A DNA stretch of 64,000 nucleotides from Chitinophagaceae bacterium (GCA_016787135.1 JAEUVK010000083.1:2633-66632), one strand, 5' to 3'; positions 1 to 64,000 are shown, counted from the stretch's first letter. Numbers and translations are program-made. Notes: generated by a model not told the origin, from the letters alone.

Positions 1-628
<628 letters not shown>

Positions 629-637
629 GTAAAGGTT

Positions 638-931
638 CTATTTGATCTCTTCGAAATCAATATAATCTCCCGAAGGAACTTTTGATGAAGTTGATCCCGC
701 TTGGGTAGGCTGTGGCCCGAAACCCTGTTGCTTTAATTGTTCTTCCTGCATCCGTTCCTGCATTTCCCTGAACTTCTTTTTCATTTGTCTCGTAGTTCGA
801 TACACAGGAATGATAAAACCAAAGACCAGTTTATAGAGAAACCAGGCAAGAAGGCCATATAAAAGAATTCGTGTGACTGACATAAAGGGCAAAGCTACAA
901 TTCGCCCGATATTACTTTCTCTCCCTGACAT
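638..931 (-). CDS. DUF4834 family small membrane protein
   Basis: ORF track 97 aa. It has one TM helix (ILLYGLLAWFLYKLVFGFII), a Q/E-rich linker and the C-terminal GDYIDFEEIK typical of DUF4834. The internal Met at 883 (MSVTRILLY...) is a plausible true start. Confidence 0.75.
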   Translation of the reverse strand: MSGRESNIGRIVALPFMSVTRILLYGLLAWFLYKLVFGFIIPVYRTTRQMKKKFREMQERMQEEQLKQQGFGPQPTQAGSTSSKVPSGDYIDFEEIK

Positions 932-1006
932 AAAATCAGGCTAAAGCACCATTTTTTACCGGTAAGTAGCAGGCGGGAATAATATTTTCTGCCATCAGGT
1001 TAGTTT

Positions 1007-1039
1007 TTTGGAACGAATAGCTCTTTTCCCCTACTTTTG
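1007..1039 (+). promoter_or_regulatory. Bacteroidota-type promoter for rimP-nusA-infB (-33 TTTG, -7 TAnnTTTG)
   Basis: TTTG at 1007-1010 and TACTTTTG at 1032-1039 are separated by a 21-nt spacer, which matches the Bacteroides sigma-A consensus. Confidence 0.5.
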
Positions 1040-1056
1040 TATTGGAAACAGGTAAC

Positions 1057-1090
1057 AGAAGGGAACGAAGTCGTTCCCTTCTTCTTTTAT
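1057..1090 (+). promoter_or_regulatory. Leader terminator/attenuator hairpin upstream of rimP
   Basis: A perfect 11-bp stem, AGAAGGGAACG-AAGT-CGTTCCCTTCT (1057-1082), is followed by TCTTTTAT. It ends 5 nt before the rimP ATG. Confidence 0.55.
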
Positions 1091-1095
1091 CCGCT

Positions 1096-1587
1096 ATGAG
1101 TATAGATGATCAGATAAAGGCGCTGGAGCAAAGAATAGGAACATTGATCGTAGACGATCCGTCGGTTTTCCTGGTGGAGATCAGGATCAAGCCAACCAAC
1201 AATATAAAAGTGTTCCTGGACGCCGACAACGGAATAAGTATAGACAGGCTGGTACAGTATAACCGGAAGTTCTATAAAGAACTGGAGGAAAGCGGTTTTT
1301 TTCCGGGGGGAGATTTTTCGTTGGAAATATCATCGCCGGGATTAGACGAACCGCTTAAACTTTACCGGCAGTACCTGAAAAATATCGGCCGGTCTGTAGA
1401 GGTGATCCGTAAAGATGGCGTTAAGACCGAAGGAAAATTGATCAGTGCTTCTGAATCGGATATAGTGGTGGAAGAGGAAAAAGGAAAGAGTCTGCACAGC
1501 AGGCAGGCAGGCAAGAAAAAAGAAGCGGTAACACATATCATCCCATTTGATAACATAAAAACTACAAAAGTTCAAATTAAATTTTAA
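1096..1587 (+). CDS. rimP: Ribosome maturation factor RimP
   Basis: In the ORF track 1042..1587, the ATG at 1096 gives 163 aa. The gene sits directly upstream of nusA. The sequence SSPGLDEPLKLYRQY is RimP-like. Confidence 0.9.
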   Translation: MSIDDQIKALEQRIGTLIVDDPSVFLVEIRIKPTNNIKVFLDADNGISIDRLVQYNRKFYKELEESGFFPGGDFSLEISSPGLDEPLKLYRQYLKNIGRSVEVIRKDGVKTEGKLISASESDIVVEEEKGKSLHSRQAGKKKEAVTHIIPFDNIKTTKVQIKF

Positions 1588-1668
1588 CAGCTTTGAGCTT
1601 TGAACCACAGGCTAAGAGTCAGACTCGCAGCTCACTGTGCCGGCTCACAGCCTTCTAAACGAAGAGTT

Positions 1669-2916
1669 ATGGCAAGTATTAATCTTATTGAGGCATTCCA
1701 GGAGTTCAAAGATGCGGAAAACATTGACCGTCCTACTATGATGAAAGTAGTAGAAGATGTGTTCAAGACCCTGTTGCGCAAGAAATATGGCAGTGATGAG
1801 AATTTCGACGTGATCGTTAACGCCGAAAAAGGAGATCTGGAGATCATCCGCCGCCGTATGATCGTGGAGGATGGACAGGTAGAAGACCCGCTGGCGCAGA
1901 TCGCTTATTCCGATGCCGTCAAAATAGAGCCTGACTTTGAAGTAGGGGAAGAGTTGTACCAGGAAATAGATCTTTATGATTTCGGGCGCCGCGCTATCCT
2001 GGCCGCCAAACAAACTTTGGCCAGCCGCATCAGCGACCTGAAGAAAAATGTTCTCGCCAAAAAATATGGCGACAGGACAGGAGAGATCATCAGCGCTGAA
2101 GTGTACCAGGTATGGAAAAAGGAAATTCTATTATTAGATGAAGAAGGAAATGAATTGATCCTTCCAAAAAGTGAACAGATACCGCAGGATTATTTCAAAA
2201 AGGGAGAAAATATCCGTGCAGTAGTGAAGAAAGTGGATATGAAGAATAATAACCCGGTTATCATTCTTTCCAGGACCTCCCCCGATTTTCTGGCCAAATT
2301 ACTGGAAATAGAAGTACCTGAAATATTTGATGGCCTTATTGTGATCAAGAAGATCGTTCGTGATCCAGGAGAAAGGGCTAAAGTGGCTGTTGAATCGTAT
2401 GATGACCGTATTGATCCTGTCGGCGCATGTGTCGGTATGAAAGGAAGCCGCATTCATGGTATCGTACGTGAATTGAAGAATGAAAACATAGATGTGATCA
2501 ACTGGACAAATAATACCCAGTTATTAATTCAGCGTTCGCTGACACCGGCAAAGATCACAAGCATGGAACTGGACAATGAAGGCAAGCACGCCAGTGTTTA
2601 CCTGAAACCCGACCAGGTCTCATTGGCAATTGGCCGGCGCGGGGTAAACATTAAACTTGCCTGTGAATTAACAGGGTATGAAATAGATGTTTACCGTGAT
2701 GCGGAGGATGAACAACAGGAATTCGACATCGACCTTGAAGAATTCAGCGATGAAATTGAACCCTGGATCATAGATGAATTGAAACGTGTGGGTTGTGACA
2801 CCGGCAGAAGTGTATTGGCATTAAGTGCGGAAGAACTGGAACGCAGAACAGATCTCGAAAAAGAAACTATTGCAGAATTAAGGAAAGTGTTGCAGGAAGA
2901 ATTTCAAAAAGAATAA
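1669..2916 (+). CDS. nusA: Transcription termination/antitermination factor NusA
   Basis: In the ORF track 1600..2916, the ATG at 1669 (MASINLIEAFQEF) gives 415 aa. S1 and KH regions are recognisable (DPVGACVGMKGSRIHGIVREL). Confidence 0.95.
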   Translation: MASINLIEAFQEFKDAENIDRPTMMKVVEDVFKTLLRKKYGSDENFDVIVNAEKGDLEIIRRRMIVEDGQVEDPLAQIAYSDAVKIEPDFEVGEELYQEIDLYDFGRRAILAAKQTLASRISDLKKNVLAKKYGDRTGEIISAEVYQVWKKEILLLDEEGNELILPKSEQIPQDYFKKGENIRAVVKKVDMKNNNPVIILSRTSPDFLAKLLEIEVPEIFDGLIVIKKIVRDPGERAKVAVESYDDRIDPVGACVGMKGSRIHGIVRELKNENIDVINWTNNTQLLIQRSLTPAKITSMELDNEGKHASVYLKPDQVSLAIGRRGVNIKLACELTGYEIDVYRDAEDEQQEFDIDLEEFSDEIEPWIIDELKRVGCDTGRSVLALSAEELERRTDLEKETIAELRKVLQEEFQKE

Positions 2917-3007
2917 ACAGGTGAATGGTCAATGGTGAGCAAGATCTAGTAACTCACCATTCACTACTCACAATTGACCATTGACTATTGAAAAATAAAA
3001 AAACTGA

Positions 3008-5845
3008 ATGGCAGAATTAAAACTTCCAAGATTATTAGCCGCCGCCAAAGAATTCAACATTGGTCAGGATACGCTTATTGATTTCCTGATCAGTAAAGGA
3101 TTTCCGAAAGATGAGCTGAAGCCGACGTCCAAACTCACAGAGGACATGTATCGTGCTTTGCAGCAGGAATTCCAGAGTGATAAGGCGGCGAAAATGAAAA
3201 GCGACCAGGTGGATCTTCCGAAAGGAGCACAGGCAGAGGCAAAGAAGAAAAAGGAAGAAGAAGAGATCCTTTTCAAAAAAGAAGAGAAAAAAGCGACTCC
3301 CAAAAAAGAAGAGCCCGTTGTAGAAGCACCGAAACCACCGAAAGAGGAGCCTAAAAAAGAAGAGCCCAAAAAAGAAGAAGAAGTTGTAAAGATTGAGGCC
3401 CCGGAGATTGAGAAGCCTAAAATTGTTGATAAAATAGACTTGTCAGCAATAGACTCATCCACACGCCCCAAAAAGACCGTAAAGAAAAAAACAGAGCACG
3501 AAGCAGAAGCTCCGGCAGCCAAAGAAGAAAAACCGGCAGATGCCAAAAAGAAAAAAACGAAGAAGGAAGAAGAGCCGGTAGCCGAAGAAAAGAAAACGGA
3601 AGAGGTAATTATCAAAGAGGAAGAAGCAGAAGCAGAAACTGCAGGCCACATTGAAAATATCAAGGCAGAAAAACTGGAAGGACCAAAGATCCTTGGCAAG
3701 ATCGAATTACCGGTTGACAGCGATACAAGGCCTAAGAAAGACGAGAAAAGAAAACGGAAACGTATCCCGATAGAGAAAAAGGAAGTAAAACCCGACCAGC
3801 AAAACAGGGACAGAGGTGGTCAGGGGCAAGGAACTGGTGGTGGATTTAATCGTGGTGGCCAACAAAACAGGGGTGGCGGCGGACGCAGGGACAACCGTGG
3901 TGGCGGACGCAGGGAAGAAAAACTGATAGATGAAAAAGAGATACAGGAAAAGATAAGAGAAACCCAGGCAAGATTGGCTGGTGCCGGCGGAAGAGGTAAG
4001 AGCATGAAAGCAAAGATCCGCCGTGAGAAAAGACATGAACAGGCTGAAATGGCCGGCGATGCAGCAGAAGATAATAAACTGATGGTAACCGAATTCATCA
4101 GCGTAAGTGAATTAGCCAACCTGATGGATGTGAGCTTTGCTGATGTGATCAGCAAGTGTATGGGTCTCGGGATCATGGTATCTATCAACCAGCGCCTCGA
4201 TGCAGAAGTGATCGAGTTGGTGGCAAGTGAATTTGGGTTCGATGTCGAGTTCATTGATATGGAAAAACAAATGGAGATGGAAGAAGGAGATGATGATGAT
4301 GACAATGAAGATGAGCTAAAGCCCCGTTCTCCTATTGTTACCATCATGGGTCACGTTGACCACGGTAAAACATCTTTACTTGACTATATCCGCAATGCGA
4401 ATGTAGTAGCTGGTGAAGCCGGAGGTATTACCCAGCATATCGGTGCTTACCAGGTCGAGCTTCCTAATGGAAAAGAGATCACTTTTCTTGATACACCCGG
4501 TCACGAAGCGTTTACTGCGATGCGTGCAAGAGGTGCAAAGGTTACCGACATTGCTGTGATAGTGGTCGCGGCAGACGATGCGGTGATGCCTCAGACCCGT
4601 GAGGCCATCAGCCACGCACAGGCCGCCGGCGTACCCATGATATTTGCCATCAATAAAATTGATCGCGACGGCGCCAACCCGCAAAAAATATATGAACAGC
4701 TTTCACAAATGAATTTGCTGGTAGAGGAGTGGGGGGGTAAATACCAAAGCCAGGAAATATCAGCCAAGAAAGGATTGAATATTGATAAGCTTCTTGATAA
4801 AATACTATTAGAAGCTGAATTACTGGATCTGAAAGCTAATCCTGACCGCGAAGCATCAGGAACGATCATTGAGGCATCACTGGATAAGGGCCGCGGCTAT
4901 GTTGCCACCCTTTTAGTAGAAAACGGAACATTGGCGATAGGCGATCTTGTTGTCAGTGGTCAGCATTATGGACGTGTAAAGGCCATGTTCAATGAAAGAA
5001 ATAAAAAAGAAGACGAAGCGGGACCATCAGCACCTGCTGTGATATTAGGTTTGAATGGCGCACCACAAGCCGGGGAGAAATTCAAAGTATATGAAGATGA
5101 AGCGGAAGCTAAAGAAATAGCCAATCGTCGTGCGCAGATATTGAGGGAACAGGGCATGAGGGCCAAGAAACACATTACCCTTGATGAGATCGGACGCCGC
5201 CTGGCTTTAGGTAATTTCAAAGAATTAAAGATCATTATTAAAGGTGATGTGGATGGCTCAGTGGAAGCATTGAGCGACTCATTGCAAAAACTTTCTACGC
5301 AGGAGATACTGGTTAGTGTGATACATAAGGGTGTTGGCCAGATCAATGAAAGCGATATCGTACTGGCTGAAGCATCCGATGCTATCGTTATTGCCTTCAA
5401 CGTACGCCCTTCATTGCAGGCGGCAAGACTGGCAGAGAATGCCGGCATCCAGATCAGGATGTATTCTATCATCTATAATGCTATTGAAGAAGTGAAGAGT
5501 GCAATGGAAGGTATGCTTGAACCAACAGTACAGGAAAAGATCGTGGCAAACGTAGAAGTAAGAGAAGTCTTCAAGTTTGATAAAGCTATTGTAGCTGGCT
5601 GTTATGTTCGTGATGGCAAGATCAAACGCGACTCCAAGGTTCGCCTCATCAGGGATGGTATTGTCATCTATCCTACTGCTGAAGGGGCCAATGCCGAACT
5701 GGCTTCATTGAAACGCTTCAAAGATGATGCGAAAGAAGTACAGTCTGGTATGGAATGTGGTCTGACCATCAAGAACTATAGTGACCTGAAAGTGGGAGAT
5801 GTGGTTGAGGCGTATGAACTGGAAGAAGTGAAAAGAACCCTATAA
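3008..5845 (+). CDS. infB: Translation initiation factor IF-2
   Basis: 945 aa. G-domain motifs [17 protein letters not shown] and NKID are present. The N-terminus is K/E-rich with an RGG stretch. The gene follows nusA. Confidence 0.97.
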
Positions 5846-5991
5846 CTATCTGGTGTAAGGTGTGGGCTGTCGGGTTACGGAAGATATCACCGGCATCTGC
5901 CACCCGATACCAGACTTTTCTCCCTCAAAACTTTGTTAAATACCTATCATTCTGTTTACCGGGCAGGCCGGTGAAACTACTTTTGAATACT

Positions 5992-7368
5992 ATGCTTAAT
6001 ATTAAACGAGTACTGACTGCTATATTCCTGTTTCTTACAGGGTTTGTTGCAGCACAGGGTCAACCTAAAAAAGCCATTGCGGATAAGATAGTAGCCGTTG
6101 TTGGCGACCGCATTATCCTTTATTCAGATATCAAAAACTCTCTCGCTGATATTGCCCGGCAGGGTGGAACGGTACCTGAGGGGGCTGAGTGTATGATCGC
6201 CGAACAGGCTATCGTATCAAAAGTGCTGATGCTGCAGGCTGAGAAGGATTCTTTACCCGTTACCGAGGAAGAAGTAGAAGCTGAGCTGGATCAAAGAGTT
6301 CGCTATTTTATCAACCAGGTAGGCAGCCAGGAAGCGTTGGAAGAATATGCCGGTAAATCCGTTTATCAGATCAAGGATGATGCAAGAGAATCGGTAAGAG
6401 AAAGAAAGCTGGCTGAAGCGATGCAGCAAAAGATCGTTTCCAACGTTAAGATCACTCCTACTGAAGTAAAAACCTTTTTTGACAAGATACCCAAAGACAG
6501 TCTTCCCTTTTTTGAATCAGAATTGGAGATCGGGCAGATCGTTATTTTTCCCAAAGCTTCCCGAGACCTGGAACAGTATATAGTTTCAGAAATGAACAAT
6601 TATAAAAAACAGGTTGAAACAAAAGTTGCCACATTTGAGCAACTGGCGAAGAGATATTCTGAGGATCCGGGCAGTAAAGACAGGGGCGGCCAGTACCAGG
6701 TAAACCGGAATGAAAAATCCTGGGACCCGATTTTTCTATCTACAGCTTTTCGTTTAAAGAATGGAGAAATATCAGCACCTGTAAAATCAAAATTTGGGTT
6801 TCATATCATACAAATGGTAGAAAGGAACGGTGATGATGCGATCGTCAGGCACATTCTTCGCATTCCTCCTGTAACTGATGCGGAGATCAACCAGGGAAAA
6901 GCTAAGCTTGATACTGTCCGATCAAAAGTAATTGCGGGTACATTGGGTTTCAATGAAGCCGCTAAAAAATACAGCGATGATGAGTCCGCTAAGTTTACGG
7001 GGGCATTTGTTCTTAACAGGGACGGTTCACCGTATGTCACTATTGACCAGTTGGACAAAGAAATGGTAGCAACGCTTAGCAAAATGAAAATAGGCGATAT
7101 TTCACAGCCTGTTGCCTTTACCAGCGAACAGGGCAAAAAAGGAGTTCGTCTCATATTTCTTAAATCACGTTCAGAGCCACACCGTATGAACCTGGCCGAC
7201 GATTACAGCAAAATATCTCAAATGGCGCTGGAAGAGAAAAAGGCGCTTGCCCTTGACAAATGGATGAGAACAAATATTCCTACTTACTATATCATGGTGG
7301 ACAATGAAACGTCGTCAGATTGCCCATCTGTACAAAAGTTTGCGAGTAATGAGGGAAAAGGATTTTAA
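5992..7368 (+). CDS. Peptidyl-prolyl isomerase, SurA/PpiC-type periplasmic chaperone
   Basis: In the ORF track 5860..7368, the ATG at 5992 gives the signal peptide MLNIKRVLTAIFLFLTGFVAAQG. Two parvulin-like segments are present (SEDPGSKDRGG..., FGFHIIQ). Confidence 0.85.
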   Translation: MLNIKRVLTAIFLFLTGFVAAQGQPKKAIADKIVAVVGDRIILYSDIKNSLADIARQGGTVPEGAECMIAEQAIVSKVLMLQAEKDSLPVTEEEVEAELDQRVRYFINQVGSQEALEEYAGKSVYQIKDDARESVRERKLAEAMQQKIVSNVKITPTEVKTFFDKIPKDSLPFFESELEIGQIVIFPKASRDLEQYIVSEMNNYKKQVETKVATFEQLAKRYSEDPGSKDRGGQYQVNRNEKSWDPIFLSTAFRLKNGEISAPVKSKFGFHIIQMVERNGDDAIVRHILRIPPVTDAEINQGKAKLDTVRSKVIAGTLGFNEAAKKYSDDESAKFTGAFVLNRDGSPYVTIDQLDKEMVATLSKMKIGDISQPVAFTSEQGKKGVRLIFLKSRSEPHRMNLADDYSKISQMALEEKKALALDKWMRTNIPTYYIMVDNETSSDCPSVQKFASNEGKGF

Positions 7369-7388
7369 TAGAATTGAAATGTGATAAT

Positions 7389-7425
7389 AAACAAGCCCTT
7401 CAAATTTTGAAGGGCTTGTTTATTT
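7389..7425. terminator. Bidirectional intrinsic terminator
   Basis: AAACAAGCCCTTC...GAAGGGCTTGTTT has a 13-bp stem flanked by A-runs and T-runs, and lies between convergent genes. Confidence 0.8.
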
Positions 7426-7436
7426 ATAGCCGTTTC

Positions 7437-7667
7437 TCATATCAAACCATCAATCCTCTTTGCCAGTTTCCTGTCCTTCTCCGTCACAATATCCCCGGCG
7501 TCATGTGTGGAAAGCCATATCTCTACTGTGTTATACACATTGGTCCATAAAGGATGGTGATCCATCTTTTCTGCCTCTATAGCTACTCTTGTCATAAAAG
7601 CAAAAGCTTCACTGAAGTTTTTGAATTGAAATTTCCGGTAGAGTTTGTTGTTTTCTTCCTGCCACAT
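7437..7667 (-). CDS. 4a-hydroxytetrahydrobiopterin dehydratase
   Basis: In the ORF track 7437..7706, the Met at 7667 gives 76 aa. The sequence [27 protein letters not shown]...THD is the PCD signature. Confidence 0.85.
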
Positions 7668-7715
7668 AAAGTTGATTTGGAGATTAGCAAATTGGCGTAT
7701 TATCACATCGGCTCA

Positions 7716-8165
7716 TCAAAATACCAGGTTCTCTTTGTTCTTTATTTTCTCATTGGTCAGCTCTGTTACCAGCTGAACGCCATGAATACTTTTAATGGAG
7801 CTTATCGTTTGTTGCAACGCCTCATCTGAAACAATATCTCCTTTCATTAACCAAAGGAAGTCGAAGTGTTTGAATTCGGGTAAAAGATATTCGCCATCAT
7901 CCTGGTTATTATAAAGGTAATACGACAGCGACCCAATCGATTCGTGGTAATCGAATACAGTAAAGAAGTAATCCCTTTTCTTTCTTTTAAGTTGTATCTC
8001 TATATCGTGGTTGATGCGGAAATCAAGTCCGAGAAGGCTGTTCAGGTACCAACAAAACTGGTAATCCTTCACGGGCGCCATAATACCAAGCAAACGGGTG
8101 TCTTCAAAGAATTCCTCTGCCAGTTCATGGTTATTGAGTGAAAGTTTGAAAGACCGTTCTGCCAT
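7716..8165 (-). CDS. IPExxxVDY family protein (conserved Bacteroidota hypothetical)
   Basis: 149 aa. LPEFKHFDF fits the IPExxxVDY motif, and the overall pattern (LLGI...DYQFCWYLN) fits my recollection of this family. Confidence 0.6.
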   Translation of the reverse strand: MAERSFKLSLNNHELAEEFFEDTRLLGIMAPVKDYQFCWYLNSLLGLDFRINHDIEIQLKRKKRDYFFTVFDYHESIGSLSYYLYNNQDDGEYLLPEFKHFDFLWLMKGDIVSDEALQQTISSIKSIHGVQLVTELTNEKIKNKENLVF

Positions 8166-8192
8166 ACCTGATCGTTTCGATCAAATTACGAA

Positions 8193-9869
8193 TTAAAACT
8201 CAACCGGGGCTTCGATCGTTTCATTCCCTCTTTTGAATTTCACTTTTGTCTTATCTCCTTTTTTGAATTTGCCCAGTGTTTGCATATAGGTTTCTACAGA
8301 GCTTATGGAGTACTCGCCTATCTGTATGATAATGTCGCCCGCTTTCAGGCCCGCTTTGAAGGCGGGTCTTCCTTCCGTGACACCGTCAGCCCGTACACCC
8401 GTACCACTGAAGGTATAATCCGGCATTATTCCCATTGTTACACTGAAAGCCCTTGTGCCCATCTGGGGTTCCCTTGTTTTCAGGAAAGCAAGCTTCTGGT
8501 TCTCTTTATTTAGTGTATTGATGATGCTGTAGATGTAATTCACCACATTCAGTTCCCCCATATAATTAATCTTATCTGCATCATCGGATGGGCGGTGATA
8601 ATCTCTATGCTGGCCGGTAAAGAAGAAAAGTACCGGAATGTCTTTCCGGTAAAAAGAGGTGTGGTCGCTTGGCCCGCTGCCACTGGAATCTGTCTTTACC
8701 ACAAAAGGCAGTTTTTTGTCTTCAGTGGTCACAACAGAAGCCCATGTGGGAGAAGTACCATACCCGCCAACAGATAAAACTTTGGTGCTGTCATTCAGTC
8801 TGCCCACCATATCCATATTCAGCATGTAATTAACAGATTTCAGGTCAATAGTTGGGTTATCCGCATAATACTTCGAACCAAACAGGCCAAGTTCTTCGCC
8901 GGAGAAGGCAACAAACAGGTAATTACTAGTCTTTGTTTTGCTGCCTTTCAGTATCCTGGCCAGTTCGATCAATGCGGCCGATCCGCTGGCATTATCATCT
9001 GCACCATTATGGATCAGCTTTTCCCCTGTGCGCATCATTGAATTACCGTCTTCGCCATAGCCAAGATGATCGAAATGGGCGCCGAGTATTACTGTACTGG
9101 CTGCCCCGTTATCAATATACCCTGCTACATTATGCCCGGTTCTTTTCTTTTCACCGATCTCTGTTTTCAATTTTATATCCACCGTTGCCGTTTTGTCCTT
9201 GAAATATTTATTCGCGGCATCTTTTGATACATAGATCACAGGGATACTGACAGGATCGGATTTATCTTTCCCGTTAAAGACCAGTTTATCATCTGTAGCA
9301 GAAGAATTAAAGAGAATGACAGCTGTGGCGCCACGGTCGGCCGCTTTTTTAGAGTTGTTCCTGATGTATTCATTCAGGTCGAAATGCGGGTTGCTTTTAT
9401 TCTCCTCCAATGTTTCAGCGAGATCAACAAACCAGGGCATGTCCGCTTCCTGTATGGCAATGGCCGGCGTCGCATCAATTTTTTTATTGAAGCTGAAAGG
9501 AAAGGGAAAGAAGTCCTTCCCTGCTTCAAGACTGGCATTATTGATCTTTAAATAAGTGCCCGGGCCTATTTGTTTTCCCTCGTTGATCTCAAACGCCTGG
9601 TAAAAACCATCAGTTCCTTTAGGTAACAAACCGATAGTTTCAAACTGTCCTTTAATATATTCCATAGCCAGCTTTTCACCATTGGTGCCGGCCCTTCTGC
9701 CCTCGAGCTTATCATCTGCCAGAAATGCTACATGGGTTTTCAGGTTGGCAAGCGTTAACTTATCTGCTTTCTTTAGCTTTTGGGCAGATACGGCAACAGA
9801 TACGAACAATAATACAAGAAGGGTCTTTGTGCGAGGGGATATCATAGCTGATCGGTTTGTCAGCCGCAA
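8193..9869 (-). CDS. M28 family metallopeptidase with PA and C-terminal PDZ domains
   Basis: 558 aa. There is a signal peptide. M28 zinc-ligand motifs are present (GAHFDHLG, NGADDNASG, FSGEELGLFGS, MDMVGR, SDH). The PDZ-like tail reads GLKAGDIIIQIG. Confidence 0.85.
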   Translation of the reverse strand: MRLTNRSAMISPRTKTLLVLLFVSVAVSAQKLKKADKLTLANLKTHVAFLADDKLEGRRAGTNGEKLAMEYIKGQFETIGLLPKGTDGFYQAFEINEGKQIGPGTYLKINNASLEAGKDFFPFPFSFNKKIDATPAIAIQEADMPWFVDLAETLEENKSNPHFDLNEYIRNNSKKAADRGATAVILFNSSATDDKLVFNGKDKSDPVSIPVIYVSKDAANKYFKDKTATVDIKLKTEIGEKKRTGHNVAGYIDNGAASTVILGAHFDHLGYGEDGNSMMRTGEKLIHNGADDNASGSAALIELARILKGSKTKTSNYLFVAFSGEELGLFGSKYYADNPTIDLKSVNYMLNMDMVGRLNDSTKVLSVGGYGTSPTWASVVTTEDKKLPFVVKTDSSGSGPSDHTSFYRKDIPVLFFFTGQHRDYHRPSDDADKINYMGELNVVNYIYSIINTLNKENQKLAFLKTREPQMGTRAFSVTMGIMPDYTFSGTGVRADGVTEGRPAFKAGLKAGDIIIQIGEYSISSVETYMQTLGKFKKGDKTKVKFKRGNETIEAPVEF

Positions 9870-10018
9870 AGGTATTGAGAGGGTATCTTATTCTCATGAT
9901 CTTTCTCAGCATTTGGGTTAAACTTTTGTCAGATTTTCCCGTTTGAATAAATGCGCCGGATTGAAAAATCGTATTTCGTAATCGCCATATAGGTACACAA
10001 TTCTACTTTTGCTGCTAT

Positions 10019-12145
10019 TTGATTTTTTTGGAAAAAAGAAAGTTGCATATCGCATTAGTGGGCAATCCCAACAGTGGAAAAACTTCGCTTTTTAACCGGC
10101 TTACCGGGCTGAACCAAAAAGTGGGGAATTTCCCGGGAGTTACGGTTGATAAAAAAACCGGGGCAATGTCCCTTTCTGCAGACACCCCGGCTGAAGTAAT
10201 TGACCTCCCGGGCACTTACAGTCTCTATCCCAGAAAAATGGATGAGTGGGTCAGCTATAAAGTGTTGCTGCACCAGGATGAAGATGTAAAGGCGGATGTA
10301 ATCGTCGCTGTGGCTGATGCCAGCAACCTGAAAAGGAACCTGCTTTTCTGTACCCAGTTGATAGACCTGAAAGTTCCGGTGGTGATCGCCCTGACGATGA
10401 TGGATCTTGCTGCTAAAAAGGGGATCAAAATAGACATTGGTGCTTTGGAAAGAGAGTTAGGTGTTCCAGTTATCGCAGTAAACCCACGGAAACAAAAAGG
10501 TATCCCCCAGCTAAAAAAAGCTATTGAACAAACATCACAACAACTTTACCAGGTACCGATACGGGATTTTATTGATAACAAGGCTCTGGCACAAAATGCA
10601 GTGGTTGATGTAAAAAAGCGGTTCCCCGAATTAAGTGATTATGCTGCGGTGCATTACCTGATCAACCATGAATCGTTCAGATTAAGTGATACCGACCAGG
10701 AGATGGTGGAGAATATTGAAATAAAAAACAATTTTAATCCGACTAAAACCCAGGCAGAAGAGATACTACAGCGATATACCCGGATCAGACAGATCATGCA
10801 AACAGCGGTATCTGAACCTGATCCACTGCAGAAGTCTTTATTCACCGAAAAACTGGATAATATACTGCTTCATCGCAAATGGGGTTACCTGATCTTACTG
10901 GGAGTTCTTTTTTTATTATTTCAAAGTGTTTTCTGGTTAGCCTCCTTTCCTATGGACTGGATAGACGCCGGATTTACCTCTTTATCTCAATCCCTCTCTT
11001 CATCTTTGTCTGACAACCTGTGGTCCGATCTTTTAACGAACGGAATAATTGCCGGACTTGGTGGCATTGTCATTTTCGTTCCGCAGATCATGATCTTGTT
11101 TGGCCTGATCACTTTACTGGAAGACAGCGGCTATATGGCCCGTATCAGTTTTTTGACAGACCGGTTAATGCGCAGTGTAGGATTAAATGGAAAAAGCGTG
11201 ATGCCCATGATCAGTGGTTTTGCCTGTGCGGTACCCGCCATCATGAGCGCAAGAAATATTGAGAACCGGAAAGAAAGGGTACTTACTATTCTCATCACAC
11301 CGTTGATGAGTTGTTCGGCAAGGCTCCCTGTTTATACAATACTGATCAGTATTGTCATTCCCAAAACCTATCTTCTGGGTTTTCTGAGTGTACAGGGTCT
11401 CGTGATGATGGGGCTCTATTTACTCGGTTTGGTGCTGGCGCTGATCGTTTCTTATGTCGCTAAGTGGTTCATTAAAATAAACGAAAAGAGTTTTTTCATT
11501 CTTGAACTACCTAGCTACCGGTCACCAAGATGGAGCAACACTGTACAAACAATGGTGGAAAAGGCGAAGATATTTGTACGTGATGCGGGAAAGATTATCA
11601 TGATCATCAGTCTTATTCTCTGGGCACTAAGCTCTTTCGGTCCCGGGAAAAGAATCGGAATGATTACAGAGAAGCACAAAGAACAATTAGAACGACCGGG
11701 AGCAGACACAATGCTACTGGCTAAACAATATGCCGCTGACAAACTCGAAAATTCATATGCCGGCATCATGGGTAAAAGTCTGGAACCGGTTATTGCGCCT
11801 TTGGGCTATGATTGGAAGATCGGCATTGCCCTCATTACTTCATTTGCCGCAAGAGAAGTATTTGTCGGGACTATGGCTACTTTGTACAGCGTCGGTGATG
11901 AAGAGAATGAATTAAGATTAAAAGAGAAAATGAAAGCGGCAGTAAGACCTGACGGGACTCCTGTTTTTTCCCTTGCAACAGGTGTTTCATTAATGATCTT
12001 TTATGTCTTTGCTATGCAATGTATGAGCACCCTTGCTATCGTAAAAAGAGAAACCCGTAGCTGGAAATGGCCGGTGATACAATTTGTGTATATGACGCTG
12101 CTCGCCTATATCATGAGTTTTATTGCCTACGAATTATTGAAATGA
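10019..12145 (+). CDS. feoB: Ferrous iron transporter FeoB
   Basis: 708 aa. The N-terminal G domain (GNPNSGKTSLFN, DLPG) is followed by a polytopic membrane domain. The predicted start codon is TTG. Confidence 0.93.
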   Translation: MIFLEKRKLHIALVGNPNSGKTSLFNRLTGLNQKVGNFPGVTVDKKTGAMSLSADTPAEVIDLPGTYSLYPRKMDEWVSYKVLLHQDEDVKADVIVAVADASNLKRNLLFCTQLIDLKVPVVIALTMMDLAAKKGIKIDIGALERELGVPVIAVNPRKQKGIPQLKKAIEQTSQQLYQVPIRDFIDNKALAQNAVVDVKKRFPELSDYAAVHYLINHESFRLSDTDQEMVENIEIKNNFNPTKTQAEEILQRYTRIRQIMQTAVSEPDPLQKSLFTEKLDNILLHRKWGYLILLGVLFLLFQSVFWLASFPMDWIDAGFTSLSQSLSSSLSDNLWSDLLTNGIIAGLGGIVIFVPQIMILFGLITLLEDSGYMARISFLTDRLMRSVGLNGKSVMPMISGFACAVPAIMSARNIENRKERVLTILITPLMSCSARLPVYTILISIVIPKTYLLGFLSVQGLVMMGLYLLGLVLALIVSYVAKWFIKINEKSFFILELPSYRSPRWSNTVQTMVEKAKIFVRDAGKIIMIISLILWALSSFGPGKRIGMITEKHKEQLERPGADTMLLAKQYAADKLENSYAGIMGKSLEPVIAPLGYDWKIGIALITSFAAREVFVGTMATLYSVGDEENELRLKEKMKAAVRPDGTPVFSLATGVSLMIFYVFAMQCMSTLAIVKRETRSWKWPVIQFVYMTLLAYIMSFIAYELLK

Positions 12146-12150
12146 CCCAT

Positions 12151-13056
12151 TCAGTGGGTGGGTGGTTTTACCCACTTATCTTTTGGTTCAAAGTAATGCC
12201 AGAGCATGGAGGAAACCTTACGGGTTAATGTCCAGGCTTCATTGTTATGAGACCAGCTTGTGTCCTTATTGTTCTTGGTAAAAATGCAGAAGATATATGG
12301 ATTGTGAGGAGCGTTGACCAATAAGGCCTCGCTTCGTACAGCATTTACACAACCATTCTTGCTGAATACTTCTATATAAGGGGGTATTTCAGAAATGGCT
12401 TCATCCACATCCCAGTAATTCCGGCCAAGACAGCGCATCATTCTTTCGCAGGCTGCCGGAGAAAAGACCTTCCCCAGGTAAATCATTTCAAATATTCTTC
12501 CCATTTCATTGGGCGTGGTTTGGCCCCAGCCATATATTGTCCGGTTGTTTTCTCTGCCTGATGTTCTCGAGTTGACCCTTGTTCTTTTAAACCCAAGACT
12601 ATCTAATATTTCATTGATCCTTGTTCCTGTTCCGGCAAGGCTTTGCAACCAAAGGCTGGCCGTATTATCACTCGTTGTCAGCATCAGCATCAATACTTTT
12701 TTCAGTAATACCTTTTCCCCGCTTTTGAATGACCCGAGTAAATCAGCACCTGCATATAATAAAGAATCCTTGTACTCCAATAGTTGTTCATATTGCAATT
12801 CCCCTTTTTCAATCTTGTCCATTACACCCAGTAAGATCGGCACTTTAACTATACTTGCTGTTGGAAAAACAGTATCGGCATTAATGACGGCAGACTTACC
12901 TGTTTTCAGGTTTTTTACATAAATACCAATGTCCCCATTGAAACCGGCTATGTTTTCCTGTAATTTTTTATAAAGCTTTTTATCCGTATTTTGACAAATA
13001 GCGGCAATAAAAGGGAAAAGAGATAGAAGCAGGCAAGAACATTGTCTCATATTCAT
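12151..13056 (-). CDS. Class A beta-lactamase-related serine hydrolase
   Basis: 301 aa. There is a signal peptide. The motifs are S-x-x-K (ASIVK), SDN (TSDNTAS) and a KTG-like KNG. Confidence 0.75.
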   Translation of the reverse strand: MNMRQCSCLLLSLFPFIAAICQNTDKKLYKKLQENIAGFNGDIGIYVKNLKTGKSAVINADTVFPTASIVKVPILLGVMDKIEKGELQYEQLLEYKDSLLYAGADLLGSFKSGEKVLLKKVLMLMLTTSDNTASLWLQSLAGTGTRINEILDSLGFKRTRVNSRTSGRENNRTIYGWGQTTPNEMGRIFEMIYLGKVFSPAACERMMRCLGRNYWDVDEAISEIPPYIEVFSKNGCVNAVRSEALLVNAPHNPYIFCIFTKNNKDTSWSHNNEAWTLTRKVSSMLWHYFEPKDKWVKPPTH

Positions 13057-14360
13057 TATTTCATGTTCATGTAATCAATTACCAGAAGGCAGAAGGCTTT
13101 GATGCCCGTTTTCATTCCTGCGTCATCCACGAAAAATTCTGCCGTATGGTGGGGCGGCGCTTTTTTAGGGTCATTTCCTTTGGGCATACCGCCGAGATAG
13201 AAAAAGAATGAAGGGGCTTTGGTTCCGTAATAGGAAAAATCTTCGGCCCCTGTTACCCACTCTCTTTCTGTCACGTTATTTGCACCGGCTGCCGATTGTA
13301 AGGAAGGAATCATTTTTTTTACCAGTTCAGGAGTGTTGTAAGTTACCAGTGTTTTGGTATCGATGTTAACCGTTGCCGTAGCTCCGCCGGCTTCTGCGAT
13401 CGTAGTTGCGGTGTGTTTTATTCTCGCATGAACGTCCTGTTGCATTTTACTGTCCAGCGTTCTTATGGTTCCGTCCAGTATACATTCATCGGGAATGATA
13501 TTATTTCTTACACCGCTATGTATTTTCCCAACCGTAATAACAACCGGTGCTTTGGTCAATTCAGACTGGCGGCTTACAATCATTTGCAACCCTTCAATGA
13601 TCTGTGCAGAAATTGCAATAGGATCAATCCCTAGCCAGGGTTGTGACCCATGACTGCCTTTCCCTTTTACCACAATGTGAAACCAATCGGAAGCGGCCAT
13701 AAAAGAACCCGGCTTGTATTGTATTTGTCCTACTTCAATATTCGATTCGATATGTAGCCCGAAGATTACATTTACTTTAGGGTTGTCCATTACAGCTTCT
13801 GCCACCATCAGTTCTGCGCCACCTTGTTCTCCTTCCGGGGGCCCTTCTTCAGCCGGTTGAAAAATGAATTTGACGGTTCCTTTTAATTCCTCTTTAATAC
13901 CGGAAAGAACCTCCGCCACACTCATAAGCATCGCCACATGAGTATCATGTCCACAAGCATGCATTACGCCAACATCCTGTCCATTATAAACCGACCTTTC
14001 TTTTGACGCAAAAGAAACATTCACCTTCTCTACTATGGGCAATGCATCCATATCTGCTCGTAAACCAATACAAGGGCCGGGTTTACCGCCCTGTAAAGTG
14101 GCTACAACTCCTGTTTTGGCGACGCCTTCTTTTACTTCGAGGCCAAGTCTTTTTAGATGCTCTGCAATTAGTTTTGCAGTAGCGAATTCCCTGTTTCCGA
14201 GTTCCGGATATTGATGAATTTGTTTTCGCCAGGCCACACATTTTGACTCAACCCTATTGATGGCAATAGTGATTTTTTCCTTCAGCTTTACTATATCTTT
14301 CTGGGCAGATAAATGAATAGTAAAAAGGAATGTGGAAAGAATAATGGTAAAGATCCTCAT
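13056..14360 (-). CDS. M20 family amidohydrolase (N-acyl-amino-acid amidohydrolase-like)
   Basis: In the ORF track 13056..14417, the Met at 14360 gives the signal peptide MRIFTIILSTFLF. The sequences MHACGHDTH, FQPAEEG and SHGSQP are typical of M20D enzymes. The stop overlaps the downstream start (TAATG). Confidence 0.85.
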   Translation of the reverse strand: MRIFTIILSTFLFTIHLSAQKDIVKLKEKITIAINRVESKCVAWRKQIHQYPELGNREFATAKLIAEHLKRLGLEVKEGVAKTGVVATLQGGKPGPCIGLRADMDALPIVEKVNVSFASKERSVYNGQDVGVMHACGHDTHVAMLMSVAEVLSGIKEELKGTVKFIFQPAEEGPPEGEQGGAELMVAEAVMDNPKVNVIFGLHIESNIEVGQIQYKPGSFMAASDWFHIVVKGKGSHGSQPWLGIDPIAISAQIIEGLQMIVSRQSELTKAPVVITVGKIHSGVRNNIIPDECILDGTIRTLDSKMQQDVHARIKHTATTIAEAGGATATVNIDTKTLVTYNTPELVKKMIPSLQSAAGANNVTEREWVTGAEDFSYYGTKAPSFFFYLGGMPKGNDPKKAPPHHTAEFFVDDAGMKTGIKAFCLLVIDYMNMK

Positions 14361-14486
14361 GAAGTAAATTTTCACTGAATTTACCATAAAAGATGATCGT
14401 GTCGTTATTGTTATCAAAATGAATAATTAGATTGGGGGAAACCTGCCCGGAGGTGATACGTGATTTGTTTTATATTTAGTGCCTGT

Positions 14487-15725
14487 ATGCTGCTTCGCCA
14501 CTTCTCATTTTTAAAAGCCGTTCTTCTGCATAGCGTCACTGCGTTTGGTGGGCCACAAGCCCACATTGCTATGATGATGAAAACTTTTGTCCGGCAGCAT
14601 CCTTATATAACGGAAGACGAACTAATGGAATACAATGCATTTTGCCAGTTACTTCCCGGGGCATCCTCTACTCAAACGCTTACATTGATCGGTTACAAAC
14701 GGGGAGGCGTTCCCCTGGCTGTGCTGACACTTACTGTCTGGATATTACCTGCCTGCGTTTTAATGGGGGCCCTTTCTTTTTTATTGCATTATATAGACAA
14801 AAAGGCTCTCGATACTGATATTTTTAAATTTATTGCCCCTATGGCTGCGGGATTTCTGTTATATGCATGCTTTATTGCATTCCCTCATGCTATAAAAAAC
14901 GCCATTACATGGGTAATTGTGATCATCAGTTCTGCCGTGACCTACTTTTTTTTTAAAATGCCTGTTATTTTCCCGGCATTGATCATCCTTGCGGGAGCGG
15001 CTACCAATATCAGCCGGAAGCGTATTCCCCAGCTTGAACAGAAACCCAGAAAAGTACGCTGGTGGAATTTTTGGCTCTTCGGAATCATTTTCATTGCCGC
15101 GGGTGTAATAAGCGAAACAGCAAAAAATGAAAATTGGCCTGACCGAAAACCTATCAATCTTTTTGAAAATACCTATCGTATGGGCAGTCTTGTTTTTGGA
15201 GGAGGACAGGTGTTGATGCCTATGATGTATGAGCAATTCAGCGTACGGCCGGAGGCTATTAAGAAGAAGGATCAAAACGTTGTACAAATCGACGAACAAG
15301 ATATGTACACGGGTATGGGAATCGTTCGTGCGGTTCCAGGACCCGTTTTCTCAATTGCGTCCTTTACCGGAGGTATGGCATTAAAGGATATGGGAACCGA
15401 AATGCAGGTAATTGGGTGTATCATTGGCTCTGTAGGAATTTTTCTTCCCAGTGCCCTATTAGTCCTCTTCTTTTACCCGATCTGGAACAACCTAAAAAAA
15501 TATGCGGCCGTTTACCGTTCATTAGAAGGTATAAATGCTGTGGTAGTAGGTATAATGATTGGTTCTACATTCTATATCATGAAGGATATCTCCTTGATAG
15601 AGCCAAAAACAATTAGTCTATTAAACGTAAGCGTAATACTGGGAACAACCTTGTTATTATTTTATACCCGGATACCCTCTCCTATAATTGTAGCTGCTTG
15701 TTTATTGCTGGGATATATTTCCTGA
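14487..15725 (+). CDS. chrA: Chromate transporter ChrA (two-domain CHR family)
   Basis: In the ORF track 14460..15725, the ATG lies at 14487. [11 protein letters not shown] in the N-terminal half and [11 protein letters not shown] in the second half show the duplicated CHR signature. Confidence 0.88.
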
Positions 15726-15728
15726 CAC

Positions 15729-16301
15729 TTATTTTTTGTAATAACCACCATGCTCAATTTCTTCCCTTACTTTTTCAGGCACAAGATAACGAATTGATTT
15801 ACCTTCTTTGATCAATTGGCGGATTTCGGTAGATGATATCTCAAGTAGCGGGGCATTTATGGTTTTTATCTTTGCGTTAATCTTGTTTTTTACCTCAAAT
15901 CCCGGTCGGATATATATATAGATCATGTAATTCTTTATGATCGTTTCATAATTTTTCCATTTATGAATATTTTGAAAACTATCACTGCCCATAATAACGC
16001 TGAATTGGTTTCCCGGGTATCTTTCTTCCAGATGAACCAATGTAACAGAAGTATAAGAGGGTTTGGGAAGACCGAACTCAATGTCCATCACCTTGATTCG
16101 GTTATCCCCCTCGGTTGCAAGATTTAGTAGGTATAGACGATCATACTCATTTAATAAGGCAGTACTTTCTTTAAATGGGTTGTGAGGAGAAACCACAAAC
16201 CATATTTTCTGAAGCTCCGTATTGTTTAATAAATGGTTTGCGATAATGAGATGTCCGGAGTGAACAGGATTGAAAGAGCCAAAATATAATCCTATATTCA
16301 T
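15729..16301 (-). CDS. nadD: Nicotinate-nucleotide adenylyltransferase
   Basis: 190 aa. The GSFNPVHSGH (HxGH) motif and the ISSTEIR motif are present. Confidence 0.92.
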   Translation of the reverse strand: MNIGLYFGSFNPVHSGHLIIANHLLNNTELQKIWFVVSPHNPFKESTALLNEYDRLYLLNLATEGDNRIKVMDIEFGLPKPSYTSVTLVHLEERYPGNQFSVIMGSDSFQNIHKWKNYETIIKNYMIYIYIRPGFEVKNKINAKIKTINAPLLEISSTEIRQLIKEGKSIRYLVPEKVREEIEHGGYYKK

Positions 16302-16316
16302 TTAATTAATTGATAA

Positions 16317-16547
16317 TCAATCTATTGTTGATACAATTATATGATCTGCCTCATTTAGTCGAAGGCTTAAAGTATAACCTGCTACACTTATGGAAACAGG
16401 ATCTCCTAGAGGTGCCTTTTGTTCTACAATAATGCTCTCTCCGGGAAGGCAGCCCATTTCCATCAGTTTAAGATGAATCTCCTGGTTATCAAAATCTTTG
16501 ATTATTGCCTTTTGCCCTGGCTTTAACTGTGAAAGTCTTTTGAACAT
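16317..16547 (-). CDS. feoA: FeoA family iron transport accessory protein
   Basis: 76 aa. The SH3-like FeoA pattern is present (LKLMEMGCLPGESIIV...SLRLNEADHI). Confidence 0.85.
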   Translation of the reverse strand: MFKRLSQLKPGQKAIIKDFDNQEIHLKLMEMGCLPGESIIVEQKAPLGDPVSISVAGYTLSLRLNEADHIIVSTID

Positions 16548-16582
16548 AATTAGTATTCAAAATTACGGACGAGTGTTACATA

Positions 16583-17044
16583 ATGTTTACGAATTTTGAA
16601 ATCATGACTTCAAAACCAAAAGTTTGTTTCTTTTTTGAGAAAAAGTTTTCAGGTCTGAATAATAGAACTAAACTGAAGACCTTCATTGAATATCTTTTCC
16701 AAAGGGAGGGGAGAACTCTATTGAATATAAATTATGTTTTTTGCTCTGATAAACGGCTGCTGGAGATAAACAGACAGTATTTGAATCATGATTACTATAC
16801 CGATATTATCACGTTTGATCTTTCAGAAAATGAATCTACAGAAGCTGAGGTTTACATAAGCATAGACCGGGTTAAGGAAAATGCTCACCAAGTCGGCGCA
16901 TCTATTTTGCAAGAACTACATAGAGTCATGTTTCATGGCGCACTTCATTTATGCGGGTATTCAGACAGAAGCATGAGTGAAAAATCAACAATGCGAGCCA
17001 AAGAAGACAAGTATTTAGCTAAGTATTTTTCTGGTTCCACGTGA
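16583..17044 (+). CDS. ybeY: rRNA maturation RNase YbeY
   Basis: 153 aa. The zinc motif HGALHLCGY is present. An alternative start lies at 16604. Confidence 0.9.
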   Translation: MFTNFEIMTSKPKVCFFFEKKFSGLNNRTKLKTFIEYLFQREGRTLLNINYVFCSDKRLLEINRQYLNHDYYTDIITFDLSENESTEAEVYISIDRVKENAHQVGASILQELHRVMFHGALHLCGYSDRSMSEKSTMRAKEDKYLAKYFSGST

Positions 17045-17155
17045 AATGAAAAATATTCGCGGCTTGGATCTATTGCTTTCACGTGGAACAAAAGCGATAA
17101 ACACACTACAAAGCTTTCTTACCAATATCATAAATGCCCATACCTTTGCTGACTG

Positions 17156-19018
17156 ATGTTCCCAGAATATGATATAATAGTAGTAGGTGCGGGGCATGCC
17201 GGTTGCGAAGCTGCAGCCGCTGCAGCCAATATGGGCTCCAAGGTGTTGCTGGTGACCATGAATATGCAAACAATCGCTCAAATGAGCTGTAATCCAGCAA
17301 TGGGAGGAATTGCAAAAGGGCAAATAGTCCGGGAAATTGACGCCTTGGGCGGATATTCTGGAATTGTAACGGATTTGTCTATGATTCAATTTCGTATGCT
17401 AAACCGTTCAAAAGGCCCAGCAATGTGGAGCCCAAGAGCACAAAACGATAGGATGCAATTTGCAGCTAAATGGAGGGAATTACTTGAAAAGACACCAAAT
17501 GTTGATTTTTACCAGGATACAGTAAAGGGGCTTTTAATAAAAAATGGAGTAGCAAAAGGCGTAGTAACGGGCTTAGGACATGAAATAAGTTCAAAGGCGG
17601 TCGTTTTAACCAATGGCACATTCTTAAACGGTGTTATCCATATTGGAGAAAAAAATTTTGGAGGAGGCCGGGCTGCAGAAAAAGCCGTTACAGGAATTAC
17701 AGAACAATTAGTATCTCTTGGCTTTGAAAGTGACAGGTTAAAAACAGGAACTCCACCAAGAATAGATGGTCGAAGCTTGGATTACAGCAAAATGGAAGAA
17801 CAACCGGGAGATAAAGAAATTACAGGATTTTCGTACACAAATACGCCTAAACCAAAAGAGCAAAAAAGCTGTTGGATCACATATACCAGCCAGAAGGTTC
17901 ACAACATCTTAAAAACCGGGTTTGACAGAAGCCCAATGTTTGCGGGTAGAATTGATGGTATTGGGCCCAGGTACTGCCCAAGTATTGAGGACAAAATTAA
18001 CCGGTTTGCTGAAAGGGAACGCCATCAGCTATTCATTGAGCCGGAGGGTTGGAATACGGTTGAAATATATGTCAATGGCTTTTCCACTTCCCTTCCAGAA
18101 GAAGTTCAATACGAGGCACTTCGTAATATAATTGGGTTTGAAAATGTCAGGGTCTTCAGACCTGGTTATGCTATTGAATATGACTATTTTCCCCCGACTC
18201 AGCTAAAATATTCCCTTGAAACAAAACCTATTGAAAATCTATTCTTTGCAGGTCAGATAAATGGAACAACCGGTTATGAAGAAGCGGCTTGCCAAGGGCT
18301 AATGGCTGGAATCAATGCCCATCGGAAAATCAAGGGGTTAGATTCTGTAGTATTAAAGAGGAACGAAGCTTATATAGGAGTGCTTATTGATGACCTCATC
18401 AGTAAGGGAACGGAAGAGCCTTACAGAATGTTTACCTCAAGAGCAGAGTTCAGAACATTATTACGACAGGATAATGCTGATCTACGATTAACAGAATTAA
18501 GCTATAGGATAGGACTTGCTTCCGGCGAAAGAATGGGCAAAGTTCTCGAAAAGAAAACCAATGTTGAAAAGATAAAGACTATTCTGAATGAGTCATCGGT
18601 TGAGCCCTCAGAAATCAATGTTTATTTAGAAAAGATCAACTCCTCACAGATATCAGAAAAACAAAAGACCGGAAAACTATTACTAAGACCCGATATAGAA
18701 TTAAATGACCTTGCTGAAGCGCTGCCCGAATTAAAGAAGCAATTGGCTTCCTTTTCCAAAGAAACCATTGAACAAGCCTCGATACAGATAAAGTATGAGG
18801 TCTATATTGAAAAAGAAAAAGACTTAGCCCTTCGAATGAGTCAACTAGAAGATCTCCTTATCCCCGAAACTTTTGATTATAAAAAAATTCAGTCGCTCGG
18901 TAATGAAGCAAGAGAAAAGCTTACCAGGATAAAACCAGGAACTCTTGGTCAGGCCAGCCGTATTTCAGGCATTAATCCGAGTGATGTTCAAATACTAATG
19001 GTATATATAGGCAGGTAA
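17156..19018 (+). CDS. mnmG: tRNA uridine 5-carboxymethylaminomethyl modification enzyme MnmG (GidA)
   Basis: 620 aa. The FAD motif VVGAGHAGCEAA, GPRYCPSIEDK and the C-terminal GQASRISGINPSD are present. Confidence 0.97.
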   Translation: MFPEYDIIVVGAGHAGCEAAAAAANMGSKVLLVTMNMQTIAQMSCNPAMGGIAKGQIVREIDALGGYSGIVTDLSMIQFRMLNRSKGPAMWSPRAQNDRMQFAAKWRELLEKTPNVDFYQDTVKGLLIKNGVAKGVVTGLGHEISSKAVVLTNGTFLNGVIHIGEKNFGGGRAAEKAVTGITEQLVSLGFESDRLKTGTPPRIDGRSLDYSKMEEQPGDKEITGFSYTNTPKPKEQKSCWITYTSQKVHNILKTGFDRSPMFAGRIDGIGPRYCPSIEDKINRFAERERHQLFIEPEGWNTVEIYVNGFSTSLPEEVQYEALRNIIGFENVRVFRPGYAIEYDYFPPTQLKYSLETKPIENLFFAGQINGTTGYEEAACQGLMAGINAHRKIKGLDSVVLKRNEAYIGVLIDDLISKGTEEPYRMFTSRAEFRTLLRQDNADLRLTELSYRIGLASGERMGKVLEKKTNVEKIKTILNESSVEPSEINVYLEKINSSQISEKQKTGKLLLRPDIELNDLAEALPELKKQLASFSKETIEQASIQIKYEVYIEKEKDLALRMSQLEDLLIPETFDYKKIQSLGNEAREKLTRIKPGTLGQASRISGINPSDVQILMVYIGR

Positions 19019-19023
19019 AGCTT

Positions 19024-20463
19024 TCACTTTCCCCTCACCAGATACCGTTTCTGTTCACGCTGGCTTACCGAATTTCCAACAACACCACTTATGGTTCCAC
19101 GACAGTTTTCAGAACCACACCTGCATTCAAAAGGCTCCATATTCTCATCAAGGAATTGCGAATAATCAAATGTAAGCTCTTCGTTTTTCTTTATACTCCT
19201 TAGTGAAATAACATTTAATCCCTCAAGACCTGTATTAGCATCGCAGCTATGATTCTGTGGCGCCCATTCTGACGGGTCATCATCCCACAGAACAAATACC
19301 TCTTCACTTACCGCATAAGCATACCGGCGAAAATTCAATTTTTGTTCTTCGTTCCAGTTTTTCTCTACAAATCTCTTTGTTACTATACGATGTGCCCTTT
19401 CTTCGCCCCTGAATATCACTTCACCCTTCCTGATGGGCCTAGCCGCGTATATACCAAAACCAGATATAGAATTCCCTTTCATCAAATAAGGCTTCTTTTT
19501 CCGTTGATGTCTTGCAACTCCCTCCGCAATAATATGCTCAAGAAAACCCCTTTGGCCCGCCTCATCAAATTTCAAAACAAAATCGGCTGACCCTTCATAC
19601 CCATCCGTATAAAATACGGAGCAGGTAAAATTAATTTCCAGGAAGTAAATCTCTTTCTTGTCATTTACCCTGAAATCAAGCCTCGCATATCCTACGCCAT
19701 TAAATCCCGTAAAAATCTTTTCAGTGGCTTCTCTCAACTGCCTATCCAATAGCGGATCAGTGCATGGAAAATTACAATCAGGGTGGAGTTCGGAAGTCTT
19801 TAATGAATAGGTCTTAAAGGTCTTGCCTTCCGGAAAAACGTATTCCACAGGCTTGAAGACTCTGCAGGATTTTCCATCTTCATTAGCCGCTACCAAAACT
19901 GTGAACTCTCTTCCCTCGATGTATTCTTCCACCAGCAGAGGTCCATAGTCATTAAAAATTTCAACTACCTTTTTGAGCAAATCCTCCTTATTGTACAGAA
20001 CAGAGTTTTCATCAATACCCAGGCTGTCACCTGCTTTTGCAGGCTTGATGAACATCGGGTATGAGAGATACTGTTCTACCTTTTCGATATCTTTTGGCTG
20101 TTCAATAATAAAATACCGCGGAGTTTTCACCCCTTCGCAGTGCGCAACATATTTCATTAACTCCTTCGACGGATCATACAATTTTGCTGTGGGCCCCGTA
20201 TGTGGAATATCCAATAATTCAAACGTATAAATTACATCTATCGAAGGGACCTCCCACTCGAGATACCCTTCACATAGGTTTACAAATATGTCATAATTCC
20301 TTTTTTTAAGTTCCTTTAACTGGCGATAAGTGGTCAGCTTATTCAGAAACACATGGTCCACTTCTGCCTCAGGTAGCAAATGAGAAAGATTTCTGGCGGG
20401 ATCATAATTCTTATAATCAACCCCGGTAGTTGAGTAGTCGGGCTGAAGCACACATACCTTCAT
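19024..20463 (-). CDS. ATP-grasp (Ddl-like) ligase fused to a C-terminal SET-domain methyltransferase
   Basis: 479 aa. ATP-grasp motifs are FIKPAKAGDSLGI, LVEEYIEGREF and RLDFRV...YFLEINF. SET motifs are QNHSCDAN and ELTFDY, with a post-SET-like CRCGSENCRG. Confidence 0.8.
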   Translation of the reverse strand: MKVCVLQPDYSTTGVDYKNYDPARNLSHLLPEAEVDHVFLNKLTTYRQLKELKKRNYDIFVNLCEGYLEWEVPSIDVIYTFELLDIPHTGPTAKLYDPSKELMKYVAHCEGVKTPRYFIIEQPKDIEKVEQYLSYPMFIKPAKAGDSLGIDENSVLYNKEDLLKKVVEIFNDYGPLLVEEYIEGREFTVLVAANEDGKSCRVFKPVEYVFPEGKTFKTYSLKTSELHPDCNFPCTDPLLDRQLREATEKIFTGFNGVGYARLDFRVNDKKEIYFLEINFTCSVFYTDGYEGSADFVLKFDEAGQRGFLEHIIAEGVARHQRKKKPYLMKGNSISGFGIYAARPIRKGEVIFRGEERAHRIVTKRFVEKNWNEEQKLNFRRYAYAVSEEVFVLWDDDPSEWAPQNHSCDANTGLEGLNVISLRSIKKNEELTFDYSQFLDENMEPFECRCGSENCRGTISGVVGNSVSQREQKRYLVRGK

Positions 20464-20473
20464 GACAGTACTA

Positions 20474-21622
20474 TTAAATGATTAAACCCCTTCTTATAAA
20501 GGCGTCTTGTATTATTTCGCGGATCAAAAGAGTAAAGGATCTGTTTGCATACCTCAAAATAGCTCCAATCGATGTATAATCCTCGTCATCGCTTAATCCA
20601 CATTGAGCATTGACTTCCAGCATATACAACTTTCCGTTGGAAGCATCCATTCTTATGTCCAACCGCCCGTACCCGGTACCCCCGACTGCAACATAAGCAT
20701 CAATACTTATCTTCTCAAGCTGCTTCATCAAAGAAGCATCCGGTCGGTTATAATTATAAAAATTCTCATTCCCCGGCATCGGTTTCTCATCTTCATATAT
20801 CTCCCATAGCCGGTCAAATGACAGAAATTTTTCTTCGTCAGGCAATGAATGATGGAATATTCTTTCAACAGCAGGGTAAACTGTACATTTTTCAGGAACC
20901 GATGATGACCCTACTACAAGTGTCGTGAATTCGGGCCCGGTTATGAACTGCTCAACTATCAATCCATCGGCTAAAAGATTCCATCCCCGATAACCTTGCT
21001 TGATTTCCCTGATCCTACGAAGCAACTCCTTATCTGTATAAACTACATTTTTTACTGAAACGCCCATGCTTCCCCCTGAAACTGCTGGTTTAATAATTAA
21101 CGGCGCCCCGATCCTTTTGCAAAGTCCTTTTACAGAATCTTCGCTTCCATCAATAATTTCCCATTTTGCGTTTGGCACCCCCGCTTTATCAAAAGCCCTT
21201 TTCATCGGGATCTTTGATGTCGTGATAGTATAGTAATGAGCATCGGATCCTGTGTAGACAAGTTTATTCCTTTCCAATTCATGGATAACAGATACTCCTG
21301 GTGTACCGTTGATCTCATCTCCATCACAGAGGTTTAGTACCAGGGGTATCTTTCTCCCCGATCTCTTCTTAATAGAACCAACAACCTCCCTGAAGTTATG
21401 CATAGTAACAGGCTGCCATGTCCAGTCTGCACCAAGCTCTTCAAATACCTTTGTGTATTCCTCCAGGCTTTGATTGAAATCGTAGTAATATTGAAGATTA
21501 GGGTCAGTGGTCTCCAGATATGGATACAATACCCAGATTTTTAGCTTCCGGATGGGGTCAGCCGATACTTTGGCGCGGGAACTTTTTTTCTTAAGCTCTT
21601 TTTTCCTTGCTTGAGCGATCAT
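20474..21622 (-). CDS. ATP-grasp domain ligase (D-Ala-D-Ala ligase-like)
   Basis: 382 aa. Motifs are LNLCDGDEINGTPG, LIIKPAVSGGSMGV, IVEQFITGPEF and GRLDIRM...YMLEVNAQ. The N-terminal tail is Lys-rich. The start overlaps the upstream SET gene by 32 nt. Confidence 0.8.
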   Translation of the reverse strand: MIAQARKKELKKKSSRAKVSADPIRKLKIWVLYPYLETTDPNLQYYYDFNQSLEEYTKVFEELGADWTWQPVTMHNFREVVGSIKKRSGRKIPLVLNLCDGDEINGTPGVSVIHELERNKLVYTGSDAHYYTITTSKIPMKRAFDKAGVPNAKWEIIDGSEDSVKGLCKRIGAPLIIKPAVSGGSMGVSVKNVVYTDKELLRRIREIKQGYRGWNLLADGLIVEQFITGPEFTTLVVGSSSVPEKCTVYPAVERIFHHSLPDEEKFLSFDRLWEIYEDEKPMPGNENFYNYNRPDASLMKQLEKISIDAYVAVGGTGYGRLDIRMDASNGKLYMLEVNAQCGLSDDEDYTSIGAILRYANRSFTLLIREIIQDAFIRRGLII

Positions 21623-22100
21623 GCAGTTGCTGTTGAATGAAGCGGGTAAGTTTATATGTATCTAAAACCTCCCGGCTGATATGTGCTGCGCCTTGTATCT
21701 TTCCAAGACACCTGTCTGTTCCGCAAAAACAACTAAAAGGTTGGGCCATGTCCCACTCTGTGGAAGGATAAAAGAATGTCATTTCATCCCCTTCTTCGAT
21801 AGGCTTAAGCGCTACTACCTTCATAGCATAAGTATCAAAGAAAACATTCGGGTCGCAGCTATGGTTGATGTACTGAAGATGTTCCGGCTGCAGCATGATA
21901 TGTTTGTCGACATCTACCTGAACCGTAAGATAAGTTGGCTCAGACAATACCTGTCCTGCATAGAACTCTGCAATAACATCTCCCGGCTGATAGGAGCGCT
22001 GCGCAAAGAATGCTTTCTGATTATTTACTAAGTTTTGCCTGACTACGGCAAACTGATGATCGCTGATAATGCGATATTGGGGGTTAGTAAGTGTTATCAT
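21591..22100 (-). CDS. SET domain-containing methyltransferase
   Basis: 169 aa. Motifs are INHSCDPN and GDEMTFFY, with a Cys cluster CFCGTDRCLG. Confidence 0.8.
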   Translation of the reverse strand: MITLTNPQYRIISDHQFAVVRQNLVNNQKAFFAQRSYQPGDVIAEFYAGQVLSEPTYLTVQVDVDKHIMLQPEHLQYINHSCDPNVFFDTYAMKVVALKPIEEGDEMTFFYPSTEWDMAQPFSCFCGTDRCLGKIQGAAHISREVLDTYKLTRFIQQQLHDRSSKEKRA

Positions 22101-22187
22101 GATCGTTTCGTTATGAAAAGATATATATAAACTTTTATGTAAAAAATCTTATTTGAATAAATGTGAATAATTCATAGCAATAGCTTA

Positions 22188-22213
22188 ATAACATCATTGA
22201 TCAATGATGTTAT
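22188..22213. promoter_or_regulatory. Perfect 26-bp palindrome in a divergent intergenic region (candidate operator)
   Basis: ATAACATCATTGA|TCAATGATGTTAT. It lies 88 bp upstream of the SET operon start and about 70-85 bp upstream of the divergent gene. Confidence 0.5.
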
Positions 22214-22282
22214 GTTATTACCATACTACCAACCTGCACACTTCGGTCATGCATCATTTCATTGTAAATTTGCCGCTCGCTT

Positions 22283-23773
22283 ATGTTATTAATGCTAATG
22301 CCTGTTCGGATAAAAAAATATATAAAAGCTATAGCCTTATTGATCTGTTTCATTGCTCCAAGCAATATAATTACCGGCCAATGTACAACACCCATTGCTA
22401 TATTTCCATACAATGAAAGCTTTGAAACCGCTACTGGTGGCTGGTTTCAGGGCGGTATTGCTTCTGACTGGGCATGGGGCGCACCTACAAAACCCCTTAT
22501 TGCCAGCGCAGCCAATGGTAGTCGTTGCTGGGTCATTGGCGGTTTGACCGGTAGCTCATACAACAATTCACAAGCTTCCTGGCTGCAAAGTCCCTGCTTT
22601 GATTTTACTTCATTACAATACCCCTATATAACTTTTAGTGTCTTCTGGGAAATGGAACAGAGATTTGATGGCGCAAGCTTTCAATACTCAATAAATAATG
22701 GTTCTACCTGGTCGGATATAGGCTCATCCAATGAAGCCCCGTATTGTTTAAATGAGAATTGGTATAACTATTCACCCGTTACTTACCTGTCATCATTGTC
22801 AACGACCAGAAATGGGTGGTCCGGCAATATTCAGTCCACTTCAGGAAGCTGTCTCGGCGGTAATGGAAGCAATGGCTGGGTAACTGCAAAACATATTATG
22901 CCAATACTGGCAGGCCAATCTTCAGTGATATTCCGGTTTATATTTGGCTCAGGCACTACCTGCAGTAACTATGATGGGTTTGCAATTGATAATATTATCA
23001 TAGGAGAAGCGCCTTCTAACAATGCCGGCTTTACTTCTGCCTGTGTTAGCAGCACTACTGTTTCCTTTACCAATACATCCTCGTTTTGTCCGGGCTCTTT
23101 TACTTGGAACTTCGGGGACCCAGCATCGGGAACATCAAATACATCATCTGCAAAAGACCCCATTCACTCATTCTCCGGACCAGGCGTTTATACAATTACT
23201 CTGACAGCAGGCGGGCAGGGCAATGCTTCTTCTACTACGACAGGAGAGGTAATAATATTCGAAGCAGGTGCATCTGTTATATCACCGGCTGATTGCACCA
23301 GCGGAAACGGGGGGTCAGCTTTAGTGAGCGCTGTCGGTGGGCCGGGTCCTTATACCTATTTATGGAGCACTACTCCGCCTCAAACAACAAGTACTGCCAC
23401 TGGTCTTCCGTATGGCGATTATAAGATAATTGTTACTGCTGCCGGATCTTGTCCTGATACAGCCAGGGTTACCATCCCTCTGGATCTTTCCTGCATCGGC
23501 ATCTATTTCCCATCTGCTTTTACTCCAAACGGTGATGGGCGAAATGATAGCTTCGGCCCGTTAGGCAGTGTTTCCGTCTTAAGCAATTACTCGTTCTACA
23601 TATATAACCGGTGGGGAGAACGGGTTTTCTACAGCACAAACCCTTTTCAAAAATGGGATGGGGTATTCAGGGGGAAAGGGGCCGATAACAACAGTTTTGC
23701 CTGGTATGCAGAATATGACCTTCCCGGGCAGCTACGGGTCTTAAAAAAAGGAACTATAATGTTAATTAAATAA
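22283..23773 (+). CDS. Secreted protein with MAM/jelly-roll-like N-domain, PKD domain, SprB-like repeat and T9SS type B sorting domain
   Basis: 496 aa. The PKD core is WNFGDP...HSFSGPGVYTITL. The C-terminal FPSAFTPNGDGRNDSF...YIYNRWGERVF is the gliding-motility CTD. A TAAATTTG -7 box at 22265-22272 suggests the start may be the Met at 22298. Confidence 0.8.
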   Translation: MLLMLMPVRIKKYIKAIALLICFIAPSNIITGQCTTPIAIFPYNESFETATGGWFQGGIASDWAWGAPTKPLIASAANGSRCWVIGGLTGSSYNNSQASWLQSPCFDFTSLQYPYITFSVFWEMEQRFDGASFQYSINNGSTWSDIGSSNEAPYCLNENWYNYSPVTYLSSLSTTRNGWSGNIQSTSGSCLGGNGSNGWVTAKHIMPILAGQSSVIFRFIFGSGTTCSNYDGFAIDNIIIGEAPSNNAGFTSACVSSTTVSFTNTSSFCPGSFTWNFGDPASGTSNTSSAKDPIHSFSGPGVYTITLTAGGQGNASSTTTGEVIIFEAGASVISPADCTSGNGGSALVSAVGGPGPYTYLWSTTPPQTTSTATGLPYGDYKIIVTAAGSCPDTARVTIPLDLSCIGIYFPSAFTPNGDGRNDSFGPLGSVSVLSNYSFYIYNRWGERVFYSTNPFQKWDGVFRGKGADNNSFAWYAEYDLPGQLRVLKKGTIMLIK

Positions 23774-23782
23774 ATACACCTT

Positions 23783-26293
23783 TTAAGCAGAAAGACCGTT
23801 TTGATATTTCTTCCATGCAATCGCCAACCTGATCTCCCCAAAACCGATATCGTTACCTAACGATTCCTTAATAGAAGTAATAGATCCGCCGTTGTACTTT
23901 TTAATTGCTGATTCAATCAATATAAGTTTATCCCTGCTTACCAGCTCCTCAATATTGATCTCCCCTCTGGAAATATAATATGCCAGGTGACCTTCGATGG
24001 TTTGGACGGTAAGGCTACGTTTTTTGGCAATAATATCCACCGAATTACCCTCCTTATACAACCTTAAGGATTCTGCTTTGGTATCAACTTTACCTTTTCT
24101 GGAATCCGTATCCGATTTTCTTTCCTTCTTTGGAGGTTTTTCGTGTATTCTTGATAACAGGTTGTTTGCTTTACTATACTCAAGAATTATTTCCAGAAAC
24201 CCCTGGCCGTATCGGCTGGCTTTGGCGTCACCAAAACCACTGATCTTTCTAAGTTCTGACAATGATTGTGGAAGGTAACGGGTCATTTCGTCCAGCGTAT
24301 TACTGCCGGCCACCATATAAATGGGCGTATCCCTACTGGCGCAAATACTATCCCGCAGCTTTCGCAGTTGCTGATATAACTCTGGGTATGGTACGTCTGT
24401 TCTTTGTTGCGACACAGCGGCGTATGCGTTAACCATAAAAGGAGGTAAAACAAAACTTTTATTTCGCCGGTGCCATGATTCCGCATCCAGGCTTCCGTTA
24501 TACCCATCTAAAAGATGCTTTTTTGCAGACAGTTCTGCAAACACTTCTTTTAACCAGTCATTAAACTCCTTCGCATGAGGCTTACTATCGGAGACAACGG
24601 GAGCCCGTTGCATATGGTCAATTACTGATCCAAGTTCTTTTACAAAATGTTCCGCCGCTCTCATGGTCCTTTCCAGCAGTAATGGATTCTCTTCCAAAGA
24701 AACCGGTAGCTGAAACTGACCCTTCAGCCATACATGAAACTTTTCAGCCATTTCCTGTAACAAGTTTATTCTTTGAAAAAGGTCGGTGGTCCACATGACA
24801 GCTTGCGCATTAAACGAAGAAACATTTGCCGCAACATATTTACTCACCTCATTTGCATTATCAACTGCCGGCCTGAAGTCGAACATCAATAACAATAGCT
24901 TTTCCTGGTAGCTTTGGCGTGCGGTGGCCAGCTCTCCATTCAGTTTTGCTGAAGGAGTGCTGTTCTTTGAAAATTTTACTATACGCTGATCAGTAAAAAG
25001 ATTTCTTGTCTGGATCTCACTTTGCAGCACCATTCCTTCAAGATTGGTACACCGGCTTAATGCTACATATACTTGCCCCGCAGCAAAAGACCTGCCCGCA
25101 TCAATGATTGCTTTTTCGAAAGTCAGTCCCTGGCTCTTGTGAATGGTAATAGCCCATGCCAGTCGCAAAGGGTACTGGCTGAAAGAACCCAATACAGATT
25201 CCTCCATCTGCCTGTTTGATCTATTCAGCGTATAACGGATATTCTCCCATCGTTCTTTATTTACTTCTATTTCATCTGTTTCGCCCTTACATTTCACAAG
25301 AATTTTATCTTCTTCCAACCCTGTTACTATACCGATCTTGCCATTATAAAATCGTTTACTCCTGTCGCTGTCATTTTTGATGAACATCACCTGAGCCCCT
25401 TCTTTGAGAAGAAGTACTTCCTCAGCAGGATAAGCAGTATCAGGAAAATCGCCTTCTATTTCTGCCCTATAAACAAATGATCTTGTGTCCAGTTTATCCA
25501 GTTGGTCAGCATTAGTATTTCTGGCGATCTCATTATGCGAGGTCAAAATAATATACCCATCGTCGGCCTTTCTTTTAAAGTGGGGTTGATATCTTGATTG
25601 TAATATCATCAGACCCTCCCCGTCAAGCTCATTATTACGAACCTGGTTAAGGACTCTGATAAACCGCTCTTCGTTTTGCCGGTATATTTTATCAAACTCA
25701 ATATACATAGGTGGTTCTTCCCTAATCACGGCACTGTCGAAAAAGTAAGGGCTTTTATAAAACTCAGAAAGAATATTCCAGTCCTGTTCCTTTATTACCG
25801 GAGGCAATTGGAACATGTCGCCGATCATCAGAAGTTGTACACCTCCAAATCTTTCATATGGCTTTTTGCGAACATGCCTCAATACCGTATCGATAGCATC
25901 CATTATATCACATCGGACCATACTTATTTCATCAATGATCAGCAATTCCAGCTGCTGCAACACTCTGATCTTTTCCTTTGTAATACGCAGCCGGCTGATG
26001 AGACTATGCGGATTGACAACCGCTTCCCTATTACTGGAAAATCCCTTTATTTCGGGTATGAAAAGAGAAAGTGGTAGCTGAAAGAATGAATGGATCGTAA
26101 CACCCCCTGCATTTATAGCCGCTACACCGGTAGGGGCAACTACTGCCATTTGCTTAGGACAACGTTCCCGGATATATTTTAGAAAAGTGGTTTTCCCTGT
26201 TCCGGCTTTGCCAGTAAGAAATACGTGCCGGGAGCTTTGGATGACCAACTCAGCAGCAATCCGGAATATTTCATTTGTTGGATCATGATTCAT
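23783..26293 (-). CDS. Pif1/RecD-like SF1 helicase with C-terminal HRDC and HTH domains
   Basis: 836 aa. The Walker A motif is GKAGTGKTT. LIIDEISM, ITIHKSQGLTFE and VALSR are also present. The C-terminus has an HRDC-like segment (ISGFGDAKASRYG) and a winged-HTH-like tail. Confidence 0.85.
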   Translation of the reverse strand: MNHDPTNEIFRIAAELVIQSSRHVFLTGKAGTGKTTFLKYIRERCPKQMAVVAPTGVAAINAGGVTIHSFFQLPLSLFIPEIKGFSSNREAVVNPHSLISRLRITKEKIRVLQQLELLIIDEISMVRCDIMDAIDTVLRHVRKKPYERFGGVQLLMIGDMFQLPPVIKEQDWNILSEFYKSPYFFDSAVIREEPPMYIEFDKIYRQNEERFIRVLNQVRNNELDGEGLMILQSRYQPHFKRKADDGYIILTSHNEIARNTNADQLDKLDTRSFVYRAEIEGDFPDTAYPAEEVLLLKEGAQVMFIKNDSDRSKRFYNGKIGIVTGLEEDKILVKCKGETDEIEVNKERWENIRYTLNRSNRQMEESVLGSFSQYPLRLAWAITIHKSQGLTFEKAIIDAGRSFAAGQVYVALSRCTNLEGMVLQSEIQTRNLFTDQRIVKFSKNSTPSAKLNGELATARQSYQEKLLLLMFDFRPAVDNANEVSKYVAANVSSFNAQAVMWTTDLFQRINLLQEMAEKFHVWLKGQFQLPVSLEENPLLLERTMRAAEHFVKELGSVIDHMQRAPVVSDSKPHAKEFNDWLKEVFAELSAKKHLLDGYNGSLDAESWHRRNKSFVLPPFMVNAYAAVSQQRTDVPYPELYQQLRKLRDSICASRDTPIYMVAGSNTLDEMTRYLPQSLSELRKISGFGDAKASRYGQGFLEIILEYSKANNLLSRIHEKPPKKERKSDTDSRKGKVDTKAESLRLYKEGNSVDIIAKKRSLTVQTIEGHLAYYISRGEINIEELVSRDKLILIESAIKKYNGGSITSIKESLGNDIGFGEIRLAIAWKKYQNGLSA

Positions 26294-26370
26294 AAAGCAT
26301 TTGCTAAACTAAAACAAAAAGGGGCATTGCACCAGATGTATCTTTTTGCAATACCCCAAACAGTATCTTT

Positions 26371-26715
26371 CTATTCGGCAGATTTCACGCCTAGCATCAA
26401 GAGCTCATTGACCTGTATCTCCGTAATATACTTTTTATTGCCCTCCTTGTCGGTGTAGCTGCGGTTGATCAGCTTACCTTCGATGGCTACTTCTTTTCCT
26501 TTGTCTAAATACTTTTCAGCAATGTCGGCAAGCTTTCCCCACGCCACGAGATTATGCCACTGCGTTTCTGTTACCTTATCACCACTGGCGTTACGATAGA
26601 CTTCGTTTGTGGCCATGCTGAAACGGGCCAGTTTCTTACCGCTCTCTGTGTTCTTTACTTCTGGTTTGCCACCCAGGTTACCGATCAGTTGTACTTTGTT
26701 TTTAAGTGCGTACAT
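26371..26715 (-). CDS. ssb: Single-stranded DNA-binding protein, short form without acidic C-terminal tail
   Basis: 114 aa. The OB-fold pattern is NKVQLIGNLG...TQWHNLVAWGKLA...V.IEGKL. The protein ends ...LGVKSAE. Confidence 0.85.
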   Translation of the reverse strand: MYALKNKVQLIGNLGGKPEVKNTESGKKLARFSMATNEVYRNASGDKVTETQWHNLVAWGKLADIAEKYLDKGKEVAIEGKLINRSYTDKEGNKKYITEIQVNELLMLGVKSAE

Positions 26716-26903
26716 AATTGTAAGGTTTACTTGTTTTGAATTTTGTTATCTCAGTCTCCGGTTCTGCCGTTGACGAAACAAAGATGGGGGTGCCGGAAAG
26801 CGATAGCCGGTTTTTATCCCTTTACTTACGGATGTAGCCGTTTGTAAACGATTGTAATCAGAAATTCCGTATCTTATAACCTGAAAATCAATCTGCCTTT
26901 CCT

Positions 26904-27278
26904 ATGCACACACAAACAGAAATCAAAACTTGCTTAGCCTGCGGCAAACCAATCAAGGGGAGGTCCGACAAACGATTCTGTGATGATTATTGCCGCAACG
27001 CCTACAATAACCAGCTCAAATCAGCTACTAATAATCTTGTAAGAAACATTAATAACGCTCTTGGAAAGAATCGCAGGATATTAGAAAACCTCTTGCCGGA
27101 AGGTGAAGAAACAGCAAAGAGCAATAAAGAAAAGCTGCTTCGACTTGGGTTTAATTTCAAATATTTTACCCATACATATATTACAAAAACAGGCAAGACA
27201 TATCTCTGCTGCTATGAGTATGGCTATTTGCCATTGGAAAATGATTGGTTCCTGATCGTAAAGTGGAAAGAGGAGTGA
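26904..27278 (+). CDS. Hypothetical zinc-ribbon protein
   Basis: 124 aa. The N-terminal CLACGKPIKGRSDKRFCDDYCRN has a four-Cys arrangement. I did not recognise the family. Confidence 0.55.
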   Translation: MHTQTEIKTCLACGKPIKGRSDKRFCDDYCRNAYNNQLKSATNNLVRNINNALGKNRRILENLLPEGEETAKSNKEKLLRLGFNFKYFTHTYITKTGKTYLCCYEYGYLPLENDWFLIVKWKEE

Positions 27279-27331
27279 AAGCCAGGAGCTGCTTATACCT
27301 CCTTCACACCATTATAGCTGCTCAAAAATTA

Positions 27332-27360
27332 CCCCGCCATTTCTGGCGGGGGGTTTTTCA
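27332..27360. terminator. Bidirectional intrinsic terminator between convergent genes
   Basis: The stem CCCCGCCA-TTTC-TGGCGGGG is followed by GGTTTTT on the plus strand and preceded by AAAAATT, which gives a T-run on the minus strand. Confidence 0.8.
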
Positions 27361-27378
27361 ACGTTGTCCTAACAGGAC

Positions 27379-30300
27379 TCAATCGGACTCCATTTCTCTG
27401 CGTCTTGCAGAATAACTTGTTTCATTTTCTTTTCGCATAAAAACTAAAGGGTTGGGTGCCGTCCATGTAAATTCATATACACGATTAACAGAACCGCGAT
27501 CTGTGCTGTATAGTCGTATCAACCCATCATTGCGGCCCCTCCCGTAATGCAATCCATACATATAATCGCTTCCTCCTCCCATATTATAGGTATCCCATCC
27601 TGATCCATTCCACGAATATTCCAACACCTTTCCATTACCGTTATCAGTATATAACCTGTTAATTCCGTCATTACGGCCGGGAATCACATAGGCATGTACG
27701 TTCTGAATACCCGTATTTGGCAGGTTCACAAATGTCCAGGCTGATCCGTTCCAGGTGAACTCCCGCATGGTACCGTCATAGATAGCGGCATATACACGTG
27801 TAATACCATCATTCCTTCCTTCTCCAAGTCCTATACCACGGGAGTCGCCTGAATCGCCCATAGAATTGATGACCCATGAAGTTCCGTTCCAATACACCTC
27901 AAAATCTCCGGAGGAAATAGAAGAAATATATATATAGTTCTTACCATCATTGCGGCCTTTTCCTAATGCCACACCGTGTGCACCGGGTGTGCTGCCAATC
28001 AGCAGTTTTGTCCAACTGGTGCCATTCCAGGTAAATTCAAAAAGTTGTTGCGTACTGGCAGCATACAATCTTGTCACCCCATCATTGCGTCCGTCGCCCA
28101 TTGCCATGTGCATACCAAGATTATTATTCAGCCCCCCTACCGTCAGTTGATGCCAGCCAGTAGCGTCATTCCATATCTCGTATATATTATAATCATAACT
28201 GGCGGCATATAGCCGGTCTTTCCCGTCGCCTCTTCCATCTCCTATGTTACAGTCGTGTATTTCTGTTCCCGCAGGAGATCCACCTACATCAACCGGGCCT
28301 GTCCAGGCTGTTCCGCTCCATGAATATTCCAGCATACGCCCCGTTCCGATAGTGCCAACATATATCCGCTCCAGCCCATCCGGTTTCAGCGCTCCGACAC
28401 GTATCGTGTTATTCTGTGTATTGGTAGAGCCTATTGTGGAGATAGTCCAAACTGCTGGGGTAGAGAAGACGATCAGCGTAACAGGAATGGTTCTGATCAT
28501 TGAACCACTTATGCCCTGTACTGTGAGGTTATAGGTTCCTGCTGCAGCGGATGAGGTCACGTTCAGTGTAAGCGTTGATGTGGCAACAGGTATCGGCGAT
28601 GCCGGGTTAAATGATGCTGTTATTCCGGCTGGCAAACCAAGAACAGACAACGTAACAGGATTTACATAATCATTAGTTTCATTCACGTTGATGGTAAACG
28701 TTGTACTGTTCCCAATAGAAACATTTGAGATTGATGGAGCGGCAGTTAAATTAAAGTCAGCCGCGGCCGTAACATTAAGAGTTCCCTGCTGTGTATGTGT
28801 AATTCCATCAAATGAAGTAGCCGTAAGTGTTATCGGATACGTACCCAGTGGTGCTCCGGATGTATTTAAGATCAACTGTGTTTCTCCCTGATGTGACATT
28901 GGGTTGAACAGAAAATGGCTGGTAGTGCCTGAAGGAAGACCCGTAACCGCCAAATTAATCCCACCCGTCGTATACCCATTCAAATAGCTTACATATATTC
29001 TATAATCTATCGTTCCGGTAACCTCCACATTTCTTACTGGTGTTAATAGTGTAAATAAAAAGTCTGGGGCAACATTGACAGTTACGCCATTGGAAGTGGT
29101 CACATTGCCTGCAGCATCTCTTGCCCTGGCTGTTAAAACATGAGACCCGTTGATCGTTGTCTGAGTATTCCATGAAATAGTATAAGGCGGGGTGACATCT
29201 TCTGCATCGAGATTAACACCATCCAGCATAAATTGCACACCGGCAACGGCAAAATTATCTGCAGCATTGGCGGTAACATTCACAGTACCCGAAACATTGC
29301 CACCGGTCGGAGAAGTAATTGAAACGGTCGGGGAAATATTATCTATTCCCACCGGCGTATTCATGTCTGTTATTATCTCTGCCGGGGTAAGAAGCCTGTT
29401 ATAATACCTTACTTCATCTATTGTACCATTAAGATATTCACCATAGGGCTGGTTCGAGCCAATGCGGATATTGGTGGGGTTGATCGATGTTATTGTTCCC
29501 GTTGAACCAATGGCACTGCGATTAGTAACGTCTGCTCCATTCACATAGATCGTAAACCTGTTGGCCTGTGCCTGGCTGCCGTCATACGTAATTGTTACAT
29601 GACTCCATTGTCCGGCTGTTAAAACATTATTATTACTATGAAGCGCCAGCTTACTGGTTCCAGACGACCAATAAGCAGAGATACCATTTGTAACCGGGCC
29701 ACCGCCGCCATCAACGCTGCTTGTTGTGTGTGCATAGAAATAGAGGAAGTTGGAAGTGCTGATGGTTTGGCTCCAGATGGTGCTGAACTCATTAAAGTTA
29801 TTGTTCTTTACCCAGGCACTCCATGTATAACTTTGAGCCGGGTCCAGGGTAAAGTTGTTATGATCCGCTATGTTGATATAGCTGTTGGTGCCATTAAAAC
29901 TTAGTCCCTGTCCGTATTTACCTGTGGTCCAGCCCGGACTGTTCGTAAGGGTTCCCGTGTGATTATTTCCGGATATATCAGCTGCTGTTGTTCCCGTTCC
30001 TTCATTGAAATTGAACCCGGCAATAAGATTAGTGGTGTTGCTTACATTAACGATAACTGAAGTTGACGTGGTATTATTACCAGCAGCATCGCGGGCTCTG
30101 GCTGATAAATTGTAGGTCCCGTTGGCTACTGTTGCAGTATTCCACGAAAAAGAATAGGGTGAACTCAGGTCTTCCCCGCCAATTAATGATCCATTCAATA
30201 AAAACTGTACCCCCACCACTCCGATATTGTCGCTTGCAGTAGCTGTAACATTAATTGTACCCGTTACCGTTCCTCCTGTCGGCGATGTGATATTTACAGC

Positions 30301-33300
30301 CGGAGCTTCTATATCGTTGTTTACGGTATAGATTATACCAGCCGAAACGGTAACATTGCCGGCCGCATCACGGGCCCGGGCCGAAACAGTATGAGGGCCA
30401 TTCAACACTCCTGTTGTATTCCAGGAAAGACTATACGGGAAAGACAGATCCTCTGCGCCCAAATTATTTCCGTCCAGTAAGAACTGAACACCAACGATGC
30501 CAATATTATCATTAGCGCTGGCAACCAGGTTTACTGAGCCCGCAATTGTTCCGGCGGCTGGTTCAATTATACTTACAGTCGGATCTTCGCTATCCGGAAG
30601 GTTGTTAACAGTAACACTTATCGTTGATGATGTTGTTATATTGCCTGCCGCATCTCTTGCTTTCGCAGTTATTGTATAATCACCATTTGCAACAGACAAT
30701 GTGTTCCAGGTTAAAGAATAGGGCGCAGACAGGTCCTCTGCCCCTAGACTTACTCCGTTTACTAAAAACTGTACTCCAACTACACCGGTATTATCATTAG
30801 CATCGGCAGCGATATTTACGTTGCCCGCCACCTCGCCGGACGAGGGTGCGGTAATAGTAATTGTCGGAAACTCAGTATCCGGCGGGTTGTTAAGTGTATT
30901 AACTACTATTGATGATGAAGTAGTGGTATTGCCGGCAGCATCTCTTGCCCTTGCTGTCAATGTATAACTGCCATCTGTTACCGTTGTTGTATTCCATGAT
31001 ATCATATACGGAGCAGATACATCCTCCGCGCCGAGGTTAACACCATTTAGCAGGAACTGGACACCGCTTACTCCGGTATTATCTCCTGCATTTGCTGTAA
31101 TATCTACCGTTCCGACTACTGTTCCGGCCAGGGGTGCTGTTATAGATACTGTTGGGGCCTCTGTATCATTATTGACAGTAACAATTACTCCCGGAGAGAT
31201 TGCATTGTTGCCGGCTGCGTCTCTTGCTCGGGCTGTCAGCGTATGCGTCCCATTAGTAATTGTAGTTGTATTCCATAATACAGAATAAGGCGCCAATACA
31301 TCTTCTGCTCCAAGATTTACCCCATCCAAAAGGAACTGAACGCCTGCCACGCCAATATTATCGCTTGCAGTAGCCGCAATACTAACTGTTCCGTTTATGT
31401 TTCCTGCAGCAGGTGATGTAATACTCACCGTAGGATTGGTTACATCCGGTGCAACAGGAGTATTCATATCGGTTTGAATTTCTGCCTGGCTTAATGCCCT
31501 GTTATAGATTCTCACTTCGTCAATCAGGCCGGCAAAATATTGACCGGTAAGAGCTGTGGTACCTCCAATTCGCAATGGATTTGTCGTCACTGTAACGTTC
31601 CCTGTTGTGGCGGTTGACGATACCTGTATTCCATTTACATACAACCTGAGCGTAGAGCCGTCATAGGTGCTGGCAATATGCGTCCATGTGTTAAGCGCAA
31701 GTTTTGTGGTTCCTGTTACGCTGACATTGCTGCTGCCGATACGCAATCGGCTGCTTGGTCGCTGGTTGTTGACATTGCTGGAATTATTATTGGCCGCAAG
31801 GGTGTAAGTAAAATTGCTGGTGGTCCTGTCTTTACAAATGACAGTCTTAAATCCCGTCAGGTTTGACGGATTGACCCATGCTTCCATTGTCATTCCGTTC
31901 GTCAGGTCAAGCGAGTTGGCATCATTGACATTTATATAATCATTTGTCCCGTCGAATACTATGGCCGATCCATATTTTCCCGAAGCAGACCACGCCGGTC
32001 CGTTCGTCAATGTTCCGGTATTATTATTACCGGAATTATCATTAGCGGTTATTCCGGTATTCTCATTAAACCCATATGCCGCAACAAGATTAGTATTGGA
32101 TACCGTTACATTTACGGCTGCAGATACAGTTGTATTCCCGGCCGCATCCCTTGCCCTGGCGGTTAACACATGATTGCCGTTAGTTGTTCCGGTCGTTATC
32201 CATGATGTTGAATAGGGCGTTGTCATGTCTTCAACACCAAGATTCACTCCGTCAAGCAAAAATTGTACTCCAATTACCCCGGTATTATCCGAGGCATTTG
32301 CATTTATATTAATAGTACCGGATACGCTTCCGCCGGTCGGAGTGGTAATGTTTACCAATGGTGATTCATTATCCGGCGGATTGTTTTGAACGGTAATATT
32401 TATTGCAGCAGATACAGTCGAATTACCCGCAGCATCGCGGGCCCTTGCCGTAAGGACGTGATTACCATCTGTGATCGTTGCAGTGTTCCATGATGTAATA
32501 TATGGCGCCGATAGGTCCTCTGTTCCAAGATTAGCACCGTCCAATAAAAACTGTACTCCTGCTATACTAATGTTATCTCCTGCATTTGCACTTACATTTA
32601 TTGTTCCTGAAACAATCCCTCCGGATGGCTCTGTGATACTGACTGTTGGAGCCTGCGTATCATTGTTGACGGTAATACTTACCGGGGCAGAGGTGGTCGT
32701 GTTACCCGCAGCATCTCTGGCGATCGCTGTCAGGTTATGTGCGCCATTTGACGCTGTTAAAGTGTTCCATGATATTGAATAGGGCGAAGAGGCGTCTTCC
32801 GCTCCAAGATTTACCCCATCTAATTGAAACTGAACTCCCGCAACTCCGATGTTATCCCCAGCATTTGCATTTACACTGATAGTGCCCGACACATTTCCTG
32901 CAGCAGGTGAAGAAATATTTACCGTTGGCGCTTCATTGTCGGGCGTATTACCAATGTTCATGTCGCTTTGAATTTCCGCAACCGACAGCAGTCTCCTGTA
33001 ATATCTTACTTCATCTATGGAGCCATTCAGGTATTCACCATATGGCTGGTTGGAAGCAATGCGTATGTTAGTAGGATCTATTGCAGTAATTGTACCGGAA
33101 GAAACAACGTCGGTTCTGTTTGTCACATCTGTGCCGTTCACATAGATGGTAAACCGGCTGGCTTGTGCCTGCGCTGCATCATAGGTCACCGTTACATAAC
33201 TCCAGTTCCCAGTGGTTAATACATTATTGTTGCTGTGAAGTACCAGCTTATTGCTGCCACTGTACCAGTAAACCGAAACCCCGTTGGTAACGGGCCCTGC

Positions 33301-33756
33301 TTCTGCATCACTTGTTGTGTGGGCATAGAAATAAAAGAAGTTTGAAGCATTAAGCGTCTGACTAAAAACCGTACCCCATTGATTGAAGTTGTTGTTTCTA
33401 ACCCATGCGCTCCAGCTATAACTTACCGTAGGTGTAAGTGTAAAGTTCGCATGATCGGCAATGTTCACGTAGTCGTTGGTTCCGTCAAAGTTGATCGCCT
33501 GCCCATATTTACCGGCGCCCCATGTTGGGCCATTAAGGAGTGTGCCGTTATGCGCATTACCTGAGGCGTCGGCAGTTGTCGTCCCCGTTCCTTCATTGAA
33601 CCGCAACTCAGCCACTACACCGGGCGCAGGAAATCCTGTCTCGTTCACTCCATGAAAACTCAGGGAAAAAAACGAAAGAACAACAAAGATTTTTACAAAA
33701 TGCTTAAACGCTCTGGTTTGCTCCGGGCTGGTTCCGGCAATGGTTTTTGATAGCAT
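27379..33756 (-). CDS. Giant secreted surface protein: 3 LamG-like modules, 9 Big_7-like Ig repeats, 2 further Ig-like domains, C-terminal 7-bladed propeller
   Basis: 2125 aa with a hydrophobic N-terminal signal. LamG-like modules are marked by NFDGTNDYVNI...IDEVRYY. The Ig units of about 96 aa are marked by GVQFLLDGVNLGAED..PYS.SWNT...G.H.LTARARDAAGN. The propeller repeats carry G.GRNDG..RLY...EF.WNG..W. Confidence 0.85.
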   Translation of the reverse strand: MLSKTIAGTSPEQTRAFKHFVKIFVVLSFFSLSFHGVNETGFPAPGVVAELRFNEGTGTTTADASGNAHNGTLLNGPTWGAGKYGQAINFDGTNDYVNIADHANFTLTPTVSYSWSAWVRNNNFNQWGTVFSQTLNASNFFYFYAHTTSDAEAGPVTNGVSVYWYSGSNKLVLHSNNNVLTTGNWSYVTVTYDAAQAQASRFTIYVNGTDVTNRTDVVSSGTITAIDPTNIRIASNQPYGEYLNGSIDEVRYYRRLLSVAEIQSDMNIGNTPDNEAPTVNISSPAAGNVSGTISVNANAGDNIGVAGVQFQLDGVNLGAEDASSPYSISWNTLTASNGAHNLTAIARDAAGNTTTSAPVSITVNNDTQAPTVSITEPSGGIVSGTINVSANAGDNISIAGVQFLLDGANLGTEDLSAPYITSWNTATITDGNHVLTARARDAAGNSTVSAAINITVQNNPPDNESPLVNITTPTGGSVSGTININANASDNTGVIGVQFLLDGVNLGVEDMTTPYSTSWITTGTTNGNHVLTARARDAAGNTTVSAAVNVTVSNTNLVAAYGFNENTGITANDNSGNNNTGTLTNGPAWSASGKYGSAIVFDGTNDYINVNDANSLDLTNGMTMEAWVNPSNLTGFKTVICKDRTTSNFTYTLAANNNSSNVNNQRPSSRLRIGSSNVSVTGTTKLALNTWTHIASTYDGSTLRLYVNGIQVSSTATTGNVTVTTNPLRIGGTTALTGQYFAGLIDEVRIYNRALSQAEIQTDMNTPVAPDVTNPTVSITSPAAGNINGTVSIAATASDNIGVAGVQFLLDGVNLGAEDVLAPYSVLWNTTTITNGTHTLTARARDAAGNNAISPGVIVTVNNDTEAPTVSITAPLAGTVVGTVDITANAGDNTGVSGVQFLLNGVNLGAEDVSAPYMISWNTTTVTDGSYTLTARARDAAGNTTTSSSIVVNTLNNPPDTEFPTITITAPSSGEVAGNVNIAADANDNTGVVGVQFLVNGVSLGAEDLSAPYSLTWNTLSVANGDYTITAKARDAAGNITTSSTISVTVNNLPDSEDPTVSIIEPAAGTIAGSVNLVASANDNIGIVGVQFLLDGNNLGAEDLSFPYSLSWNTTGVLNGPHTVSARARDAAGNVTVSAGIIYTVNNDIEAPAVNITSPTGGTVTGTINVTATASDNIGVVGVQFLLNGSLIGGEDLSSPYSFSWNTATVANGTYNLSARARDAAGNNTTSTSVIVNVSNTTNLIAGFNFNEGTGTTAADISGNNHTGTLTNSPGWTTGKYGQGLSFNGTNSYINIADHNNFTLDPAQSYTWSAWVKNNNFNEFSTIWSQTISTSNFLYFYAHTTSSVDGGGGPVTNGISAYWSSGTSKLALHSNNNVLTAGQWSHVTITYDGSQAQANRFTIYVNGADVTNRSAIGSTGTITSINPTNIRIGSNQPYGEYLNGTIDEVRYYNRLLTPAEIITDMNTPVGIDNISPTVSITSPTGGNVSGTVNVTANAADNFAVAGVQFMLDGVNLDAEDVTPPYTISWNTQTTINGSHVLTARARDAAGNVTTSNGVTVNVAPDFLFTLLTPVRNVEVTGTIDYRIYVSYLNGYTTGGINLAVTGLPSGTTSHFLFNPMSHQGETQLILNTSGAPLGTYPITLTATSFDGITHTQQGTLNVTAAADFNLTAAPSISNVSIGNSTTFTINVNETNDYVNPVTLSVLGLPAGITASFNPASPIPVATSTLTLNVTSSAAAGTYNLTVQGISGSMIRTIPVTLIVFSTPAVWTISTIGSTNTQNNTIRVGALKPDGLERIYVGTIGTGRMLEYSWSGTAWTGPVDVGGSPAGTEIHDCNIGDGRGDGKDRLYAASYDYNIYEIWNDATGWHQLTVGGLNNNLGMHMAMGDGRNDGVTRLYAASTQQLFEFTWNGTSWTKLLIGSTPGAHGVALGKGRNDGKNYIYISSISSGDFEVYWNGTSWVINSMGDSGDSRGIGLGEGRNDGITRVYAAIYDGTMREFTWNGSAWTFVNLPNTGIQNVHAYVIPGRNDGINRLYTDNGNGKVLEYSWNGSGWDTYNMGGGSDYMYGLHYGRGRNDGLIRLYSTDRGSVNRVYEFTWTAPNPLVFMRKENETSYSARRREMESD
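29065..32945 (-). repeat. Diverged intragenic tandem repeats (about 288-bp Ig-unit period, interrupted by LamG modules)
   Basis: Recurrent DNA cores are visible on the plus strand, for example GCNGCATCNCNNGCCC (the reverse complement of the ARDAAGN codons) at about 29111, 30071, 30361, 30641, 30931, 31211, 32141, 32431 and 32711. Confidence 0.8.
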
Positions 33757-33990
33757 ATATAAGTTCTTTATGATTCCTCAATGGTAGGATAGCACATAAG
33801 GTACCCATATATGTATCTTTCAAAACAGGATGTTGATTGGGAAAATTTCTTAGGGGAGAGAATCGGCAAAGTCTAAAATACGCCCTAATTTATACCTCTG
33901 TGTCCTTATTTAGCCACAAGAAATTGACATTTGGCTGTGGATAGGCAAAAAGTATAAGGGAATTCTAAAAATTTTTGTCATTTATCAAAC

Positions 33991-34018
33991 AAAAAGCCCT
34001 TCATTCGAAGGGCTTTTT
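33991..34018. terminator. Bidirectional hairpin terminator downstream of tRNA-Phe
   Basis: AAAAAGCCCTTC-ATTC-GAAGGGCTTTTT. Confidence 0.8.
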
Positions 34019-34023
34019 GTTTG

Positions 34024-34096
34024 TGGTGTGGGGCGGGATCGAACCGCCGACACAAGGATTTTCAGTCCTTTGCTCTACCGACTGAGCTACCGCACC
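34024..34096 (-). tRNA. tRNA-Phe (GAA)
   Basis: The reverse complement is GGTGCGGTAGCTCAGTCGGTAGAGCAAAGGACTGAAAATCCTTGTGTCGGCGGTTCGATCCCGCCCCACACCA. It folds as a cloverleaf with anticodon loop CTGAAAA, T loop TTCGATC and an encoded CCA. Confidence 0.95.
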
Positions 34097-34218
34097 AATT
34101 TTATCAAAACTCCTGATACTAAATCCTGCATTCCAATCGGGTTGCAAATATAGAGGGAATTTTGCTTAAAACCAGAACACAGCATGCTACTTCCCGGGAT
34201 TTTGGATTTTTTTCTTCG

Positions 34219-36501
34219 CTACATACCGTATTCGCTCAAAAACTTGATACGCATGATCTTAAGTTGTTCCCAATTGAAGTTGTGCTCTGCCAGTTCTTCC
34301 TGGGCTACTTGTAGCGACGACGTGTCGCATCCTTTGAAATACTCGATGATCTCTTCCTGTTCATATTCATCGAGCATTTCATCTATTGCATAATCAAGAT
34401 TAAGTTTAGTGCCACTGGCGGCTATAGTTTCCATTTCTTCCAGCATTTCGTCCATTCGCCAGCCTTTGTTCTTTGCGATGGTTTCTAATGAAACTTTTTT
34501 ATCAGTATTCTGAATGATATATACCTTGTTCCCGCTCTTGTTCACAACGCTTTTCATCACAAAATCATCCGGCTTTTCAATATTGTTCTCTTGCACATAC
34601 CTAGCAATAAGATCAATAAATGGCTTGCCGTACCGTAACGCCTTTCCCTTGCTGATGCCCTGGCATTTTTCAAGATCGGTCATGCTGGTAGGATATAGTG
34701 TGGCCATATCCTGTAATGAAGTTTCCAGAAAAATAACAAACGGCGGCAGGTTCTTCTTTTTTGCTTCTTTCTGCCGGATCTCTTTCAGCATTTCAAAAAG
34801 CTTTTCGTCTGCTGCTGCGCCTCCTGTTGCTTCTGCCCCTTCTTCATCATCTGCATTAGCTTCTTCAAAAAGATTATTCAAAACAATCCTGAACGTTCTG
34901 GGTTTCCTGAGAAAAGTCTCTCCTGTCTTTGTAATCTTCAATACGCCGTATTCTTCAATATCTTTTTTCAGCAGCCCTTCCAGCAGCATCTGGCGTATCA
35001 GAGAGTTCCAGAAATAGTTCTCTTTGTTATTCCCGCTGGCAAACACATCAATCCCCTCATGCCGGAACATTTGTATCTGCGGAGTTAATTTCCCGGTGAT
35101 AATATTCACCACATAATCCGTAGCAAACCTTTCATCCAGTGCTCTTATTGCCTTCAACGCTACCACCGCTTCTTCCTTCGCTTCGATCCTCTCTTTCGGA
35201 TGCTTACAGTTGTCGCAACTACCGCAATTTTCTTTTTCATACTCTTCCCCGAAATAACTCAGTATTACTTTGCGGCGGCAAACACCACTTTCTGCATACG
35301 CCACAGTTTCATTGATAAGCTGCGCCCCTACTTCTCTTTCACTTAAAGGTTTGTCCCGCATCAGGTGTTCCAGTTTGCTCACATCCTTATGCGAATAATA
35401 AAGTATGCATTTGCCTTCCAGCCCATCCCGTCCGGCCCGACCGGTTTCCTGATAATAGTTCTCGATAGACTTGGGAATATTATAATGAATAACGAACCGG
35501 ATATCCGGCTTATCAATCCCCATTCCGAATGCAATGGTAGCGCAGATCACCTGTACATCTTCATTTAAAAACTGGTCCTGTCTTTCCGATCTTAGTTTGC
35601 TGTCAAGGCCTGCATGATAAGCAACCGCCTTGATGCCATTGGCCATCAATATATCCGCCAGTTCTTCTGTTGTCCTGCGGTTCAGCGTATAAATAATACC
35701 GCTTTTTGTTTTCATTCCCTTGATGAAGCGGACGATATTCTCATCTGTCTGGTTCTTTTTGATCTTGGGTAATATCTCGTAATAAAGGTTGGGTCTGTTG
35801 AAAGAAGAGATATACACTTTCGGATCACGGAGGTCCAGGTTTTTGATAATATCGCTTTGTACTTTCGGGGTGGCAGTAGCTGTAAGGGCAATGACCGGAA
35901 TGTCAGGGTTTATCTGTATCATCATTTCCCGCAGTCTCCTGTATTCCGGACGAAAATCGTGTCCCCACTCAGAAATACAGTGTGCTTCATCAACTGCAAA
36001 GAATGATATTTTGAGGTCTGAAAAGAATTCCAGATTCTCCTGCTTGGTTAATGTCTCCGGCGCTACATAAAGCATTTTTGTCTTTCCTGTCAGCAGATCA
36101 TCATGTACCTCTTTAATCTCCTTTTTGGTCAGGGTAGAATTGAGAAAATGCGCCACCTCATCATTGCTGCTGTAACCGCGGACCAGGTCCACCTGGTTTT
36201 TCATCAAAGCGATCAGGGGCGACACAATAATCGCAACTCCCTGGCTTACCATGGCGGGCAACTGGTAGCATAAGCTTTTGCCGCCGCCGGTTGGCATGAT
36301 CACGAATGTATCATATCCGGCCAGCAACGATTCAATGATCTTTTCCTGGTTGTCTTTAAATTTATTGAACCCAAAATGTTCCTGGAGTGAGGCGTGAAGA
36401 TCGAATCGTCCGGCTCCATTGGAAAGTACTTTTTGCTTTGTTGATTTCGGCGCTGCAGCTTTTTTGCTTCCGCCTCCCGGTTTCTTTGCGGTTGTTCCCA
36501 T
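34219..36501 (-). CDS. recQ: ATP-dependent DNA helicase RecQ
   Basis: 760 aa. Motifs are MPTGGGKSLCYQLP, DEAHCISEWGHDFRP and the Zn-binding CRR...CGSCDNC. An HRDC region is present. The N-terminus has a Lys/Ala/Gly-rich extension. Confidence 0.95.
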   Translation of the reverse strand: MGTTAKKPGGGSKKAAAPKSTKQKVLSNGAGRFDLHASLQEHFGFNKFKDNQEKIIESLLAGYDTFVIMPTGGGKSLCYQLPAMVSQGVAIIVSPLIALMKNQVDLVRGYSSNDEVAHFLNSTLTKKEIKEVHDDLLTGKTKMLYVAPETLTKQENLEFFSDLKISFFAVDEAHCISEWGHDFRPEYRRLREMMIQINPDIPVIALTATATPKVQSDIIKNLDLRDPKVYISSFNRPNLYYEILPKIKKNQTDENIVRFIKGMKTKSGIIYTLNRRTTEELADILMANGIKAVAYHAGLDSKLRSERQDQFLNEDVQVICATIAFGMGIDKPDIRFVIHYNIPKSIENYYQETGRAGRDGLEGKCILYYSHKDVSKLEHLMRDKPLSEREVGAQLINETVAYAESGVCRRKVILSYFGEEYEKENCGSCDNCKHPKERIEAKEEAVVALKAIRALDERFATDYVVNIITGKLTPQIQMFRHEGIDVFASGNNKENYFWNSLIRQMLLEGLLKKDIEEYGVLKITKTGETFLRKPRTFRIVLNNLFEEANADDEEGAEATGGAAADEKLFEMLKEIRQKEAKKKNLPPFVIFLETSLQDMATLYPTSMTDLEKCQGISKGKALRYGKPFIDLIARYVQENNIEKPDDFVMKSVVNKSGNKVYIIQNTDKKVSLETIAKNKGWRMDEMLEEMETIAASGTKLNLDYAIDEMLDEYEQEEIIEYFKGCDTSSLQVAQEELAEHNFNWEQLKIMRIKFLSEYGM

Positions 36502-36842
36502 TGCTCAGGTTTTCGTTCCCTCAAAAAATAATATTGAATTCATTTCTTTCATGCATAAGATAATGCTTTTTCCTCCATGTTACCGGCTGATGATCGTCAT
36601 TCTTTCCACAGTGATCCTCCGGAGTTCTCCCGGCACAGATGATAGGAAATAGCGCTTTGACTTACAAACTTGCAGAGTGGGTCGAACGTTAATCAGAATC
36701 TAATCATCGACAGCCTGAACCGGCGCCTGGACAGCGAAAATACAAAATGAAACCCGCTTTAAGAAGCTGTTACGGATAATTAAATGTGTACAGGATGTTA
36801 ATCCGTTCATTTGATTAATTCTTCTAATTTTGCTGCTTGCCG

Positions 36843-37805
36843 ATGAGTTCATCTATCAAACAAACAGCCCTTAGTACCATTGAGTTGGAAGCCGCTTCAA
36901 TCGCCGGGTTATCTGTTTTTATAAATGATGATTTCGAAAAAGCCGTAAGGGTAATCGCTGGCTGCCCCGGAAGAGTGGTTGTTAGCGGCATCGGCAAAAG
37001 CGCTGTGATTGCGCAAAAAATCGTTGCTACGTTTAACTCCACTGGTACTCCTTCTGTTTTTATGCATGCTGCTGATGCCATACACGGTGATCTTGGAATG
37101 GTGTTACAGAACGATGTGGTGATTATTCTCAGTAAAAGCGGCGAAAGTCCTGAAATAAAAGTCCTGGTTCCGTTAATAAAGAATTTCCGCAATACGCTTA
37201 TTGCTATCGTAGGTAACACAGAATCTTACCTGGCCAAACAATCCGACATCATTCTTAATACTACCGTGCCGCAGGAAGCATGCCCGAATAACCTGGCGCC
37301 AACATCCAGCACAACCGCACAATTAGTAATGGGTGATGCACTGGCCATCTGTCTCATGGAGCTAAACGGTTTTCAATCGGATGATTTTGCCAAGTTTCAT
37401 CCGGGAGGTGCGCTGGGTAAAAGATTATACTTACGGGTATCCGATCTTTATATTAATAATGAACAACCGAAAGTCTATGCTTTTCAGACGCTGAAGGAGG
37501 CCATTGTAGAAATGACAAAGAAGCGGCTTGGTATTACGGCTGTGGTGGACAATGAGAATAATTTACTGGGAATCATTACCGATGGTGACCTGAGAAGAAT
37601 GCTGGAAAAAAGTGTAGCGATCGGAGAAACCAAAGTGCTCGGCATCATGACCAGTAACCCTAAAACAATCGAACCGGATATGCTGGCTGTGGATGCGTTG
37701 GATATTTTGAGGAAAAACGAGATAAGCCAGTTGGTGGTAGTAGAAAAAGGGAAATATCTCGGTATTATACATATACACGATCTGATAAGAGAAGGATTAA
37801 TTTAA
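36843..37805 (+). CDS. kpsF: Arabinose-5-phosphate isomerase (KpsF/GutQ family; SIS + tandem CBS)
   Basis: In the ORF track 36837..37805, the ATG lies at 36843. Recognisable segments are GRVVVSGIGKS, LSKSGES and a C-terminal CBS pair. Confidence 0.9.
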   Translation: MSSSIKQTALSTIELEAASIAGLSVFINDDFEKAVRVIAGCPGRVVVSGIGKSAVIAQKIVATFNSTGTPSVFMHAADAIHGDLGMVLQNDVVIILSKSGESPEIKVLVPLIKNFRNTLIAIVGNTESYLAKQSDIILNTTVPQEACPNNLAPTSSTTAQLVMGDALAICLMELNGFQSDDFAKFHPGGALGKRLYLRVSDLYINNEQPKVYAFQTLKEAIVEMTKKRLGITAVVDNENNLLGIITDGDLRRMLEKSVAIGETKVLGIMTSNPKTIEPDMLAVDALDILRKNEISQLVVVEKGKYLGIIHIHDLIREGLI

Positions 37806-37876
37806 CCGGTGATTAAAGAACGATGGGTGTCGGCCAAATACTACCCGCCATTCCTTTTCACCATTCACCATTCACA

Positions 37877-38959
37877 ATGAACAAACATCACTACGTAGCA
37901 ATTATGGCGGGCGGCATCGGCAGCCGCTTCTGGCCGATGAGCCGCACCAATCTGCCGAAGCAGTTCCTTGATATCCTGCATACGGGCAAAACGCTCATAC
38001 AGCAAACATTTGAACGATATAACAAACTTGTTCCAAAGGAGAATATCTTCATTGTTACGTCGCAGGAGTATGTGGATATTGTAAAAAGGCAATTGCCTTC
38101 TCTACCGGTTGAAAACATACTCGCAGAGCCCTCTAAAAAGAATACGGCGCCCTGTATTGCCTATATCGCTTTTAAACTTTTCCAAAAAGATCCGAAAGCG
38201 TTAATGATCGCTGCCCCTTCTGACAATCTTATTTTAGAAACAGACGAGTTTGTCAAAACGGCAACCACTGCGTTGAGTTTTGTGGATCACATCAATGCGC
38301 TGGTCACGATCGGCATCAAGCCTGCTTATCCCAACACCGGCTACGGTTATATACAACATGAAATGGCAGAAGCGGCCCCTTCTATTTATAGGGTAAAAAC
38401 ATTTACCGAAAAACCTAATATAGAGCTTGCCAAAGCTTTTGTCGCCAGCGGTGATTTTTTGTGGAATGCCGGCATCTTTACCTGGAAAGTAAAAACCCTG
38501 CTTACTGCATTTGAAAAATACCTGCCCGAGATATATGATGTATTTGCAGCAGAGAAAGATAAGCTTAATACACCCGATGAGGCCGCGGCTATTGAAGAGA
38601 TATACCCGCAATGCACCAATATCTCCATTGACTTCGGCATCATGGAAAAAGCCGATAATGTATATGTTATCCCCGCTTCTTTTTCCTGGAGTGACCTCGG
38701 CACATGGAACAGCGCCTGGGACAATATGGACAAAGATTACTTTCAGAATGCTGTAGCAGGAAACACCGTAATGGTAGTAGATGCAAAAAACTGTATGGTG
38801 CACGTGCCGGACAATAAGCTGGTCGTATTACAGGGGCTCGAAGATCACATTGTGGTGGACACGAAAGATGTACTGCTCATTTGCAAAAAAGAAAAAGAAC
38901 AGGAAATTAAAGAATATGTAGCGGAGATCAAGAGAAACAAGGGAGACAAATTTCTATAA
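37877..38959 (+). CDS. Mannose-1-phosphate guanylyltransferase
   Basis: In the ORF track 37823..38959, the ATG lies at 37877. AIMAGGIGSRFWPMSR is the nucleotidyltransferase signature. About 360 aa. Confidence 0.88.
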   Translation: MNKHHYVAIMAGGIGSRFWPMSRTNLPKQFLDILHTGKTLIQQTFERYNKLVPKENIFIVTSQEYVDIVKRQLPSLPVENILAEPSKKNTAPCIAYIAFKLFQKDPKALMIAAPSDNLILETDEFVKTATTALSFVDHINALVTIGIKPAYPNTGYGYIQHEMAEAAPSIYRVKTFTEKPNIELAKAFVASGDFLWNAGIFTWKVKTLLTAFEKYLPEIYDVFAAEKDKLNTPDEAAAIEEIYPQCTNISIDFGIMEKADNVYVIPASFSWSDLGTWNSAWDNMDKDYFQNAVAGNTVMVVDAKNCMVHVPDNKLVVLQGLEDHIVVDTKDVLLICKKEKEQEIKEYVAEIKRNKGDKFL

Positions 38960-38962
38960 TCC

Positions 38963-39307
38963 ATGTTCAAAAAACTTCGCACCGTTATCTATACTGCGAA
39001 AGATATTGCTGCTGCTAAAGAATGGTATATCAAAGCAACAGGCGTACAGCCCTATTTTGATGAGCCCTTCTATGTGGGTTTTGACATCAACGGCTTTGAG
39101 CTTGGACTTGATCCCAATGCGGCGGGCGGTAATGGAAACCAGTCAATTTCATACTGGGCCGTTGAAGATACAGACACCGCTTCAAAAAAGCTGGTATCTA
39201 TCGGCGGACAACTGATTCAGCCCAGAACAAAAGTCGGCGGAGATATTTTTGTAGCGATAGTATCCGATCCGTTCGGTAATCATATCGGCCTCATTGAAGG
39301 GGCATAA
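38963..39307 (+). CDS. VOC (glyoxalase/bleomycin resistance) family protein
   Basis: 114 aa. The size is that of a single beta-alpha-beta-beta-beta module pair, and ...DPFGNHIGLIE is a typical VOC C-terminus. Confidence 0.7.
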   Translation: MFKKLRTVIYTAKDIAAAKEWYIKATGVQPYFDEPFYVGFDINGFELGLDPNAAGGNGNQSISYWAVEDTDTASKKLVSIGGQLIQPRTKVGGDIFVAIVSDPFGNHIGLIEGA

Positions 39308-39337
39308 AAACACTACCTTTAATGACAAACCTTAACC

Positions 39338-40063
39338 ATGGCGTCGTCATTTCCTCTGGGTAATATTCTTTTTTTAGACATTGAAACCGTTCCGCAACAA
39401 CCAGGTTACGATTCTTTGCCGGAAGACTGGAAAGAATTGTGGAACACCAAATCTCTTTCACTTTTAAAATATCATGAAGGAGAAACCAGCGAATCATTGT
39501 ATCCCCGTGCGGGCATCTATGCAGAGTTTGGCAAGATCATTTGTATCAGCTGTGGTGTGATACAGGGTAACGGCGACCAGAAAAAGATCGCATTAAAATC
39601 TTTTGCCGGCGATAATGAAAAGATCTTGTTGCACGAATTTTCGGCCATGCTCAACAAATGGTCATCCGGTGAACCAAAATTTCTTTGTGCCCACAACGGA
39701 AAAGAATTTGACTTCCCCTATCTATGCCGCCGCATGATTATTAACGAGCTTCCCGTTCCGCCGATCCTGAATATATCCGGCAAAAAGCCCTGGGAAGTAA
39801 CCCACCTGGATACGATGGAGCTATGGAAATTCGGCGATTTTAAAAGCTATACTTCGCTAAACCTTCTTGCTCATACTCTCGGCATCCCTACACCAAAGGA
39901 CGACATTGATGGCAGTAAAGTATGGGAGGTGTTCTGGAAAGAAAAGAACCTTCAGCGGATCGTTATCTATTGTCAGAAAGATGTCATAACGGTGGCCCAG
40001 GTCTTTTTAAGAATGCAGGGCGAGACATTGATAAAAAATGAAAATATTGAGGTCAAGGGTTAA
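39338..40063 (+). CDS. RNase H-like 3'-5' exonuclease domain protein (PolB-exo-like)
   Basis: 241 aa. Exo I-like LFLDIETVP, HNGKEFDFPYL and Y.QKD are present. Confidence 0.7.
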   Translation: MASSFPLGNILFLDIETVPQQPGYDSLPEDWKELWNTKSLSLLKYHEGETSESLYPRAGIYAEFGKIICISCGVIQGNGDQKKIALKSFAGDNEKILLHEFSAMLNKWSSGEPKFLCAHNGKEFDFPYLCRRMIINELPVPPILNISGKKPWEVTHLDTMELWKFGDFKSYTSLNLLAHTLGIPTPKDDIDGSKVWEVFWKEKNLQRIVIYCQKDVITVAQVFLRMQGETLIKNENIEVKG

Positions 40064-40150
40064 TAGAACTTTCGCCAATTCTTATCCGCTTTAGTAACTT
40101 TGCCGGGCAGAAAAAATGAAAAACATTTTTCCCTTATAATTTCTTTATAT

Positions 40151-40537
40151 ATGGAAAGAACAAATTATTCCTCCGGCGCCAAATGGGAAGATATCGTCGG
40201 GTACAGCCGGGCCGTTAAGATCGGCAATGTTATTGAAGTAACAGGTACCGTAGCTATTGATGAACACGGCACTGTCACGGGTGTCAACAGTCCGTATATT
40301 CAAACCCGTTATGCTATTCAAAAGATCGAAGCTATCCTGCAAAAAGCAGGCGCTTCGTTAAAAGATGTGATAAGAACAAGAATGTTCGTCACCGATATTA
40401 CCCGCTGGGAAGAATATGGAAGGGCCCATGGCGAATTCTTTAAAGATATCAAGCCCTGCACTACTATGGTAGAAGTAAAAGGCCTGATCTCGCCAGAATA
40501 CCTGATAGAGATCGAAGCCACGGCTATTATAAGTTAA
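40151..40537 (+). CDS. RidA/YjgF family protein
   Basis: In the ORF track 40100..40537, the ATG at 40151 gives 128 aa. The sequence ...RTRMFVTDI...VEVKGLISPEYLIEIEATA fits this family. Confidence 0.8.
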   Translation: MERTNYSSGAKWEDIVGYSRAVKIGNVIEVTGTVAIDEHGTVTGVNSPYIQTRYAIQKIEAILQKAGASLKDVIRTRMFVTDITRWEEYGRAHGEFFKDIKPCTTMVEVKGLISPEYLIEIEATAIIS

Positions 40538-40561
40538 TAGCTACCTTAGCCCAAATAGTTA

Positions 40562-41749
40562 ATGTACATGAGAACTCTTGTTCCTCTATTATCCTTTTGC
40601 TCTCTCGTTCTGTTGTTCTCTGGTGCAGCTATTGCGCAGAATGGATCAAAGGAACGGGCAAGGGATCTTGGGATTCCTTTTGACGGAATACCCGGAAAGA
40701 ATAATTCAATTACGGATGTACCCGGCGTGGAAGTAGGTTATACTACTATCATTAAAGATACAGGCAAACTTGTCTATGGCAAAGGTCCTGTAAGAACCGG
40801 AGTAACCGTCATTCTTCCCAAAGGAAAAACGGATGGCAACTATCCTGCCGCCTGGTTCTCGCTGAATGGAGATGGTGAGTTAACCGGGTTGCCTTATATC
40901 GAAGATTACGGAATGGGTTATGGTCCTGTAGGAATTACCAACACGAACAGTGTAGGAACCGTAAAGGATGCTATAGGACAATGGAGTTTTAAAAAATTTT
41001 CCAAAGGAGATTTTGTTGATTTTTCTTTTGGCCTTCCTGTTGTAGGTGAAACCTGGGACGGTATGCTGAATGACATCAATGGTTTTCATGTAAAACAGGA
41101 ACACGTCTTGCGTGCATTGGACAGTGCAAAGGGCGGAAAGATCGCCGAAGGAAATGTAGGGGGTGGTACAGGTATGGCCTTGTATGGGTTTAAAGGAGGA
41201 AGCGGCACTGCGTCGAGAAAATTCATGATAGATTCGGTTCAATACACTCTTGGTGTTTTTGTTCAGGCCAATTTTGGCGGAAGGAATGAGTTGACCATTG
41301 CCGGCGTTCCGGTGGGTAAAGAAATAAAAGACCTGTTCCCGGTATTACATGACCCTAAAAGGAAAGACGGTTCCATTATTGTCATTGTTGCAACCGATGC
41401 GCCTCTGTTGCCGGGACAATTAAAGCTGGTAGCAAAAAGAATTACACATGGTATTGCACGCACCGGCACCTATTCACATGATGGCTCCGGAGAAATATTC
41501 TTAGCCCTCTCGACCGCAACTCCTTCTTATAACAACAAAGGCGCTAAAGAAACCTGGGCCGTATTACCCAAATGGAAGATCGATCCTGTATTCAAGGCTA
41601 CCGTGGAAGCTACCGAAGAAGCGATCATCAATGCGCTGGTGGCAGCAGAAGACATGGAAGGCATCAATCACAATAAATTTTTTGCCATTCCCCACGACAG
41701 GCTGAAAGAGGTGATGAAAAAATACAACAGGCTTGCCCCTGTAAAATAA
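40562..41749 (+). CDS. P1/S58 (DmpA-like) family aminopeptidase
   Basis: 395 aa. There is a signal peptide, and GVTVILP...GNVGGGTGM...VATDAPL are DmpA/NylC-type motifs. Confidence 0.8.
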   Translation: MYMRTLVPLLSFCSLVLLFSGAAIAQNGSKERARDLGIPFDGIPGKNNSITDVPGVEVGYTTIIKDTGKLVYGKGPVRTGVTVILPKGKTDGNYPAAWFSLNGDGELTGLPYIEDYGMGYGPVGITNTNSVGTVKDAIGQWSFKKFSKGDFVDFSFGLPVVGETWDGMLNDINGFHVKQEHVLRALDSAKGGKIAEGNVGGGTGMALYGFKGGSGTASRKFMIDSVQYTLGVFVQANFGGRNELTIAGVPVGKEIKDLFPVLHDPKRKDGSIIVIVATDAPLLPGQLKLVAKRITHGIARTGTYSHDGSGEIFLALSTATPSYNNKGAKETWAVLPKWKIDPVFKATVEATEEAIINALVAAEDMEGINHNKFFAIPHDRLKEVMKKYNRLAPVK

Positions 41750-41759
41750 CCGCAGCAAT

Positions 41760-42095
41760 ATGAACATTGAGCAACTGCGCGGCTACTGCTTATCCAAATC
41801 TGGCACAGAAGAAACGTTGCCGTTTGGTCCCGATACTCTGGTGTTTAAAGTAAAAGGTAAAATGTTCCTGCTGGTGGGGCTTGATGAAAATCCGATTAGC
41901 TTTAATGTAAAATGCGATCCGGCTAAAGCTATTGAATTACGGGAAGAATATCCTTGTGTGCAACCCGGTTATCACATGAACAAGAAACACTGGAATACGG
42001 TAGTGGCAGACGGGTCTGTTCCATCAAAACTATTGAAAGAGTGGATCGATGACTCGTATGAGCTGGTAGCCGGAAAGAAAAAACAGAATGGATAG
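41760..42095 (+). CDS. MmcQ/YjbR family DNA-binding protein
   Basis: 111 aa. The sequence ...EETLPFGPDTLVFKVKGKMF...GYHMNKKHWNTV fits this family. Confidence 0.8.
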   Translation: MNIEQLRGYCLSKSGTEETLPFGPDTLVFKVKGKMFLLVGLDENPISFNVKCDPAKAIELREEYPCVQPGYHMNKKHWNTVVADGSVPSKLLKEWIDDSYELVAGKKKQNG

Positions 42096-42137
42096 AATTA
42101 ATTTTATCCTTATTTCCCAATCTTCAAATCCATTCAA

Positions 42138-43280
42138 TTGCATATCCACTCCAAACTCCCTGCTGTAGGCACCACGATCTTTACCGTTATGAGCCGGCTT
42201 GCCACCGAACACAATGCTATTAACCTCGGCCAGGGTTTCCCCGATTTTCCCATGAGCGAAGAACTCGTAACCCTGGTCAGTGAAGCCATGCAAAAAGATT
42301 TCAATCAATATGCCCCGATGCCTGGCTGGATACCACTGCGGGAATCGATCGCAGAAAAAATTGAATACCTGTATCAGGCAACAGTGGACCCGGATACGGA
42401 GATTACCATTACACCCGGTGGTACGTATGCGATCTACTCATCCCTTACAACGATATTGCAACCCGGAGATGAAGTGATCGTATTTGAACCCGCTTATGAC
42501 AGCTACATACCGAACGTAGAAGTAAATGGGGCGATTGCCGTTAAGGTTAATCTTGTTTTCCCTGATTACAGGATAGACTGGAATGCGGTGCGCAAAGCCA
42601 TTACCCCAAAAACAAAGGCCCTCCTGATCAATTCGCCGCACAACCCCACCGGCTCTGTGATCAGCGAAAAAGATATTGAACAGCTTCGTTCCATTGTCAA
42701 AGACACCAACATTTTTATCATCAGCGATGAAGTATATGAGCACCTGATCTTTGATAAACTGCCGCACCAATCCATTCTTCGTTATCCCGACCTGCTCCAA
42801 AGAAGTTTCGTCTGTTTCTCCTTCGGAAAAGTATATAACTGCACCGGCTGGAAACTGGGCTACTGTGTGGCGTCTGCAGAACTAACAAAAGAGTTCAGGA
42901 AAGTACACCAGTTCAATGCATTCTCCTGTTTTACTCCCACACAGGTTGCATTAGCCGCTTTTTTAAAAAACAAAGAGGCTTACCTGAGTCTTTCCTCTTT
43001 CATGCAGGAAAAGAAGGACTACTTCAAACAACTGATGCAGCAAACAAGATTTTCCATGCATGAATCATACGGCAGTTATTTTATTTGCGGTTCGTATGAG
43101 CGTATCAGCGATGAAAGTGATAAAGATCTGGCTATACGTATTACCAAAGAAGCCGGGGTGGCCACGATACCTGTATCTGCCTTTTACCATAACAGTAAAG
43201 ATGACAAAGTGCTCCGCTTTTGTTTTTCCAAAAAAAGGGAAACCCTGGAAACGGCCGTGGAAAGACTGATGAAAGTATAA
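42138..43280 (+). CDS. PLP-dependent aminotransferase (YbdL/methionine aminotransferase-like)
   Basis: 380 aa. NLGQGFPDF, NSPHNPTG and the lysine motif SFGKVYNCTGWKLGY are present. The predicted start codon is TTG. Confidence 0.88.
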   Translation: MHIHSKLPAVGTTIFTVMSRLATEHNAINLGQGFPDFPMSEELVTLVSEAMQKDFNQYAPMPGWIPLRESIAEKIEYLYQATVDPDTEITITPGGTYAIYSSLTTILQPGDEVIVFEPAYDSYIPNVEVNGAIAVKVNLVFPDYRIDWNAVRKAITPKTKALLINSPHNPTGSVISEKDIEQLRSIVKDTNIFIISDEVYEHLIFDKLPHQSILRYPDLLQRSFVCFSFGKVYNCTGWKLGYCVASAELTKEFRKVHQFNAFSCFTPTQVALAAFLKNKEAYLSLSSFMQEKKDYFKQLMQQTRFSMHESYGSYFICGSYERISDESDKDLAIRITKEAGVATIPVSAFYHNSKDDKVLRFCFSKKRETLETAVERLMKV

Positions 43281-43293
43281 AACGAATAATCTC

Positions 43294-44196
43294 TTGACGA
43301 TCGACAAACGATACCACGGTATTTTCTATATGCTTCTTGCAGCGCTTGGTTTTGCTACCATGGGTGGTTGCGCCAAACTGCTGAAAGGAAGTATGAATGC
43401 CGGCCAGTTGGTTTTTTACCGCAATGCTGTTGGTTTGCTGGTGTTGGTCGCCGGGTTCATGATAAAACCACCCGTGAACAAAGGAGCGAAGTTTCATCTA
43501 TTGCTGTTTCGCGGATTAATGGGAACCACGGCGCTTTATACTTTACTCTATTGCATTCTTCATTTACCCCTCGGCACCGCAATGACCTATAATCTTACAT
43601 CAGCCATCTTCATTGCGCTTTTCTCATTCGTCCTGTTTCGTGAATACAACGGGCATACAGTATTGATGGCTGTACTACTTGGCTTTACCGGCATGTTGCT
43701 GGTGTATAAGCCTGCGATCCACTTCCCCTGGTATTATCATGCTGCCGGCCTGTTATCGGGTATCACTTCTGCCGTTGCTTATATCACTGTCGGTAGGCTG
43801 AACAACTACTACGACACCCGCATCATCGTTCTTTCTTTTGTACTTACTGGCTTCCTGGCGCCGCTCCTTTTCATGACCATCCGCTATACAGGCAACATCA
43901 CGCCCGATAAAGTGTTCTTTATAGATTTCCGATGGCCGCACGGAATAGAGTGGCTATATATAGCGGGGCTCGGTCTGTTTGCCCTGTTCGGACAATATTT
44001 TGTAACGAAAGCATACGGTGCCGAAAAAGCCGGTGTGGTCTCTGCCATTGGTTATGCCAATATCGTTTTCTCTGTTTTTATTGGTATGGCCCTGGGCGAT
44101 TCCTTCCCCGACTGGATGTCACTTACCGGCATTTTTTGCATTATTTTATCCGGCGTCATCATCTCCCTTGTCAAGCGGAAAGCGTCGGCTTCCTGA
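43294..44196 (+). CDS. DMT superfamily (EamA) transporter
   Basis: 300 aa with about 10 hydrophobic helices in two EamA-like halves. Confidence 0.8.
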   Translation: MTIDKRYHGIFYMLLAALGFATMGGCAKLLKGSMNAGQLVFYRNAVGLLVLVAGFMIKPPVNKGAKFHLLLFRGLMGTTALYTLLYCILHLPLGTAMTYNLTSAIFIALFSFVLFREYNGHTVLMAVLLGFTGMLLVYKPAIHFPWYYHAAGLLSGITSAVAYITVGRLNNYYDTRIIVLSFVLTGFLAPLLFMTIRYTGNITPDKVFFIDFRWPHGIEWLYIAGLGLFALFGQYFVTKAYGAEKAGVVSAIGYANIVFSVFIGMALGDSFPDWMSLTGIFCIILSGVIISLVKRKASAS

Positions 44197-44222
44197 CCAT
44201 TCATCCATTTTTTCAGAAAATA

Positions 44223-44262
44223 TTTGTTTATCCAAAAAGTATTATCGTATATTTGCGATAAT
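44223..44262 (+). promoter_or_regulatory. ars operon promoter (-33 TTTG, -7 TATATTTG) bracketed by a 7-bp inverted repeat (candidate ArsR operator)
   Basis: TTTG at 44223-44226 and TATATTTG at 44248-44255 are separated by a 21-nt spacer. ATTATCG (44241-44247) and CGATAAT (44256-44262) flank the -7 box. Confidence 0.55.
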
Positions 44263-44335
44263 AGATGAAAGAAACAAGACCCATATACCAAACTCTATTT
44301 TGGTTCTTGTTATTTGTCATTTGCAATTTTTAAAA

Positions 44336-44668
44336 ATGGCTTTTAATAAAAAAGAAGAATTCAGCGCCAAAGAACAATCCCTGGCAGCCTTTACCAAAGC
44401 GATCAGCCACCCGGCCCGCATTGCTATATTGAATGTGCTGGCAAAAAAGAATGAATGTATCTGCGGTGAGATCGTGGATGTGTTGCCGCTGGCACAGAGT
44501 ACCGTGAGCCAGCACCTGAAAGAACTGAAGATGGCTGGTCTTATTAACGGAACGGTGGATGGCCCCCGCAGTTGCTATTGCATCAACTGGAAAGCATTTG
44601 AAAAGTTCAACAGCGACTTCAATTCACTGTTCGAAAAACTAAAAGAAGTGAACGCCAAATGTTGTTAA
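44336..44668 (+). CDS. arsR: ArsR/SmtB family metalloregulator
   Basis: The internal ATG of ORF 44018..44668 gives 110 aa. The HTH reads ISHPARIAILNVL...ECICGEI...STVSQHLKEL, with a CxC sensor pair and a C-terminal CC. Confidence 0.9.
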   Translation: MAFNKKEEFSAKEQSLAAFTKAISHPARIAILNVLAKKNECICGEIVDVLPLAQSTVSQHLKELKMAGLINGTVDGPRSCYCINWKAFEKFNSDFNSLFEKLKEVNAKCC

Positions 44669-44684
44669 CCATTTATCAAACGAC

Positions 44685-45155
44685 ATGATCACTTCCATAA
44701 CATACCGGAAAGCCGAATTGCAGGACCTGCCACGAATTAAAGAACTGCTACTAAAATCGTATCTGCCGGCTAGCGACCTCGGTGAAAGCGCCATTGATTT
44801 TATTATCGCTGAAACAGGGGACAACAACGTTGCCGGATGTATTGGCGTAGAACGCTACTGTGTTGATGGCCTGCTCCGCTCCTTTGCCGTAGATAAACTC
44901 CTGCGCAGCAAACACATCGGCAGCCGTCTTTTAAATGATCTGTTGTCTAATAGTAGGGAGAAGAACATACAACAGCTTCATCTGCTAACCACCACTGCTG
45001 AAAAATATTTTGAAAGAGCCGGGTTTATCGCTGTTGCCAGGAGCGAGGCCCCGCATTCCATTAGATCCACTACCGAATTTTCATCTTTATGCCCATCCTC
45101 TTCGGCTTATATAGTGAAGAACATTACACAACCGTTAAACATGCAAAAAGTATAG
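44685..45155 (+). CDS. GNAT acetyltransferase, ArsN2-type arsenic resistance protein
   Basis: 156 aa. The GNAT core is LRSFAV...RSKHIGSRLL. The position between arsR and arsM fits ArsN2. Confidence 0.75.
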   Translation: MITSITYRKAELQDLPRIKELLLKSYLPASDLGESAIDFIIAETGDNNVAGCIGVERYCVDGLLRSFAVDKLLRSKHIGSRLLNDLLSNSREKNIQQLHLLTTTAEKYFERAGFIAVARSEAPHSIRSTTEFSSLCPSSSAYIVKNITQPLNMQKV

Positions 45156-45157
45156 CC

Positions 45158-46012
45158 ATGAATACAAATGCAGAATTAAAAAAAGTGGTCCGTGAAAAAT
45201 ATGCGGAAATAGCCACTCAGTCAAAATCTCAAAACCTTTCTTCCTGTTGCGGCGCTACAGGTTGCTGCGGTGATGATGTGTATAACATCATGGCCGATGA
45301 TTATTCCAAACTGGAAGGATATAATCCCGATGCAGACCTTGGTCTTGGTTGCGGATTACCTACAGAATTTGCAAAGATCAAAGAAGGCGATACCGTTATT
45401 GATCTTGGAAGCGGCGCCGGCAACGATGCTTTTATTGCAAGAAAGATCACAGGTGACAAAGGCCGGGTGATTGGCATCGACTTTACCGGGCCAATGATCG
45501 ACAAAGCAAGGGCAAATGCAGACAAACTGGGTTTCAATAACGTTGAGTTCCGCCAGGGCGATATTGAAGACATCCCGGTCACTGCCAATAGAGCCGATGT
45601 GATCGTCAGCAACTGCGTGCTGAATCTCGTGCCCAACAAACATAAAGTGTTCAGCGAGATCTATCGTGTATTAAAACCCGGTGCCCACTTCTCCATTTCT
45701 GATATAGTGCTGGAAGGTGAGCTGCCTGAAAAGTGGCGGGAAGTGGCCGAAATATATGCCGGTTGCATCTCCGGGGCCATCCAGAAGAAGGAATACCTCG
45801 GCATCATCGAAGAAGCCGGTTTCCAAAACATCGCCGTGCAGAAAGACAAGACTATCACGGTACCGGATGAGATATTGCAAAGTTATTTTGACGAAGAAGA
45901 AATCGCTGCTTTTAAAAACAGCGGCACACGCATCACCAGCATTACTGTATATGCCGAAAAGCCGGCCAAAGACAGCCGTAACTGCTGCGAACCCGGAAGC
46001 AGTTGCTGTTAA
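45158..46012 (+). CDS. arsM: Arsenite S-adenosylmethionine methyltransferase ArsM
   Basis: In the ORF track 45089..46012, the ATG lies at 45158. The SAM motif is VIDLGSGAGND. Cys pairs occur in SSCCGATGCCG, and the tail CCEPGSSCC is Cys-rich. Confidence 0.9.
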   Translation: MNTNAELKKVVREKYAEIATQSKSQNLSSCCGATGCCGDDVYNIMADDYSKLEGYNPDADLGLGCGLPTEFAKIKEGDTVIDLGSGAGNDAFIARKITGDKGRVIGIDFTGPMIDKARANADKLGFNNVEFRQGDIEDIPVTANRADVIVSNCVLNLVPNKHKVFSEIYRVLKPGAHFSISDIVLEGELPEKWREVAEIYAGCISGAIQKKEYLGIIEEAGFQNIAVQKDKTITVPDEILQSYFDEEEIAAFKNSGTRITSITVYAEKPAKDSRNCCEPGSSCC

Positions 46013-46050
46013 GAAGAGTTCAGTTTTTAATCATCATAAATAGTAAAGCC

Positions 46051-46143
46051 ATGAAATCACCATCGATCATCCTGAAAGATCCGGGCGGATGCTGCGGAGC
46101 AGGAAATGAATGTTGCAACATGACCGACTGGGGTTGTTGCTAA
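46051..46143 (+). CDS. Unannotated 30-codon Cys-pair peptide ORF inside the ars operon
   Basis: The ATG at 46051 and TAA at 46141-46143 bound [30 protein letters not shown], which has three CC pairs and resembles the ArsM N-terminal CCGATGCC. It is below the 60-aa cutoff of the ORF track. Coding status is unproven. Confidence 0.4.
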
Positions 46144-46150
46144 AAATAAA

Positions 46151-46176
46151 GAATACCCCGATACAACGGGGTATTC
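46151..46176 (+). promoter_or_regulatory. Perfect 10-bp stem-loop between the small ORF and acr3
   Basis: GAATACCCCG-ATACAA-CGGGGTATTC is followed by TTATCCTTGTT and lies 35 nt upstream of the acr3 ATG. Confidence 0.5.
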
Positions 46177-46211
46177 TTATCCTTGTTGATCCTTACCGCC
46201 AACCCAACCAC

Positions 46212-47255
46212 ATGCAAAAAAAACTCTCATTCCTCGACCGCTATCTTACCTTATGGATATTTACTGCCATGGCCATTGGTGTTGCCGCCGGCTACTTTCT
46301 TCCGGGTACTGAATCTTTCATCCATTCTTTTCAGTCCGGCTCCACGAATATTCCGATCGCCATAGGGCTGATATTAATGATGTATCCGCCACTCGCCAAA
46401 GTGAAATATGAAGAGTTGCCCAAAGTATTTACCAATAAAAAGATATTGCTTCTCTCGTTGATACAAAATTGGATCGTCGGGCCGGTGCTGATGTTCCTGC
46501 TGGCCGTTATTTTTCTGAGGAACGAACCCGGCTATATGACGGGGCTGATCCTGATCGGTATTGCCCGGTGTATAGCGATGGTCATTGTCTGGAACGACCT
46601 GGCTAATGGCGACAGGCTTTATGCGGCAGGACTAGTAGCCTTCAACAGTATCTTCCAGGTGCTTTTTTATAGTGTGTATGCGTGGATATTCATCACAAAA
46701 CTTCCCCCGCTGCTTGGCCTGAAGGGGTATGAAGTAAATATCACCATCGGCGAAGTTGCTCAAAGCGTTTTCCTGTATCTCGGAGTTCCGTTTCTTGCAG
46801 GCATGATATCAAGGTATGTGCTTATCAAATGGAAGGGAGAAGAGTGGTTCAACAAAAAATACCTGCCCGCCATCAGTCCTATTACGCTGGTTGCATTATT
46901 ATTTACCATCCTCGTCATGTTCAGCCTCAAAGGCAACCTGATCGTGCAGATACCGCTGGACGTATTGATGATCGCCATTCCGCTGACCATTTATTTCATG
47001 ATCATGTTCTTCTCTGCTTTTTATCTTTCGAAAAAGGCAGGAGCAGATTATGCGAGGTCCACATCGCTGGCTTTTACCGCTGCCGGTAACAATTTTGAAC
47101 TCGGTATTGCCGTTGCTATCGCCGTATTCGGCATCAATTCTCCGGCTGCCTTCGCCGCCGTGATCGGGCCATTGATCGAAGTGCCGGTACTTATCCTGCT
47201 GGTACGGTTTGCATGGAGACAACAGAAAAACTTTTCATCCGCACAATCAAACTAA
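46212..47255 (+). CDS. acr3: Arsenite efflux transporter, ACR3 family
   Basis: In the ORF track 46110..47255, the ATG at 46212 ([17 protein letters not shown]) gives about 347 aa. The sequence ...[13 protein letters not shown] is the ACR3 signature with its conserved Cys. Confidence 0.92.
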
Positions 47256-47266
47256 TCAACAACCAT

Positions 47267-47668
47267 ATGTCAAAGAAGAAACTGCTTTTTGTCTGTATCG
47301 AGAACAGCAACCGTTCACAAATGAGCCAGGCCTTTGCCAATATCTATAGTGGCGACAACGTGGAAGCTTATAGTTCGGGCTCCCGGCCATCGGGGAAAAT
47401 AAATCCAAAAGCCATTGCGGCAATGAAAGAACTGGGCTACGACCTCACCACTCATCACTCCAAATCACTCGATGATGTAAAACAGTATGCGCCCTTTGAT
47501 GCGGTGGTAACGATGGGTTGTGGTGATGCCTGCCCCTGGATGCCCGCCAAACAATTCATTGATTGGCAGATACCTGACCCAAGAGAGATGAATGAAGAAG
47601 AGTTCAGGAAAGTACGGGATCTCATTGCCGGGAAAGTAAAAGACCTGATAATGTCGTTGCAAAACTGA
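47267..47668 (+). CDS. arsC: Arsenate reductase ArsC (LMW-PTPase/thioredoxin-coupled type)
   Basis: In the ORF track 47213..47668, the ATG lies at 47267. The CX5R P-loop is FVCIENSNRSQM, and downstream Cys residues occur in GCGDAC. Confidence 0.9.
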   Translation: MSKKKLLFVCIENSNRSQMSQAFANIYSGDNVEAYSSGSRPSGKINPKAIAAMKELGYDLTTHHSKSLDDVKQYAPFDAVVTMGCGDACPWMPAKQFIDWQIPDPREMNEEEFRKVRDLIAGKVKDLIMSLQN

Positions 47669-47699
47669 AAGTATCCTTCTACTTTCGGCAACACAATAC

Positions 47700-48068
47700 A
47701 TGAAGTGTACCGCTGCTATATTGGCTTTGCTTCTTCTTTACCTGTCGGTACAGCCGCCTATGTTTGCCGTCGGCAATAACAGCGGACAAGAGGAACAGGC
47801 GATGATAGAATTTTGTCCTTTAAGTAAAAAAAGCTGCGCTCCCCGATCATCCTGCCCGTCTGAAAAAAAAGATATTCCCAATCCTTGCAATCAATGTGTC
47901 TGCAACCCGCTGGCGCCTTGTTGTTATTACCTGCCTTCAGACAAAACATGGCCCGCTATTGCTTCCGGGCACCTGTTAAACAAACAGGGTATCCCGGCTG
48001 ATGAAAATATTCTATCCTCTTATATCTGTGATTTCTGGAATCCACCTGAATTGTCTCTTGTAGTATAA
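47700..48068 (+). CDS. DUF6660-like Cys-rich exported protein
   Basis: 122 aa. The N-terminal hydrophobic segment is MKCTAAILALLLLYLSV. The Cys cluster is CNQCVCNPLAPCC. The C-terminal ...DFWNPPE resembles the DUF6660 ...F.PP tail as I recall it. Confidence 0.6.
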   Translation: MKCTAAILALLLLYLSVQPPMFAVGNNSGQEEQAMIEFCPLSKKSCAPRSSCPSEKKDIPNPCNQCVCNPLAPCCYYLPSDKTWPAIASGHLLNKQGIPADENILSSYICDFWNPPELSLVV

Positions 48069-48110
48069 CAACCCAACACTATTTTTTTAAACGATTAAAA
48101 CTACAAGAAG

Positions 48111-48353
48111 ATGAAAAAGTTAATTGTAGCCACTGCGGCTATGTTCCTCCTCGCTGGTGTGACTGCCTATGCTGGTGGCGGAAAGAAAAAGGCAAAGAAA
48201 GCCAACAATAAAAAAGAATGTTGCATCCCGGTTCCCGGTTGCGATAAACCGAAATGCAATACCGTAAACCTTGCGGAACCTCAGGCTAACGGCAATGCCG
48301 GAGAATGTAACCCGGCATGTTGTAAAGACAAGTCATCTTGCAAGAAAGGATAA
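48111..48353 (+). CDS. Small secreted Lys/Cys-rich protein
   Basis: 80 aa. The signal peptide MKKLIVATAAMFLLAGVTAYA is followed by a K-rich stretch and 9 Cys, including two CC pairs. A strong terminator follows the gene. Confidence 0.6.
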   Translation: MKKLIVATAAMFLLAGVTAYAGGGKKKAKKANNKKECCIPVPGCDKPKCNTVNLAEPQANGNAGECNPACCKDKSSCKKG

Positions 48354-48370
48354 TTCTTTTCCAGGATAAT

Positions 48371-48403
48371 AAAGAGGCGGGATTGGTCCCGCCTCTTTAT
48401 TTA
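48371..48403 (+). terminator. Intrinsic terminator ending the ars-linked gene string
   Basis: A perfect 12-bp stem, AAAGAGGCGGGA-TTGG-TCCCGCCTCTTT, is followed by ATTTAAT. Confidence 0.8.
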
Positions 48404-48477
48404 ATGTTTCCGCTTTACAATCTGGGACATTGCCGGATAAAATTTCAGCTTCGTGGTGACCTAAAAAGAGGGTTACT

Positions 48478-50142
48478 TTGCGAAAATTATTTCTGTTGAC
48501 TATTCCCTTTCTTACGCGGAACACATATATCTTTTTGTTCTCGCTGCTCGGCCTGATCTATATCATCGGGTTATTTGTGCCGCTGATCGATAATGACTCA
48601 GCACATCATGCAAGCATAGCCCTGCATATGTACCTGACGGGGGATTATGCAAGCCTTGTTGACCAATCCGGCGACTACCTGGACAAACCGCATTTACTCT
48701 TCTGGCTGACCGCCATCAGCTACAAAATTTTCGGTGTCACATCCTTTGCTTATAAGCTTCCCTCTTTTCTTTTTACGATACTAGGTACTTATTCCGTATA
48801 TCGTCTTGGAAAAACACTCTATAATAATGAGGCCGGTAAACTGGCGGCATTGATCATTGCTTCTGCATTCGCCTATATCCTCGCCAATAATGATGTGCGG
48901 ATGGATGCGATACTGACAGCATCCATTGCTTTTGCCTGCTGGCAGCTCAGTGAATTCATACACCACAAAAAATTATCGAAGGTGGCCGGCGCTGCTCTTG
49001 CTTTAGCCATTGGTTTTTCCACCAAAGGGCATATTGCGGTGTTCGTTCCGGGTGTCTTTGTTTTCTTTTATATTCTTTACCGGAAAGACTGGAATACCTT
49101 TCTTGATTGGAAGTGGTTATTGCTGGTCATTCTTTTCGGTGTCTTTATTTCCCCGGTTGTTTATGCTTATTACCTGCAGTACAACCTGCACCCGGAAAAA
49201 ATGGTCCGCGGCAGGGATCATATCAATGGCGTAAAATTTATTTTGCTCAACCAAAGTATCGAGCGTTTTAGCGGGGGTATGGGCGGCGATGCCAAAAATG
49301 ATTATCTCTTTTTTCTTCACTCATTCTTATGGGCCTTTGCTCCCTGGAGCATCCTGACCTACATCGCTGTCGCTGGCCGGATCAAAGATTTCCTGCAGCG
49401 CAAAGAAGAATGGGGCACCACGGCTGCTTTCGTTGCAGTAGCGCTGGTGGTTTCACTATCAGGTTTCAAATTGCCGCATTATCTCAATATTGTTTTTCCG
49501 CTGTCAGCAGTAATGACAGCCGTGTATATTTTAAAAAAAGAACCCGGACAAAAATGGATACTGACCATACAGCTTGTCGTTACCGTTCTTCTTTTATTAT
49601 TGACAGCCTTTATTAATGTATGGGCGTTCCCGGTTCAAAAACCCTGGATCATGGTGGGCACCATTTTATTACTCGCCGCAGTTTTTTATTTTATAAGAAG
49701 TGCCGCTTATTCCCGTTTGCAGAAAGCCGTGACGACATCCGCCGCAACGATGGCCCTGGCTTTCTTTTTGCTCAACAGCAATTTTTACCCTCGGTTATTA
49801 CAATACCAGGCGGGTCAGGCGCTGGCCGAAACAACAAAGGGAAAAGCAGATCCCGCCGATGTATATATAAGACCGCATAGTTACAGCGCCTCTTATGTTT
49901 TTTATTCGAAGTCCATGTTTCGGCCATTCAACGACTCCTTGTTGCAAACAGGAAAGAAGGTCTGGCTGCTGACTGAGCCGCACTATCTTGAAGAGGTAAA
50001 GAATGAGGGATACCAGCTGGGCACTATGTACACAGCCCCGCATTTCCGGGTCACCAAACTGAATTTAAAATTCATGAACCCGGCAACAAGAGACAAAGAA
50101 TGTTCGCAGATGATGATCGTGGAAATAACCGGTAAAAAATAG
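48478..50142 (+). CDS. GT-C fold glycosyltransferase, ArnT/PMT-like (GT39/GT83)
   Basis: 554 aa and polytopic. The N-terminal loop DNDSAHHASIALHM...YLDKPHLLFWL is typical of ArnT/PMT-type enzymes. The predicted start codon is TTG. Confidence 0.8.
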   Translation: MRKLFLLTIPFLTRNTYIFLFSLLGLIYIIGLFVPLIDNDSAHHASIALHMYLTGDYASLVDQSGDYLDKPHLLFWLTAISYKIFGVTSFAYKLPSFLFTILGTYSVYRLGKTLYNNEAGKLAALIIASAFAYILANNDVRMDAILTASIAFACWQLSEFIHHKKLSKVAGAALALAIGFSTKGHIAVFVPGVFVFFYILYRKDWNTFLDWKWLLLVILFGVFISPVVYAYYLQYNLHPEKMVRGRDHINGVKFILLNQSIERFSGGMGGDAKNDYLFFLHSFLWAFAPWSILTYIAVAGRIKDFLQRKEEWGTTAAFVAVALVVSLSGFKLPHYLNIVFPLSAVMTAVYILKKEPGQKWILTIQLVVTVLLLLLTAFINVWAFPVQKPWIMVGTILLLAAVFYFIRSAAYSRLQKAVTTSAATMALAFFLLNSNFYPRLLQYQAGQALAETTKGKADPADVYIRPHSYSASYVFYSKSMFRPFNDSLLQTGKKVWLLTEPHYLEEVKNEGYQLGTMYTAPHFRVTKLNLKFMNPATRDKECSQMMIVEITGKK

Positions 50143-50157
50143 ATCTGTCACAACAAT

Positions 50158-51657
50158 ATGTTCCTGTCAAAGAATTTTTTAGAAAACATCAGCATCAGGC
50201 AAATACTCCTGCTCGGGTTGTTGTTGCGTTTGCTGGCCGTTTTCTTTTCCCCGGGTTATGCGTTTCATGACGATCACTTTGAAATGCCGGAGCTGGTCTT
50301 CCGCTGGAAAGACGGCATCTCTTTTCTATGGACCGGTAGTGATGTCCATGTGTTCAGTCTTATTTATCCCGGTATGATGTATTTGTTGTTTGAGGGCTGT
50401 CATGCGATCGGCATTGACAGGCCGGAGGACATGATGTTCGTGGTTCGCCTTATTCATGCGCTTGTTTCGCTGCTCAGTATATACTATGCTTACCTATTGA
50501 CGATTCGCCTTACCGGCAAAAAAGATACCGCCCATATTGTGGCGCTGCTGATGGCACTGTTCTGGATATTCCCCTTTATGTCGGTACGAAATCTCCGGGA
50601 ATTCTTTTGTATTCCGTTCCTGCTTATTGGTTGTTATTATATAGCTCATCACAGACACAGCACCCGTTCCCTTTTCCTCGCCGCATTATTCTTTGCCATC
50701 TCGTTCTCCATCCGCTTACAGGTCATCTTTATTCCCGCGGGTATTGGCTTATGTATGCTGTTCAAAAAGGAATTGATCCCCAAAGCGATCATCTTCGGAA
50801 TATCTTTTGGCGTTGCGTATATGCTGACACAGGGTTTGTTCGATCTTATTTATTACGGTGATCCTTTTGCCAACATCAAAGAATATGTGCGGTTCAATTC
50901 GAATCCGGTGAACATCGAACTGCAGCCGCAGGGGCCATGGTACCAATATATCGGCACCGTTGCCGGTGTGGTCTGGGGGTTTCCATTCCTGTTGTTGCTC
51001 TGGGGCTATACCCACTGCTTCCGCATGGCTTTCGCCATTAAAATGCTGGCCGTTGCGGCGCTGGTCTTCTTTGCTTTCCATTCTTATTACAGCAATAAAC
51101 AGGAACGCTTCATTCTTCCCTTTATTCCGCTGTTTCTCTTATTGGGCGTTATTGGTTTGAAAGACATTTTTGAAAACCAGGCGATCAGACCCTGGCTGGC
51201 AAAAATGACAAAATGGATCATTGCCTGGTTCCTTGTGCTCAATACCGTTGGGCTGCTGGTATTAACGTTCACCTATTCAAAGCGATCCCGGGTAGAAGCG
51301 ATGATCTACCTGCGGAAAAGGGGAGATGTCAGCAATATCATTATGGAGGGGGAAGTGTCACTGCAACGGCCGCCGTTATTCTATCTTGGTAAACACCTGG
51401 CGCCCTATGTGATGCCCGCTGAAGGAAATATCGAACAATTGCAAAAAGAAATAAATAGCTCTGGCCAGCCGGCCCCCAACTATGTGATCATGGCCGGGCA
51501 TAAAGACTTTGAGAAGCGGGTGCAACGCCTGAAAACAATCTTCCCTTCTCTTGAGCCCGAAACTATTATCAAAACAAGCTTTGTTGATAATCTGGCTTAT
51601 TGGTTAAACCCCAAACACAACCAGAACGAGGATTGGTATATATACAGGATAAGGTAA
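50158..51657 (+). CDS. GT-C fold mannosyltransferase-like membrane protein (GT22/Alg9-PIG-B-like)
   Basis: 499 aa and polytopic. The first-loop motif YAFHDDHFEMPE resembles the HPDE.FQ motif of GT22 enzymes. The gene starts 15 nt after the previous one. Confidence 0.6.
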   Translation: MFLSKNFLENISIRQILLLGLLLRLLAVFFSPGYAFHDDHFEMPELVFRWKDGISFLWTGSDVHVFSLIYPGMMYLLFEGCHAIGIDRPEDMMFVVRLIHALVSLLSIYYAYLLTIRLTGKKDTAHIVALLMALFWIFPFMSVRNLREFFCIPFLLIGCYYIAHHRHSTRSLFLAALFFAISFSIRLQVIFIPAGIGLCMLFKKELIPKAIIFGISFGVAYMLTQGLFDLIYYGDPFANIKEYVRFNSNPVNIELQPQGPWYQYIGTVAGVVWGFPFLLLLWGYTHCFRMAFAIKMLAVAALVFFAFHSYYSNKQERFILPFIPLFLLLGVIGLKDIFENQAIRPWLAKMTKWIIAWFLVLNTVGLLVLTFTYSKRSRVEAMIYLRKRGDVSNIIMEGEVSLQRPPLFYLGKHLAPYVMPAEGNIEQLQKEINSSGQPAPNYVIMAGHKDFEKRVQRLKTIFPSLEPETIIKTSFVDNLAYWLNPKHNQNEDWYIYRIR

Positions 51658-51755
51658 ACGGGGGTTGGCCGGAACGATCTCTTTTGTCCATTCCATTAAT
51701 GAATCGTTTGCCGTGAGACAAGAAAGAAATCTCTTTTATATTCGCCGCCGCCGTC

Positions 51756-51941
51756 TTGAATTTACCTGATTTTTTCAGCGCATCAGTGTGCCGTTGCAGC
51801 TACCGGCAGGCCGGGTATAAACCGACTAAACGGTTTTCCTTTCCCTATTATGAAATAACGAAGCCCGATATAAAATTTGTGAACCCGGAGAGGAGAGAAC
51901 GCCAGTGTACAAAGATGCTGGTGGCAGAGACAAACAGGTAA
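51756..51941 (+). pseudogene. Remnant resembling the C-terminal about 45 aa of the ArnT-like protein
   Basis: AGYKPTKRFSFPYYEITKPDIKFVNPERRERQCTKMLVAETNR aligns with EGYQLGTMYTAPHFRVTKLNLKFMNPATRDKECSQMMIVEITGKK, the end of the 48478..50142 product. There is no ATG start and no membrane domain upstream. Confidence 0.5.
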
Positions 51942-51973
51942 TTGGTGGCGCTTTCTGCACTACTAAAATAATA

Positions 51974-52537
51974 TCAGACCCGTAACGAGCCGCGGAAAGC
52001 CCTGGCAGCATAATAAGATTCCGCACCGTTGTGATACGTGAAGACATGATTGAAACGGCGATCACAAAAAAGGGCGCCGCCAAGCTCCCTGATAGCAGCC
52101 GGGGTTTTCACCCAGCTCGATGTTTTCGTATCGAACTCTCCAAGTTGTTGCAATTCCCGGTATTGTTCTTCCGTCAGGATTTCAATGCCCATTGTGGCCG
52201 CCATTTCCATAGCGCTGTTCTTCGGTTTATGTTCTTTTCTTGATGCCAGCGCCTCGCCGTCATAACAAACACTTCTGCGGCCAGCGGGGCTTTCTGCTGA
52301 ACAATCATAAAAAATATATTCGCCTGTCTTTTTATCATGGCCCACCACATCCGGTTCGCCGCCGGTCGTTTCCATATCGTCGAGTGACCACAGTTTTTCA
52401 GGATTCGCTTCCAGTTTTGCATGCACTTTGGCCCACTCAATGCCATTATGCCGTTTCATGTTTTTATCAAAACGGGCTTTCAATACCTTGAGCAGCTCTT
52501 CACGTTGCCCCGGCGACAAGCTTTTTTTCTTTCCCAT
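51974..52537 (-). CDS. DUF4256 domain-containing protein
   Basis: 187 aa. The sequences ...METTGGEPDVVG...FYDCSAESP.GRRS.CYD...WVKTP fit my recollection of DUF4256. Confidence 0.7.
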   Translation of the reverse strand: MGKKKSLSPGQREELLKVLKARFDKNMKRHNGIEWAKVHAKLEANPEKLWSLDDMETTGGEPDVVGHDKKTGEYIFYDCSAESPAGRRSVCYDGEALASRKEHKPKNSAMEMAATMGIEILTEEQYRELQQLGEFDTKTSSWVKTPAAIRELGGALFCDRRFNHVFTYHNGAESYYAARAFRGSLRV

Positions 52538-52692
52538 AATCTGGCTTTGTAAGGGTGATGTATGTGCGCTATATCCTGTGGTTGGTTATGCTCCTTACCG
52601 GGTAAAGTTAATGAAGGAAGAATACATTCTGGTTGTCCGGTTTTTATTTTAGGAATAAGAAACGGGAGAATATATTTGTTTCATACACCCTT

Positions 52693-52901
52693 TTACAGCA
52701 TTCACCTGTTCCCCGGTCACCGGGCTGGAAGTATCCATGCAAGACTACCTGAAAACAGGTACAGCATAAAGAACAACCGTTCCGGGTATCTTTGCCTGCG
52801 GTAACAATATTACCCGGATGCGAACCGTGGCAAATGTGGTGGCGATGGGTACTGCAACAGGAATGATGGTAAATAAAGAACTGATTGAGCAAACCTTTTA
52901 A
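52693..52901 (+). pseudogene. C-terminal remnant of an FAD/NAD(P)-dependent (thioredoxin-reductase-like) oxidoreductase
   Basis: The frame reads ...VTGLEVSMQDYLKTGTA*RTTVPGIFACGNNITRMRTVANVVAMGTATGMMVNKELIEQTF*. It has an in-frame stop, only about 65 codons of a protein of about 300 aa, and GD changed to GN in the FAD motif. Confidence 0.5.
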
Positions 52902-52909
52902 ACAGGCAA

Positions 52910-53464
52910 ATGAACAAGCTGATCCTGCAGACCGAACGACTTTTGATCAGGAATTTACAATTACCAGACCTGGCTGATTTTCATGCATACCGCTCTGATC
53001 CGGAAGTGACCAAATACCAGGGTTTTGATGTTTTTTCGATAAAGCAGGCGGAAGATTTCATCAAAGAACAAACTGACAAAGAATTTGGAAAGGCGGGTGA
53101 ATGGGTACAGTATGGTGTAGAGAGTAAGGTGACCGGTAAACTAATTGGCGACTGCGCTATCAAACTTGATCGGCATGATACCCGGCTGGCTGAGATCGGT
53201 ATTACTATTTCACCCGGAGAGCAAAGGAAAGGCTATGCAAAAGAAACCCTTCTTTCCATACTGGATTTTTTATTCAGCCTTGACGATTTCCATCGGGTTA
53301 CTGAAACCGTAGATGCGGAGAACATCGCTTCCATCCAATTGCTGAAAAGTGTTGGCTTCAGACAAGAAGGTCATTTCATAGAGAATATTTTTTTCAAAGG
53401 GAAATGGGGAAGCGAATACCAATATGCGATGCTCAAAAGCGAGTGGTTATATTTAAAAAAGTGA
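52910..53464 (+). CDS. GNAT family N-acetyltransferase (RimJ/RimL-like)
   Basis: 184 aa. LILQTERLLIRNL..., QRKGYAKE and the overall layout fit this family. Confidence 0.8.
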   Translation: MNKLILQTERLLIRNLQLPDLADFHAYRSDPEVTKYQGFDVFSIKQAEDFIKEQTDKEFGKAGEWVQYGVESKVTGKLIGDCAIKLDRHDTRLAEIGITISPGEQRKGYAKETLLSILDFLFSLDDFHRVTETVDAENIASIQLLKSVGFRQEGHFIENIFFKGKWGSEYQYAMLKSEWLYLKK

Positions 53465-53506
53465 AAAGACTGAAACAATTACCAGCATACAACCAAAATC
53501 TGCATC

Positions 53507-54514
53507 ATGAAATTATTTCTTTCTGTTATGCTAAGCATAACAATTGCCTTCGGTGTATTGCACAGTTCCGCTCAGGACTGCGGTAACCGACAATTGAATC
53601 CGGGTATAGCCGGCTTTCTGAAAATGATCGGATACAAAGACCTGAGCTTAGAAGAACTCCGGAACTTGCCAATAGAGGAAATTAAATACCCGAAAGTGCC
53701 ATTACAACCTTACCCAAAAGAAGATGTCAAAAGAATAAAGATCACAAAGGACAGTATTCCGGTTTTGGTTTTCAACCCGCTGCACCGGGAAGACCTTCCG
53801 GTTATCATTCATTATCATGGCGGCGGTTTTATATCGCCTCTTGTGCCAGGGCTGGAACATTCATTATGGCAGGATGCAAAGACCTATGAAGCCATTGTTT
53901 TTGCCGTTGACTACCGGGTGGCCCCGGAGCATAAATTTCCTGCCGCTGTAAATGATAGTTATAGCTCCTTCAAGTGGATTGCTGATCATGCGGGTCAGTT
54001 TGGCGGCGATACCAGCCGTATCGTATTGATGGGAAACAGCGCCGGCGCCAATTTAGTAGCTGTCATTGCACAGAAAGCAAAGAAGGATAACATCAGTCAT
54101 AAGATAAAGCTTCAGGTATTGAATGGGCTTCCTGCCGATCTGCGGCCTCAGCATATGGAGGCTTCCGGTTCTTACCAGGAAAATGCCAAAGGGTATTTTC
54201 AAACAAAAGCGCTATGTTATTTCGCTGTGGAGACCTACGCTCCAGGTCAATACAATGACCCCGAAGTATCTCCTGCTCTTACGGAAGACCTTGGCGGCCT
54301 GCCCCCTGCCGTTATCATCAATGCAGAGTTTGACCCGCTGAGGGATGATGGTTTTTTATATGCATCTAAGTTGAAAAAATCGGGTGTAAAGGTTTGGGAA
54401 AAGTGTTTTGCGGGGCAAATTCATTGCCTGATCGGAGCGCTGCCAAATAGTGATGCTGTAAAGGAATATGAAGCACTTGTAAAAATGGCGTTGGCAGATA
54501 CTTTTGTCAAATGA
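53507..54514 (+). CDS. Alpha/beta hydrolase, family IV (HSL-like) esterase/lipase
   Basis: 335 aa. There is a signal peptide, the oxyanion motif HYHGGGF, the nucleophile elbow GNSAGAN, and DPLRDDG. Confidence 0.85.
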   Translation: MKLFLSVMLSITIAFGVLHSSAQDCGNRQLNPGIAGFLKMIGYKDLSLEELRNLPIEEIKYPKVPLQPYPKEDVKRIKITKDSIPVLVFNPLHREDLPVIIHYHGGGFISPLVPGLEHSLWQDAKTYEAIVFAVDYRVAPEHKFPAAVNDSYSSFKWIADHAGQFGGDTSRIVLMGNSAGANLVAVIAQKAKKDNISHKIKLQVLNGLPADLRPQHMEASGSYQENAKGYFQTKALCYFAVETYAPGQYNDPEVSPALTEDLGGLPPAVIINAEFDPLRDDGFLYASKLKKSGVKVWEKCFAGQIHCLIGALPNSDAVKEYEALVKMALADTFVK

Positions 54515-54663
54515 GATGGTTATAGAGACCAGGTTATGCAAGAATAAAATTTAAATTATTCCTTTTTATTTCTGTTTGACGTGTATGTCTATTTTCAGAA
54601 TAAACAATTTGAGGCAGCCCGCAGGCTATGCCATCGATGCAAAACGGGAAAAACAGTATCAGC

Positions 54664-55629
54664 ATGAAAGCGTTTACTAAAACTAAATATGGCGGCCCGG
54701 AAGTACTTCAACTGGAAGAAGTAGAAAAGCCGGTAGTAAAGGATGATCATATCCTGGTAAAAGTGATGGCCAATTCAGCTAATCCCGCTGACTGGCATAT
54801 TCTGCGGGGCAAACCTTTTTTTGCACGTTTTTCTTTCGGACTATTTAAACCAAAGGACAAAATTCCGGGAGCCGATTTTGCCGGTACTGTAGAAGCAACA
54901 GGAAAAAATGTCACTCATTTTAAGATCGGGGACAGGGTATTTGGCGAAACATTAAAGGGTGGTGCCTTTGCAGAATATGCTTGTGTTCCGGAAGATGTAT
55001 GCGCCGCCATGCCACCGGGAACCGGATTTCCTGAAATGGCAGGTGTACCGATCGCCGGGTTAACCGCTTTGCAGGCACTTATCACTCATGGACAGCTCAA
55101 AGCAGGAGAAACTGTTCTGATCAATGGCGCCTCAGGCGGTGTTGGCCACTTTGCAGTGCAGATCGCAAAAGCTTATGGCGCAAATGTCACCGCGGTTTGC
55201 TCCGGCAAAAACATTGCATTTGTAAGATCATTAGGAGCCGACCAGGCTGTTGCATACGATCAGGAAAATATTCATCAGCACAACGGCAAATATGACCTCG
55301 TCATTGATACGAACGGTAATCTCTCTCACAAAGACTTCAGGCGCATGGGCCGGCGTGGTGTGGTGGTTGGTTTCACCACCATGGGGCATATGGTATCAGT
55401 ATCATTAAAGAAAGCTGTCAGCCGGTTTCCATTAACCCAGTTTACTGCGCAAGCCAACACTAAGGACCTGGAAACATTGGCGATACTGATCCGGGATAAA
55501 AAGATCAGGGTTCACATGGAGAAAATTTATTCCTATAAGGAGATTCCGGAAGCCATCGGATATATTGAAGCCATGCGTACAAAAGGAAAAGTGGTAATGG
55601 TCTGGGAAAATGTTCCGGGTAAAGCTTAA
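54664..55629 (+). CDS. NAD(P)-dependent MDR-family oxidoreductase (quinone oxidoreductase/alcohol dehydrogenase-like)
   Basis: In the ORF track 54628..55629, the ATG lies at 54664. The Rossmann segment is LINGASGGVGHFAVQIAK, and the C-terminus is ...GKVVM. Confidence 0.85.
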   Translation: MKAFTKTKYGGPEVLQLEEVEKPVVKDDHILVKVMANSANPADWHILRGKPFFARFSFGLFKPKDKIPGADFAGTVEATGKNVTHFKIGDRVFGETLKGGAFAEYACVPEDVCAAMPPGTGFPEMAGVPIAGLTALQALITHGQLKAGETVLINGASGGVGHFAVQIAKAYGANVTAVCSGKNIAFVRSLGADQAVAYDQENIHQHNGKYDLVIDTNGNLSHKDFRRMGRRGVVVGFTTMGHMVSVSLKKAVSRFPLTQFTAQANTKDLETLAILIRDKKIRVHMEKIYSYKEIPEAIGYIEAMRTKGKVVMVWENVPGKA

Positions 55630-55682
55630 CTTCTTTTGGTAACGATCATCCGGCTGCCCTGTTCATCATTCCTGAGACGAGA

Positions 55683-56849
55683 CTATTTTGAATGAATCAT
55701 CAGCCGTTTCATCAGCCATTTCCTTACGGGTACATCATATAATTTCACGCAGGCGTAAGCAATACCGATAGCTGATGCTAATACGATGATTGCCGCAATT
55801 ACTACAGATACTATAGCGCCTGTTGACCCGGCATTGATATAGTCATTGTTCTTGCTTATCCAGGCCATAAACAGGTAGATCAATGGATAATGGATGATAT
55901 AGATCGGGTAGGAGATATCTCCAAGGAACTTACTCATCCTTGCTGCGGGCCTGTCGCTGGGACTGCCACTTGCACCAAGGTAAACGATAAGTGGAAATGC
56001 AATTATAATAGCCATAGAATCATAAATGCCGTTCATCCATAGATGCTCATGTCCGCCAAGCCGGGGAAAAGCCAGTATGGCAACCAGTAAGAGACTGCAC
56101 CAAAGGAAAGCATGACTGATCTGCCCCGGCTTTACTATCCGGGATAAGAGCAGGCCGGCAAAGAAGGGATATAACAAACGGGTAATACCTATCCGCATTT
56201 GCGGGGCATCAATCGCCCACCCGCCTATCACATCTCCCTGCGGGCCCCACACAGCGAGGTGAACCAGCGCCGCACCTGCCATTATTACCAGAATAGCCAG
56301 GAGCGCATTGGGTAATCTCCGTATAAAGAGGGCGTACAGAATATTGGCAATGTATTCGTAAAAAAGTGACCAGGCTGGTCCATTCAGGGGGTGCATTTCT
56401 GTCCAGCCACGGATATCCATGGAGGGAGGAACAGGCAGTAATGTAAAACCGACCAGCATGACAAGTAACATTTTCCAAACGGGTACTTCCTGTATTCCCG
56501 GAAAAAAATGGCTGTTCTGGAAATAGAAAGTGATAGCGCCTATAAGCATGCCCATAATGATCATCGGGTGAAGCCGGATCAACCTTCGTTTGAAAAAACC
56601 ACCCAGACTCATTTTACCCCATCGGTCATCATACGCATAGCCGATTACAAAACCGGAAAGCACAAAGAAGAAATCAACAGCAAGGTAGCCATGATTAATG
56701 ACCTGTTGGGTATGGTCACCGCCGGAGAAAGTTTCAAGTATATGAAACAGCACCACCATGACTGCGGCCACACCCCGTAAGCCATCAAGTATCGGGTAAT
56801 GAGTTTTGGAATCGGAAAAACCTGAGGATGGCATATTCGTTATATTCAT
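55683..56849 (-). CDS. Acyltransferase family 3 (O-acyltransferase) membrane protein
   Basis: 388 aa with about 10 TM helices. The N-terminal ILDGLRGVAAVMVVLFH motif is present. Confidence 0.85.
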   Translation of the reverse strand: MNITNMPSSGFSDSKTHYPILDGLRGVAAVMVVLFHILETFSGGDHTQQVINHGYLAVDFFFVLSGFVIGYAYDDRWGKMSLGGFFKRRLIRLHPMIIMGMLIGAITFYFQNSHFFPGIQEVPVWKMLLVMLVGFTLLPVPPSMDIRGWTEMHPLNGPAWSLFYEYIANILYALFIRRLPNALLAILVIMAGAALVHLAVWGPQGDVIGGWAIDAPQMRIGITRLLYPFFAGLLLSRIVKPGQISHAFLWCSLLLVAILAFPRLGGHEHLWMNGIYDSMAIIIAFPLIVYLGASGSPSDRPAARMSKFLGDISYPIYIIHYPLIYLFMAWISKNNDYINAGSTGAIVSVVIAAIIVLASAIGIAYACVKLYDVPVRKWLMKRLMIHSK

Positions 56850-57109
56850 ATAGCAGTTTTAAGATAACTCATCCCCGATAGGGTTCGATGTGAGTATCCT
56901 TACAAAGGTTGATGGAAAAAGAGTAAGGCGATTTGATAGATGTCAATTAATTCAGAAACGGGTGTGGATCCTTTTGGTTCACGCTGGCAGTTGTGAATGG
57001 CACGATCAGCAAGACGATAGCAAACGCCGAAGCCATATTTTCAACATAACCGCAGGTTTCTGTATGATTCAGGCCTGTTTTATTTGTTCTTTTTAGAATG
57101 GTTAAAGAA

Positions 57110-58240
57110 TCATTTTTTCCCCGTCATCTTCCGGATAAGATCGATCTCTTCCTCTTTGTAGGGAGTATAGTCTGCTTTAAAAAGTATATGATGCCATAAC
57201 GGGGGATCGGCCGTATATCTTTTTTGCCAGCTGTCCCACGGATACTTCGTTTGTTCTTTTCCGTCAGCAAAACCCCAGTTGATCATCCCGGTCTTGTACT
57301 GTTTGGCAATGGGCATAATGGTGATCACCGTGTTCTTTTCCCCTCTTGCCATATACTCTGTACAGATCACCGGCCTGCCGTATGCCAGCAAAGCTTTCAG
57401 TTGCTTATGGAATATAGCAGAGTCATTATAACAATGAAAAGTGATGATGTCCGACTGCTGCAACTGAATCCTTTCAGTGGCTGTCTGGTTCTTCGAACTG
57501 TCTTTATCCCACCCGTTCTTCCACCAGGTCCATACACCCGATGTCAGCGGCTGAACAGGTTCTTCGCTCCGGGCCCAGTCAAACACCTGCGGCAACAGGC
57601 GGTTCACGATAGCTACCTTACTGGCCGGCTCTTTATCGCGGTAGCTGTTATCATTGGTATTATCGGGTTCATTCCACATATCCCAGCACAGGATGCGTTT
57701 GTCGTTCTTAAAGGCACGGATGATCCCTTTCACATATTGTTTTAACTGATTGTACTTCGCTGGATCGGTCAGTAGCAAAGCGCCGGGACTTTGTACCCAC
57801 CCGGAATTATGCAACCCGGGTTGTGGCTGCCGTTGCTTGCCGGTTTCCGGAAAAGGATCCCAGCAGCTATCAAAGAAAACAAGCATAGGCCTGATACCAT
57901 GCTTTGCACAAATGCGCAAAAAAATGTCGATCCGCTTTATAAAACCGGGTGCATCCTGCTGCCAGAGTTTATCATGCAGGAAAACACGAAGCGTATTGAA
58001 ACCGATGCTTTCAGCCAGGGCCAGTTCTTTATCAATGGTGGCCGTATCAAAAGTTTCTGCCTGCCACATTTCCAGTTGGTTGATAGCAGTAACGGGTAAA
58101 TAATTGCAGCCGGTGAGCCAGGGTTGTTGCTGGTACCACGCCTTTGCTTTTTGCGGCGACCACCTGGTTTGAGCGGAAACGAGGGCCAAAGCTCCGGATA
58201 ACAGGAACAGTGCCGTAAGAGTGAGTTTCTTGTTTATCAT
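57110..58240 (-). CDS. Clan GH-A glycoside hydrolase (GH5-like; homologues often annotated 1,4-beta-xylanase)
   Basis: 376 aa. There is a signal peptide, a TIM-barrel pattern with the acid/base motif WDMWNEPDN, and a later TEYMA segment. Confidence 0.65.
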   Translation of the reverse strand: MINKKLTLTALFLLSGALALVSAQTRWSPQKAKAWYQQQPWLTGCNYLPVTAINQLEMWQAETFDTATIDKELALAESIGFNTLRVFLHDKLWQQDAPGFIKRIDIFLRICAKHGIRPMLVFFDSCWDPFPETGKQRQPQPGLHNSGWVQSPGALLLTDPAKYNQLKQYVKGIIRAFKNDKRILCWDMWNEPDNTNDNSYRDKEPASKVAIVNRLLPQVFDWARSEEPVQPLTSGVWTWWKNGWDKDSSKNQTATERIQLQQSDIITFHCYNDSAIFHKQLKALLAYGRPVICTEYMARGEKNTVITIMPIAKQYKTGMINWGFADGKEQTKYPWDSWQKRYTADPPLWHHILFKADYTPYKEEEIDLIRKMTGKK

Positions 58241-58509
58241 CGCTGTGCTTTTTGATTGGAACTTATCTCAAAAGCCATGAAAAAATACCACATCGTAGCG
58301 TCTTTGCGCCATTGCGTGATAATATACTTTTGAGACAGCTTCCGGCAGATACTGGTCAAAAGTAATGATAAGCGTCACTTCATTCATTTGAACCTAAAGG
58401 AAAGTAGTATGAGGATAGATATGAAAGATCATTTTACGCAGGGCAAATCGTGATACGATCCGGCAGTTATGATAGAATTCCTCTTGCTTACGTTAAAGCT
58501 TTTTTATCC

Positions 58510-59982
58510 TTACCATTTTATAAAATGAAGACCCTCGTTTTTTTCATTTTTTGCAGGCGATACAAGCCTCAGAACATAACTGCCCTTTGATAGGTTACTG
58601 ATGTTGATGGACTGTTGCTCTGCTGCCACTACGGTTGACCATACCAGTTGACCGTTTTTATCAAAGAACTGTGCCAGCAGTTTGGAAGAGTTGTCTTTGT
58701 TGTAGAGATATAATACATCTTTGGCCGGGTTAGGCCCGATATACAGCCTGTTTGCAGTTCTTGTATTGACCACTTTCGTAGGCGACATACTTTTTGCGCC
58801 GGAAACAGAGTGTTGTACGATCCGGTAATGGTTATTCCCGTCTGCATATCCATTGTGGCTGTAATGATACACTTTCAGGTTATCAGCAGTGGAATTATCC
58901 TTTGGAATACTGGCTATTGTTTGCCAGTGTTCCCCGTCCCTGCTGTACTCAATAGTATAGCTTTCTGTACTTCCGTTTTCATTGACTTTCCAGGTAAGGC
59001 TGACAGCATTCTTTGTAAGCGTTGCGGAAAAATTGACCCATAACGTAGCAAGTACTCCCGGCGGATATACGCAGGATGTCAGGTCATCCCCATATCCGTT
59101 AACAGGAAGTGTGCCTATTAACGTCAGTACTCCGGGAGTGGCCATCTCATAAAGCTTGTTGTATTGTACGGCACAGGGCGGAGTAGCACACGACCCGGTA
59201 GAAAGATACATTTTGCCTTCACTGTTAAACGCAATGCCGGTAAAACTTACACCGCTTATCGGGTTGGCTGTGACGGGTACAATAGTATCTACTGTTACAC
59301 TGGCTACCGCTGTCACAGGAAGGGGCGCTTTGATCCGGTACAGTGCATATTGTGTATTGTTTGAAGCCAGTATCCATAAATTATCGTTGCCGTCAAACGC
59401 CATATCCCCGGAGTTAAGGGTCCGGATAGGGGCAACATTACTACCCAGTGCATCCACAAATGATTGCGTGATCAATGTCCAGGTATCAAGGGCTATATTG
59501 TAATAATAGAAGGCGGGATTAGTAACCGGGTATCCCATGGCAACCGTTGCACCCGGGAAAATCATATAATAGCCGGAACCATCCCGTGTCCCCGTGCCCG
59601 TTCTGATCTTACCGGTTGTGCCTAAGGGCAGGGCCGGGCCCGAAGGGATCGCTTTGGCTACTTTGCTGCCTGAAACGGGATTATAGGAAACAAATTCTGT
59701 GAAGTCAGAATTGCCGATATGATTAAAAAAATAAAAGAGACCGGTGATCTGGCTGAAGCCTATCCCGTTTGCATTGGCCGAACCTGCTGCCGGGCTTCCT
59801 GCAAGGGCCGCCCCGGCGTCGTTTACATTGATCGCAACAATTTGGCCGGACCCGGATCCGGTGATTGAGTTCAGGCCATAGACACTATCTGCTGAGTTTG
59901 AGCAAATTTGTGCCTGCACCTGTATGCTGCCGGCGACAAGCAGTAATGCCGGGAACCAGGGTATAATTTTTTTCATAGTCAT
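58510..59982 (-). CDS. Secreted protein of unknown function with T9SS type A C-terminal sorting domain
   Basis: 490 aa. There is a signal peptide, an N-terminal beta-rich region, an Fn3-like module (LTWKV...YTIEYSRDGEHW) and the C-terminal LYIGPNPAKDVLYL...GSYVLRL. Confidence 0.75.
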   Translation of the reverse strand: MTMKKIIPWFPALLLVAGSIQVQAQICSNSADSVYGLNSITGSGSGQIVAINVNDAGAALAGSPAAGSANANGIGFSQITGLFYFFNHIGNSDFTEFVSYNPVSGSKVAKAIPSGPALPLGTTGKIRTGTGTRDGSGYYMIFPGATVAMGYPVTNPAFYYYNIALDTWTLITQSFVDALGSNVAPIRTLNSGDMAFDGNDNLWILASNNTQYALYRIKAPLPVTAVASVTVDTIVPVTANPISGVSFTGIAFNSEGKMYLSTGSCATPPCAVQYNKLYEMATPGVLTLIGTLPVNGYGDDLTSCVYPPGVLATLWVNFSATLTKNAVSLTWKVNENGSTESYTIEYSRDGEHWQTIASIPKDNSTADNLKVYHYSHNGYADGNNHYRIVQHSVSGAKSMSPTKVVNTRTANRLYIGPNPAKDVLYLYNKDNSSKLLAQFFDKNGQLVWSTVVAAEQQSINISNLSKGSYVLRLVSPAKNEKNEGLHFIKW

Positions 59983-60029
59983 GGAAATTGCAGGTTCGTT
60001 TTTCGTAGGCGGTTATACATTTTCTGTTC

Positions 60030-61790
60030 TTACTTCACTATAATGCTTTTGTTGATCTTTATCCCGTTTCCTTCCAGTTGCACATAGTGTATTCCTTTTA
60101 CGACAACAGCCGGTAGTGTTATAGTCTTGACAAGACTGCTCTCATCATTTACAGTAATTGATCTTGTTAACAGGGTGTTTCCCGTACTGCTGATCACTTT
60201 GATCTTATAGGCGCCCTGGCTGATATTGGTAAGAAGCAGGTTCAGGACACCGTCCGTCACAGGATTAGGAGAAACTTTGATTTCAAAATCCTTCCTGTTA
60301 TTCTTTCTGACAGGTATTATTGAGCTATAATGGGCTGACCCGTTTCGGGATACGGCATTGATCCGGTAATAAACTGTTTTGTTGTCATCAGCCTGATCAT
60401 CGAAATCATAAACAGGCAGTCCTGTTGCGCCGGCTCTTCCAATTACTGTGAAATCGTTTCCGGTAACTGATTTTTGAATTTCATAATGATCTACTTCACT
60501 TTCATCACCGTTTTGCCATGATAAATGTGTTTTATCAGCGTATTCTTTAGCTGTGAAGCTGATGAATCGCACGGGCAAAGTAACCAGCGGGAATTCCATT
60601 ACCGAAGCAGCCATTAATATGGCGGCATAACCATGCGGATGCTGCGTGCCGGCGGCTACCGGGCAATCTACCGGCTGAAGTGATGCCTGCACATACAGGG
60701 CTTCGGTATTCTGGACACTCATTGCCGGAGAGAAGTCATTGATACGTGGTTTGCTGTCTGTATAGTTGTCGATCTTTGCTTGAAGGCCCGTCCAGCCACT
60801 TTGCGCTACAGGCAGGTAAGTAGCAGCATTGATCCAGCCACTATCGGATGCCGTTTTAAGTGCATACACAAACATGGCGCTGCCGGAGGTCTCCAGGTAA
60901 TTACCCGGTAGTGTGCCGGCAGTTTTGTCAACTACATGCCACCATAAACCGGTGGCAGCATCCTGGTATGTGTCGATACCAATAGCCAGGTTATTCAAAG
61001 CCGTTAACAATTGTGCCCGTTTAGGATGCGATGAAGGGACATATTTCAGTATATCCACCAGCGCCATCATATACCATCCCATTGCACGGGACCATACAGA
61101 AGTAGAATTTCCGGTGGTTGCATTGGCCCATGTCTGGGTCTTGGTGGGGTTCCAGGCATGCTTTATTAAATGCGTCGTATTATCATATAATTGATTATAC
61201 ACAAACAACGTTTGATTGACGGCTGTGTCAATAGCCGCGTTGTCTCCGAATAAACGTCCATACTTTGCGAGGAAAGGATGGCCCATGTATATTCCATCGA
61301 GCATCACAATATCATTATAACTTCCATTGTTCTTATGCCAGAATATCCCTCCGATGGCCGTCTTTGGATAGGTGGCGGAAGGCCCTACCAATATGTTCCG
61401 CAGGTTGGTGGCGGCATTTCTATACTTGGTAGAATCAGCGGCATTGCTTTTCAGTTTTTCATACAGAAAAAGGACAGTGATACCCGGGTGTATCTTGTCA
61501 AGGCTGTTCACCGTTGCTGAAATCGTGCCACTCGCATTTACATACAGGTCTATATAAGCTTTGATGTAAGCGAGATAAGAAGCGTCGTTCACCCAGTTAT
61601 ACACTTTTTCCATGCCATGCGTAATGATGGTATTGGAATATTCCCAGCCTTTACTGGTCATATTATTGATAGTGGGAGTGTACCGGCTTTCAATAGCATC
61701 AGAAAACTTAACAGACCAGGTGTTGGAAGCCTGGCTAAAACAGGATAAAGAAAACAACAGGAAAATGCAACCAAAAAATGGATTCTTCAT
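60030..61790 (-). CDS. GH88/GH105 family unsaturated glycuronyl/rhamnogalacturonyl hydrolase with T9SS type A sorting domain
   Basis: In the ORF track 60030..61829, the Met at 61790 gives a signal peptide. The sequences FWHKN...MLDGIYMGHPFLAKYG and WSRAMGWYMMAL are YteR/UGL-like. The C-terminal VSPNPVTDGVLNL...GAYKIKV is a Por_Secre_tail. Confidence 0.75.
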   Translation of the reverse strand: MKNPFFGCIFLLFSLSCFSQASNTWSVKFSDAIESRYTPTINNMTSKGWEYSNTIITHGMEKVYNWVNDASYLAYIKAYIDLYVNASGTISATVNSLDKIHPGITVLFLYEKLKSNAADSTKYRNAATNLRNILVGPSATYPKTAIGGIFWHKNNGSYNDIVMLDGIYMGHPFLAKYGRLFGDNAAIDTAVNQTLFVYNQLYDNTTHLIKHAWNPTKTQTWANATTGNSTSVWSRAMGWYMMALVDILKYVPSSHPKRAQLLTALNNLAIGIDTYQDAATGLWWHVVDKTAGTLPGNYLETSGSAMFVYALKTASDSGWINAATYLPVAQSGWTGLQAKIDNYTDSKPRINDFSPAMSVQNTEALYVQASLQPVDCPVAAGTQHPHGYAAILMAASVMEFPLVTLPVRFISFTAKEYADKTHLSWQNGDESEVDHYEIQKSVTGNDFTVIGRAGATGLPVYDFDDQADDNKTVYYRINAVSRNGSAHYSSIIPVRKNNRKDFEIKVSPNPVTDGVLNLLLTNISQGAYKIKVISSTGNTLLTRSITVNDESSLVKTITLPAVVVKGIHYVQLEGNGIKINKSIIVK

Positions 61791-62369
61791 GGGTTCGGAT
61801 TTTAAACTTTTATTACGGCAATAAAACATCCGGTTTGCGTTAGAATTCCACCGGAGTTTTTAATTTATGATTATTTATTTACAAGTATTAGGGTGTAATA
61901 ATTAACCATTAACTGCAAAAAAATGAATAACTGTCATTTGTACAAATATCTCTATATGACTTTTGTCAACATAGTGGATTTCGTTGCTACAATGAGTAAA
62001 GATGCTTGGTAACAATTCAAGAACTGACATTATTCAAACCAAACAAATACTATTTTATCATCGCATCTTTTCATGCAAAAGACATTAGGAATACAAGGAA
62101 ATATTCAATACCTGGTGAATGACTGTAGTCATAGTACTACACCTGCTGTCTTCGGTTGATGACTTCTGAATAAGAAAAGCTTCTATTTCACAGGCCGTCC
62201 CTGTTTATTTACTTTGTATCGTCGTTCAGGCAAACAACTAAAGAACACAGCGCTATCCAATACCCTTGAAGGACTCTTTGAAAACACCGGACAGTCACCG
62301 GTAAGCAGACAAAGAGCATGAAGAACCCGCCTGATGACATTAATAAGTAACCGTCCATTACTTGATCAG

Positions 62370-62404
62370 ACCCTGTTCATTCCAATGAGCAGGGTTTCTT
62401 TTTC
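62370..62404 (+). terminator. Orphan intrinsic terminator upstream of the aldo/keto reductase gene
   Basis: ACCCTGTTCAT-TCCA-ATGAGCAGGGT forms 11 bp with one G.T pair and is followed by TTCTTTTTC. There is no ORF of 60 aa or more upstream on this strand. Confidence 0.6.
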
Positions 62405-62448
62405 GCCTTACTATCCCCGGTCACAAACCCGGTGGTTATCTTTACAAT

Positions 62449-63351
62449 ATGCAATACCGCCGCTTAGGTAATACTGATATACAGGTCTCCGCTATTGGAT
62501 TCGGCTGCATGTCATTACCTGTTAGCAATGAAAAGGAATGTACAGCCCTTATCCATCAGGCCATGGATCTCGGCATCAATTATTTTGACACAGCCGACCT
62601 GTATGATAAAGGAATGAATGAAACAGTTGTTGGCAAAGCGCTGAAAGAAAAGAGAAATAAAATAATACTGGCAACCAAAGCGGGTAATCAATGGAAGGCT
62701 GATGGCAGCGGGTGGGACTGGAACCCGCGGAAAGAATACATTTTGCAGGCGGCGGAAGAAAGCCTGCGCCGCCTGCAAACGGACTATATAGACCTTTACC
62801 AGTTGCATGGCGGAACGATTGATGACCCTGTTGATGAAACGATCGGGGCTTTTGAACTATTGAAACAACAGGGAAAGATCCGGCAGTATGGAATATCTTC
62901 CATCCGGCCGAATGTGATCAATGAATATGTGCATCGATCGTCCATTGTAAGCGTGATGATGCAATACAGTCTTGCCGACAGAAGACCGGAAGAAAATATC
63001 CTCGGGCTTTTACACCAAAGCAATATTTCAGTACTGGCCAGGGGTACGCTGGCGCAGGGCTTGCTGGTGAATAAACCGGCAAAAGACTACCAGGGCTATA
63101 GTAAAGAAGAGATATCAGCTCTTCAAAAAGCCATTCATAGTGCTTCAGGCAATGAAAGGACACCGGCACAGACAGCCATACAATATGTATTACACCACCC
63201 GGCCATAGCGTCGGTTGTTGCCGGCATCAGGAACAAAGAGCAACTGGAAGATGTAAGCAAGACCGTTCCCGTTTTATCTGCGGAAGAATATCAGATACTG
63301 CGGGGAGCAGCAGATCCTACTGTTTATGAACAACACAGAATTGATCATTGA
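62449..63351 (+). CDS. Aldo/keto reductase
   Basis: 300 aa. GFGCMSL, INYFDTADLY, IDLYQLH and QYGISS are AKR hallmarks. Confidence 0.9.
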   Translation: MQYRRLGNTDIQVSAIGFGCMSLPVSNEKECTALIHQAMDLGINYFDTADLYDKGMNETVVGKALKEKRNKIILATKAGNQWKADGSGWDWNPRKEYILQAAEESLRRLQTDYIDLYQLHGGTIDDPVDETIGAFELLKQQGKIRQYGISSIRPNVINEYVHRSSIVSVMMQYSLADRRPEENILGLLHQSNISVLARGTLAQGLLVNKPAKDYQGYSKEEISALQKAIHSASGNERTPAQTAIQYVLHHPAIASVVAGIRNKEQLEDVSKTVPVLSAEEYQILRGAADPTVYEQHRIDH

Positions 63352-63871
63352 GCAAACTAAAAAGTGGATCACCGATGTGGTGATTGCCTGCAACTTTTGT
63401 CCCTTCGCGGCCAAAGAAGTGAAGCAGAACAGGGTGTGCTATTTAGTTGAATTAAGCGATGATCCCGGGACATGCCTGCAATCTGTTTTACAGGAATGCA
63501 GACGACTGGATGATAATGCTGGTATTGAAACCACTTTTCTGATCATGCCCAATGCTGTTCCGTCGTTTGAAAAATATCTTGATCTGCTTGCTGCTGCAGA
63601 AAAGTTGTTAGAGAAGAAGGGGTACGAAGGGATTTACCAGGTAGCCAGTTTTCATCCTTTGTATCTTTTTGCCGGTGCGCCGGAAACCGATGCGGCTAAT
63701 TATACCAACCGGTCTCCCTATCCTATGTTGCACCTCCTTAGGGAAGAGAGCATTGAAAAAGTATTGGAAAAATATCCCGATCCCGATCAGATACCAGAAC
63801 GTAATATTCGTTTTGCAAGAGAGAAAGGAACAGCCTATCTGCAAATGCTGCTCGCCGCCTGTATGAAATGA
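63326..63871 (+). CDS. DUF1415 domain-containing protein
   Basis: 181 aa. The CNFCPFA motif near the N-terminus is present, along with ...FHPLY.F.G and NYTNRSPYPMLHLLRE. The gene overlaps the AKR gene by 26 nt. Confidence 0.7.
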   Translation: MNNTELIIEQTKKWITDVVIACNFCPFAAKEVKQNRVCYLVELSDDPGTCLQSVLQECRRLDDNAGIETTFLIMPNAVPSFEKYLDLLAAAEKLLEKKGYEGIYQVASFHPLYLFAGAPETDAANYTNRSPYPMLHLLREESIEKVLEKYPDPDQIPERNIRFAREKGTAYLQMLLAACMK

Positions 63872-64000
63872 TTATAACACTGAGAGGATGACGGTCACGA
63901 TACAACCTTTGCCCGGGGCCGCCTGTACGTTTACTGTACCGTTATAAAAACTCACCCTTTCATAAATATTGGAGAGCCCGATACCCTGGTGGGTTTGCCG
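63872..64000 (-). CDS. Sensor histidine kinase, C-terminal fragment (continues beyond the window)
   Basis: The minus-strand translation ...RQTHQGIGLSNIYERVSFYNGTVNVQAAPGKGCIVTVILSVL* shows the G2 box and tail of an HATPase_c domain of LytS/YehU-type kinases. Confidence 0.7.
   Translation of the reverse strand, partial: RQTHQGIGLSNIYERVSFYNGTVNVQAAPGKGCIVTVILSVL

What the first reader, a model, noticed from the sequence alone, without database searches (positions are those of the whole stretch)
19024..22100. Three-gene operon pairing two SET-domain methyltransferases with two Ddl-like ATP-grasp ligases
Three minus-strand genes are packed with a 32-nt overlap and a 10-nt gap: 22100->21591 (SET, 169 aa), 21622->20474 (ATP-grasp, 382 aa) and 20463->19024 (N-terminal ATP-grasp with C-terminal SET, 479 aa). 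They are almost certainly co-transcribed and translationally coupled.

Both SET modules keep catalytic signatures: INHSCDPN / EMTFFY / CFCGTDRCLG, and QNHSCDAN / ELTFDY / CRCGSENCRG. Both ATP-grasp modules keep nucleotide and Mg signatures: IIKPAVSGGSMGV, EQFITGPEF, RLDIRM..YMLEVN, and FIKPAKAGDSLGI, EEYIEGREF, RLDFRV..YFLEIN.

SET enzymes methylate Lys side chains, or His in the case of SETD3. Ddl, RimK and carnosine-synthase-type ATP-grasp enzymes form amide bonds to amino acids or to protein tails. Here each activity is encoded twice in one operon of a free-living Bacteroidota genome, with no recognisable substrate, precursor-peptide, transporter or regulator gene nearby.

This suggests a dedicated ligate-and-methylate pathway. 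One possibility is a methylated di- or oligopeptide metabolite, analogous to carnosine->anserine. Another is tail addition plus methylation of a cellular protein, analogous to RimK on S6. I do not know of an experimentally characterised system with this composition.
Basis: partly seen in the sequence, partly recalled or inferred. Interest (0 to 1): 0.8.

Follow-up and report, generated by a model that had tools for sequence, protein, structure and literature searches.

The report
Conserved ATP-grasp ligase / SET methyltransferase operon
Three tightly packed genes encode two amide-bond-forming ligases and two SET methyltransferases that stay linked, or are fused into one protein, across at least seven bacterial phyla and some protists; this points to an uncharacterised pathway that most likely joins and methylates free amino acids rather than proteins.

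Summary
The three minus-strand ORFs, the 32-nt overlap, the 10-nt gap and every quoted motif are present, and Pfam supports both SET domains and both Ddl-like ATP-grasp domains.

The linkage is real:
- Of 46 genomic loci carrying the ATP-grasp–SET fusion (seven phyla), 37 have gene B next to it and 26 have the gene-A-type SET.
- The modules also occur fused as B–C, C–A, A–C and, in one protein, all four module types.
- Eukaryotic members exist (Vermamoeba, Mesostigma).

New points:
1. Gene A is not a generic lysine methyltransferase. By sequence profile and by predicted fold its closest solved relative is BurB, a SET enzyme that methylates free L-methionine.
2. Both ligases keep most of the ATP/Mg residues but lack Ddl's D-Ala-binding motifs. 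All 37 gene-B orthologues also replace the Lys215-equivalent.
3. The more distant SET-less relatives recovered here sit in operons with lysine 2,3-aminomutase and a GNAT.
4. ABC exporter-type genes, a FemAB-like ligase and a β-aspartyl-peptidase-like gene recur next to the module elsewhere.

Best reading (about 0.5): a ribosome-independent pathway that makes a methylated amino-acid or dipeptide metabolite. The main rival is protein modification. I found no published characterisation.

The parts
21591..22100 (-). Gene A: stand-alone 169-aa SET-domain methyltransferase of the BurB-like subtype. It carries the motifs TVQ, INHSCDPN, EMTFFYPSTEW and CFCGTDRC.
   Evidence: ORF. Pfam SET 2.5e-10. The best solved relative is BurB by phmmer (7e-10), by a profile of 13 A-type SETs (3.7e-25 against 1.1e-14 for the best histone KMT) and by Foldseek on an AF2 model (pLDDT 88; BurB E 2.6e-10, TM 0.64-0.68; best KMT 6.5e-7). 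An A-type SET lies within 8 kb of the fusion gene in 26 of 46 loci.
20474..21622 (-). Gene B: 382-aa Ddl-like ATP-grasp protein. It has the family motif NLCDG and an unusual conserved FLSFDRLW in place of the Lys215-Tyr216 element of Ddl.
   Evidence: ORF. Pfam Dala_Dala_lig_C 1.3e-14. All Ddl NCBIfam models score far below cut-off (88 against 243 bits). K144, S151, E180, R255, D257, E270 and N272 equivalents are kept. The K215 equivalent is replaced in all 37 orthologues. B lies next to C in 37 of 46 loci and is fused to C in P0391-P0394 and P0397.
19504..20463 (-). Gene C, N-terminal module (aa 1-320): Ddl-like ATP-grasp ligase.
   Evidence: Pfam Dala_Dala_lig_C 1e-20. AF2 model pLDDT 90, pTM 0.85, with Ddl structures as top Foldseek hits (E 9e-20, TMt up to 0.79). 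Catalytic K140, E179/E180, K222, R261, D263, E276 and N278 are conserved (K140, E179, D263 and N278 invariant in A1; E276 shown invariant in A3/A7), while Ddl's E15 and H63 motifs are absent.
19024..19503 (-). Gene C, C-terminal module (aa 321-479, plus stop codon): canonical SET domain with a post-SET CxCx4C Zn motif. It carries QNHSCDAN and ELTFDY, with Phe at the F/Y-switch position.
   Evidence: Pfam SET 7.5e-11. A profile of C-type SETs best matches KMT2A/MLL1 over its full length (5e-16) and BurB only over its C-terminal half. H405, C447, C449 and C454 are invariant in 22 diverse family members, and none of them has Tyr at the switch position.
21591..21622 (-). 32-nt overlap between the end of A and the start of B.
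   Evidence: The same overlap is present in L001, L002 and Terrimonas alba L090.
22101..22282 (.). Upstream intergenic region shared with a divergently transcribed gene. It holds the presumed operon promoter and leader. The 95 nt next to the ATG are nearly invariant in two related genomes. A perfect 22-bp palindrome, AACATCATTGATCAATGATGTT, lies at 22190-22211.
   Evidence: There is no Rfam match. A 20-codon ORF at 22135..22197 is not conserved in L001 or L002, so it is not a precursor peptide.

Best explanation
The operon encodes a self-contained, ribosome-independent 'ligate-and-methylate' pathway that acts on free amino acids or a very short peptide.

Shown:
- Both ATP-grasp modules belong to a Ddl-derived clade. 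They keep most of the ATP/Mg and acyl-phosphate residues but have lost Ddl's D-Ala-binding N-terminal motifs.
- Gene C carries a canonical SET domain fused to its ligase.
- Gene A is a BurB-type SET, the type known to hold a free amino acid in a closed pocket.
- All four modules are linked or fused in many lineages.

Inferred:
- Ligase C, helped or extended by B, activates an amino-acid carboxylate as an acyl-phosphate and couples it to the amine of a second amino acid.
- The fused SET then methylates a nucleophile on that substrate or product. This is most plausibly the terminal amine of a lysine-like side chain, methylated repeatedly, because no family member has Tyr at the F/Y-switch position.
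- The BurB-like SET A methylates a second site, either an amine or a thioether.
- The product would be a small, permanently charged ('onium') methylated amino-acid conjugate, possibly a compatible-solute-like or exported metabolite.
For: 1. Functional linkage.
- The A-B-C, B-C, A-C or C-A arrangement is seen in 46 loci from Bacteroidota, Gemmatimonadota, Cyanobacteriota, Acidobacteriota, Chloroflexota, Chlorobiota and Actinomycetota.
- Fusions occur as B-C, C-A, A-C, B-C(AG) and C-A-AG, the last with all four module types in one protein.

2. Small-molecule signature of the enzymes.
- The ATP-grasps are Ddl-like by HMM and by fold, not RimK-like (24.6 bits against a cut-off of 143).
- Gene A's nearest solved relative by profile and by fold is BurB. 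BurB methylates free L-Met, which it holds by main-chain contacts in a pocket sealed by SAM (PMC12542666).
- Gene A keeps the BurB Tyr124 equivalent and a YxSTE-x6-FxCxCG loop of the same length.

3. Context in relatives.
- An ABC_membrane_3 gene sits directly after C in 13 Bacteroidota loci.
- Chlorobium ferrooxidans has a full ABC exporter plus a third SET directly after C.
- Locus L081 has a convergent ABC exporter.
- Brasilonema has a FemAB-like ligase between A and B.
- Emticicia has an amino-acid permease directly upstream.
- Locus L086 has a β-aspartyl-peptidase-like gene 3 nt after C.

4. More distant SET-less relatives that share the FN(L/I)CEG motif.
- 12 of 26 loci (L055-L080) place the ligase(s) in an operon with a KamA-family aminomutase, and 9 also with a GNAT.
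- The aminomutase keeps both Asp residues that bind lysine's ε-ammonium.
- Peptidases S58, M24 or S66 are nearby.
- In other words, these ligases are tied to free (β-)lysine chemistry, and an amine-modifying enzyme occupies the position taken here by SET.

5. No candidate protein substrate or precursor peptide is conserved next to the module.
Against: - No substrate is identified, and nothing here is biochemical.
- The C-type SET looks like a canonical MLL-type protein-lysine methyltransferase with a post-SET Zn site.
- The KamA-linked ligases form a separate clade from the B/C family. They are about as similar to true Ddl as to C, so transferring 'lysine' to this system is a lead and not a result.
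- The closer SET-less relatives (L046-L053) have uninformative contexts.
- The neighbours listed above differ between lineages, and each non-Bacteroidota case is a single locus.
- The window itself has no transporter, peptidase or aminomutase near the operon, and no KamA or GNAT relative anywhere in its 64 kb.
- B's missing Lys215-equivalent leaves open whether B is a normal ligase.
Confidence: 0.5

Rival explanations
1. Protein-modifying system. The ATP-grasp enzymes add amino acids to a side chain or C-terminus of a housekeeping protein, as RimK does on S6 or TTL on tubulin. The SET domains methylate lysines of the same protein.
For: - The C-type SET profile best matches histone KMTs (KMT2A 5e-16, full length) and has the post-SET Zn motif.
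- A fused ligase and methyltransferase would naturally act on one macromolecular target.
- The operon has no dedicated substrate-supply genes in the window.
- Eukaryotic TTLL12 also combines SET-like and ATP-grasp (TTL) domains (PMC3520985).
- The system is chromosomal and syntenic with housekeeping genes (mnmG, ybeY, nadD).
Against: - The ligases are Ddl-type, not RimK- or TTL-type.
- Gene A is BurB-like, the free-amino-acid type.
- No candidate target gene is conserved beside the module in any lineage.
- The recurring neighbours are exporters, a permease and peptidases, not ribosomal or translation genes.
- The related SET-less ligases are coupled to a free-lysine aminomutase.
Confidence: 0.25
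2. Sulfonium branch of the small-molecule idea. Gene A is a true BurB-type methionine S-methyltransferase that makes S-methylmethionine, and the ligases conjugate it (or Met) to another amino acid. The product would be a sulfonium dipeptide or a DMSP-related osmolyte.
For: - BurB is the closest solved relative of A by sequence profile (91.7 bits, E 3.7e-25) and by fold.
- The Tyr124 equivalent and the STE loop that contacts Met are kept.
Against: - A and BurB share only 30% identity over 98 residues.
- BurB binds Met through main-chain atoms, so conserved side chains say little about specificity.
- A keeps the NHSC Asn that BurB lacks.
- A is dispensable in many lineages that keep C, or B plus C, so it cannot define the core chemistry.
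- No SMM decarboxylase or DMSP-pathway gene is linked.
Confidence: 0.12
3. Cell-envelope role. The Ddl-like ligases make an alternative D-aminoacyl-D-X or stem-peptide-like unit for peptidoglycan or another surface polymer, and methylation is a decoration.
For: - The ligases have the Ddl fold.
- A FemAB_like gene lies inside the Brasilonema cluster.
- An LD-carboxypeptidase S66 lies beside a related ligase.
- LicD, CDP-alcohol phosphatidyltransferase and a nucleotidyltransferase/CobD-like fusion lie next to the C-A fusion in L082.
Against: - Ddl's D-Ala1-binding Glu15 motif and His63 are lost, and all Ddl HMMs score far below cut-off.
- No mur, ddl, racemase or glycosyltransferase gene is consistently linked.
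- Each supporting neighbour is a single-lineage observation.
Confidence: 0.06

Closest known systems
BurB (Burkholderia thailandensis SET-domain L-methionine S-methyltransferase; PDB 9L4T/9L4V)
   Same: - Gene A and BurB are both small single-domain SET proteins (169 and 180 aa).
- BurB is the top hit for gene A by profile (E 3.7e-25) and by fold (TM 0.64-0.68).
- They share TxQ, HSCxPNV, the DY/FY Tyr, a YxSTE-x6-FxCxCG loop and the post-SET motif.
- This sets a precedent for a SET enzyme acting on a free amino acid.
   Different: - Identity is 30%.
- BurB sits in a PKS/NRPS (malleicyprol/DMSP) cluster and is not linked to ATP-grasp ligases.
- A's acceptor atom is unknown.
- A has NHSC where BurB has LHSC.
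D-alanine–D-alanine ligase (Ddl/VanA family)
   Same: - B and C have the three-domain ATP-grasp fold, with Ddl as the best structural match.
- K144, S151, E180, R255, D257, E270 and N272 are conserved.
- The expected chemistry is the same: an acyl-phosphate intermediate followed by amide-bond formation.
   Different: - The scores are 75-88 bits against cut-offs of 243-246.
- The GGxSxE(15) motif is absent and the H63 motif is replaced by NLC(E/D)G.
- Tyr216 is not kept, and gene B also lacks Lys215.
- There is no cell-wall gene context.
- One copy is fused to a SET domain.
AblA/AblB-type β-lysine pathway (lysine 2,3-aminomutase plus acetyltransferase, product Nε-acetyl-β-lysine)
   Same: - More distant SET-less relatives of B and C lie in operons with a KamA-family lysine aminomutase and a small GNAT.
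- That gives an amine-modifying enzyme next to the ligases, as SET is here.
   Different: - The window has no aminomutase or GNAT.
- The GNAT is not the AblB family.
- The known Abl pathway has no ATP-grasp step.
- Those ligases form a separate clade from B and C.
TTLL12 (eukaryotic SET-like plus tubulin-tyrosine-ligase-like protein)
   Same: It is the only described protein type that combines a SET-like domain and an ATP-grasp domain in one chain (PMC3520985).
   Different: - The domain order is reversed.
- Its ATP-grasp belongs to the TTL clade, not the Ddl clade.
- By its abstract it shows neither histone methylation nor tubulin ligation activity.
- No homology between TTLL12 and genes A-C was shown here.
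ATP-grasp dipeptide and metabolite ligases with tailoring enzymes (for example BacD/YwfE, MysC/MysD, carnosine synthase followed by carnosine N-methyltransferase)
   Same: The logic is the same: one or two ATP-grasp ligases build a small amide-linked metabolite, which is then tailored, in some cases by SAM-dependent methylation (own knowledge).
   Different: - In those systems the methyltransferases are class I Rossmann enzymes, not SET domains.
- None is fused to its ligase.
- No sequence-level family membership was shown here.

Membership tests
SET-domain methyltransferases (Pfam PF00856) | Profile match above the curated threshold | tested here: met
   A scores 41.1 bits and the C-terminal part of C scores 42.8 bits, against a cut-off of 22.4.
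SET-domain methyltransferases (Pfam PF00856) | NHSC motif, conserved Tyr of the ELxF/YDY motif, and post-SET CxCx4C Zn ligands | tested here: met
   A has INHSC, TFFY and CFCGTDRC. C has QNHSC, TFDY and CRCGSENC. These are invariant or nearly so in both families.
SET-domain methyltransferases (Pfam PF00856) | SAM-dependent methyl transfer | not testable with these tools
   This needs an enzyme assay.
BurB-like SET (free amino-acid methyltransferase) | Closer to BurB than to protein-lysine SETs in both sequence and fold | tested here: met
   This holds for gene A only. Profile: 91.7 bits against 57.6 for the next hit. Foldseek: 2.6e-10 against 6.5e-7. The SET domain of gene C does not meet it.
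BurB-like SET (free amino-acid methyltransferase) | Methylates free L-methionine to S-methylmethionine | not testable with these tools
   BurB binds its substrate through main-chain atoms, so sequence cannot decide this.
BurB-like SET (free amino-acid methyltransferase) | Sits in a bur-type PKS/NRPS cluster | tested here: not met
   No PKS or NRPS gene lies next to the module in the window or in the loci examined.
D-Ala–D-Ala ligase (EC 6.3.2.4) | Reaches the curated Ddl family score | tested here: not met
   The best scores are 88.5 bits (B) and 86.8 bits (C), against cut-offs of 243-246.
D-Ala–D-Ala ligase (EC 6.3.2.4) | ATP/Mg and transition-state residues K144, E180, K215, R255, D257, E270 and N272 | tested here: inconclusive
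   All are kept in C. B keeps all except K215, which is replaced by R-(L/Y)-W in all 37 orthologues.
D-Ala–D-Ala ligase (EC 6.3.2.4) | D-Ala-binding Glu15 (GGxSxE motif), His63 and Tyr216 | tested here: not met
   The motifs are absent or replaced (NLC(E/D)G; Thr or Trp at position 216) in B, in C and in their relatives.
RimK-type protein-tail ligases | RimK family profile match and linkage to a target protein gene | tested here: not met
   TIGR00768 scores 24.6 bits against a cut-off of 143. No rpsF or other conserved target gene lies beside the module.
TTLL12-type SET plus TTL proteins | N-terminal SET-like domain followed by a TTL-clade ATP-grasp domain | tested here: not met
   The order here is ATP-grasp then SET, and there is no TTL Pfam hit.
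Graspetide / RiPP ATP-grasp systems | A conserved precursor-peptide gene next to the ligase | tested here: not met
   The only small ORF upstream (20 codons, 22135..22197) is interrupted in L001 and L002.
Known anti-phage defence systems (PADLOC) | Match to any PADLOC model | tested here: not met
   A, B and C gave no hits.

The most novel reading that the evidence does not exclude
These genes define a widespread family (bacteria to amoebae and streptophyte algae) in which SET domains act as small-molecule methyltransferases, physically coupled to Ddl-derived ligases. The product would be a previously unknown class of methylated, permanently charged amino-acid or dipeptide metabolites, for example a trimethyl-lysyl or sulfonium conjugate. 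On this reading the SET fold's non-protein chemistry is common rather than a BurB oddity, and could represent the ancestral context from which protein-lysine methyltransferases arose.
Probability: 0.3. Interest if true: 0.8.

Novelty: new variant of a known kind. Interest (0 to 1): 0.66.

Why it matters
- SET domains are studied almost entirely as histone or protein lysine methyltransferases. Bacterial SETs are usually read as effectors or as transfers from eukaryotes.
- A conserved, often fused SET/ATP-grasp module in free-living bacteria, one part of which is BurB-like, would widen SET chemistry towards metabolites.
- It would also provide a tractable three-gene system for finding a new natural product or osmolyte. 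Cultured hosts are available: Terrimonas alba, T. pollutisoli, Chlorobium ferrooxidans DSM 13031 and Coleofasciculus sp. H7-2.
- It bears on the idea that eukaryotic protein-modifying enzymes came from bacterial peptide- and metabolite-modifying systems.
- Databases currently name these proteins 'protein-lysine N-methyltransferase' or 'D-alanine-D-alanine ligase'. Both names are probably wrong.

Tried and rejected
- **Literature.** Searches for SET plus ATP-grasp, SET plus D-alanine ligase, bacterial SET plus amidoligase, and aminomutase plus ATP-grasp plus β-lysine found nothing on this system. The Iyer 2009 amidoligase paper and the Aravind 2011 methylation review are not held, so a passing mention there cannot be excluded.
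- **Exact look-up.** Gene C's exact product is not on record in the assemblies collection.
- **First locus scan.** The alignment of 22 diverse sequences had no stretch conserved enough to scan with. I redid the scan with 7 sequences.
- **Orthology of the two ligases.** I tested whether the two SET-less, KamA-linked ligases are orthologues of B and C respectively. This is rejected. Scores are ambiguous. B and C group together with the L049/L055-type proteins (99.5% bootstrap), and the KamA-linked ligases form their own clade (85%).
- **Upstream RNA or peptide elements.** There is no riboswitch or known RNA upstream. The leader folds only modestly better than shuffles (z = -2.1). The 20-codon ORF in the leader is not conserved.
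- **Dipeptide epimerase.** The MR_MLE gene abutting C in the Bryobacteraceae locus is acid-sugar-dehydratase-like, so I dropped it as evidence.
- **Defence system.** There are no PADLOC hits.
- **Closer SET-less relatives.** The contexts of L046-L053 are uninformative, apart from one HDAC-like neighbour.


Full report
**1. The observation**

The ORF list reproduces the three minus-strand genes exactly:
- A: 21591..22100, 169 aa.
- B: 20474..21622, 382 aa.
- C: 19024..20463, 479 aa.

A and B overlap by 32 nt. The ATG at 21622 is the only ATG/GTG/TTG in frame before B's conserved first strand, so the overlap is real. B and C are 10 nt apart.

Pfam gives SET for A (2.5e-10), Dala_Dala_lig_C for B (1.3e-14), and Dala_Dala_lig_C (1e-20) plus SET (7.5e-11) for C. 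All are above the curated thresholds. The quoted motifs are all present.

Promoter-like and terminator-like matches inside the operon do not exceed shuffled expectation. Gene C ends 5 nt from the stop codon of the convergent mnmG. The closest relatives are Chitinophagaceae: C is 92% identical to its counterpart in a Chitinophagaceae MAG and 85% identical to those of Terrimonas alba and T. pollutisoli.

**2. The linkage is conserved and reinforced by fusions**

The C architecture (ATP-grasp then SET) is abundant. There are 3,473 clusters at 90% identity with E ≤ 1e-5 and 238 representatives at 50% identity with E ≤ 1e-30.

A scan of one genome per species returned 46 loci with the fusion. They come from Bacteroidota (Chitinophagaceae, Saprospiraceae, Emticicia, Chryseolinea), Gemmatimonadota, Cyanobacteriota (Brasilonema, Coleofasciculus), Acidobacteriota, Chloroflexota, Chlorobium ferrooxidans and Actinomycetota. 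I mapped the four window modules onto these loci:
- B lies next to C in 37 of them.
- An A-type SET lies within 8 kb in 26.
- The orders seen are A-B-C, B-C, A-C, C-A with B downstream, and A divergent from C.
- C alone occurs in several lineages, so the ATP-grasp–SET fusion is the core of the system.

Rosetta-stone fusions cover nearly every combination:
- B–C, 831-844 aa (P0391-P0394, P0397).
- C–A, 630-670 aa (many proteins).
- A–C.
- B–C(AG).
- One 953-aa protein with AG–SET–SET–AG.
- A Mesostigma viride protein with four A-type SETs before the C module.

Eukaryotic members also include Vermamoeba vermiformis. Terrimonas alba, a cultured strain, has the identical A-B-C layout, including the 32-nt overlap.

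**3. What the enzymes are**

*The ligases.*
- The AF2 model of C is confident (pLDDT 90, pTM 0.85), and its ATP-grasp half matches Ddl structures best.
- Alignment with E. coli DdlB shows that K144, S151, E180, E187, R255, D257, E270 and N272 are kept in B, in C and in their relatives.
- The D-Ala1-binding GGxSxE(15) motif is absent. The His63 motif is replaced by a family signature, NLC(E/D)G. Tyr216 is not kept.
- Every Ddl model in NCBIfam scores far below its cut-off, and RimK scores only 24.6 bits against 143. These are therefore Ddl-derived ligases with a different substrate.
- All 37 B orthologues replace the Lys215-equivalent with a conserved FLSF(D/E)R(L/Y)W motif. This is a feature of unknown consequence.

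*The SET domains.* They are of two kinds.
- C's SET is canonical. Its profile matches KMT2A over the full length (5e-16).
- A's SET is BurB-like. BurB is the top PDB hit for the single sequence (7e-10) and for a profile of 13 A-type SETs (3.7e-25, 91.7 bits, against 57.6 bits for the best histone KMT). It is also the top hit for the AF2 model by Foldseek (2.6e-10, TM 0.64-0.68, against 6.5e-7).
- BurB S-methylates free L-methionine. It holds the substrate by main-chain contacts in a pocket closed by SAM (PMC12542666).
- A keeps the Tyr124 equivalent and the same-length YxSTE…FxCxCG loop.
- Neither SET, and none of 22 C-family members, has Tyr at the F/Y-switch position two residues before the catalytic Tyr. 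By the established rule for lysine SETs (own knowledge), this permits multiple methylation.

**4. Context**

The window itself offers little. Upstream is a divergent secreted protein, downstream is mnmG, and there is no aminomutase or GNAT relative anywhere in the 64 kb.

Elsewhere, the neighbours of the module include:
- An ABC_membrane_3 gene immediately after C in 13 Bacteroidota loci.
- A complete ABC exporter and a third SET after C in Chlorobium ferrooxidans.
- A convergent ABC exporter in L081.
- A FemAB-like (aminoacyl-transferase-type) gene between A and B in Brasilonema.
- An amino-acid permease just upstream in Emticicia.
- A β-aspartyl-peptidase-like gene 3 nt after C in L086.
- M19 and C26 peptidases within a few genes in two other loci.

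No ribosomal, translation or other candidate target-protein gene recurs.

**5. A lead from SET-less relatives**

More distant relatives share the FN(L/I)CEG and EE(F/Y)IxGRE motifs. In 12 of 26 such loci, spanning several phyla, they are co-directional with a KamA-family radical-SAM aminomutase, and in 9 loci also with a small GNAT.
- The aminomutase scores best against AblA, the lysine 2,3-aminomutase (462-481 bits).
- It keeps both Asp residues (D293 and D330 of PDB 2A5H) that bind lysine's ε-ammonium.
- Peptidases S58 and M24 follow a fused ligase pair in a Bdellovibrionales locus, S66 follows a ligase in an Omnitrophota locus, and HDAC-like deacylases appear twice.

These ligases are thus tied to free (β-)lysine chemistry, with an amine-acylating enzyme where SET sits here.

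There is an important caveat. These ligases form their own clade, distinct from a well-supported B/C clade. They are roughly as similar to true Ddl as to C. This is a lead, not proof of a lysine substrate.

**6. Interpretation**

The best-supported reading (about 0.5) is a ribosome-independent pathway. C, with B, ligates amino acids. The two SETs then methylate the substrate or product, giving a small methylated, probably permanently charged metabolite that some lineages export.

The main rival (about 0.25) is modification of a cellular protein. This rests chiefly on the canonical look of C's SET. A sulfonium (Met) variant and a cell-envelope role are minor rivals.

Nothing in names, curated families or the searchable literature describes the system. 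The only described SET-plus-ATP-grasp protein, TTLL12, differs in domain order, in ATP-grasp clade and in apparent lack of activity.

**7. Verdict**

This is a real, conserved and uncharacterised enzyme module, and a new variant of the ATP-grasp 'ligase plus tailoring' theme. Its unusual feature is the use of SET domains, one of them BurB-like. The current database names ('protein-lysine N-methyltransferase', 'D-alanine-D-alanine ligase') are probably misleading. The substrate and product remain to be found by experiment.

Noticed in passing
window 22190-22211, within intergenic region 22101-22282: A perfect 22-bp palindrome, AACATCATTGATCAATGATGTT, lies about 90 nt upstream of gene A and is unique in the window. 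Only its right arm and the outer AATAAC/GTTATT repeat are kept in two related genomes, whereas the 95 nt next to the ATG are almost invariant. It may be an operator or promoter element for the operon or for the divergent gene.
   Followed up: partly
window 19018-19024: The stop codons of the convergent genes mnmG (+, ends 19018) and gene C (-, ends 19024) are only 5 nt apart, with no terminator-like structure between them. The two transcripts must therefore overlap or terminate inside each other's coding region.
   Followed up: no
window 20474-21622 (gene B), motif FLSFDRLW; also loci L001-L054: All 37 orthologues of gene B replace the Lys215-equivalent of Ddl-type ligases with a conserved Arg-(Leu/Tyr)-Trp. 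Every other ATP/Mg residue is kept. B may use Arg instead of Lys, or it may have a non-standard (regulatory or scaffolding) role.
   Followed up: partly
loci L056-L058, L061, L062, L066, L069, L070, L073 and L077-L080 (for example L058:4375-8261): There is a separate conserved operon of one or two Ddl-like ATP-grasp genes, a small GNAT and a lysine 2,3-aminomutase. It occurs in Bacteroidota, Chlorobiaceae, Aminicenantes, Deltaproteobacteria, Omnitrophota, Erysipelotrichaceae and Anaerolineales. I found no description of it, and it may make an acetylated β-lysine peptide.
   Followed up: partly
proteins P0494 (Vermamoeba vermiformis), P0257 (Mesostigma viride, 1415 aa) and P0369 (EukProt gene model, 6220 aa): The ATP-grasp–SET fusion also occurs in eukaryotes. 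The Mesostigma protein carries four tandem A-type (BurB-like) SET domains ahead of it. P0369 looks like an over-extended gene model with low-complexity sequence.
   Followed up: partly
locus L082:6202-9911: In one metagenomic contig the C–A fusion gene overlaps the end of a gene that fuses a nucleotidyltransferase to a CobD-like PLP enzyme. LicD, a CDP-alcohol phosphatidyltransferase, a class I methyltransferase and an ABC exporter are nearby. This hints at a link to phospho-amino-alcohol surface decoration in that lineage.
   Followed up: no
window 27379-33756 (-): A 2125-aa ORF has about a dozen near-identical ~90-aa repeats (…SGT[IV]xVxAxAxDNxGVxGVQFxLDGxNLGxED…ARARDAAGN…), two LamG-like blocks and a C-terminal repeat region. 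It is probably a large surface or secreted protein.
   Followed up: no
window 22283-23773 (+), compared with locus L090: In Terrimonas alba the PIF1/HRDC helicase gene directly precedes the operon. In the window a 496-aa secreted-type protein, with a C-terminal sorting-domain-like tail, is inserted between the two and is transcribed divergently from gene A.
   Followed up: no
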